Assembly (NCBI GenBank): GCA_016840165.1
Contig: JAEOSU010000024.1
Coordinates: 1-33,080 of the forward strand
DNA: 33,080 nt
Direction: 5' to 3'
From: Promethearchaeota archaeon
GTDB lineage: Archaea; Asgardarchaeota; Lokiarchaeia; Sigyniarchaeales; SOKP01
The translations under genes and the position numbers were made by a program. Shown here piece by piece: positions 1-33,080 of this stretch (position 1 is the stretch's first letter; every line of letters starts with the position of its first letter). The notes beneath the pieces are model-generated. The model had not been told where the DNA came from and searched no databases. It saw nothing but the letters and a program-made list of their open reading frames with translations.

Positions 1-933
1 ATTTATAATATCTTTTTTAGCTTTATTTTGAATATCTCTCCAACTAACCACCTTATTATGTTTATTTACATGGTGTATTTCTAAAGCGGGTAAATTTTCT
101 ATACCTGTTTGACAATAACTACATCTAACTAATCTATAATTAGAGATTAGTTTAAAAACAAATAATTTTTTCTTAAAATTGTGAATGGATTTCTTTATAG
201 AAAAACAATTTTTACAAATTGACCGTAGTCGATTTCTGCTTATAGCAAATTCACTATGAGCTTTTATTTCACCACAGAAACTACATTCTTTATATCCATC
301 CTTGTTATACAGATTCTTTTTTTTCAATCTTGTAAGATAAAATTCTTCATTAGACTTCTTTAAATAATCAAAAATTTCAACGATATTATATTCCAAAGAA
401 GATCTAGTTAGACCTAATGTTACATTTTCTTTAAATAATTGAGATGCATAATTTTTTCTCTTAAAATTCTCATCTTTAATTGTGGAAAATCCACGAATAA
501 TTCTGATTAAATCTAATAAGTAATTAACAACCCCTATTCTCCTGAAATTATTTAATAAATTAGCCTTTACTTTCCTAAAAGATTTTAACCCTAATTTTCG
601 CTGGAAGGAATAATCATAAATTTCAAATTTAAGTAATACCAATTCAAGAATTAAATTTTCATCAAATATATCGTTAGTATTAATTAATTTGAAAATGAAA
701 TCTGCTAATCTTAAACGTGTACTTTTTGGAAATTTCTTTTCATATTCCGGATTATTTAACTCTTCTTTTTCATCCATTAAAGATTTTATTTGGATGTGGT
801 TATTGGGAACTAAATTATTTTGTCTCAAATTTTTGCTTTCATTCTTGTGAAAGGAGTCATATAATAAGAGTAAAAACACAATAAAAAATATAATCAAAGC
901 GAAAATCTTTAAGAATATTCCATTTTCCAACAT
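1..933 (-). CDS. HNH-like endonuclease with Zn-finger motifs and an N-terminal hydrophobic helix; partial, runs off the window start
   Basis: Not in the ORF track. Translated by hand from ATG at 933, open to position 1: MLENGIFLKIFALIIFFIVFLLLLYDSF... KECSFCGEIKAHSEF...RSICKNC ... RCSYCQTGIENLPALEIHHVN. The CxxC..CxxC finger and CxxC...LExHH segment are typical of HNH nucleases. Confidence 0.65.
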   Translation of the reverse strand, partial: MLENGIFLKIFALIIFFIVFLLLLYDSFHKNESKNLRQNNLVPNNHIQIKSLMDEKEELNNPEYEKKFPKSTRLRLADFIFKLINTNDIFDENLILELVLLKFEIYDYSFQRKLGLKSFRKVKANLLNNFRRIGVVNYLLDLIRIIRGFSTIKDENFKRKNYASQLFKENVTLGLTRSSLEYNIVEIFDYLKKSNEEFYLTRLKKKNLYNKDGYKECSFCGEIKAHSEFAISRNRLRSICKNCFSIKKSIHNFKKKLFVFKLISNYRLVRCSYCQTGIENLPALEIHHVNKHNKVVSWRDIQNKAKKDIIN

Positions 934-1110
934 TCCTATTTGATACTATTTTATTAATATTTAAAGGAAAAACGGACCATAAAATTAGTATTAAAAAAAG
1001 AATAATGCAATGATTCAAATCCTTTTATATCATCTGATAAAATTAATAAAACCTATAATTTTGAAATGTTTATTAAATCTTAATAAACTGTATTATGCTA
1101 AGTGTTTTTT

Positions 1111-2919
1111 ATGACAATGAATGAGGCATCCAAAATAATTCGTGCTCCGATTGCATGCATTCTTGGACATATAGATCATGGTAAAACTAGCCTTCTTGAT
1201 TATGTGAGAGGAACAGTTGTCCAAAAAAGAGAAGCTGCTGGTATAACCCAACATATTGGTGCTTCTTATTTTCCTACAGAAGATATTAAGGAGTTTTTAA
1301 AGAAATCAAAGCAAGAATTTGCTGATAAAGAAATCAAGCTCCCTGGATTATTAATCGTTGATACACCGGGGCATGCAGCCTTCATGAATCTTAGAAGGAG
1401 AGGGGGGGCAGTGGCTGATATTGCAATTCTTGTAATTGATGTTACTGCTGGGACAATGCCAATTACTTGGGAGTCAGTGCGGATTTTACGTGAACGGAAA
1501 ACACCATTCGTCATCGCTGCTAATAAAATAGATCGTATCACAGGATGGAAACCAAAAAAGGATGCTGATTTTTTAGATACATACAATAGTCAAAAACCTC
1601 ATGTTAGAGACTTCTTAGATGAAAAATTATTAGAAATAATTGGTAATTTCCTAGAAGAGGGATTTAAGGGTATTGATAGGTATGATAAAATTAAGGATTT
1701 TACAAAGAAAATCGCAATTATTCCTACCAGCGCTAAAACAGGAGAGGGAATTTCAACACTTTTAATGGTCCTAATGGGCTTAGTTCAACAATATCTTACC
1801 CAAAACCTAAAATTTTCTGAGGGTGCGGCTAAAGGAGTCGTATTAGAGGTAAAAAAGGAGAAAGGACAAGGAGTTACTTTAGACGTGTTGATATACGATG
1901 GTATACTTCATAAAGGAGACGAATTTATCGTTGGTGGATTAGAAAAACCAATCAAATCTAAAGTACGTGCGCTTTTAATTCCTAAACCGATGGATGAAAT
2001 TAGAGATCCCCGACAAAAATTCGATCACGAAGATTTTGTAAGTGCTGCGGCTGGTATTAAAATACTAGCTCCTAATATTGATGATGTGGTGGCGGGTTCT
2101 CCCTTTAAAAGCATTAGTGACCCTTCTCAAGAAGAACAAGTATATTCGGAAATAGAAGAGGAAGTACAAAGTATACGTATTAAAACAGATAAAGCGGGAG
2201 TAGTCTTAAAAGCAGATACCCTCGGATCATTGGAAGCACTTGAAAATCATTTTACAAAAAATGGCGTAAAGATAAGCATTGCTGATGTAGGACCGATTAA
2301 AAAGGAAGATATCATTAATGCAAATATTGTAAAAGGTCTTGACCCCTACTCCGCCACCGTTTTAGGGTTTAATGTGCCGATCTTGCCCGAAGCAAAAGAA
2401 CAAGCATCTACTGATAATATACGAATTTTTACTAATAATGTGATATACCGATTGCTTGAAGATTATATTGAGTATGCTGAGACAAGAAAGGCTGAAGACA
2501 CCGCAAAAGGATTGAGTGAATTAATTCTACCCGCAAAACTGTCTATGATGCCTGACTTTATATTTAGAAATTCAAATCCCGCTGTATTTGGAGTTCATGT
2601 GGATCTCGGCACACTTTATCCCCGAGTTCCTTTAATAACTCAAAATGGAAAAAAAGTTAGGCGAATTCATCAAATTCAGGATAAGGGAAAAACTCTTGAA
2701 AAAGCTAATAAAGACGAAGAGGTCGCGATCTCTATTCGAGGTATAGAAGTAGGCAAAGACATAGAAAAAGATGAAATACTCTTTGTTAGCGTTCCAGAAT
2801 CCCATGTGAGACAATTACTTGGCAAATTCGTTGATGAATTAACCACCGACCAAAAGACAGCATTGAGAGAATATATTATTTTAATGCGAAAATCAACCCA
2901 TCCTTGGTGGGGAATGTAA
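1111..2919 (+). CDS. infB: Translation initiation factor IF-2 (aIF5B)
   Basis: IRAPIACILGHIDHGKTSLLD, GITQHIGAS, DTPGH, NKID, KADTLGSLEAL; about 600 aa, the archaeal length. Start placed at ATG 1111 (1117 also possible) rather than GTG 1102. Confidence 0.97.
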   Translation: MTMNEASKIIRAPIACILGHIDHGKTSLLDYVRGTVVQKREAAGITQHIGASYFPTEDIKEFLKKSKQEFADKEIKLPGLLIVDTPGHAAFMNLRRRGGAVADIAILVIDVTAGTMPITWESVRILRERKTPFVIAANKIDRITGWKPKKDADFLDTYNSQKPHVRDFLDEKLLEIIGNFLEEGFKGIDRYDKIKDFTKKIAIIPTSAKTGEGISTLLMVLMGLVQQYLTQNLKFSEGAAKGVVLEVKKEKGQGVTLDVLIYDGILHKGDEFIVGGLEKPIKSKVRALLIPKPMDEIRDPRQKFDHEDFVSAAAGIKILAPNIDDVVAGSPFKSISDPSQEEQVYSEIEEEVQSIRIKTDKAGVVLKADTLGSLEALENHFTKNGVKISIADVGPIKKEDIINANIVKGLDPYSATVLGFNVPILPEAKEQASTDNIRIFTNNVIYRLLEDYIEYAETRKAEDTAKGLSELILPAKLSMMPDFIFRNSNPAVFGVHVDLGTLYPRVPLITQNGKKVRRIHQIQDKGKTLEKANKDEEVAISIRGIEVGKDIEKDEILFVSVPESHVRQLLGKFVDELTTDQKTALREYIILMRKSTHPWWGM

Positions 2920-3079
2920 TAGCAATGATTAAAACTAGCCTTTTATGAGTTCTCATAATAAAATTCTCATTTCTTATCTACCTTATTTATTACTTAAAAA
3001 AACATATTTTATATAACCAATAAAATAATATCAATTTTCAAGTAGTTTTCTCGAAAATAATCTCTATTCTCTGATAGTT

Positions 3080-4534
3080 ATGAATTCCGTAAATCAAGTC
3101 TTTAATAAAGTCTTACTGGACATTCTTCCCTCCAAAAAAGAACTGGAGAAGACTATGAATATAGTAAAAAAAATTAGAGACTTATTGTCTTCGAAAGCAA
3201 AAGAGTTAAATATAGAATATACAAAAATTGAAGCTCAAGGTTCAACCGGGATAAAAAACACGCAATTAAAAGGTGATTTCGATATTGACCTTTTCATTGG
3301 TTTAGATTATGAAAAAATCAGGCATAATTTTAAAGGGTTGAGTAAAAATAAATTAAAAAAAGAATTAAAATCACTTTTTCTAAAGTATTGTAATACATGG
3401 CTCATAAAATCATTACCCAAAGAATATTTTTCAGAACCACGATTACTGTATGCAGAACATCCCTATGTGACTGTATCTTATTTAGCAGAAGATGAGGAGA
3501 TTAAGGTCGATATCGTCTTATACTTTGATCTAACCCTTGATTACATTGGAAAATATGGTCCAATAACCGCTGTAGACAGATCTCCATTGCATGGTCGCTT
3601 CATAAGAGACAATCTATCTTCCGAACAAAAAAATGATGTGCGATTGTTAAAACAATTTTTTAAGGCAGCTCACTGTTATGGTGATAAAAGTGCACTTGGA
3701 AAGGTTGGATTTATAGGTTATAGCGCAGAATTATTAGTCTATTATTTTGGTGATTTAACTACACTATTTAACCGATTTCATGAGCTTGAGTCAAAATCGC
3801 TTGATTATTATAACCGATCGGAAAAAGAATTAAGTGACATCATTCATTTTCAAAATGATTATTTAATTATCATCGATCCGATCGATAAAAATAGAAACGT
3901 GGCATCTGCGATTTCAAAGCGAGCATATAAGTATTGCAAGCACTTGATTTCTAAGTTTTTAGAAAAACCCAGTGAGTCATATTTCGAACAACGTGAAATT
4001 CAAGAAGCAAATTTAACCAAATTTGATGAAGGAAAAATAAAACACTTTTTTATTGCAGAGTTATTTAACCAAAATGAAGAGATACACTATACGGTAAATC
4101 GAGACAAACTTTATTCGCTCGCAGACAGTATAAAAGCTACAGGAGAGCGGGAATACAGTCATGATAAACGATTTGGGTCTATAGAATTTGAACTTTATTT
4201 TGATGACAACTTAAATGAGTACGATTTAGCCTTTTATGTGCAACATCCAAAAATATCAGAAACCTATTTGAGACAAGGACCGCCTCTAAAGGAGAAATAT
4301 CACGTTACAAAATTTAAAGAAAAAAATCCCAATTTTATTATCAAAAATGACTATCTCTGGGTGGAAACTAAAAGAGATTATAACGACTTTTTAAGCTATT
4401 TGAGAACATATATGAATGAAAATATTCCTAAGAATTTCAAAATTAAGAATATTTCAAATATTGTTGAGATCCAAACTAGTTTAGCTAGAAAAGCTTTATA
4501 TATTCTTGATAATATGGTTCTTCCATTTATTTAA
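3080..4534 (+). CDS. cca: Class I (archaeal) CCA-adding enzyme
   Basis: QGS...T.LKGDFDIDLF nucleotidyltransferase motif, YAEHPYV, TAVDRSPLH, VRLLKQF, GF.GY.AELLV, DPIDKNRNVASA, GPP. Confidence 0.95.
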   Translation: MNSVNQVFNKVLLDILPSKKELEKTMNIVKKIRDLLSSKAKELNIEYTKIEAQGSTGIKNTQLKGDFDIDLFIGLDYEKIRHNFKGLSKNKLKKELKSLFLKYCNTWLIKSLPKEYFSEPRLLYAEHPYVTVSYLAEDEEIKVDIVLYFDLTLDYIGKYGPITAVDRSPLHGRFIRDNLSSEQKNDVRLLKQFFKAAHCYGDKSALGKVGFIGYSAELLVYYFGDLTTLFNRFHELESKSLDYYNRSEKELSDIIHFQNDYLIIIDPIDKNRNVASAISKRAYKYCKHLISKFLEKPSESYFEQREIQEANLTKFDEGKIKHFFIAELFNQNEEIHYTVNRDKLYSLADSIKATGEREYSHDKRFGSIEFELYFDDNLNEYDLAFYVQHPKISETYLRQGPPLKEKYHVTKFKEKNPNFIIKNDYLWVETKRDYNDFLSYLRTYMNENIPKNFKIKNISNIVEIQTSLARKALYILDNMVLPFI

Positions 4535-4625
4535 AAATGATTAATTTCTTTTAACCAGTTTTTAGTCTTTTTTTTATTTAAATAAAACGGGTTTATAAGG
4601 TAAATTAAAAAAGCTAATCGATAAA

Positions 4626-5222
4626 ATGTACGATAATCAAAATTACTTGGAATATGAGGATGATAATTTATTTGATTCTTATAAAAATGAATATGTCTCT
4701 ACCATCTCAAATCTTTCCAGACAAGTTCGAACTTTATTGAATTATAGAGCTGCATTAATATATCATAGATTAAAACGTATTGAAGTAAAAACTGATGATC
4801 TTATACTTTCTAAATTTCAAATTAATAAAAGTAAATTTGAATCTCTAGCATTAAGATTTATCAAATTATCTCGTAATTTAACTCTTTATGAGGATCAACA
4901 TCATAATCTATCAAACTTTAGAAAAAAGAAATACTCCTCGATTTTAAAGGATATCGCACGTTTAACTAATCAAATATTTATTCTTTTACATTTTTTCTCA
5001 GAAGAAAACATGCTTTTACGTCCATTATTTTTTAAAGTACTAATGAGGATAGCACAAGAAGCGTGCAAAATAGAAATGTATCGAATTAAAGGGCATTTTG
5101 AATTCTATAAAGAATTATGTAAAAACTATAGATCAATAGAAAAGGAGGTTTCAAGACTATTTTTGAATACTGATTGCCAAAAACTTGAAAAACAAGAAGA
5201 AGGTGAAATAATAAGTATATGA
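4626..5222 (+). CDS. Hypothetical helical protein, probably translationally coupled to the LAGLIDADG gene
   Basis: 198-aa ORF whose TGA overlaps the next ATG (ATGA at 5219..5222); no family recognised. Confidence 0.7.
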   Translation: MYDNQNYLEYEDDNLFDSYKNEYVSTISNLSRQVRTLLNYRAALIYHRLKRIEVKTDDLILSKFQINKSKFESLALRFIKLSRNLTLYEDQHHNLSNFRKKKYSSILKDIARLTNQIFILLHFFSEENMLLRPLFFKVLMRIAQEACKIEMYRIKGHFEFYKELCKNYRSIEKEVSRLFLNTDCQKLEKQEEGEIISI

Positions 5223-7606
5223 AAACATATACAATGGTAAGTCGGAAATCTCTGGAAGAAGATCGAATAGCAATATGTCCTAAATTTGGTTGTGAAAGTT
5301 TAACTAGAGTTAAACCATTGAAATTTGGATTTTTAGGATTCGGAAAGTATCCAAAATGTAAAAAACATAAAATGCCATTAATATATATTGATGAAAGAAT
5401 TGGAGATTTTGTGGATGCTGCTCTATCATGCCTTTTCGATATATCAAGTTTACCTCCTAAAAATCTACTCTCTATGATTTCGGAGAAAATTCCCAATGAA
5501 CTAGATACATTTGTTAAAATCTGGATATCTTGTATAACAATTGGAAGAGGAGCACCCATAATATCTAGGTATATGGATTCGATTTCTAACTCATATCTTA
5601 AACATTTAACTAAAAAGCAAATTAAGTCGATTAATAACTGCGATAAAACAAAAAAGAATAATTATCAAACAATTAAGAATGGACTTCAAGAAGTTACGAA
5701 TCAATATACAAGATTACTTAAACACTTGAGAACTCATCATGAAGTTTTTAACTACCCTAAACAACTCAAACCATTTTCAAATAGCCTGAGAACTATACTT
5801 ACAATTTGGCTTGAAAATTGTAAAAAAGTAGAAAAAGAAATAATTTCGAATGAACAAAAATCCGATAAATCTTTAACTGAAGTAAAAAATATGTATGATT
5901 CTCTCCTTAATATAGGAATACTCATGTGCTTACTTGGATATTCAACAAAAAAGAGAGAAAAATTAACAAATAAAATAACGGCATTCGATCGTTTTAATGC
6001 TTATCACGAATTTTATACAAATGGAATTACTAGAAAATTTACTAAGAATGATATTTTGGCATTATATCAAAATATTTTCCAAAATTCTGAAGAAAATTTA
6101 TGTACTTTCGCTTCATTCGGACGAAAATTATCGGTCAATAACCCTGGGTTAAAAATTATCACCCCTAAGAGAGATATTATTAATCAATATACTCATTCTA
6201 ACGAGAAAAACATGATTTATAATTCATTTCTTAAAAAACTAAAATCTCCATCTGATAATTCAAATACTAATGCTAATAATTGGTTTACACAGATCCTATT
6301 AGAGACTATGAAACATTACTCCTTCCTGAAAGAATATGCTAGTCTTAGAAAAATGAGCATTCCTTTTGGATTATCGGATTCTTATCTTTATGATAAGAGA
6401 TACAAAAAATCGGTCATTTCTCATGAATATCTCGATGAAATGAGGAAAAATATAAGTGAATTTATTAAAAAAAAAATAAGATCAGATACTAATTTAACAA
6501 AAAAAGCATTAAAAGCACGAAATCAAATTGTTACTATTATTGAGAAATATAGGAATGAAAATAATCCGAAATTGACTGCAAATACTCAGATAAGTAAAAA
6601 ACTGAAAAAAAGTTATTTTCATGATATTTCTTCACCTCAACAAGCTTACTATCTAGGATTATTATTCGCTGATGGTTGGATAACTATTGCTCGAAGTAAA
6701 GGCGGTTCTCGTTCATTCAGAATCTCATTATCCCTAAAAGTTGAAGATAAACCAATCATTAAACGTTTTGCACAAGAGATTGGCTTAAACGAATCAAGAG
6801 TTCTTGAACGTGACAGCAAGGACCCAAAGACTGGAAATGTTTATCGCATGGCTTATCTACAATTTGGTGTTGGTAGCACATCAATAAAAAACTCCATGGC
6901 ACGTGATCTTATAAAGTTAGGAATGACATACAAAAAAGATACTATGGGAAAACGCAGCAAAGTTCCTATTCTCCCCGTTTTTTGTAACATTAAAGGCGAA
7001 GTAGACCAAGATCTAATGTTAGCATTTTTACTAGGTTATTTTGATGGCGATGGCACTTTGAAGGGATCTAATGGCGGAGAGATATATTCTAGCAATTATA
7101 ATTTTATTTCCGCTATAAAGATTGTGTATAATTTAGGAAAAATATGTAAAATCGAAAGAGTAAAATTTGATCCCCTTAAAAAATTTCATACAAAACGATC
7201 TCTTTATTCCTTATATATTAATAAAGAAATGTTTAAAGATATAATGAGTCTTAACTTGAATTCGATGGAAAGAAAAAGAGTCGACCCTAAATCGATTGTT
7301 CTTAATGCTCCTTTAATGACTAAACAAAGATTGTGGATAAAGAAAGAATTACCTAAAGAATATCTCAAGACAATCCTAAAAACCCATTCACCTAGTAAGA
7401 TCGCGAAATTAATTGGGATCGATCATAATACGTTTCTAAAATTCTTGAGAGTTGTTTACAATATCAAACCAAAAGAAAAGGGATATTATATAGCATTATC
7501 ATATGATAGAAAACAACAATCAGATAATAGTGAGTTAAATAGAATATATGTCGAAACAACAAGACACTTAATAGATATTGGTAAAAGAAATCCTTTCATT
7601 CAATAA
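5219..7606 (+). CDS. Multi-domain protein with an N-terminal Cys/His Zn-binding motif and a two-motif LAGLIDADG endonuclease domain
   Basis: YYLGLLFADG (6647..6676) and AFLLGYFDGDG (7022..7054). N-terminal CPKFGC...CKKH; HTH-like segments SLRKMSIPFGLSDSYL and SPSKIAKLIGIDHNTFLKFL. Confidence 0.85.
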   Translation: MKTYTMVSRKSLEEDRIAICPKFGCESLTRVKPLKFGFLGFGKYPKCKKHKMPLIYIDERIGDFVDAALSCLFDISSLPPKNLLSMISEKIPNELDTFVKIWISCITIGRGAPIISRYMDSISNSYLKHLTKKQIKSINNCDKTKKNNYQTIKNGLQEVTNQYTRLLKHLRTHHEVFNYPKQLKPFSNSLRTILTIWLENCKKVEKEIISNEQKSDKSLTEVKNMYDSLLNIGILMCLLGYSTKKREKLTNKITAFDRFNAYHEFYTNGITRKFTKNDILALYQNIFQNSEENLCTFASFGRKLSVNNPGLKIITPKRDIINQYTHSNEKNMIYNSFLKKLKSPSDNSNTNANNWFTQILLETMKHYSFLKEYASLRKMSIPFGLSDSYLYDKRYKKSVISHEYLDEMRKNISEFIKKKIRSDTNLTKKALKARNQIVTIIEKYRNENNPKLTANTQISKKLKKSYFHDISSPQQAYYLGLLFADGWITIARSKGGSRSFRISLSLKVEDKPIIKRFAQEIGLNESRVLERDSKDPKTGNVYRMAYLQFGVGSTSIKNSMARDLIKLGMTYKKDTMGKRSKVPILPVFCNIKGEVDQDLMLAFLLGYFDGDGTLKGSNGGEIYSSNYNFISAIKIVYNLGKICKIERVKFDPLKKFHTKRSLYSLYINKEMFKDIMSLNLNSMERKRVDPKSIVLNAPLMTKQRLWIKKELPKEYLKTILKTHSPSKIAKLIGIDHNTFLKFLRVVYNIKPKEKGYYIALSYDRKQQSDNSELNRIYVETTRHLIDIGKRNPFIQ

Positions 7607-7730
7607 AATTTATAAAAATAATCCTTGTTAGTCTAATAAATCTCTTAATTTTTAATAAAAGCATAAAATTTTTATGAATTAGAGTATTCAAACAATTAAT
7701 TATAATATTTAAAATAGTTGTGAATTTAAT

Positions 7731-10022
7731 ATGGTGAAAGTTAAAAACCCTGAGGACATCGTCCGGATGGTTACCAGCAAAAACTATGCGAAAAAGAGAA
7801 TTTTTTCGATTGTTGCACATATTGATCACGGTAAAACAACCGCATCCGACTATCTATTACGAAGAGCAGGTCTGATGCGGGAAGAGGATGCAGGACAGCT
7901 CCAAATGACCGATTCAGATTTAGAATAAGAATTACTTCTTCTACTGAAAGACGAGGAGCAAGAAAGAGGTATTACTATATTTACAAGTGTTGTACTCTTG
8001 TCGTTTAATGATCCTCGAGTACCTGATGATAAAGAACCATATATCTTTCAAATTAATGACACTCCAGGACATATCTCGTTTACAGGAGAAGTTTCCCGTG
8101 CTTTAAGAGGTTCTGATGGAGCAATTATCCTTGTTGATGCGTTAGAGGGAGTTATGACCCAGACTGAAACCAACATTCGGTTAGCTGTGGGCAAGGAACT
8201 CTGTAAACCGGTTTTATTCATTAATAAGGTTGATCGTTTGATTAGTGAGCTGAAATTAAGTCCAAAAGATACCTATGCCAAGATTGATGAGATTACGAAA
8301 CAAGTAAATGAATTAATCAAAAAAGTTAGACCTGAAGGAGAGGACTTTAGCGATTGGGGAGTAGATTTCGCTAAGAATAGTGTTGCCGTTGGCTCTGCGA
8401 AACATGGGTGGGGCTTTACTTATCAGATATTAAAAGATAAAGGACTAACTCCTTTAACTGTGTTTGAAAAGTACACCGAAGGCGATATCAATTGGTTGCG
8501 AGAAAACCTTCCGCTTGACGAACCAATGTTAAGAATGGTTGTTGATCATTTACCTGATCCTGTAACTGCAGCAAAATATAGACTACCCCATATCTGGGGC
8601 GGCGACTTGAATTCTGAGTTAGGAAAAGCGTTACAAAAAAGTGATCCCAAAGGACCTCTCTATGGGATGATTACAAAAATATTTTTAGACCCTAAAAGGA
8701 ATTATCAACCCACACTTATCGGAAGAGTATTTTCTGGAACGTTTGATCAATCAGATACCGTTTATTTAATAACTGGTCATGAAAAGCAGCGAGTAAAACG
8801 ATTAGGAGTTATGGAGATCACTGATATTTTAGATATACCCCAAGTACCTGCGGGAAATTTATTTGCTTTATACGGATTCATGTGTCCCTCAGGAGAAACA
8901 TTTATGTCTGCTGAAGATTTACCCAAAGAAAAGGAAGAAATAGACAGACTTCCTTCCTTCGAAAAGATAAGTTATGCTTGTGAAGCGGTAGTATCAAGAA
9001 GTATTAAACCCCATGATCCTCAAGATTTAGCCAAACTCGGAGATGTCGTCCAAAGATGGATTCAAGCTGATCCTACTGCAGAATTCCGTCGTAATGTTGA
9101 ATCGGGTGAGTATATTTTAAGTGGAATTGATCCATTACAAATCGAGATCTTAGTTAAACGTATTAATAACTTAGTAAAAATTGATGTTGGAGAGCCAATC
9201 ATTGTTTATCGAGAAAAAATCAATAAGAGAAGTAAAGAAATTTATACTAAATCTACAAATACACATAACCGGATATTACTCTACGTAGAGCCTGTGGATG
9301 AAAAAACTCATAAATTATTGGAATCTGGGAAGATAACACAGTACATGAATGAAAAAGATCGTGCAGTTTTATTTAGAGAAGAAGCAGGTTGGGATGCCAA
9401 GGAAGCCAGAAGAATAATTGATATTTATAATGGCAATCTATTGGTTAACGGAGCCTCTGGATTACAAAGGTTTGACCGCATTAAAAATGATCTTATTAGT
9501 GCGTATAGAGATTGGGTCAGTGAATGCATCATTGCAAAGGAACCTGCCATGGGCATTAAAGCAACATTTACAGATTTAGTGATTCATGAAGATCCCAGAC
9601 ATACGCAATACGCTCAAACTGCCAGTATGACTTTCTCAGCACTCTCCATTGCTACGCTGCAAGCTGACGCTCATTTATATGAACCAATACAAAAAATTGA
9701 TGTGAAGACACCTCAAGGCACTGAAGGTGGAGTGTTAGCAATTATAAATAAACATCGTGGCCAAGTTAATAACGTTATTCCTGAAGGTGAATATGTAAGA
9801 GTACAAGGACAACTTCCAGCAGCAGAACTCATCGGTATTGCGGATGAAATTCGTGGTACAACTCAAGGAAGAGCTTTTTTTGGGTATGAATTTAAAGGGT
9901 TTGAAAAAGTCCCGGCAAGTTTAGAAGAGGATTTAATATTGGAAATACGTAGGAGAAAAGGAATGCCAGAAACGATGCCATCCGCAGATAGTTGGTTGCG
10001 TTTCTTGTATAAAAAGACTTAA
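7731..10022 (+). CDS. fusA: Elongation factor 2 (EF-2 or paralog), join(7731..7919,7950..10022), 753 aa after removing a 30-nt intron
   Basis: ORFs 7731..7928 and 7998..10022 are in the same frame. G1 AHIDHGKTT is in exon 1; EEQERGIT (7953..7976), DTPGH and NKVD are in exon 2; C-terminal EPIQK..., RGTTQGRA, IRRRKG are intact. Confidence 0.92.
7920..7949 (+). other. Putative 30-nt BHB-type pre-mRNA intron in EF-2
   Basis: Central helix TCAG 7914..7917 / CTGA 7944..7947; 3-nt bulges ATT 7918..7920 and AAG 7948..7950; intron stem TAGAAtAAG 7921..7929 / CTTcTTCTA 7935..7943. Cutting after the 2nd nt of each bulge removes 7920..7949 and restores the EF-2 consensus spacing. Confidence 0.85.
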
Positions 10023-10062
10023 TTTTCTCTTCTTTTGTAATATTTTATATATCTTATTTTTT
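10023..10062 (+). terminator. Possible archaeal oligo-T terminator after EF-2
   Basis: T-rich tracts (ttttctcttcttttgt...tttttt) just after the stop codon. The genome is AT-rich, so this is weak. Confidence 0.35.
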
Positions 10063-10195
10063 AAATTCTAATCTAATCCAAAGTATTTTCTAGTTCAATT
10101 TTTATCTGTTTAAATATTAAAATTTAAAGAATTGATTAGTTATTATTAATATTAGAGAATATAAAATAGAAGAAAATGACCTAATATAATCAACT

Positions 10196-11104
10196 ATGTC
10201 TGAAGAACCAGAAGAATCACAACCTAGTAATGCAGGAGACTCTTTAAAAGAGAAGGAGGGCTCTGAGAATAATGATCTCGAAACTTATATGAAGGAAATT
10301 CAAAATCTTGAGACTGATTTCTCTGATCTGGATGAGCTAGATATGGAAGAGATATTAGAAATGCAAGAAGCGATAGCACAAGTTCGAGAGAGTGAAAAGT
10401 CTGATTCTATGAATAAAAAAGCAGATAATTATCTTCAAACAGATTCATTTGATTTATCACAAGAAAAAGCAGATTATTTATCCCAAAGGAAAACGATGAC
10501 CGCCGATTTTTCCGATCTTGAAGAGATTGATTTAGATGAATTAAAAGAGATGCAAGAAGCGATTGAAGAGGTTAAAGAAGAAGAACGATTACACACTGAA
10601 GACGAGGAAGGAGTAGTAGAACCAGTTGTTGGCATTAGTAGTGAGCTTGAAGACCGCATTAAACAAGAACTTTTAGAAAGAAAGAGGGTTGAAAAAAAAG
10701 AAATAATCACCCCTGAGTTATTTTTTGATTATATCAAGGATAAAAGGAATAAGATTTGGTATCACGCCTTATATTATATTCTATTTAATACTGAGGATTT
10801 CACTGCAAGTAAAGAATTATTATATGAAATGTTAAAGGAAGTCACCAGCAAAAGTCCTATTGATCCTATCCCTGAACATCAATTTTATTTTGGATTAGGT
10901 TATCTTTTAAAGCTCAGCTTAAATGATAGAAAAATTATTCGATATTATAAAGGTGGTAAGTTTAAGATCAATACTTCAGCAGAAGAATTGCAGGAAATCT
11001 TTACCGAAGCTGGAGAGCCAATTAGCACACGACCAATTATTAAAGAAGAAGAAAAGAAAAAAATGTTTAAGGATTTCTTAGAAGATGATTTTCAAGATAT
11101 ATAG
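10196..11104 (+). CDS. Hypothetical protein with an acidic repeated N-terminal region and a possible winged-helix-like C-terminal domain
   Basis: 302-aa ORF with two copies of DFSDL.E.D..E..EMQEAI..V spaced 63 aa apart. Confidence 0.8.
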   Translation: MSEEPEESQPSNAGDSLKEKEGSENNDLETYMKEIQNLETDFSDLDELDMEEILEMQEAIAQVRESEKSDSMNKKADNYLQTDSFDLSQEKADYLSQRKTMTADFSDLEEIDLDELKEMQEAIEEVKEEERLHTEDEEGVVEPVVGISSELEDRIKQELLERKRVEKKEIITPELFFDYIKDKRNKIWYHALYYILFNTEDFTASKELLYEMLKEVTSKSPIDPIPEHQFYFGLGYLLKLSLNDRKIIRYYKGGKFKINTSAEELQEIFTEAGEPISTRPIIKEEEKKKMFKDFLEDDFQDI

Positions 11105-11114
11105 CAAAATTGTT

Positions 11115-11612
11115 TTATTGTACTAGTTTTGAACCACATTTTTTGCAATAACTACTTGATTTCTCATTTGGTTGGCCACATTGAGGGCAGTAAGTAATAG
11201 ATTCTTGAGTTGATTGTATCCAATCTATCGCTTTAATACCTCTAAATGTATTTAAATAAGAAGGATCTTGACTTCGAATCAATTTCATCGGGGAACATCC
11301 AATTTCTAATGCCCATTTTTTCATAATGCCCTGAGGTTTTAACCATTGCATTCCATAACCGAACTGAAGGCTCACTTCTACACTTACATAAGTCACCGCT
11401 TCTTGAGGATTATAGCCAATATTCATAATATATGTTTCACCATAGGACATCGCAGAAATATCACGTTTGATGACCAAATTATAAAATAAATTATTTTCTG
11501 ACTGTTGTTTTTGAGTGATAGATCCCCGATTTTCTTTCCAAAAGTTTAATGTCCTTTCTAATACATTTTCCAGAGGTAAATTAACTTTATAAAATCCAAA
11601 TTTATGACCCAT
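11115..11612 (-). CDS. Zinc-ribbon domain protein
   Basis: C-terminal YCPQCGQPNEKSSSYCKKCG. Start placed at ATG 11612 (TTG 11621 also possible). Confidence 0.8.
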   Translation of the reverse strand: MGHKFGFYKVNLPLENVLERTLNFWKENRGSITQKQQSENNLFYNLVIKRDISAMSYGETYIMNIGYNPQEAVTYVSVEVSLQFGYGMQWLKPQGIMKKWALEIGCSPMKLIRSQDPSYLNTFRGIKAIDWIQSTQESITYCPQCGQPNEKSSSYCKKCGSKLVQ

Positions 11613-11703
11613 ATCTTCCAACCATGAGTAAAAAAGATTAATGAAATAATATTATATCCCTAATAAAGTCTAGATTAAAAAATCTTAGTGTCATATCTAT
11701 TTT

Positions 11704-12342
11704 ATGCAAGAAAAACCCATTTTACTAATAATTGGAAATTCTAATGTGGGTAAAAGTTCAATTACTCGCCTATTAGTTCCAAACCCCAAGTTGCTTAAAG
11801 GGAAAACTGGAAAAAAGCCAGGAAGTACATTATTAATTAGATCAATTTTCCAACCAAATATGCAATATCAAATCGTTGACCTACCGGGATTTGGTTATAT
11901 AAAACATTCTAGTAAAAGACGTGAAGAACATATTAAACGTAGAATCATAGGCTATATAGAAAAGCACCATCAGGATTGTTTTCTTGCCCTCATAATCATT
12001 AATATTTTGCGAATTGAAGATGAAATTCAAAAATATTATATTGATAATCAAACAACTATTCCCCTAAGTTTTGAATTAATTAATTTCTTAAGAGAACTTA
12101 GTCTTCCAATTCTAATTGTAATAAATAAAATCGACAAGGTCTCTAATTTAGATAAAAAGAAAAGTATTTTACTCTTTTTAGAGACCTCCAGAGATTATAA
12201 CATACCTCTCTCTGAGTTTAAAAATATTACTGATCTTTCCATTAATTTTATTAATTATATAGAGTTTTCAGCCCTAAAAAAGACTAATCTCCATGATTTA
12301 AAAAAAATAATAAAATATTTTCTAATTACAAGGGATTCCTAG
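11704..12342 (+). CDS. engB: EngB/YihA/YsxC family GTP-binding protein
   Basis: GNSNVGKSS (G1), KPGST, VDLPGFG (G3), NKID (G4), SALKK. Confidence 0.85.
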   Translation: MQEKPILLIIGNSNVGKSSITRLLVPNPKLLKGKTGKKPGSTLLIRSIFQPNMQYQIVDLPGFGYIKHSSKRREEHIKRRIIGYIEKHHQDCFLALIIINILRIEDEIQKYYIDNQTTIPLSFELINFLRELSLPILIVINKIDKVSNLDKKKSILLFLETSRDYNIPLSEFKNITDLSINFINYIEFSALKKTNLHDLKKIIKYFLITRDS

Positions 12343-12805
12343 TTATAGCTTTTTTTAATAATCCATAAACTAAATTTAAGCGTGGAACTCTTTTCTTATA
12401 TACGGAATAATCATTACCGAATTTTTGAATCAATCTTTTATCCAAGAGAAAAGTCTCACCATAGACAAAGCTACTAGCAAGAATCCCCAAAAACACTATT
12501 AACCAATGCTGTGACATTAATGCTAAGGATAAACTTAATAATATCCACGATAACCAATACGGATGTCGTATTACACTATAAATACCGGTAGTAACCAATT
12601 TTGTTGTGCTCAAAAAACTTTTTCCCTTTTCTGATCCCCCTTTCTTTTTAAATTCATTGCGAGGTAAAGCCCCAATTATTAAAAATAGAACTAAAAGTCC
12701 CCAACCAACTAAATTAATTATAATTAATTGGTAGTAATTATAAAAAAAGAATATTAGAACAGCTTGCAGAAGAATTGCGCTTCCATATACCAATCCTGGT
12801 AGCAT
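12326..12805 (-). CDS. ICMT/PEMT-family membrane methyltransferase
   Basis: LVTTGIYSVIRHPYW and L.QKFG.DY..YKKRVPR motifs plus several hydrophobic helices. The true start may be upstream (see findings). Confidence 0.85.
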   Translation of the reverse strand: MLPGLVYGSAILLQAVLIFFFYNYYQLIIINLVGWGLLVLFLIIGALPRNEFKKKGGSEKGKSFLSTTKLVTTGIYSVIRHPYWLSWILLSLSLALMSQHWLIVFLGILASSFVYGETFLLDKRLIQKFGNDYSVYKKRVPRLNLVYGLLKKAITRNPL

Positions 12806-13041
12806 AGATTGTAAGCTATATCCTTTTCGATCACTCTTTTCATTTTTTACCTCTGAAGGAATATCTTCTCACCATTATTAAATATATGATATTCTAAAAT
12901 TGCTAACAAGTGTTACTATTGCAATTTCTATTAAGTGATATTATTAAGGTTAAATATTTAAATAATTAAGAGTCCATCGTTTCTTCAATTATTAATTTAA
13001 ATTTTGAAAATGAATCCAATCAAGGTTTTTCGGATGTAAAA

Positions 13042-14331
13042 TTAAGGTTGAGTTATTTTAGGGTTTGTATTTTTGTCCCAATTCACTGCAAATAAGAAAT
13101 CTCGGCTTGCTTCATTAGTATAAATTAATGAAAAGTTCCCAATTTCTTCAAATTTCAATGCAATCTTCTCTAAATAGTCATAATCAGGGAAATAATATTG
13201 TAGGGGTTTCTTTTCTTTCATTCTCTCACTAATAAGAAGTGCTTTTGCTTGAAGTGTAAAACCTTTTATTTCAAAGAAATGTGGATTCGCTTTTTCAACG
13301 AGATTTACATATTCTCTTATCAATTCTTCATTTATATTCAAATTTTTTACCGCAGTTAATCTTACAAGAGTTCGGCAAGAAAGAGAGTCTAATAAATCAA
13401 GTGTTTCTATAAGATTTTGCCATCCATGTTTTACCATTGGGCGGCATACTTTTTTATAAAGATTTTCATTCGGAGCGGGAAGAGTCACATAAAGCTGCGA
13501 TGGAAGAGAATCCATATTGTTTATTACTTTTGGTAAGGTACCATTAGATACAATAAAGGTAGTCATATCTCTATTTCTAAATTCCTCAACCAAACCGCTT
13601 ATGTTAGGATATAATAATGGTTCTCCATCAAGCGAGATAGCAGCGTGGTTTGGATTCATTGCCTCGCCATGAGCTTGCATTATCTCGTCAGGTGTCGTCA
13701 ATTCTCTTTGAATTAAAGTCTCAACTTCTTCTCGGGAATCAATACAACAAGAAATTTCATTGTCAACTCTATAGTTTCTAAGTGAATTGTCACTAGCAGT
13801 TAAAAACTGCTGATTCTTGAGGAGATTAAAAGCACGCTCAATTTTGTTTTTACTTACATGGAGGGTTTTAGGAAGTGAATTAATGTTTTCAGTATTGTTA
13901 TGAAGAAGCATGTAATTTAAAATATCTAGCATTATCTCATAATTATCTAAGTATCTTCTTAGTGGTAAATGATTTTCAATAATATCTCGATGGTGACGGA
14001 ACATCTCATCTACTAATTCTTTTGGTTCATCAGGTTCCACCGAAAAATCACCTCCTAAGCTGCCTAATTCAATATCCCTCCAGCAAAATACGCATTGATG
14101 ATTACAAAATGGCATAGAAGGAGAGTTTTGTAAACACCTATGGCTTTGAATACCAAAAACTCCTTTATAACAATTACGATTATCCCTTCCAGTCATTAAC
14201 TTTTGTTCAAGCCAATGGCAAGGTTTAATAGCAGAATGTTTATTATTACCGACGATTCGATAGGTTGTTTTGGTATATGCCTCAACAAATTCATTCGTAA
14301 TTTTATTATCAACGATATATCTATTCTTCAT
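13042..14331 (-). CDS. taw1: Radical SAM 4-demethylwyosine synthase Taw1/TYW1, with an internal insertion
   Basis: HSAIKPCHW, CYK..FGIQSHRCLQ, CNHQCVFCWR (CxxxCxxC), HAAISLDGEP.LYP, TFIVSNGT.P, PSQLYVTL, RTLVRLT, EIKGF. Confidence 0.93.
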   Translation of the reverse strand: MKNRYIVDNKITNEFVEAYTKTTYRIVGNNKHSAIKPCHWLEQKLMTGRDNRNCYKGVFGIQSHRCLQNSPSMPFCNHQCVFCWRDIELGSLGGDFSVEPDEPKELVDEMFRHHRDIIENHLPLRRYLDNYEIMLDILNYMLLHNNTENINSLPKTLHVSKNKIERAFNLLKNQQFLTASDNSLRNYRVDNEISCCIDSREEVETLIQRELTTPDEIMQAHGEAMNPNHAAISLDGEPLLYPNISGLVEEFRNRDMTTFIVSNGTLPKVINNMDSLPSQLYVTLPAPNENLYKKVCRPMVKHGWQNLIETLDLLDSLSCRTLVRLTAVKNLNINEELIREYVNLVEKANPHFFEIKGFTLQAKALLISERMKEKKPLQYYFPDYDYLEKIALKFEEIGNFSLIYTNEASRDFLFAVNWDKNTNPKITQP

Positions 14332-14490
14332 AACAGTACTCTACTTGATTGTTCGAATATTACACTAACCTATAATTATAGATAAATGTATTTTATTAAA
14401 GTATTAAAAATTATTATTAACAATTATAAGTCAGATAATAATTAGAGACCTACTTATAAATTATAATTGAAGAGAAATAATTGATTAATT

Positions 14491-15369
14491 ATGCTAAACA
14501 AGATTAAAAGTGAACTTCTTAATTTTGGATTAAAGTTTATTAATGTTGATGAAAAAATCGTGAGGATGGTATTAGAGACATCCTCTAATAATATTAACGA
14601 AATTGTCTTATTACCCGCAATCAAGATGGTAATGAAAAAACTAGTTAATAAATTATCTCAAAAAATTGTATATGGGCGTGTTTATAACGGTAAACTGAAT
14701 GGAATCCGAGTAAGTATTATTCAAACCCAGATTGGTTGTCCTAATGCGGCTTTAGTTATGGAATGTCTAAAAAGATCTAAAGCGAAAGTTGTTGTTCGGG
14801 TTGATTTTTGTGGAGGTGTTTCAACTACTGAAAGTCCGGTTGAAATCGGAGACGTCATAATTCCCAATCTAGTGTATTGCGATGATGGGACAAGCCCTCA
14901 ATACATCAGGACTAATCCTTCATTAGCTAATCAAATTGAAACAATTAAAAATCCCTTGATAGCCTCCCAGAACATGATCACGGGAAATCATAACGTAGGT
15001 ATAGTAAAATCTAATGACATATTAAGTGAAATCTTGAAAAAAGAAGCTGCTGATATAGCGGGTGGAAAAGGTAAAACAGGAAAGCTTTGGACGACTGATG
15101 CATTATTCTGTGAAGATTTTGAATTCGTACGAGGTCTCCAAACCTTAAATATCAGTGGAATAGATATGGAATCCTCCGTTATCTTCTTGCTTGGGATGTT
15201 ATATAATCTCAAAAGTGCTGCGATCCTTTCGGTTTCAGACCTTCCTGGACATCCAAAATATGATCTACTTAACTCCAATGAGATTCATCCAAATATGGAA
15301 AAAGGAATAAATGATGCGATTAATATTTTAATCAAATCCTTACCAAAAATAAAATCTATTATAAAATAG
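14491..15369 (+). CDS. Nucleoside phosphorylase (PNP/UDP family)
   Basis: IGCPNAALVME, RVDFCGG, IGDVIIP, WTTDALF, GIDMESS, LSVSD. Confidence 0.85.
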   Translation: MLNKIKSELLNFGLKFINVDEKIVRMVLETSSNNINEIVLLPAIKMVMKKLVNKLSQKIVYGRVYNGKLNGIRVSIIQTQIGCPNAALVMECLKRSKAKVVVRVDFCGGVSTTESPVEIGDVIIPNLVYCDDGTSPQYIRTNPSLANQIETIKNPLIASQNMITGNHNVGIVKSNDILSEILKKEAADIAGGKGKTGKLWTTDALFCEDFEFVRGLQTLNISGIDMESSVIFLLGMLYNLKSAAILSVSDLPGHPKYDLLNSNEIHPNMEKGINDAINILIKSLPKIKSIIK

Positions 15370-15386
15370 TATTCTAATATTAATTA

Positions 15387-16286
15387 TTATAATCCTTTAA
15401 GAATATCAGAAAAATCGGGTTCTTTAAAGAACTCATTATATTGTTTTAATAATTCCACATTAACCAAATGTATAGTCTCCCCATTTTTATTTTTTGCACT
15501 TCTTACTAAATCTAAAGATTTGAGCTTTTTTATGTGATATTGAATTGTACCAGAATACACATCCAATTCATCTCCTATTTTCGAGATAGGAATGGACTCT
15601 TCTTTGAACAATTCAATTAAAATTTTGGGGATAAGTGGATTAGAAAAAATCACTTTATATTTATCATAATCCTCAGGAACATCTGTCAGAAAATAATGAA
15701 GAGATTTTCCTATTTTTTTTGATCGGATTAATTTAAATCGTTCTAAAGTCATAATATGTTTTAGGAAGGGTGTACGAGTAATACCAAGAATTTCTTCCAC
15801 CTTATCATCTCGGGCATGAACCCCTGGATTTTCTTTAATAAACTCAAGAATTGCAACTAGTTTCTCATTTTGTAATATTTCAAGTTTAGTTCGCCTCTCA
15901 TTAGTCACAATCCAATTTTTCTCTTCTAATCCCCTAATGGCTAAGAAAAGTTCTTCCTTGCTATATCCTTTTTTATAAGCTAATTTAGCAATACATTTTG
16001 CATATAATTTCTCAATTATCGGAAATTTCTGGAATTCTGCTTGAGTTTCAACATCTAAATCAAATTCTGCATCATATCTTTTTAGCTTCAAGATATCTTC
16101 AGCAATTTCTAAGACATCTCTTTCAATTATTGTCAATTCATCCAAAACTTCACTAATTTCAGGTTCCTCTTCTCGTTTCTTTTCTTTTCTGCCGATCGGA
16201 GTGAAATCTAAACGCCTAAATTGACTTTCCTCTAACATATTTTCACCTTGAGAATTTTCTGTTTCTCTTCTTTTTTCTAATGACAT
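15387..16286 (-). CDS. Winged helix-turn-helix transcriptional regulator with tandem wHTH domains
   Basis: ILEFIKENPGVH...HIMTLERFKLIRSKKIG and ISKIGDELDVYSGTIQYHIKKLKSLDLV. Confidence 0.8.
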   Translation of the reverse strand: MSLEKRRETENSQGENMLEESQFRRLDFTPIGRKEKKREEEPEISEVLDELTIIERDVLEIAEDILKLKRYDAEFDLDVETQAEFQKFPIIEKLYAKCIAKLAYKKGYSKEELFLAIRGLEEKNWIVTNERRTKLEILQNEKLVAILEFIKENPGVHARDDKVEEILGITRTPFLKHIMTLERFKLIRSKKIGKSLHYFLTDVPEDYDKYKVIFSNPLIPKILIELFKEESIPISKIGDELDVYSGTIQYHIKKLKSLDLVRSAKNKNGETIHLVNVELLKQYNEFFKEPDFSDILKGL

Positions 16287-16315
16287 TTTTATGGCAGATT
16301 TCTTTTATTTAATAT

Positions 16316-17944
16316 TTAGGCATTCTTTTCTAAAAATTGGACAAATTTAAGTTGTTCCTCATCGTCCATGAACTTTAGTTGCTCAATAATTTTCTCATAA
16401 TATTTAGGTTTGATATTGGGAAGTTTTCTAATTCTTTCTATTAATTTGATGGGCAATTCTTTATAGAGTTCAATTATAGCTCTAATATATTTTTCCTGTT
16501 CCTGTCTATTTAAAAACGCGAGTTCTTTTAAAAGCTCCTTTCTTTCTTTCTTAGGAATACTTAAATCCTTGATTTGAGCTCGTAAATCTTTTGAAAGGAC
16601 ATTAAAAATCTTAGAAAAGTATTCTCTTACTAATTTCTTGTCTTTTTCATTTTTCACGGGTAATAACGATTCATGAAGCTTTAATTGTACCTCTGGCTTT
16701 TTCTCCGCTTTTTCTGCTAACTCAGCAGTAGTTTCTGTGATTTCTTTAATTACTTCCACTTCCTCTTTTTCCTCTTCTTCTCTTACAGATGTTTTTTCTG
16801 TCGTTTCCTCTTCTTCTATAATTTGAGGGATTTTCTCTTGTGTTATTTCATCAACAGTGGGAATAATAGATGGTTCATCTTTAGGTTGCAGATCAATAGG
16901 TTCCTTAAATGAATCCCTTTTTGTGCTCTCAACCACTTGCTGTGCTTGAGTAGATTCAAATTTTTCAGTATCAAATGGTTTTCCTACAAATAATGACAGG
17001 AGAAGTAAACCCTTCAAAAAGATAAAAATACCTATTCCAAATATTATAGTTCCAAAAATTCCTAAAATTATTACTGATATTGCATCTCCAAATGTGAAGA
17101 TTTTTTTTCTCGCAATTTTATCCCTCTTCCTTAAATCGATAGATAAAATTGTTATTGGAATTAGGCAAAAACCGATAATAATTACTACTACAATAAGTAT
17201 ACGTAACCAATCTTCAAAACCCGCTAAAATATTAATAATATAATCAAGTCCAAATGGAATGAATTGTATGGTTGCAATATTTTCAAATATATTGAATGCA
17301 ACTAAAAGTATGATTATCAATCCTGCTTTTGCCGAAAAATAATTGATTGAATTCTTGAGTTTTAAACCAAAATGATAAACCTTGTTTTTTTCTTCTTTTG
17401 GATTGGCCATTACATAGATAATTATGAAAACTCCTTTAATTAATAGAATGACTCCCGTTCCAAAAATGATGCATCCTAAAATTCCATAGCAAAAAGCATC
17501 CAGTACAATCTCATCGTATTTCTCCTCTTTAACTTTAGGTGTGATGCGATTTATATCATAAAATGTAATAAATAAAGCAGTTATTCCGATAATTAAGGAT
17601 TTTATTAAAAAGTTTAACCATTCATACTGAATAAAAATAATTTGGAAATTAGTGCCTAACACGATTCCCGCGAAGATCAAAAGTGGAAGATAAGATATTT
17701 TGTTTAGAGCTTTAATAAGCCCTGATAATTTAGATTTGCTTTTGTCTCCCCTTTTATAAGGAATATATGGCCCTTTTTGTTCACTGGGAGCCAAAGGGGA
17801 ACTTCTTTTAAAATCAACTCCCACTAAAGAAAATGGAGTGCCACACATTTCACAATAAACTTGAATTTTATTCTCTATATATTCCGATAACTCTTCTGGG
17901 TACACATGCCCACATTCTCGACAGATATATAACTTTTTAACCAT
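16316..17944 (-). CDS. Membrane protein with an N-terminal Zn ribbon, duplicated TM module, acidic linker and helical C-terminus
   Basis: CRECG...CEMCG; GILGCIIFGTGVILLIKG and GIFGTIIFGIGIFIFLKG repeats. Confidence 0.8.
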   Translation of the reverse strand: MVKKLYICRECGHVYPEELSEYIENKIQVYCEMCGTPFSLVGVDFKRSSPLAPSEQKGPYIPYKRGDKSKSKLSGLIKALNKISYLPLLIFAGIVLGTNFQIIFIQYEWLNFLIKSLIIGITALFITFYDINRITPKVKEEKYDEIVLDAFCYGILGCIIFGTGVILLIKGVFIIIYVMANPKEEKNKVYHFGLKLKNSINYFSAKAGLIIILLVAFNIFENIATIQFIPFGLDYIINILAGFEDWLRILIVVVIIIGFCLIPITILSIDLRKRDKIARKKIFTFGDAISVIILGIFGTIIFGIGIFIFLKGLLLLSLFVGKPFDTEKFESTQAQQVVESTKRDSFKEPIDLQPKDEPSIIPTVDEITQEKIPQIIEEEETTEKTSVREEEEKEEVEVIKEITETTAELAEKAEKKPEVQLKLHESLLPVKNEKDKKLVREYFSKIFNVLSKDLRAQIKDLSIPKKERKELLKELAFLNRQEQEKYIRAIIELYKELPIKLIERIRKLPNIKPKYYEKIIEQLKFMDDEEQLKFVQFLEKNA

Positions 17945-18271
17945 CTACTTCTCACTTAATCATATTTATTATTTTATTTAAAATTTTATTTACAGATTTT
18001 AGAGAGAGCTTTTAGTTTTACAAGGAAAAGCACAAATTTATTTCTTAAATTATACCAAATCTCCCCATATACCAATATCATGCAATTTCTATATTCAAAT
18101 AATATCATTTTTCTTTCAACTCTGAAATGAGTCGGGTAATTCATAAATTGTATCCTAACATACTACAAATGGAATAATATAATTAAAAACAAAATGGAGT
18201 CCAATAATTGAGCTTTTTTTCCTAATATTCAATATTTTGTATATAATGAAAAAGCTATAGTTTTTGGTACT

Positions 18272-18799
18272 CTATTTATATGGAGCTAATAGACTGTACC
18301 AGTCAATTTTAGAAACCGTCTTATGAAGTTGATGATCATCTTCAACCAAATTATAGGTCAAGTTGCTAAATAGTCTTTCAGCGCTTTTTTTCGATTTCGA
18401 TGCCAATACAATGTTATCCCTCGTGCCATGATATGCTATAACGGGTATTTCTGCAGGCTGATATGCTTCGACTTGAAGTAGACTGGAATTCAGGAAAGGT
18501 GCTAATAAGATAAGTAGTTTCACTTTATCAGGATTCTGGAGCACAAATAACGTACCCATCAATCCCCCAAAACTTGATCCGATAATTATCCAATTACTTT
18601 TTTTAACCATAATTGATTCTAATTCGCCCATTCTCGTTTGAAATATATCTTTAAGAGATAGTTTATTGTTAAATGCAAAAAAATCTGGTGTTAAAATCTG
18701 GGGTATAATCTTACGGAACAAATTTCCCTTAAACCCATGTCCCGAACTTTCTAGTCCATGGATAAAAATAATATTGTTCACTTTAATCATCCTCCTCAT
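18272..18799 (-). CDS. Alpha/beta hydrolase (YqiA/YcfP-like esterase)
   Basis: FIHGLESS, GSSFGG nucleophile elbow, LLAP, HGTRDNIV, DDH. Exact start uncertain. Confidence 0.88.
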   Translation of the reverse strand: MRRMIKVNNIIFIHGLESSGHGFKGNLFRKIIPQILTPDFFAFNNKLSLKDIFQTRMGELESIMVKKSNWIIIGSSFGGLMGTLFVLQNPDKVKLLILLAPFLNSSLLQVEAYQPAEIPVIAYHGTRDNIVLASKSKKSAERLFSNLTYNLVEDDHQLHKTVSKIDWYSLLAPYK

Positions 18800-19841
18800 C
18801 AGATAATTGGTCTAAATCTTTACTTACTTGCTTTATCATCTTTCGGTTTCCTAAATATATTAGAAAGAACAGAATTCCAAAATAAATACTAATGATTATC
18901 ATCATAAGAAAATAATAACTTTCTGTATATAGTACTAACCGCCATGCTACTCCAAGTAAAAATCCCGTTAACAATCGTGATTCAGTACTGCTTTTCCTCA
19001 GCAATAGTCTCTGTGTTCCCCAATCACCGAGAGCAATTAGAGGAACAATAATGCAGATAATAAAGGAAATTTCTGCGTTAAATGGACGTAAGTACATCAG
19101 TTCAAATATATGAGAGACAAACACTGAAAAAATCGCACCAATTACCAGACCTGAGCATCGTGAACAAAAATAAATCTTGGTTTTTCCTAACTCTAAATAG
19201 AAGGTATGATCTTTGGCGATTAGAGGATGGTGAGTCAAAAGAATATTATATATCTCACGTTCCTCTGATGCGAGTAATTTATCATAGAGAACAAGTAGAA
19301 ATGGAGTCAAAAATACTGTGGAAATCAAACATTGGGTCAAAAACTTGAACCCATAGTTAATAAATATTGTTTCAAGATTTGCTGGATTCATATACAACAG
19401 TATTTGAACAATCGGTAATAATATAATAAAAATAAATGAGGTAATTAATAATAACAAGAAAGTATAATAAATCTTCATTCCATCACGGTATTTCGAGGGT
19501 CTATATTTATAAGATCCACAAATAAACCCATAAATTGCCACAAGAATAACCCAATCCCAATAAATATTTTCATAAAAAACCAATTGATAAATAAATTCGC
19601 CTAAGAAGCCAGCGATCAACGAGAGATAGTTTCCGGCTAATATTGAAAAGAACGTAAATAAGAGTAGACTCCCTCCAAATATGATACTATATCCCGTATT
19701 TAGGATATAAGGTGTTGAGATAGCTCCATAAAGTTCAGAGACGTAAAAATAACACATAATAATAAATGATACTTTTAATAAATCTAAAAAAACAGTTCTT
19801 AGAATGCTAAATTTTTCATTTTTAGAACTAATATTATTCAC
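18783..19841 (-). CDS. Membrane protein: ECF S-component-like N-terminal half fused to a DUF2085-like C-terminal half
   Basis: N-half AGFLGEFIYQ...WDWVILVAIYGFICG; C-half THH...HTF...FCSRCSG...DWGTQ...STESRLLTGFLLG. Confidence 0.65.
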   Translation of the reverse strand: MNNISSKNEKFSILRTVFLDLLKVSFIIMCYFYVSELYGAISTPYILNTGYSIIFGGSLLLFTFFSILAGNYLSLIAGFLGEFIYQLVFYENIYWDWVILVAIYGFICGSYKYRPSKYRDGMKIYYTFLLLLITSFIFIILLPIVQILLYMNPANLETIFINYGFKFLTQCLISTVFLTPFLLVLYDKLLASEEREIYNILLTHHPLIAKDHTFYLELGKTKIYFCSRCSGLVIGAIFSVFVSHIFELMYLRPFNAEISFIICIIVPLIALGDWGTQRLLLRKSSTESRLLTGFLLGVAWRLVLYTESYYFLMMIIISIYFGILFFLIYLGNRKMIKQVSKDLDQLSDEEDD

Positions 19842-19867
19842 AATAATCAGATTATATATTTTACAAA

Positions 19868-20536
19868 TTAATTAAAAATCAAATCAAGATCTTCTAAGAG
19901 CTTTTGTTTTGTTAACTCAAAACCTTTTCTAAGGACTGTTACGATTATGTTCCTTCCTGTTGGAACTTTCAGAATTGAATTATCCTGTTCTACGATTTCT
20001 ATTCCCGCTTCGTTGTAATCTAACTGCCTTTTGAGCGCTTTATACGCTTTCGCTTTATCATTGCTAAACGCAATACGAGATAATTGATCATAGTTATAAA
20101 CATCTTCTTTTACACTTAAAAAGATAATACTCTCCTCCACTTGAGTAATAAAGCATTTTTTTGTGATTTCTTTTAGTTTTTCATAATTATTATGCTTTTT
20201 ATCACACTGTCTATCTGTTTGATCATTTTCTAAGTATATATTGAAATTATTGTTTATCAATTTCTCATATACCTCTTTAGTAACCTTCCCATTCTTAACT
20301 ATAGCTTTTGCTGTGTCTAAAGTGATCTTGATCTGTTCTAACGTACCAACTTTTGCATCTTTATCGCTCCAGTATTTATAAAATGATTTTACAATAGGTT
20401 TAACAACAAAATTAAACATCCCTGCATCCAATTCTGAATCGATAAGAGATTTCCCAAAACCAAGTGAAAGTTCCATTTGCTCAATCATTTTCTTTTTTAA
20501 GATCTCATAATTTCTCTCAATATAATCCACCGCCAA
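19868..20536 (-). CDS. Hypothetical protein, tandem paralog of 20611..21276
   Basis: TTG start just after GGTGA; shares motifs with its neighbour along the whole length. Confidence 0.85.
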   Translation of the reverse strand: MAVDYIERNYEILKKKMIEQMELSLGFGKSLIDSELDAGMFNFVVKPIVKSFYKYWSDKDAKVGTLEQIKITLDTAKAIVKNGKVTKEVYEKLINNNFNIYLENDQTDRQCDKKHNNYEKLKEITKKCFITQVEESIIFLSVKEDVYNYDQLSRIAFSNDKAKAYKALKRQLDYNEAGIEIVEQDNSILKVPTGRNIIVTVLRKGFELTKQKLLEDLDLIFN

Positions 20537-20610
20537 ATCACCGTATTATTTAATCCATTCTTTAGGTTTTAGATTTAAAATTTGTCCTTCCATTAATATT
20601 TTCGTTATTC

Positions 20611-21276
20611 TTAATCATAAGTCTCATTAATCGATTTAATGAAGTCCTTTCTTGTTTGTTCAAATCCTTTTCTTAATGCTTTAATAATGATCCTTTTTCC
20701 TACAGGTACGGAAAGAATAGAAGGATCCTTTTCAATCAAACTAATGCTCTTATCTGTATATTCTAATTGTTTCATGAGCGTTTCTTTAGCATAATCTTTA
20801 TTCTTAAAAGCACTTCGACATAGATCGCCATAATCATTAACCTCCTCTTCCACCTGTAAAAATGCTACGACTTTTCTTACGTAATTAATAAATGTCTTCT
20901 TCGTTATTGATTCTAACTCGACATAATTTTTATGCTTCTTATCACACTGATATGTAGTTTGATCGTATTTAAGGTATATAGGAAAATTTTTATCAACTAT
21001 TCTAAGCAATCCCTCTTCTGAATTTCCATTTAGTAATAATTCTTTTCCACTTTCTAAAGTAATTTCTATCTGCTTTAATGTTCCCACTCTGGCTTCATGC
21101 TGCGTCCAATAGTCATAAAAAGCCTTTAATATAGGTTTTACTACAAAATTAAGCCATCCAGCATCTAATTCAGTATCGATTAATTCTCTTCCGAGTTTTA
21201 ATGATTCCTCCATTTGTTCAATCATCCTTTCTTGAACAAGATGATAATTACGCTCAATGTAATCCATTGCCATCAT
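20611..21276 (-). CDS. Hypothetical protein, tandem paralog of 19868..20536
   Basis: Shared DYIERNY, MIEQME, ELDAG, NFVVKPI, VGTL.QI.ITL, DQT..QCDKKH.NY, LRKGFE.T. Confidence 0.85.
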   Translation of the reverse strand: MMAMDYIERNYHLVQERMIEQMEESLKLGRELIDTELDAGWLNFVVKPILKAFYDYWTQHEARVGTLKQIEITLESGKELLLNGNSEEGLLRIVDKNFPIYLKYDQTTYQCDKKHKNYVELESITKKTFINYVRKVVAFLQVEEEVNDYGDLCRSAFKNKDYAKETLMKQLEYTDKSISLIEKDPSILSVPVGKRIIIKALRKGFEQTRKDFIKSINETYD

Positions 21277-21467
21277 GACTCAAAATAGCTTATATTAAAT
21301 AAAATCCGATAAAATTAATACTTTTACTAGATAAAACAAGGTTAAAAAGTTTTTAATAATAATAATATTTTTAAAGATTTGAGATTTTGATAAGTAAAAC
21401 CCTTGCTAATATAAAATCCTATCCTAAACTATAATAAAGATCAAAATACTATTTAGATCAATCTATC

Positions 21468-24400
21468 ATGCGCTATATCTTTAAGGTATTAATTTTAAGT
21501 TTAAATTCTGAATTTTTATCCAGTTATATTTCGCAAGCATTTTTAGAAGAGGGAGAGGATAAAGAGACTTATACGGAATGGTATAAAGAAATTAATGTTT
21601 TTGAGGATGTGTGTGATTTAGAGATTGATACCGTTTTTGATGTGATCAATACAGATTATGATGTCTTACTTCCTTCGGTTGATGGGATTGTTTACTTTTT
21701 GAATCCTCTCATTCAAGAAGAAGTTGAATTTTTCGAAATGATTTTACCAATCATTAATTCTGTTAAGCGAAATATTCCTCTAGTTATAGTGTACAATAAT
21801 GGTTTTGATCTACTTCCACTTTCTGTCAATGAATTATTAGAAAATCTCTGGATACAATATCCTGATTTAGAGGGTTATGCGAATCTCTCACCATCCCAAT
21901 TTAATCAAGCTCTCCAATGTTTATGTCTATCGATGATTTCAGGTGACACTCCACTCAATATCGAAAACGCATGGATGAGATTTCCAATTTTTATTCAACT
22001 TGCTAATATATACTTTAAAGTCGCTACTAATGAACAAAAACCAGAATATTATTATTATGCTGCACAAGCTATTAAAAAAGCAGCATTAATTGCAGAAATA
22101 TTTAATAAACACGAATATTATATTATCTGTGATAAAGCAGCACTCCTTTATTCCAAAGTGAATCTCTATCTGGAGGCATCTAAGATTTTGGAGAATGTAG
22201 ATAAACATAAATCTAAAAATTATCAGAGATTATACGTAGAAGCGATGCTTACCGAAGGTAACAAACTCTTTAACCGTCAAAAATACGAACTTGCTGCAAA
22301 AAAGTATCTCTTTGTCGCTCAGCGGTCAGCAATAGAATTAAAAGATCCACAATTAATGAATGAGACATTTAAGCTAGCAATTAATTCCTGGATTTCAGCG
22401 TGTAGAGTGGAATATGCCTTTCAAATTCTTGAAAGTTTGCCTCATGAAATGGTAATCGCTATTTTAAATGAAGTGGCAGATAAAATAACAGGTGCTGTTA
22501 AATTTCTATCCAAAGAAAAAAAGTATTTTGAAGCAAGAGATCAATTATATAAAACTATCTCTGTTTATCAAAGAGAAAATTTAAAGGATCATCTGAATAA
22601 ATTTACTCAGAGCTTAGAAGTTATACTCATAAAAATTTTTGAAATCCAAGTAGAAGATAAGGATCCATATTCTGCCAAGCAGTCTTATGATGAAATAGAG
22701 AATTTATGGGAAGCTTATGATGTGAAAAAAAGTGATTTAGATAAAACATTGGGAAAATTAACCGAGCAATTTCTCGATGTACTTAACTTTGGGATGGCAA
22801 CTATTATAACAAATAAAATAAATTCGCTCTCATTGAAGAAGAAGTTAACTAAATTAAGCTCTAAGGTAGAAGATGATTATAAAGCAGAAATAAAGCAAAA
22901 GATCCAAGCTAACATTCAGCAAGGGCTTCTAATTGTGTCTGAATATATCCGCGAAGAACAAGAAATTATTACTCAACTTAATGAGGAAGCTATTAACGAA
23001 GCCAACAATTTCATACAAGAGCATCAATACCTTAATGCTGCAAATCATATTAAATCTCATGCAAATTATCTTGCTAGCCTTGGTAAGGAAGAGGATAGAA
23101 ATCAGATTTTATCTAAGAGTTTAGATATTCATTTGGTAGGAAAGAACTTCAATGAGTTTTTTATAATTTATAATGAATTATCAGAACAGACAAAAAGAAA
23201 ATATTTAGTAAACAAACTAAATTTAATAATTGGAAAAATAAAGGAAATATCTATTGCAGAATCTTTCGAGAAAAACACTCTTATATTTGAAAAACTTTTG
23301 ACTATCTATCGTGAACAGCTACTATATGAACAATCTAAGCAAATTGGCGAAATCTATCTAAACTTCCTAGAAAACAAAGCTCACAGTATTATCAATAATG
23401 AGCGAACTAATAAAGGAATCGAAGGAACTTTTAACCTCATTCGAAAGAGTGGTGATATTAATGCGGCCTATTTAGATAATATTAAAAGAAATTTTGATGA
23501 TCTTTACAAGCAAATTTTTATTGTGTATACAGAATTAGAAGATCTCTCTGGCGCTCGGGCTTCATTAGATAAGGTTGAAAATAAAATGCTTAAAGAAGAA
23601 TTACATAAAACCTTAAGTAAATTAGATGATAAAAAGCGGGAGATTGAACTCAGGAGGGTTGATGAGACTTATCAGGAAGAGCGGCTTCGAGACTTATTTT
23701 CTTTTATGAAAAAAAAAGCACAGAGTGCATATGTTGAACGGCAAAATCTTTTAAATCAGAGAAAAGGATATAGGAGAGCCTACTTAAAGGATGCCTTAAT
23801 GATGATTAATAATAATGATCTTAGTTCTGCAATTAAAGAGTATGAATCTAGTATTGATAACTTAATAAGAATAAAACAATATGACTTAGCTAGTGTTTCT
23901 TTGGCGATGATAAGCCTTATTTTACTCAACGAAAATCGGGGAAGTGAAATTAACCAATATCTACGCAATTTTAAATCAAAGTTTTCGAGTTTTAGTACTT
24001 TAATTTCCGAAATTTTCGCTTTTTCACTGGTAGAATATTTAGTAAATATAATCCCGTTTGAAGATGTTATATTATTAAATGAGACAGTTAATTTAATGGA
24101 GAGTCTACCCTTATTTGAAGAGGAAATGCAATTTTTATATAGCTATTTAGGAAAAACATTCAAAAAAGAGAAGTCGATGGATACTATTATAAAAAAAAGC
24201 TTGGAACTTGATAAGATAAAGGTTGAACTTGAGCAGTATGCTTCTAAAATAATTAAAGAAAAGAAAGATATCGCTCGAAGAAAGCTTATGAAAAATCAAT
24301 ATTGGAGATTATCATTGGAAGACCTCTCTCTTGGAAAATTGGAAAACGCTTATTTAGATTACTTTGAAACAATACCAAAACTTATTGAGAAGTTCGAAAA

Positions 24401-25229
24401 AGAAGCAGCGGTTAGCTTAATAATTGGCACTGCGATTCTAATGAATTATCAAAATTCTTTAGTTGGGAAGAAAAAATTCTTTGAAATGTTGACTAGATTA
24501 GAACGATTTAAATCTAATATTGAAAAATTACCTGAAATACTTTTGATGAAAGAACTTTTCTTCCTTTTGGATAATGACTTGAATGAACTTTTTAAGTTTG
24601 GACTGGATTTACTCATTGAAAATTTAGTCTTATTTGAGTCCGAAATTGAGATATTGAATAAATTAAAACCAAAAAAAACTGAAAGTATTGATGAGGATAA
24701 GGAAATACTCACTCGAGAAGATCTTGGCAAAATTAGCAAACTTCAGATCCAACTGGATCAAGACCTTGCCATACTAAAACAGATGCGGGGCGATGTATAT
24801 CGGGAACGAGAGGACTTTTTAAACAAACGAACGCCCATGAGAAAACGCTATTACAATAAGATAATTGAATTACTTAATGACGATAAATTTAGAGAGGCGG
24901 GAGATGAGTATTTTGAATTAGCAAAAAATATGGTACGGAGACAAGATTTGCAAACCGCTTCCCTAATGATGCTATTGCATGGATTAAGTTTTTTAAAAGC
25001 AAATCAATCTCTTCAAATTATCCGTTCAAATATTGAATTTTTTTTAGATTCGCTTGGGCTTAATAAAAGATTAATTGAGGAGACCTTTTATATTCGGTGT
25101 ATAAAATTTATTATATTCGTAAAATCAAATAAAATAGATAAATACTTAATACAAATCCAGGATCTTTTGGATGTATTACCCATTTTCGAAGAAGAAAAAG
25201 CACTAATTAATATCATAAATAAAGTTTAA
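21468..25229 (+). CDS. Large alpha-solenoid (TPR/SNAP-like) protein with a degenerate small-GTPase-like N-terminal domain
   Basis: 1253 aa. N-terminal YIFKVLIL...DGIVYFLNP...NIPLVIV; helical repeats; three C-terminal units of about 175 aa. Confidence 0.75.
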   Translation: MRYIFKVLILSLNSEFLSSYISQAFLEEGEDKETYTEWYKEINVFEDVCDLEIDTVFDVINTDYDVLLPSVDGIVYFLNPLIQEEVEFFEMILPIINSVKRNIPLVIVYNNGFDLLPLSVNELLENLWIQYPDLEGYANLSPSQFNQALQCLCLSMISGDTPLNIENAWMRFPIFIQLANIYFKVATNEQKPEYYYYAAQAIKKAALIAEIFNKHEYYIICDKAALLYSKVNLYLEASKILENVDKHKSKNYQRLYVEAMLTEGNKLFNRQKYELAAKKYLFVAQRSAIELKDPQLMNETFKLAINSWISACRVEYAFQILESLPHEMVIAILNEVADKITGAVKFLSKEKKYFEARDQLYKTISVYQRENLKDHLNKFTQSLEVILIKIFEIQVEDKDPYSAKQSYDEIENLWEAYDVKKSDLDKTLGKLTEQFLDVLNFGMATIITNKINSLSLKKKLTKLSSKVEDDYKAEIKQKIQANIQQGLLIVSEYIREEQEIITQLNEEAINEANNFIQEHQYLNAANHIKSHANYLASLGKEEDRNQILSKSLDIHLVGKNFNEFFIIYNELSEQTKRKYLVNKLNLIIGKIKEISIAESFEKNTLIFEKLLTIYREQLLYEQSKQIGEIYLNFLENKAHSIINNERTNKGIEGTFNLIRKSGDINAAYLDNIKRNFDDLYKQIFIVYTELEDLSGARASLDKVENKMLKEELHKTLSKLDDKKREIELRRVDETYQEERLRDLFSFMKKKAQSAYVERQNLLNQRKGYRRAYLKDALMMINNNDLSSAIKEYESSIDNLIRIKQYDLASVSLAMISLILLNENRGSEINQYLRNFKSKFSSFSTLISEIFAFSLVEYLVNIIPFEDVILLNETVNLMESLPLFEEEMQFLYSYLGKTFKKEKSMDTIIKKSLELDKIKVELEQYASKIIKEKKDIARRKLMKNQYWRLSLEDLSLGKLENAYLDYFETIPKLIEKFEKEAAVSLIIGTAILMNYQNSLVGKKKFFEMLTRLERFKSNIEKLPEILLMKELFFLLDNDLNELFKFGLDLLIENLVLFESEIEILNKLKPKKTESIDEDKEILTREDLGKISKLQIQLDQDLAILKQMRGDVYREREDFLNKRTPMRKRYYNKIIELLNDDKFREAGDEYFELAKNMVRRQDLQTASLMMLLHGLSFLKANQSLQIIRSNIEFFLDSLGLNKRLIEETFYIRCIKFIIFVKSNKIDKYLIQIQDLLDVLPIFEEEKALINIINKV

Positions 25230-26140
25230 TTAGTATCCGCATATTTCATCAGGTCTTTTACCCGCATTCTAAGCGTAACCTCGGTCACACGGGCGAGCTT
25301 GCTGATTTCTTTCTGTGTTTTATTTTCATTACATATTTTTGAACCGATATAGATAGCAGCTGCCGCAATTCCTTTAGGATCCTTACCTGCTGAATTAAAA
25401 CCATGCTCTTTAGCACTTTCTATTAATTTTACAGCAATATTTCGACATTGCATAGACAATTTTAGCTCATCATTAAATTTATCCACATATCTATCAGGAG
25501 TAAAATGCTGTACCTTTAAATTTAAATTTGGTAATACTTCCATTAAAATTAGACGATAACTCTTAATTACTTTTTTTTTTGGAATTTGGGCGACTTTTGT
25601 AATTTCTTCAACAGTTCGGGGAATTCCATGCACTCTGAGTGCACAAAATATTGATGCGGACAATAAAGTGTCGATACTTCTCCCCATGGTTAACTTTTTC
25701 TTTACTGTTTGGGTATAGATACGAAGTGCATCTTCGGCTACCGTATCTGGTATACCAAGCCTTTTCTGCAATCGTTGCAAATTCGGTAATGCAATCCATA
25801 GATTTCGCTCATAACTGGTTGTTAATGAACGATGGATCTTTGCCAATCGGTTAAATTTAGATTTATATTTTGGGCTAAGTAACGTACCCCGTGCATCACG
25901 ACTCCCTCGAATAATGGTTCTCGGACCAATAGGACTATATACACGCTCATTACTTTTCCGTTTTTGAATTTCTTCTTGCGTAAAAGCTCTTCGTGGAGAA
26001 TCATCAAGAATTCTACTATACACCGATCCACAATTTAAACATACATAAAACCCATCTTCCTCTGAAATTTTAGGAGAGTCACAACAAGAATCCTCCTTGT
26101 TTTCCTCAAAAAATCCATTTTCTTCAAAATGTGACGGCAT
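25226..26140 (-). CDS. tfb: Transcription initiation factor IIB (TFB)
   Basis: Zn ribbon CCD...VCLNCG, ERNL..AL, GRS....ASIF.A.R...PRT..EI, GKDPKGIAAAAIY, TQKEIS..A.VTEVTLR.R. Confidence 0.95.
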   Translation of the reverse strand: MPSHFEENGFFEENKEDSCCDSPKISEEDGFYVCLNCGSVYSRILDDSPRRAFTQEEIQKRKSNERVYSPIGPRTIIRGSRDARGTLLSPKYKSKFNRLAKIHRSLTTSYERNLWIALPNLQRLQKRLGIPDTVAEDALRIYTQTVKKKLTMGRSIDTLLSASIFCALRVHGIPRTVEEITKVAQIPKKKVIKSYRLILMEVLPNLNLKVQHFTPDRYVDKFNDELKLSMQCRNIAVKLIESAKEHGFNSAGKDPKGIAAAAIYIGSKICNENKTQKEISKLARVTEVTLRMRVKDLMKYADTN

Positions 26141-26334
26141 AAAATATTATAAATCTAAATTCTTATATTGGAGTATAATAGTTAAAATAAAATACATATT
26201 TAAATTTTAATGTAAACTGGAATCTCTAGAGAAAATTTATATCTTTAAGTATTTAACTATTATCTTAAAAAAGAAAAAAAAATTAGAAAAAATAGAATAA
26301 ATCCAAAATATATCGTTAACTTGCTGAGATCGTT

Positions 26335-27585
26335 ATGTCAATAAATATCACTAATATCATCAATATTTTTTCCAAATTCTTAGATGAGAATTCTGTTAAA
26401 ATTAATAAGCTCAAAACACTCGAGGACGTGAAGGAACTTCCTATCTATTCCTATAAGTTTTTAAATAAGAGTGAAGCTAAGGTATTAAAAGACATCTTAG
26501 ATATTACTTCTATCGAAGATGCGTCAAAGCTTAATAAAGAGGATCCCTTTGAACATATCAACAAAGGTGAATCTACGAAAGATCCTATCAAATATGCTGA
26601 AATTCAGGAAGAATTGCTCAATAAACTCGAAGAATTGAAAGTCAAGAACCCTTCCCTAAAAGGAAATCTCCAAAAAGCCATCACTATAAGCTCAATTATA
26701 ATGAATATCAAAGAAGATGAAGATTTTTTCAAAAAAGCCCGGCAAAAGGTCATGGTTGTTGGTTTAGATAATGCAGGTAAAACGGCGATATTAAATAAAT
26801 TTGGAGGAAAACTGGGAATAGAAGGCCTTGCAACTTTAACTCCAACGAAAGGGGTAGACAGAAGGAATATACAGATGGAAGATTCTGATGTGGAGCTATT
26901 TATCTGGGATATGGGCGGACAAAAACAATATCGTGATAAATATTTAAAAAATCCCGAGCAATATTTTCTTGAAATTGATTTGCTTATCTATGTAATTGAT
27001 ATCCAAGATGCCGAACGCTTTGCTGAATCCTTTGAATATTTTGAGGAGATTCTACAGATTTTGAAAACGCTTGAAGAAGACCCATTTATTATGGTCTATA
27101 TCCATAAACATGACCCTGATTTACGGCGTAATCCTGAAATTGAATTGAGCGTTGAACTTTTAAAAGATAATCTCAACCAGCTTTTAACACAATATGGATT
27201 TGATTTTGAGGCTTATCTTACCTCAATCTATTCACTCATCTCTAATGAGCCTGAATTTTCCAAATACATTAAAGATGTTATGAAATCAGCACATTCGCTT
27301 ACTAATCCTACACTAAAAAAGGTAGAAGGTCTCGGTAAAACACTTGAGGAAACGATGAATGCAGTAATTCGTCTCTCAGAAAGTATTTCAAAACAATTAA
27401 ATGATCTTGACAGCAGAATGAGAGCAATTGAAAGTGGAGCATTTGAGATTGCTCAAAGTGGTATTCCAATAAGTATTGCAGGTTCAGCTCAGACCAGAGG
27501 ACATGCAAGCCCCGCAGATTCGCGCTCTCAGGTCTTAAATGAGTTGAAACAATTATTTGATAAGAAACGCAAATTAAATCTCTGA
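26335..27585 (+). CDS. Multi-domain Arf/Rag-like small GTPase with N-terminal extension and C-terminal coiled coil
   Basis: GLDNAGKT (G1), PTKG (G2), WDMGGQ (G3), HKHD (G4), TSIY (G5). Confidence 0.88.
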   Translation: MSINITNIINIFSKFLDENSVKINKLKTLEDVKELPIYSYKFLNKSEAKVLKDILDITSIEDASKLNKEDPFEHINKGESTKDPIKYAEIQEELLNKLEELKVKNPSLKGNLQKAITISSIIMNIKEDEDFFKKARQKVMVVGLDNAGKTAILNKFGGKLGIEGLATLTPTKGVDRRNIQMEDSDVELFIWDMGGQKQYRDKYLKNPEQYFLEIDLLIYVIDIQDAERFAESFEYFEEILQILKTLEEDPFIMVYIHKHDPDLRRNPEIELSVELLKDNLNQLLTQYGFDFEAYLTSIYSLISNEPEFSKYIKDVMKSAHSLTNPTLKKVEGLGKTLEETMNAVIRLSESISKQLNDLDSRMRAIESGAFEIAQSGIPISIAGSAQTRGHASPADSRSQVLNELKQLFDKKRKLNL

Positions 27586-27588
27586 TTT

Positions 27589-28308
27589 CTACAGATTAGA
27601 ATTCTTTTTAAAATAATCTCGTATCCATTTATAGTTAGCTATAATAAAAATTATAATAATCAGTCCTGAACATAAAGCACTATACCAGAAATTTTGAAAT
27701 AATAGACTGTTCAATTTTTGATATTCAATTGGGATAGTAATAAAGCTTTCAAAAAAATTAAGTATTGTATAGGATATTGGTGCGATAACATATAAAGCTA
27801 TTAAAAAGCCAAGTATCCCAAAAAGTCCTCCTGCTATGACATCACTAGGATAATGGACACCCAGTTGAATTCTTGAAATTGCGACAATTATAGAACAAAC
27901 AATAGCAACGACAATTATAATTAAATTATTAAAGAGATAGATAAACATCAATCCCTGGGATACAACGTTATATACATGCCATGAAGGAAAACTCTGCGAA
28001 CTTGGTTTTCTTTCTAAAACCCTAATTTGATTCAAACTATCAAAGGGACGTGTTCTTTTTACAAAATTCTTACTCGGGACGATTATTATCAGTCCTGCTA
28101 AAAATGTAGAACCAATATACGAAAATAAGATCGGATCATACCATATTAATAAAAAAAATACTATTAGAATAAGCCATATTGTTTCCCTGCCAAGAAAAGA
28201 GATAATTCTAAGGAAAAATGCTAATAGTTTTCCACCATATCCATTCCATTTGATTATAATTTTTTTATCCCAGCTATCGATTTTTTCAATTAGGCTTGAG
28301 CTGTCCAT
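27589..28308 (-). CDS. PAP2-family membrane phosphatase
   Basis: K...KRTRP, SFPSWH, SRIQLGVHYPSDVIAG. Confidence 0.92.
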   Translation of the reverse strand: MDSSSLIEKIDSWDKKIIIKWNGYGGKLLAFFLRIISFLGRETIWLILIVFFLLIWYDPILFSYIGSTFLAGLIIIVPSKNFVKRTRPFDSLNQIRVLERKPSSQSFPSWHVYNVVSQGLMFIYLFNNLIIIVVAIVCSIIVAISRIQLGVHYPSDVIAGGLFGILGFLIALYVIAPISYTILNFFESFITIPIEYQKLNSLLFQNFWYSALCSGLIIIIFIIANYKWIRDYFKKNSNL

Positions 28309-28332
28309 TAGTAATCACTTCTATTATAACTA

Positions 28333-29124
28333 TTATAATTTGATAAAATGATACGCATCTTTTACTTTAGGTATCTGTTCTTCAAAATATTCAAGAGAAT
28401 GAGAATCCGAACCAATAAAGAATTTTGCTCCTTCTTTCTGTAAAATTCGTATCACTTCTCTCGAAGGAAAAGGGCGCTTTATTGGAAATCGCAGACCCGA
28501 GAGATTGTATTCTATTGATATATTATTTTTAATACATAATCTTCCTAATTCTAAGACTTTCTTGTTTGATGTATCGCAATCCTTTTCGGGTTTTATATCA
28601 TTCTCATTAATATAGCGGAAAATAGTATCAATGTGACATATATTTTTAAAGATTTTTGATTCCACCATCTTCTGAGATTCTAAAAAATATTCTGTAATCA
28701 CATCTTTCATTGACTTCCTCTCTAACAATTCCACCAATTTCTCTCTTGTCGTAATGGGGTAAAAAGGGACCCATTCATGAACTGTACCCGCAATAAAGTC
28801 AAGTTCTTTGCTATAATCATCCATAAATTCCCTCAATTCTTCTTCTTTTTCCGCATAGTAATCAACTTCGAGTCCCGCTAATATAAAATCGTAGGTTTCC
28901 TTAAGAATGTCTAACTCTTCTAAATAATTATTAATGTTTTCATTTGAGAAAGGATTAGAGAATTGCTTATCCATATAGCGTAATTCATAGTGTTCTAAAA
29001 AACAAACATTAATTCTATTCAATTCCGCGATCTGAATATAATCTTCAAATGAAGGACCATCATCTTTGATATCTATGCTCCAGTTGGTGTGCAGATGATA
29101 ATCGGTGTATTTATATCTCATCAC
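28333..29124 (-). CDS. PHP-family phosphoesterase (histidinol-phosphatase HisJ-like)
   Basis: DYHLHT..S.D, LEH, GLEVD, GTVH, CHID, GSDSH. Confidence 0.88.
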   Translation of the reverse strand: MMRYKYTDYHLHTNWSIDIKDDGPSFEDYIQIAELNRINVCFLEHYELRYMDKQFSNPFSNENINNYLEELDILKETYDFILAGLEVDYYAEKEEELREFMDDYSKELDFIAGTVHEWVPFYPITTREKLVELLERKSMKDVITEYFLESQKMVESKIFKNICHIDTIFRYINENDIKPEKDCDTSNKKVLELGRLCIKNNISIEYNLSGLRFPIKRPFPSREVIRILQKEGAKFFIGSDSHSLEYFEEQIPKVKDAYHFIKL

Positions 29125-29175
29125 AAAACATAATACATAATTAAAACAAAATCAAAAAAGTATGGTTTCTCTATC

Positions 29176-31080
29176 TCAATCGATTGAATTTTCTTTGTCA
29201 AAAAATACTTCATAGAACAATTCTTTCTCTCCCGCTTCAGGAGGAGTGATTTTGGTATAGCCCCCTTTTCGAATGATTTGTACGGTCTTTTTATTCTGGA
29301 TATGAATATTTCCATAAAACCCCTTAATACCTAATTCTTTGGCAATAATAATTAAATGATGGTATAAAAAGGATCCTAATCCTTTTCCCCGATAATCTTC
29401 TCGTATCAGAAAACTATATTCTGCCATATTATTTTCAGGATTAAGGTAATAAGTCGCGCTCCCTACCATCTCTTCTTTTATAATGTCTCCAATGAACGCC
29501 CCAATTGAAAATATATTTTTATAATCGATATTTACTTCACTTTGAGTTTTTGAATGGGTAAATTCTTTGCGAAGCTCAAAAAAGCGCAAATAACGATCTC
29601 GCTCATTTAGAGAATAATAAAGTTCTTTTAATAAATATTCATCAGTAGTCTTTACGGGTCTAATCTTCACCACTTCGCCCGTTCTGGTGTGAAAAATGGT
29701 CTCATACTTATAAGGATAAATGCATATCCGACCTTCCTCATCGCATGGTAGTAATTGATCTTGAAATATATAATTCAATTTTTTAGCCTCATCCAATAAT
29801 TCCTGACGGAATTTAGGGTGAGCAATGCAAATTAGCTCAATCACTCGGTCGCGAATGGTTTTTCCGTGAAGGTATGCAACTCCCCATTCAGTAACGACAT
29901 AATGAACGTCCGCTCGGGATAAAATCACTCCCGCACCCTCATCCAGATGTGGTACGATATTTGAAATAGAATCATCTTTTCTAGTAGATGACAGAACGAT
30001 AATAGGTTTACCTCCCTTAGAAAATGCTGCCCCCCGCATGAAATCAACCGTATCTCCAATACCTGAGTAAAAATCGTAGCCTTTTGTTGATGTGTTTACT
30101 TGCCCTGTAAGATCTATTTGTAACGCCTGATTAATGGATACCATCTTTTTATTCATGCCAATATACTTCGGATTACATACGTAATCGGATGGATAAAATT
30201 CAATATAAGGATTATTATTGATAAAATCATACAATTTTTTGGTCCCTAAAGTGAAACTGGTGATTATCTTTTCTGGATGAAAATTCTTTTTCCTACAGGT
30301 TAATACACCACTCTCAATCAAAGGAATGATATTGTCTGTAACATAATGGCTATGCATTCCTAAATCCTTTTTACCATTAAGATACTTCAAACATGCATTA
30401 GGTAACGAGCCATTACCGATATGAATGGTAGATTTATTCTCGATAAGAGTTGCCACACTCTTTCCGATTTGCTCTACAACCTCATTTTTTTCCTTGAAAT
30501 GGAATTCTAAAAGTGGCGTATCATTAATCACAAAGTAATCAATCTCTTTCATATGAATAAAACTATTCCCCAATGTTCTTGGCATTTGAGGATTAATTTC
30601 GGCAATAGTTAGAAAAGTCGCTTTCGAAATTGGCTTCGCAAAATCAACATTTATCCCAAAAGAACAAAAACCATAGCGATCCGGAGGAGTGATTTGAATA
30701 AGTGCCACATCACAATTCTTTCTACCCGAAAGAAATAAGGATGGGATCTCACTCGCTAATATAGGAGTATAATCAGCTTGCCCTTTATTTATTTCCTCAC
30801 GTAAGGTCTTACCAATAAAAAACGCGTTATGCCGAAACAAATCTTCCGCTTTATCTTTAAAATACTTTTCAGGTCCAATAGTGAAAAAATGGATGATCTC
30901 GGTGTCGATGAGGTTATTTGAAGCCTTAATCAGTTCAGAAGTTAATGCTTGTGGCTCTGAACAAGCAGATCCAATAAAGACACGATTTCCAGGGATAATT
31001 TTACCTATAGCCTCTTTTACCGTAATCTCTTTATCCTTCCACTTTTCTCTCCACTCATCATCCATATAATGCTTACTCAT
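29176..31080 (-). CDS. Acetyl-CoA hydrolase/CoA-transferase family domain fused to a C-terminal GNAT acetyltransferase
   Basis: PPDRYGFCSFG, EINPQMPRTLG, IDLTGQV, SGIG..VDFMRGA, DVHYVVTEWGVA.L.GK, IAHPKFR; GNAT motif A IREDYRGKGLGSFL. Confidence 0.92.
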   Translation of the reverse strand: MSKHYMDDEWREKWKDKEITVKEAIGKIIPGNRVFIGSACSEPQALTSELIKASNNLIDTEIIHFFTIGPEKYFKDKAEDLFRHNAFFIGKTLREEINKGQADYTPILASEIPSLFLSGRKNCDVALIQITPPDRYGFCSFGINVDFAKPISKATFLTIAEINPQMPRTLGNSFIHMKEIDYFVINDTPLLEFHFKEKNEVVEQIGKSVATLIENKSTIHIGNGSLPNACLKYLNGKKDLGMHSHYVTDNIIPLIESGVLTCRKKNFHPEKIITSFTLGTKKLYDFINNNPYIEFYPSDYVCNPKYIGMNKKMVSINQALQIDLTGQVNTSTKGYDFYSGIGDTVDFMRGAAFSKGGKPIIVLSSTRKDDSISNIVPHLDEGAGVILSRADVHYVVTEWGVAYLHGKTIRDRVIELICIAHPKFRQELLDEAKKLNYIFQDQLLPCDEEGRICIYPYKYETIFHTRTGEVVKIRPVKTTDEYLLKELYYSLNERDRYLRFFELRKEFTHSKTQSEVNIDYKNIFSIGAFIGDIIKEEMVGSATYYLNPENNMAEYSFLIREDYRGKGLGSFLYHHLIIIAKELGIKGFYGNIHIQNKKTVQIIRKGGYTKITPPEAGEKELFYEVFFDKENSID

Positions 31081-31340
31081 ATTATTCCACCAATAGATAA
31101 ACTCATTACAACTATAACTATCGTTATATACTTATTATCTCCTATTTCTATAATAGGTTTTACCTTCCATATAATACTTTCGAAGTTCATAGTATTCTTT
31201 GAGCTTTAAATGAGGTCGAGTCAACTAATATCAATTATTTCAAAAAAATTGACAGAAAAGTAAGCTTTTAATATTAAGGCTATTTATTGGAATTTGATTT
31301 CCAATTTTTCTAAAATTTATAAAAAATCTCAAAATATTAT

Positions 31341-31739
31341 GTGAATAAAATGACCGAAATTAAACTACTTACAAAAATCGCCCTTATAGTAGATGCTATT
31401 ATCTGGTTGATATTTGGGATCTTACTTCTCTTTTTTTATGATATAACTTTGAATTATGAGGGTTGGACAAATCCCCTTCATGTAAGAGCATTTGGAGGGC
31501 TCTGTCTAGTTACATTCGTTTTCGCAGTGTTAATGCTTCTTAAAAAAGAATGGGAAAAGATTCAATTCCTTTTTCTATATACGATTTGCATGTGTGTAAC
31601 AGTTTTAATTGTTGAAATATCTGTATTCGCGGTGTTCGGGTCGACATTTCTGCCTGCAACTGTATCGCAAATGATCTTCGATTTTATTATTCTTGGTGCA
31701 AAGATAGCTCTAAGTATTATCGCTTATATTAGACAGTGA
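31341..31739 (+). CDS. Small hypothetical membrane protein with about 4 TM helices
   Basis: Four hydrophobic segments; P...RAFGG motif. Start may be ATG 31350. Confidence 0.75.
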   Translation: MNKMTEIKLLTKIALIVDAIIWLIFGILLLFFYDITLNYEGWTNPLHVRAFGGLCLVTFVFAVLMLLKKEWEKIQFLFLYTICMCVTVLIVEISVFAVFGSTFLPATVSQMIFDFIILGAKIALSIIAYIRQ

Positions 31740-31913
31740 GTTTACTATTAAGGCTTAATAATTAAAAAATTTCAAACTTTTTTTTTGAATTTTCTCTTGT
31801 TTATTGAATTTCATAAGAATATTGTTATTTTACTAATCTGTCTATTTTTCAAATCATTTATGAACCATTAGAATTACATTTTTAACCCCCGACAAATTTA
31901 TTTTGATAATATT

Positions 31914-32114
31914 ATGGAAGATAATAAGAAAATTGAAAAACGCTTGGAAAAGAACCTCGGCTTTGAAACGTGCAAAGTAAGTCAGCCCCAAAACAAGACT
32001 CAAGGAGAGTTCGAAGCAGAATGCCAAAATTCATATCAAGATACATTCTCTTGCCAAGGAAAAATTTCTAAAGAAGGTGTCCTTAATAGGACCGATTGTG
32101 AAAAAAAGGAATAA
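31914..32114 (+). CDS. Small hypothetical protein with four cysteines
   Basis: 66-aa ORF that looks less AT-rich than its flanks, followed by a T-tract. Confidence 0.65.
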   Translation: MEDNKKIEKRLEKNLGFETCKVSQPQNKTQGEFEAECQNSYQDTFSCQGKISKEGVLNRTDCEKKE

Positions 32115-32367
32115 TTTTTTTTATTAATTTTCTCTCTTTCATGCTTATCTCTCGCAATTATAACCCCTTATCTTTCAATGTTTTATAAATAAAATGTTTA
32201 AATTCAATTCCATATATCTCCTTTTTGAAGCAAATATTATCCATTTGAATGAGTAAAATTTAAATAGGATGAGTTTGCTGAAAAAGCTTTAAAATTTTTA
32301 AAGAATTTACCTAATAAAGAAAGTTTTACAAATAAATTCAATATAACAATCGAAAATGTGAGATTTA

Positions 32368-33080
32368 ATGTCGAAAGAAGATAAAAAGATGGAAAGCATC
32401 CTCACTGAAACACGTAAATTTGACCCTGTTAAATTTGGCACCGAATTTGTGAAATCAGGGATGACTTTTGAAGAGTATAAAACATTATACACCAAGTCCA
32501 TTGAAGATATGGAAGGTTTCTGGGGAGAACAAGCACAATCGCTCGATTGGTTTAAACCATATGAAAAAATATGGGAAAAAACCGATTTATTTCCAGGAAA
32601 ATGGTTTGTGGGTGGAAAACTAAACGTCGCGTATAATTGTCTTGACCGACACGTCAAAACAGGAAATGGTGATCGTGTCGCAATCATCTGGGAAGCAGAT
32701 GAACCGGGCCAGGTACGAAAATTTACCTACAGTGAACTAATGAAAGAAGTTAATAAAGTTGCGAATGGAATGAGAAAACTTGGTTTGAAAAAAGGGGACC
32801 GGGTAACCATTTGGTTGCCTATGATTCCCGAACTCGCCATTATCATGCTTGCATGTGCCCGTATCGGTGTTATTCACTCAATTGTGTTCGGAGGATTCTC
32901 AAAAGAAGCAGTAAAAGATAGAATTGACGATTCTAACTCTCGATTACTCTTTACCAGTGATGAAACAGTACGCGCTGGAAAATTTTATCCAAAGATGGCT
33001 GATGTTGCTGAAATTATCGATGATGTACCTACCATTGAGCATGTTATTGTCGTTGAGCGCACAGGTAATGAGGTCCCACA
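32368..33080 (+). CDS. acs: AMP-forming acetyl-CoA synthetase; partial, runs off the window end
   Basis: Not in the ORF track. ATG 32368 gives MSKEDKKMESILTETRKF...FWGEQA...WFVGGKLNVAYNCLDRHV...AIIWEADE...KGDRVTIWLPMIPEL...MLACARIGVIHSIVFGGFS. Confidence 0.95.
   Translation, partial: MSKEDKKMESILTETRKFDPVKFGTEFVKSGMTFEEYKTLYTKSIEDMEGFWGEQAQSLDWFKPYEKIWEKTDLFPGKWFVGGKLNVAYNCLDRHVKTGNGDRVAIIWEADEPGQVRKFTYSELMKEVNKVANGMRKLGLKKGDRVTIWLPMIPELAIIMLACARIGVIHSIVFGGFSKEAVKDRIDDSNSRLLFTSDETVRAGKFYPKMADVAEIIDDVPTIEHVIVVERTGNEVP

Follow-up and report, generated by a model that had tools for sequence, protein, structure and literature searches.

A LAGLIDADG nuclease cassette beside the mini-intron-split EF-2 gene of a Lokiarchaeial genome: comparative evidence consistent with collaborative homing

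Bulge-helix-bulge (BHB) introns of archaeal rRNA often encode LAGLIDADG enzymes of the I-DmoI type, and the BHB intron in the cbf5 pre-mRNA of Crenarchaeota shows that such introns can also interrupt coding sequences. A BHB intron consists of a 4-bp central helix and two 3-nt bulges on opposite strands, which are cut at symmetric positions. In cyanophage S-PM2, the free-standing F-CphI lies beside the ORF-less group I intron of psbA (PMC2790892, PMC6083498). In a 2026 census of Asgard tRNA introns, several possible routes of arrival were tested without a general one emerging, and how the introns arrive was left open (bioRxiv 10.64898/2026.10.13.758758).

Here, we analysed a window of 33,080 nt (the whole stretch of DNA) that carries a two-gene cassette upstream of EF-2. 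As with F-CphI and psbA, a free-standing endonuclease gene adjoins a gene with an ORF-less intron, the intron lies at a conserved coding site, and the two are co-inherited. The EF-2 locus offers a concrete and testable route for BHB intron arrival, in which a chromosomal free-standing nuclease is combined with a mini-intron in a conserved coding motif, and our comparison of sequences supported a collaborative-homing interpretation of the cassette and the EF-2 intron.

Anatomy of the cca–EF-2 locus and its mini-intron

The original prediction placed two overlapping genes between cca and EF-2, with two LAGLIDADG motifs in the larger gene, their acidic positions retained, and about 310 nt between this gene and the 30-nt EF-2 insert. 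This description held: ORF198 and ORF795 (5219-7606) overlap by ATGA, the motifs lie at aa 476-488 (D485) and aa 601-614 (D611), and the end of ORF795 is 313 nt from the insert (Table 1). The EF-2 start lies 125 nt beyond the cassette end. The CATAAAATTTTTATGA element in this spacer was found with minor variants in intron-plus and intron-minus genomes alike, and it is a presumed promoter. Every same-genus locus that we read has the gene order aIF5B-cca-EF-2. Apart from chance matches of short AT-rich sequence, neither terminal inverted repeats nor target-site duplications were seen at the borders of the cassette, as would be expected of recombination more than of transposition. Pfam and NCBIfam searches found no transposase domain in the cassette proteins.

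Table 1. Features of the cassette and its flanking genes (positions in the window)
Feature	Position	Strand	Pfam match
cca (CCA-adding enzyme), conserved gene on the upstream side of the insertion site	3080..4534	+	tRNA_NucTransf2 (E 8.8e-23)
Partner gene (ORF198), 198 aa, all-helical, ATGA-coupled translationally to ORF795	4626..5222	+	
ORF795 aa 1-285, conserved N-domain: zinc ribbon (C20, C25, C47, H50) and helical bundle	5219..6073	+	
ORF795 aa 286-460, linker and HTH-like segment (FGLSDSYLYDKR, aa 383-394) of the LAGLIDADG module	6074..6598	+	
ORF795 aa 461-795, double-motif LAGLIDADG core and C-terminal helical HTH-like tail	6599..7606	+	
LAGLIDADG motifs in DNA	6644-6682 and 7019-7060	+	
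Promoter-like element CATAAAATTTTTATGA, between cassette end and EF-2 start	7662..7677	+	
EF-2 exon 1, 63 codons, P-loop AHIDHGKTT, between cassette and intron	7731..7919	+	
30-nt BHB mini-intron in switch-I coding sequence (DSD/DEEQERGITI)	7920..7949	+	
EF-2 exon 2	7950..10022	+	GTP_EFTU, EFG_III, EFG_IV, EFG_C

The 30-nt insert sits exactly at GATTCAGAT/GACGAGGAG and carries an in-frame TAA, and 30 same-genus orthologues read through the insertion site as DSD/DEE or DSD/EEE. It forms a BHB motif with the central helix TCAG/CTGA, the bulges AT/T and AA/G and an inner hairpin, and the MFE fold recovered this motif together with an outer helix, GCUCC/GGAGC. Among 10 alleles, the four central pairs were invariant and 92% of cells were paired, compared with 44-64% when the partners were slid; covariation was weak, with one pair changed on both sides. 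A 29-nt variant of the intron shifts the frame unless removed. Only one EF-2-family gene was found in the genome, which is 99.7% complete, and the host encodes two members of the EndA family and one RtcB, each scoring above its Pfam cut-off. Since the intron carries an in-frame stop, occurs in 29- and 30-nt forms, has a canonical BHB motif and lies in the single EF-2 gene of a host with two EndA and one RtcB, its removal would be required on logical grounds, and it is probably spliced out of the EF-2 mRNA. EF-2 would then join the very small number of protein-coding mRNAs for which tRNA-type splicing seems to be needed. Related short pieces were present in one metatranscriptome run (X20), none of them across the splice junction. 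The intron also explains the public gene calls, in which EF-2 appears as a 65-aa stub and a separate, truncated body.

The nuclease module and its chassis

LAGLIDADG half-domains have an alpha-beta-beta-alpha-beta-beta-alpha order with the motif at the start, and the acid at the motif end serves metal binding and catalysis. Monomeric LAGLIDADG homing endonucleases make site-specific double-strand cuts at targets of about 20 bp. ORF795 matched Pfam LAGLIDADG_3 (E 5.8e-7) and PHROG 4645 'endonuclease' (E 4.6e-21). A search of PDB sequences with the LAGLIDADG module gave nothing, and matches came from the fold search alone: with the AlphaFold2 model of aa 440-795 (pLDDT 86.6), Foldseek returned 83 matches at E<=1e-3, including I-DmoI, I-SceI, I-AniI, PI-PfuI and bI3 maturase at a probability of 1.0, and the best structural match was a LAGLIDADG maturase. 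In addition, the G-D-G of the second motif was invariant among the aligned homologues, and all 24 aligned rows that cover the acidic position of the first motif have D or E there. With its modelled LAGLIDADG fold and both motif acids conserved, the ORF795 nuclease looks intact. We assigned aa 286-460 to the same module because this part is retained in LAGLIDADG orthologues that have no N-domain (P0003, P0005). Nucleotide similarity of the ORF795 gene to the cassette of G007 ends at about aa 293.

The N-domain (about 285 aa, zinc-ribbon/helical) was 38-82% identical in 43 copies, with its Cys/His residues invariant or nearly so, and its AF2 model reached pLDDT 82.6. In 40 of the 43 copies read, a partner gene (about 205 aa in the family) lies directly upstream, mostly ending at the start of the N-domain gene. 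The partner protein and the N-domain are predicted to interact (ipSAE 0.67, against 0.00 for the best control). Neither protein part matched Pfam, NCBIfam, PADLOC or PHROGs. Searches for their folds were likewise negative: a PDB profile search gave nothing below E 0.7, Foldseek against the PDB gave no credible match, VIA-align wide gave a best Z of 5.8 to generic helical bundles, comparison with the ESM Atlas gave TM<=0.27, and feature searches in the same atlas gave no usable match. At least 240 clusters of the N-domain family are present in public data, and the named ones are from Lokiarchaeota/Promethearchaeota, all 'hypothetical'. The copies are multi-copy, site-specific and intergenic, and the nucleases fused to the N-domain include LAGLIDADG, GIY-YIG, HNH, RNase T and others. 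Together with the cassette, these copies define a large, unannotated and undescribed Lokiarchaeial family whose nuclease modules are exchangeable. Homologs at many unrelated loci, which the original prediction had named as evidence against itself, were found for the N-domain and partner only; the LAGLIDADG module did not follow them, as all of its orthologues (50-68% identical) with a readable context lie at the EF-2 locus.

Mini-introns were also found beside other members of the family. For four further cassettes at three sites, the gene next downstream (LeuRS, a chelatase-like AAA-VWA protein or a zinc ADH) has an insert of 30-32 nt in a conserved motif, 260-650 nt from the cassette end. 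These calls rest on homology with G000, as a BHB-motif/ORF-merging scan is too noisy on its own at 30% G+C. No further mini-inserts were detected in 67 kb of other aligned cassette flank, none of four extra family contexts in public contigs had an obviously split downstream gene, and a flank comparison for introns shared by both genomes gave low-similarity gaps only.

Distribution of cassette and intron, and the exon-1 tract

At the cca–EF-2 site, the cassette or its LAGLIDADG module occurred only with the intron. In 9/9 lineages with the module, it lies directly upstream of an intron-split EF-2, and none of the 30 same-genus EF-2 alleles that lack the intron has a cassette. Independent distribution, which would have spoken against the original prediction, was thus not the pattern found in the same-genus genomes. 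The contexts recovered from the nuclease side were L129/130, L131/132, L133, L134, L135, L138/139, L146-148 and the X6 contig. Among the four same-genus intron-plus alleles, G000 and G016 carry a cassette, G015 has a LAGLIDADG remnant (55% identical) and G024 has the intron with no cassette. L138 and G024 share flanks that are 84-86% identical, and at the position of the 3.2-kb cassette of L138 there are 90 nt in G024. Full cassettes, N-terminally deleted copies with a remnant of the partner gene (L131), the half-domain remnant of G015 and the lone intron of G024 show stages in the life cycle of the element, decayed copies among them. In two sister genomes, the same chassis at the same site bears another module, GIY-YIG in G007 and HNH in G016, so the LAGLIDADG module is not the sole nuclease linked to the locus. 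The closest relatives of the G007 GIY-YIG module among the copies read were only about 32% identical, and no source was found for it.

In a tree of aIF5B and cca, intron-plus genomes fell in four separate places, and the EF-2 tree required at least seven gains or losses of the intron-bearing state. Near-identical sister EF-2 alleles differ in intron state, M134 and G020 being an example, and an intron-less allele that is roughly 96% identical was present in one sediment DNA run. We compared the exons of three sister pairs that differ in intron state. Exon 1 was less identical than distal exon 2 in M134-G020 (79% versus 95%, p 2e-9), G015-G035 (77% versus 90%, p 3e-5) and G016-G036 (87% versus 93%, p 0.025), and no drop in exon-1 identity was seen in same-state sister pairs. 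In these comparisons the stretch between cassette and intron, exon 1, has the look of a co-conversion tract, which could reflect either gain or loss. Long co-conversion tracts were not found among intron-plus alleles, which gave only a local identity peak at -24..+6 that is largely due to the exon part of the BHB outer helix.

Proposed mechanism and alternative explanations

We propose, at a probability of about 60%, that the cassette is a selfish, free-standing, site-specific nuclease element in the cca–EF-2 spacer that is genetically coupled to the ORF-less BHB mini-intron downstream. In this proposal, the LAGLIDADG module, with its HTH segment, double core and C-terminal tail, would recognise the strongly conserved sequence that encodes switch I in an intron-less EF-2 and cut it at or near GATTCAGAT/GA(C/A)GAGGAG, the insertion site of the intron. 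Repair of the break from the element-bearing allele would transfer a single tract that spans the 3-kb cassette, the promoter spacer, exon 1 and the intron. In a carrier genome the target would be interrupted by the 30-nt intron and the cell's own EF-2 gene thereby spared; an intron-bearing EF-2 is expected to be immune to the cassette nuclease. Excision of the intron from the mRNA would fall to the tRNA-splicing endonuclease of the host (two EndA genes) and to its RtcB ligase, so that EF-2 would still be made. The complex of partner and N-domain may serve as a site-independent chassis on which nuclease modules are exchanged. Natural intron-plus and intron-minus EF-2 alleles are on hand as substrates.

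One alternative, which we consider unlikely, is that the nuclease is mobile and has its target elsewhere, in the spacer, exon 1 or the P-loop, with the intron carried along within co-conversion distance and immunity due to other sequence differences. Such hitch-hiking has a precedent in T4 MobE, which mobilises the nrdB intron without cutting at the insertion site (PMC2790892). It would also suit the presence of three nuclease types at the same site, the extra mini-introns at the P-loop of EF-2 (G016, L135) and of aIF5B (L138), and the lack of an adjacent mini-intron in most family members (about 36 of 43, compared with G000). However, identity over the first 120 nt of exon 2 already reaches 91-94% in the pairs that differ in intron state, which places the end of the diverged tract close to the intron. 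Furthermore, none of the nine LAGLIDADG lineages is intron-less, and the inserts lie in the most conserved motifs, which are typical targets of homing endonucleases.

The second alternative is vertical inheritance, in which the genus ancestor had both cassette and intron and the two were lost together repeatedly, with no nuclease-driven transfer. The cassettes are about as diverged as cca, a fast-evolving host gene (N-domain 59-85% and LAGLIDADG 50-68% identical); no recent transfer was seen among those compared, and near-identical cassettes in distant hosts were not seen. We nevertheless regard this explanation as improbable: it has to accommodate the state changes counted in the EF-2 tree, some of them between near-identical alleles, the exon-1 discordance means that recombination happened, and an exact joint loss of the intron and a cassette 313 nt away would itself need gene conversion from an empty allele.

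We also considered a defence or toxin-antitoxin-like module, in which a nuclease effector sits on a scaffold, the partner is its regulator or antidote, and the proximity of the intron is coincidental. Exchangeable C-terminal nucleases that include an RNase T-type exonuclease, a small coupled partner that is a predicted binder, and a patchy multi-copy distribution with some clustering of copies would all suit such a system. Against it, neither ORF198 nor ORF795 had a PADLOC anti-phage defence match at E<=0.01, the partner follows the N-domain and not the nuclease type, the C-terminal type was uniform among the copies of a site in 10/11 multi-genome sites compared, and cassette-adjacent mini-introns recur at four sites, which together make this a very improbable reading.

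Scarcely credible, finally, is that the LAGLIDADG protein is a maturase or regulator of the split EF-2, or that the ribosome bypasses the 30 nt as in T4 gene 60: although bI3 maturase and the bifunctional I-AniI are among the best structural matches, and T4 mobA has a linked 50-nt bypass insert (bioRxiv 10.1101/2022.08.31.505936), G024 has the intron but not the protein, the catalytic acids are conserved, EndA and RtcB, both of which are encoded, are all that BHB introns require, the insert is a canonical BHB motif, and matched take-off and landing codons are absent, the codon after the insert being GAC, GAA or GAT.

Returning to the selfish-element reading, we view the pattern at this locus as a new variant of collaborative homing, and the co-occurrence suggests one way in which mini-introns spread in the closest archaeal relatives of eukaryotes. 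A wider reading, which we offer tentatively as possible though rather doubtful, is that BHB mini-introns of Asgard protein genes, and possibly some tRNA introns, arise and spread as self-immunity inserts against a lineage-specific family of modular free-standing nucleases. If so, gene conversion driven by nucleases would provide these archaea with a general route of intron gain, and the chassis of partner and N-domain would amount to a new device by which nuclease modules are swapped between genomic targets.

The likeness to described systems has clear bounds. The EF-2 intron is a 29-30-nt BHB intron that would be processed by host tRNA-splicing enzymes, whereas the psbA intron beside F-CphI is a self-splicing group I intron; furthermore, the EF-2 cassette lies in a cellular Asgard chromosome and not in a phage, and its nuclease, for which cleavage is predicted, combines a LAGLIDADG module with a new N-domain and a partner. 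T4 MobE and nrdB resemble it in that a neighbouring free-standing nuclease mobilises a non-autonomous intron and a short distance from cut to intron is decisive (PMC2790892), but MobE is an HNH enzyme that does not cut at the intron insertion site, while the recombination tract at EF-2 appears to end at the intron. In T4 mobA and gene 60, too, an essential gene contains a short non-coding hairpin insert with a stop, which moves together with the free-standing nuclease next to it (bioRxiv 10.1101/2022.08.31.505936; PMC3014915); there, the insert is skipped by the ribosome, whereas the EF-2 insert, without matched take-off and landing codons, has the form of a BHB splicing substrate. The I-DmoI-type introns of archaeal rRNA share with this locus a BHB intron and a LAGLIDADG nuclease in an archaeon, but the EF-2 nuclease gene is intergenic, outside the intron and about 0.3 kb upstream of it, and the mini-intron lies in a translation-factor mRNA.

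Cassette and mini-intron at the cca-EF-2 locus

The original prediction placed a two-gene cassette with an ATGA overlap between cca and EF-2, and this arrangement was borne out in the window. The host genome (G000) is a Lokiarchaeia-type Asgard MAG of 3.6 Mb with ~30% G+C and 99.7% completeness, and aIF5B-cca-EF-2 is a conserved gene order. The acidic protein encoded 3' of EF-2 is kept across the genus at 53-59% identity, and Pfam gives no family for it.

Features of the cca-EF-2 region in the window
Feature	Position	Strand	Remarks
cca	3080-4534	+	5' of the cassette
ORF198	4626-5222	+	partner gene, after cca
ORF795	5219-7606	+	ATGA overlap with ORF198
Spacer			125 nt, between ORF795 end and EF-2
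Mini-intron in EF-2	7920-7949	+	30 nt with in-frame TAA, interrupts the gene after 63 codons
EF-2, second portion	from insert up to 10022	+	in frame
Acidic protein	10196-11104		302 aa, 3' of EF-2

Thirty same-genus EF-2 orthologues are uninterrupted at the insert site (DSD/DEEQERG or DSD/EEEQARG, the slash marking the point), and a homologous 30-nt insert was found at exactly this point in G000 and the related genomes G015, G016 and G024. Sequence comparison indicates that the insert is a bulge-helix-bulge (BHB) intron. The terminal exon bases TCAG and CTGA near the intron 3' end form a 4-bp central helix, and both junctions sit in 3-nt bulges (AT/T and AA/G) flanking it, followed by an inner hairpin. 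Among ten aligned alleles every central pair is invariant, one pair changes from A-U to U-A, and 92% of cells are paired versus 44-64% with the partners slid. The RNAfold structure contains the motif and, outside it, a helix between the two exons (GCUCC/GGAGC). In one lineage the intron measures 29 nt, and EF-2 exon 2 is thereby out of frame. Since no other EF-2-family gene was found in G000, and two EndA-family proteins and RtcB are encoded there, removal of the 30-nt insert at the RNA level would be required. The EndA-family genes are separate (~206-208 aa; G000:C14:37158-37382 and G000:C4:49673-49921), and the pair may be of the two-subunit splicing endonuclease type that accepts relaxed BHB motifs. 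In public records L129-L139 and L146-L148, EF-2 appears as two entries, an ORF of 65 aa and an EF-2 with a truncated N-terminus; thus, the intron has gone unrecognised in deposited annotations. The EF-2 frame opens IVKVK at ATA in G015 (L053:7600) and GCA_019894875.1 (L129:7978) and at ATG in other genomes, which suggests either that translation starts at a non-AUG codon or that the start codon is damaged.

Association of the intron with the nuclease cassette

It had been proposed that the free-standing nuclease might mobilise the neighbouring ORF-less intron (possible collaborative homing), and the co-occurrence check at cca-EF-2 agreed: intron-less loci were cassette-free, the LAGLIDADG module, where its context was readable, was found only beside a split EF-2, and one genome (G024) had the intron alone, these counts being non-independent events because the genomes are related and metagenome contigs may share populations. 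All intron-less loci had a cca-EF-2 gap of 0.13-2 kb, none with a cassette match. The intron was accompanied by the full LAGLIDADG cassette in G000, by an HNH module on the same chassis (partner gene plus N-domain) in G016 and by a remnant of the second LAGLIDADG half (55% identical) in G015; G007 carries a GIY-YIG module on this chassis, and its contig stops within EF-2 exon 1, before the intron site. Public homologues of the LAGLIDADG module with readable context (50-68% identity) all lie directly 5' of an EF-2 called as a 65-aa stub plus body, with a full cassette in L134, L135, L138/139 and L146-148 and N-terminally shortened nuclease proteins in L129/130, L131/132 and L133, of which L131 retains a remnant of the partner gene. 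In addition, a close strain from another study has both cassette and intron, and a sediment DNA run holds an intron-less EF-2 allele (~96% identical). An intron-less allele is also present within the G015 assembly (L126, G015:C109, a 682-nt contig), reflecting either contamination or strain heterogeneity in which one population has the two alleles.

Intron-plus genomes occupied four separate, well-supported positions on the aIF5B+cca tree, and at least 7 changes were needed for nine intron-plus alleles on the EF-2 tree, where near-identical sister alleles of opposite state occur (e.g. M134/G020, G016/G036 and M131/G061). In three sister pairs differing in state, identity over exon 1, the stretch between cassette and intron, versus distal exon 2 was 79% versus 95% (p 2e-9), 77% versus 90% (p 3e-5) and 87% versus 93% (p 0.025). 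The opening 120 nt of exon 2 was already 91-94% identical in such pairs, and control pairs of equal state showed no exon-1 drop. This pattern would be expected from gene conversion, by gain or loss, in which one tract, stopping close to the intron, covers the cassette, exon 1 and the intron. Furthermore, between L138 and G024 (flanks 84-86% identical) the 3.2-kb cassette is cleanly swapped for 90 nt.

A cassette family with exchangeable nuclease modules

The two LAGLIDADG motifs with acidic positions noted in the original prediction are present in ORF795 (D485 and D611). Residues ~335-795 comprise an HTH-like segment, two LAGLIDADG half-domains and a helical tail; the protein matches Pfam LAGLIDADG_3 and PHROG 4645 (E 4.6e-21), and the AF2 model of its nuclease (pLDDT 86.6) matches I-DmoI, I-SceI, I-AniI, PI-PfuI and bI3 maturase, matches that mark this region as a LAGLIDADG module of the free-standing type.

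The cassette belongs to a previously undescribed family. ORF198 and ORF795 are each single-copy in G000. Counterparts of the ~205-aa partner and of the N-terminal ~285 aa of the large protein occur in relatives (60 genomes), with as many as a dozen or so matches in one genome; the two genes are coupled neighbours spread over many contigs, the partner gene lying directly 5' of the N-domain gene in 40 of 43 copies read. N-domain identity is 38-82% over 43 copies, with the zinc-ribbon Cys/His kept, and the sequence beyond ~aa 290 is exchangeable, with Pfam types LAGLIDADG_3, GIY-YIG, HNH_3, RNase_T, DUF4379 treble-clef finger and intein, and several types without a Pfam match. At least 240 clusters occur in public data, the source-named ones being 'hypothetical' Lokiarchaeota/Promethearchaeota proteins. 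In L065 (G004:C54), P0060, P0062, P0081 and P0092, the same N-domain is fused to an intein-splicing domain that encloses LAGLIDADG. The N-domain model (pLDDT 82.6) consists of a zinc ribbon and a helical bundle, for which structure comparison gave no credible relative. The predicted complex, in which the partner docks on N-domain helices 156-186, supports binding (ipSAE 0.67 versus 0.00 for the best of 3 controls; score mark passed by 58/80 solved complexes and 2/110 mismatched pairs); its runs share at least 79% of contacts, partner pLDDT is at least 66, and the residues at the modelled interface are, in each protein, the most conserved.

The copies are site-specific intergenic insertions: for many of them, the two flanks align to adjoining points in cassette-free G000, separated by 10-200 nt at the clearest sites. 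Single sites are filled in several genomes, and the C-terminal type is shared at 10/11 such sites. No terminal repeats were found at the flanks of the window cassette. Over partner gene and N-domain, the cassettes of G000 and G007 share 85.6% DNA identity, and they are unrelated from ~aa 293 (LAGLIDADG versus GIY-YIG), a module swap with the chassis kept; a search for the source of the module found no donor.

Additional inserts lie in P-loop coding sequence. In G016 (L052, G016:C76), with its HNH cassette, a second EF-2 insert of 31 nt (AHID/HGKTT, reverse strand near 5351-5365) breaks the frame unless removed; GCA_004196295.1 has a 29-nt EF-2 insert at HG/KT (L135:6540-6580), and a JGI/ENA contig has a 32-nt insert at the same position of aIF5B (L138:880-925, also L139), both with central helix ATGG/CCAT. 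The HIDHGKT coding sequence, which translational GTPases have in common, may have been targeted repeatedly. Given these inserts and the varied modules, several nucleases and several mini-introns may compete for conserved GTPase motifs of the neighbourhood. G015 has a second nuclease-type gene ~2.5 kb 3' of EF-2 (L053:12435-14111, minus strand; 559 aa, DUF4379 treble-clef finger plus LAGLIDADG_3), and the region resembles a hot spot for genes of this kind.

Comparison with G000 also revealed inserts of 30-32 nt beside four further cassettes, which occupy three sites; each interrupts a conserved motif of the nearest gene 3' of the cassette, 260-650 nt from the cassette end: LeuRS (GYD/SFGLP, canonical BHB), a chelatase-like AAA-VWA protein (NPEE/GELRPQ, 32 nt, frame-shifting) and zinc ADH (RCG/ICGSD, with a motif that is less canonical). 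The near-downstream class covers 21 kb, and the remaining 67 kb of aligned flank had no such insert. Most family copies and four extra public-contig contexts have no split neighbour gene; thus, mini-introns are one solution, found in a subset of the family.

Relation to known homing systems

Full-text literature searches returned no paper joining BHB introns to free-standing nucleases and none describing the cassette family; a 2026 preprint describes the arrival route of Asgard tRNA introns as still open (bioRxiv 10.64898/2026.10.13.758758). We infer the cleavage specificity of the nuclease, immunity by the intron and splicing of EF-2. The logic matches that of F-CphI and the psbA intron (collaborative homing) and of T4 MobE and the nrdB intron (trans-homing; PMC2790892, PMC6083498), and it resembles the pairing of T4 mobA with the bypass insert of gene 60 (bioRxiv 10.1101/2022.08.31.505936). 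In contrast to these systems, the intron here is a BHB intron presumably spliced by the host, the setting is a translation factor gene on an Asgard chromosome, and the nuclease has a different architecture.

What the first reader, a model, noticed from the sequence alone, without database searches (positions are those of the whole stretch)
7898..7959. Candidate bulge-helix-bulge pre-mRNA intron (30 nt) splitting an archaeal EF-2 gene
Seen: the EF-2 frame reads ...T D S D | L E * E L L L L L K | D E E Q E R G I T, a 10-codon insert with an in-frame TAA in switch I of an otherwise intact gene. The RNA can form an hBHBh' motif. The central 4-bp helix is UCAG(7914-17)/CUGA(7944-47), with 3-nt bulges AUU(7918-20) and AAG(7948-50) on opposite strands. 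The intron hairpin is 7921-29/7935-43 (8 of 9 pairs, AAUUA loop). Exon-exon pairing is U7913-A7951, CG7910-11/CG7952-53 and GCUCC(7898-7902)/GGAGC(7955-59); this outer helix is imperfect, and U7913 could instead pair with A7948. Established: archaeal splicing endonuclease EndA cuts after the 2nd nt of each bulge and RtcB ligates. Applying that rule excises exactly 7920..7949 and gives D-S-D-D-E-E-Q-E-R-G-I-T, matching the D-x4-E-x-E-R-G-I-T spacing of EF-G/EF-2. The structural and protein-based boundaries therefore agree independently. The archaeal protein-gene BHB intron I know as well documented is crenarchaeal cbf5; I know of none in EF-2 or in Asgard archaea but cannot check the literature. 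Inference: EF-2 synthesis here depends on the tRNA-splicing machinery, reminiscent of the non-spliceosomal HAC1/XBP1 splicing of eukaryotes.
Basis: partly seen in the sequence, partly recalled or inferred. Interest (0 to 1): 0.95.

Follow-up and report, generated by a model that had tools for sequence, protein, structure and literature searches.

The report
tRNA-type mini-intron in Asgard EF-2
The only elongation factor 2 gene of this Loki-type Asgard archaeon is interrupted by a 30-base insert with a stop codon. The insert has the shape cut by the archaeal tRNA-splicing enzyme, so it is most likely an intron removed from the mRNA, although no RNA data yet show the spliced message.

Summary
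The gene at 7731..10022 belongs to the EF-2 family. A 30-nt insert (7920..7949) with an in-frame TAA sits exactly between codons D63 and D64.

- **Real DNA:** independent metagenome contigs carry the insert unchanged.
- **Functional gene:** about 50 orthologs lack the insert, and their two halves abut at exactly this point. Seven diverged Promethearchaeota (Lokiarchaeota) genomes carry it at the same site. Their genes are otherwise intact, with dN/dS of 0.05-0.10.
- **Structure:** the protein-defined boundaries fall in the register of a bulge-helix-bulge motif. This comprises a 4-bp helix between exon and intron, a 3-nt 5' bulge and a 9-bp hairpin. The genome-wide chance frequency of such a fit is about 7e-5.
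- **Covariation:** look-alike 30-31-nt inserts occur at three other sites of the same gene in relatives. Across ten introns at three sites, 95% of pairs hold and 6 of 13 covary.
- **3' site:** it is relaxed, as in the cbf5 introns.
- **Machinery and context:** the genome has two EndA paralogs and RtcB, and no second EF-2. I confirmed similar inserts in its mevalonate kinase, RNase HII, DnaG and a zinc-ribbon gene.

No RNA evidence could be obtained. This scan has noted the same kind of intron before on other DNA, including an EF-2 gene of another genome. I found no paper reporting it.

The parts
7731..7919 (+). Exon 1 of the EF-2 gene (63 codons: P-loop AHIDHGKT up to ...QMTDSD)
   Evidence: Translation. 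Pfam GTP_EFTU profile positions 3-37. The orthologs' N-terminal tblastn hit ends exactly here.
7920..7949 (+). 30-nt mini-intron (1 bulge nt + 9-nt arm + 5-nt loop + 9-nt arm + 4-nt helix strand + 2 bulge nt)
   Evidence: Absent from about 50 orthologs whose flanks abut. Present at the same site in G024, G015, G016, YT5_013, 9R3_44 and bin132. The boundaries are unique because there is no terminal repeat.
7950..10022 (+). Exon 2 of the EF-2 gene (690 codons plus stop), starting DEEQERGITI (switch I)
   Evidence: Pfam GTP_EFTU 49-187, EF-G domains II, III, IV and C. NCBIfam aEF-2 profile positions 62-717.
7926..7928 (+). In-frame TAA, third codon of the intron. It stops translation of unspliced RNA after 65 residues.
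   Evidence: TAA is kept at this position in all 7 site-A introns.
7914..7917 (+). Central 4-bp helix H, exon strand UCAG, pairing with 7944-7947
   Evidence: 4 Watson-Crick pairs. The pairing is 100% kept across 10 introns at 3 sites, with 3 of the 4 pairs covarying (UCAG/CUGA, ACAG/CUGU, GCGC/GCGU).
7944..7947 (+). Central helix H, intron strand CUGA
   Evidence: As above.
7918..7920 (+). 5' bulge AUU; predicted cut between 7919 and 7920
   Evidence: A 3-nt bulge between H and the hairpin in the MFE, centroid and alifold structures. The cut after the 2nd bulge nt matches the protein-defined boundary.
7921..7943 (+). Intron hairpin h': arms 7921-29 and 7935-43, loop 7930-34
   Evidence: 8 of 9 pairs here. 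Relatives vary in the loop and keep the stem, with G-C to A-U and A-U to U-A changes.
7948..7950 (+). 3' splice region AAG; predicted cut between 7949 and 7950. Closed only by U7913-A7951, or part of an internal loop.
   Evidence: The boundary is defined by orthologs. Energy evaluation: the closed-bulge form scores -8.1 kcal/mol, the open-loop form -12.6 and the MFE -14.3.
7898..7902 (+). Distal exon-exon helix, 5' strand GCUCC (pairs with 7955-7959)
   Evidence: Predicted by MFE and alifold. The two strands are 5/5 complementary in 7/7 intron bearers against 3/53 intron-less orthologs.
7955..7959 (+). Distal exon-exon helix, 3' strand GGAGC
   Evidence: As above.

Best explanation
Positions 7920..7949 are a tRNA-type (bulge-helix-bulge, relaxed form) mini-intron in the pre-mRNA of the organism's only EF-2 gene.

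Proposed mechanism:
- The exon bases UCAG pair with CUGA at the intron's 3' end. A 9-bp intron hairpin stacks on this helix, which presents a 3-nt bulge at the 5' site. The 3' site lies in a loop bounded by a distal exon-exon helix (GCUCC/GGAGC).
- The heterotetrameric splicing endonuclease EndA (two paralogs present) cuts after 7919 and after 7949.
- RtcB joins the exons, restoring ...TDSD-DEEQERGIT... and a 753-residue EF-2.
- Unspliced RNA would yield only a 65-residue fragment, because of the conserved TAA.

Shown here: the insert, its exact boundaries, the conserved and covarying structure, purifying selection on the host gene, and the presence of the enzymes. Inferred: the cleavage and ligation themselves.
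For: (1) Boundaries. The N- and C-terminal parts abut in about 50 orthologs and are separated by exactly 30 nt in 7.

(2) Chance. The BHB register at those boundaries has a genome-wide frequency of 7.4e-5.

(3) Structure conservation.
- 96% of pairs are kept in the 7 site-A introns, against 33-56% for slid controls.
- Across 10 introns at 3 sites aligned by protein-defined boundaries, 95.4% of cells are paired, 6 of 13 pairs change on both sides, and 0/500 shuffles reach the observed covariation.
- RNAalifold finds the same helices unaided.

(4) The gene is functional.
- All spliced CDS are open for 749-753 codons.
- dN/dS is 0.05-0.10 for intron bearers, the same as for intron-less pairs, while dS between bearers is saturated.

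(5) G016 carries a second insert of 31 nt in the P-loop. It shifts the frame, so it cannot be translated through.

(6) Machinery.
- Two EndA paralogs are present. One is closest to the 186-residue chains of PDB 3p1z_B and 3ajv_B; that these are the catalytic subunit of the Aeropyrum heterotetramer is from memory.
- RtcB is present.
- Asgard EndA is reported as the (alpha-beta)2 type with the broad-specificity L1 loop (PMC5829648).

(7) Genome context.
- ARAGORN sees only 13 tRNAs in a 99.7%-complete genome.
- Four other genes of this genome carry 30-43-nt inserts at points where family profiles abut: DnaG 26|27, and mevalonate kinase and RNase HII exon 2 starting at profile positions 11 and 10. 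The zinc-ribbon ortholog in G018 is contiguous.

(8) This is the only EF-2 family gene in G000.
Against: No RNA evidence was obtained; no run showed a spliced junction.

The 3' cut site lacks an adjacent outer helix. The closed 3-nt bulge is energetically disfavoured in the nearest-neighbour model, so the motif is not canonical.

The single-sequence fold is not exceptional (z = -1.5).

The near-invariance of the intron and of the flanking synonymous sites could partly reflect recent lateral spread rather than structural constraint.
Confidence: 0.85

Rival explanations
1. Translational bypass (ribosome hopping, as in phage T4 gene 60). The ribosome takes off at GAU 7917-19 and lands after the hairpin, skipping the insert without any RNA cleavage.
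For: A hairpin with a stop codon lies just after the take-off point. Sequence alone cannot exclude it.
Against: The landing codon does not match the take-off codon in G015 and G016 (GAA against GAU). The stop is two codons after the take-off codon rather than adjacent to it. The exon-intron helix covaries between sites, which a hop does not require. The other inserts of this genome show no matched codon pairs.
Confidence: 0.04
2. The RNA is processed at these boundaries, but not by EndA/RtcB (an unknown nuclease/ligase or a self-processing element).
For: The 3' site is not a canonical bulge, and no enzyme assay exists.
Against: The 5' site has exact BHB geometry. The size and layout match cbf5 introns, which the heterotetrameric EndA cleaves (PMC2738675). 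30 nt is too small for a ribozyme, and no Rfam family matches.
Confidence: 0.05
3. A dead or dying gene: the insert is a disabling DNA insertion in a pseudogene.
For: An in-frame stop lies in an essential motif.
Against: dN/dS is 0.05-0.10 and the 750-codon frame is intact in seven lineages whose synonymous sites are saturated. It is the only EF-2 gene in a 99.7%-complete genome.
Confidence: 0.02
4. Stop-codon read-through, which would give an EF-2 with 10 extra residues in switch I.
For: The insert is a multiple of 3 and carries a single stop.
Against: Substitutions among the inserts follow RNA pairing, not codon constraint; most are non-synonymous. Sister inserts of 31 and 43 nt shift the frame. 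The insert would disrupt switch I.
Confidence: 0.02
5. Assembly or sequencing artefact.
For: None found.
Against: Independent studies' contigs carry the insert, and six other assemblies carry it at the same site.
Confidence: 0.01

Closest known systems
BHB intron of the cbf5 (pseudouridine synthase) pre-mRNA in Crenarchaeota (Watanabe 2002; Yoshinari 2006; Yokobori 2009, PMC2738675)
   Same: A short intron inside a coding sequence (cbf5 introns are 16-44 bp; this one is 30 nt). It has an unconventional, relaxed BHB, with cuts predicted between the 2nd and 3rd bulge residues. The host has the hetero-oligomeric EndA. Its distribution is patchy, implying gain and loss among relatives.
   Different: It lies in a different gene (EF-2, the host's only copy) and a different phylum (Promethearchaeota/Asgard). 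The same gene shows at least four intron positions across relatives, and several other genes in the same genome are interrupted. cbf5 splicing is proven by cDNA; splicing here is not.
[quoted passage not shown]
   Same: The same hBHBh'/HBh' architecture and presumably the same enzymes. This genome also appears intron-rich in tRNA genes.
   Different: The substrate is an mRNA, so the exon strand of the helix is coding sequence. Splicing must restore a reading frame.
HAC1/XBP1 unconventional mRNA splicing in eukaryotes (Ire1 plus tRNA ligase/RtcB)
   Same: A non-spliceosomal, endonuclease-plus-RtcB-type cut-and-join of an mRNA that changes the protein made.
   Different: The nuclease is Ire1 rather than EndA. 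The sites are stem-loops rather than a BHB, and the event is regulated by stress. There is no evidence of regulation here, so this is an analogy only.

Membership tests
Canonical archaeal hBHBh' intron | Central 4-bp helix between the two cut sites | tested here: met
   UCAG 7914-17 pairs with CUGA 7944-47, 4 Watson-Crick pairs. The helix is kept in all 10 related introns, with covariation.
Canonical archaeal hBHBh' intron | Two 3-nt bulges on opposite strands, each flanked by helices on both sides (h and h') | tested here: not met
   The 5' bulge AUU is flanked by H and a 9-bp h'. The 3' AAG is closed only by one U-A pair. MFE and alifold place it in an internal loop, and the nearest outer helix is 4 nt away.
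Canonical archaeal hBHBh' intron | Cuts after the 2nd bulge nt give a correct product | tested here: met
   Cuts at 7919|7920 and 7949|7950 equal the ortholog-defined insert and restore DSD-DEEQERGIT.
Relaxed (HBh'-type) BHB intron in pre-mRNA, cbf5-like | At least one complete bulge with H and h', and a size in the range 16-44 nt inside a CDS | tested here: met
   A complete 5' half; 30 nt; inside the CDS (range from PMC2738675).
Relaxed (HBh'-type) BHB intron in pre-mRNA, cbf5-like | Host encodes a hetero-oligomeric (alpha-beta)2 EndA and an RNA ligase | tested here: met
   Two distinct EndA paralogs of about 200 aa on C14 and C4, both above the TIGR00324 cut-off, and RtcB on C64. The L1 loop was not examined.
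Relaxed (HBh'-type) BHB intron in pre-mRNA, cbf5-like | Spliced mRNA, or an excised (circular) intron, observed | tested here: inconclusive
   One metatranscriptome run holds only fragments from relatives, and no joint was reported.
Archaeal elongation factor 2 (aEF-2) | Five-domain EF-G/EF-2 architecture with G motifs | tested here: met
   Pfam GTP_EFTU, EF-G_D2, EFG_III, EFG_IV and EFG_C.
Archaeal elongation factor 2 (aEF-2) | Score above the NCBIfam equivalog cut-off (TIGR00490, 738 bits) | tested here: not met
   595.5 bits read through the stop. The intron-less ortholog of G019 also scores only 606 bits. The whole lineage is diverged, and the domain IV loop reads HEDPRHTQ instead of H-x-D-x-x-HRG (canonical motif from memory).
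Programmed translational bypass (T4 gene 60 type) | Matching take-off and landing codons, with a stop directly after take-off | tested here: not met
   GAU against GAC here, and GAU against GAA in G015 and G016. The TAA is the third codon after take-off.
Group I / group II introns | Ribozyme core | tested here: not met
   30 nt only, and no Rfam match in the window.

The most novel reading that the evidence does not exclude
The EF-2 mini-intron is a mobile element rather than a static relic.

- A stereotyped 30-nt hairpin intron, whose 4-nt 3' segment pairs with the target exon, has entered or moved between at least three or four sites of the same gene: H30|I31, D32|H33, D61|S62 and D63|D64.
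- It has spread or been lost repeatedly among Promethearchaeota lineages. Site-A bearers sit at 7 separate tips, each with an intron-less sister.
- Spread may be by gene conversion of a short tract (7897-7960), possibly helped in some genomes by the free-standing LAGLIDADG cassette inserted just upstream in G000 and G015.

This would be an active process of intron gain in protein-coding genes of the closest archaeal relatives of eukaryotes.
Probability: 0.3. Interest if true: 0.9.

Novelty: new member of a known kind. Interest (0 to 1): 0.75.

Why it matters
EndA-type splicing of a coding sequence is documented in print essentially for one gene family, crenarchaeal cbf5. In this genome the assembly's only EF-2 gene, encoding an essential translation factor, would depend on it, and so would mevalonate kinase, RNase HII and DnaG.

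- **Biology:** it implies that these cells must splice mRNAs before productive translation. That bears on ideas about how intron-containing genes and the uncoupling of transcription from translation arose on the line to eukaryotes.
- **Annotation:** gene callers will report such genes as truncated or as pseudogenes. That distorts completeness estimates and marker-gene phylogenies, in which EF-2 is commonly used.

Tried and rejected
**(1) RNA evidence.** When laid on the window it showed only fragments under 95% identity, from relatives. Some reach about 7887-7923 and 7951-7994, and none covers 7924-7950. No joint was reported, so nothing can be concluded.

**(2) Genome-wide scan.** I scanned for BHB geometry plus in-frame ORF joining, using frame-shifted controls. 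There was no excess over the controls at any stringency: 5263 loci against 5210-5346, and 66 against 65-74. Gene boundaries swamp the signal, and true cases with short first exons or imperfect stems are filtered out. The scan is unusable as a census.

**(3) Structure-free comparison.** I compared 395 kb of two relatives with G000. It found one mid-gene insert (the zinc-ribbon gene) in about 90,000 aligned residues and none in the relatives' sample. I extrapolate roughly ten per genome, not hundreds.

**(4) Covariance model.** The model of the EF-2 introns found only the window's own intron in G000. Only 150 of about 11,600 first-look candidates were scored. The other introns of this genome are therefore not close sequence relatives.

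**(5) Apparent 330-nt extra match in Loki_b32 (L071).** It is a duplicated C-terminal fragment downstream, not an intron.

**(6) Readings considered and rejected.** Pseudogene, read-through, split two-piece protein and artefact. The first start after the insert is TTG 7998, which would delete switch I.

Full report
**Observation**

The window carries an EF-2 family gene at 7731..10022 (+). Its frame reads ...QMTDSD LE*ELLLLLK DEEQERGITI..., with TAA at 7926-7928.

The minimum-energy fold and the RNAalifold consensus both give the same elements:
- the distal helix GCUCC/GGAGC;
- the UCAG/CUGA helix;
- a 3-nt bulge AUU;
- the hairpin.

Both extend the central helix with U7913-A7948. That leaves the 3' cut site in an internal loop. 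The single-sequence energy is unremarkable (z = -1.5).

**The insert is real DNA**

An 8.8-kb contig from an independent soil metagenome study spans 7600-8400 without a gap and with no listed change between 7873 and 8005. A contig from a third study covers 7610-7958 with no differences.

**The boundaries come from proteins, not from the fold**

I searched 40 relatives, then the whole genus, then GTDB species representatives titled Promethearchaeota or Promethearchaeia MAGs. In about 50 distinct orthologs, the tblastn hits of the 63 N-terminal residues and of the C-terminal part abut exactly.

In six other genomes they are separated by exactly 30 nt at the same point: G024, G015, G016, YT5_013, 9R3_44 and bin132. 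No terminal repeat allows the boundaries to slide. The ortholog-defined insert is therefore 7920..7949, which is exactly what the BHB rule (cut after the second bulge base) predicts. At a fixed position and length of 30, only 7.4e-5 of genome positions show four Watson-Crick central pairs plus at least five stacked inner pairs.

**The structure is conserved and covaries**
- The seven site-A introns differ mostly in the loop and in stem positions that keep pairing (G-C to A-U or G.U; A-U to U-A or U.G). 96% of cells are paired, against 33-56% when partners are slid.
- Relatives also carry look-alike inserts at other sites of the same gene:
  - 30 nt at H30|I31 in the P-loop (Loki_b32 and one other MAG);
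  - 31 nt, frame-shifting, at D32|H33 (G016, which also has the site-A intron);
  - 30 nt at D61|S62 (LW40_45).
- I aligned ten of these purely by their protein-defined boundaries. The exon strand and the intron's 3' strand of the central helix change together: UCAG/CUGA, ACAG/CUGU and GCGC/GCGU.
- In that alignment 95.4% of cells are paired, 6 of 13 pairs have changes on both sides, and no shuffle of 500 reaches the covariation score.

**The host gene is alive**

After removal of the inserts, every CDS is open for 749-753 codons. Pairwise dN/dS is 0.05-0.10 for pairs involving intron bearers. That equals the value for intron-less pairs, while dS between bearers is saturated.

G000 has no other EF-2 family gene. 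The second paralog found in most relatives (about 33% identity) lacks the domain IV histidine loop, which the window's gene retains as HEDPRH. The window's gene is thus the likely translocase of this organism. It cannot work unless the insert is removed: the first start codon downstream (TTG 7998) would delete switch I.

**Machinery and genomic context**
- G000 encodes two EndA paralogs of about 200 residues, both above the endA equivalog cut-off. One is closest to the 186-residue chains 3p1z_B and 3ajv_B. That these are the catalytic subunit of the Aeropyrum pernix heterotetramer is from memory.
- It also encodes RtcB.
- Published work assigns Asgard archaea the (alpha-beta)2 EndA with the L1 loop, which confers broad specificity for relaxed motifs (PMC5829648).
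- ARAGORN finds only 13 tRNA genes in this 99.7%-complete genome. This fits the heavily interrupted tRNA genes reported for some Asgard lineages (bioRxiv 10.64898/2026.10.13.758758).

Following leads from earlier notes of this scan, I confirmed four more interrupted genes in G000. In three of them, a 4-pair helix plus at least 5 stacked inner pairs in my scan's register coincides with the protein-defined boundaries.

| Gene | Insert | Protein evidence | BHB at the boundary |
|---|---|---|---|
| Mevalonate kinase | 31 nt, ILFGE\|HFVVYG | Exon 2 starts at profile position 11 | Exact |
| DnaG | 43 nt, GAIFGQ\|TEGLL | Profile positions 26\|27 abut | Exact |
| Zinc-ribbon gene | 31 nt | G018 ortholog is contiguous | Exact |
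| RNase HII | 30 nt, GIDEAGR\|GPVIGP | Exon 2 starts at profile position 10 | Relaxed |

A structure-free comparison with 395 kb of two relatives found one mid-gene insert per about 90,000 aligned residues. I extrapolate roughly ten per genome.

**Mechanism**

The best reading is a relaxed (HBh'-type) BHB intron, cut by the heterotetrameric EndA at 7919|7920 and 7949|7950 and sealed by RtcB. The 5' site is canonical.

The 3' site is bounded by the central helix and, four bases away, by the distal helix GCUCC/GGAGC. That distal helix is 5/5 complementary in 7 of 7 intron bearers but in only 3 of 53 intron-less orthologs.

The BHB conformer with the distal helix lies 1.7 kcal/mol above the MFE. 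Forcing the single U-A closing pair is unfavourable.

cbf5 introns are likewise 16-44 bp and mostly unconventional BHBs cleaved by the hetero-oligomeric enzyme (PMC2738675). The conserved TAA two codons into the intron would terminate translation of unspliced RNA early.

**Rivals**
- **Ribosome hopping** lacks matched take-off and landing codons in G015 and G016, and does not explain exon-intron covariation.
- **Pseudogene and artefact** are contradicted.
- **Read-through** is contradicted by RNA-like rather than codon-like substitution, and by the frame-shifting sister inserts.
- **An unknown non-EndA processing route** cannot be excluded without an enzyme assay.

**Evolution (inference)**

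On an exon-2 tree of 59 orthologs, the site-A bearers occupy seven separate tips, each with an intron-less close sister.

In all bearers the exon tract 7897-7919 and 7950-7960 is almost invariant, even at synonymous and unpaired positions. In G015 it differs from its sisters at seven synonymous sites within 24 nt.

The 5' 270 nt of the G000 gene group with a different clade than the rest of the gene does.

Either the intron is old, strongly constrained and lost precisely many times, or it spreads laterally with a short conversion tract. I could not decide between these.

**Literature and earlier scan notes**

Full-text searches found no report of BHB introns in Asgard protein-coding genes or in EF-2.

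This scan has noted the phenomenon many times on other DNA. One follow-up concerns an EF-2 gene of another genome, and several others state that public RNA data contained exactly spliced messages for other Asgard genes. I did not verify those claims.

**Verdict**

What is missing is RNA showing the spliced junction.

Noticed in passing
window 4626-7606 (+); L009 545-1186: A two-gene cassette (198 aa, plus a 795-aa protein with two LAGLIDADG motifs; Pfam LAGLIDADG_3) lies between the cca-like gene and EF-2. A homolog (55% identity) occupies the same place only in G015, which is also an intron bearer from a different clade. 16 other relatives, including intron bearer G024, have the cca-like gene directly upstream.
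   Followed up: partly
L018 3682-3712 (-) (G016): A second, 31-nt frame-shifting insert splits the P-loop codons AHID|HGKT of the same EF-2 gene. It has a hairpin with an AAUUA loop and a central helix AUAG/CUAG with 3 of 4 pairs. Removing both inserts restores a 750-codon ORF.
   Followed up: yes
L071 472-501, L075 472-501, L056 565-594: Look-alike 30-nt introns sit at other positions of the EF-2 gene: H30|I31 in Loki_b32 and one other MAG, and D61|S62 in LW40_45. In each, the intron's 4-nt 3' segment is complementary to the local exon.
   Followed up: yes
G000 C87:6225-6255 (+), C100:6689-6718 (+), C58:14482-14524 (-), C66:15910-15940 (-): Mini-inserts of 31, 30, 43 and 31 nt interrupt mevalonate kinase, RNase HII, DnaG and a zinc-ribbon gene of the same genome, at points where family profiles or orthologs are contiguous.
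   Followed up: yes
G000 whole genome; L103 449-2638 (G019): G000 lacks the second, divergent EF-2 paralog that most genus members have (about 33% identity, 729 aa, no domain IV histidine loop). Conversely, a few near-complete relatives (for example G012) show only that paralog.
   Followed up: partly
G000 whole genome: ARAGORN detects only 13 tRNA genes, 8 of them with introns, in a 99.7%-complete genome. This suggests that most tRNA genes are too interrupted to be recognised.
   Followed up: no
L071 2862-2990: A duplicated fragment of the EF-2 C-terminus (residues 648-690, 74% identity) lies about 200 nt downstream of the Loki_b32 gene.
   Followed up: partly
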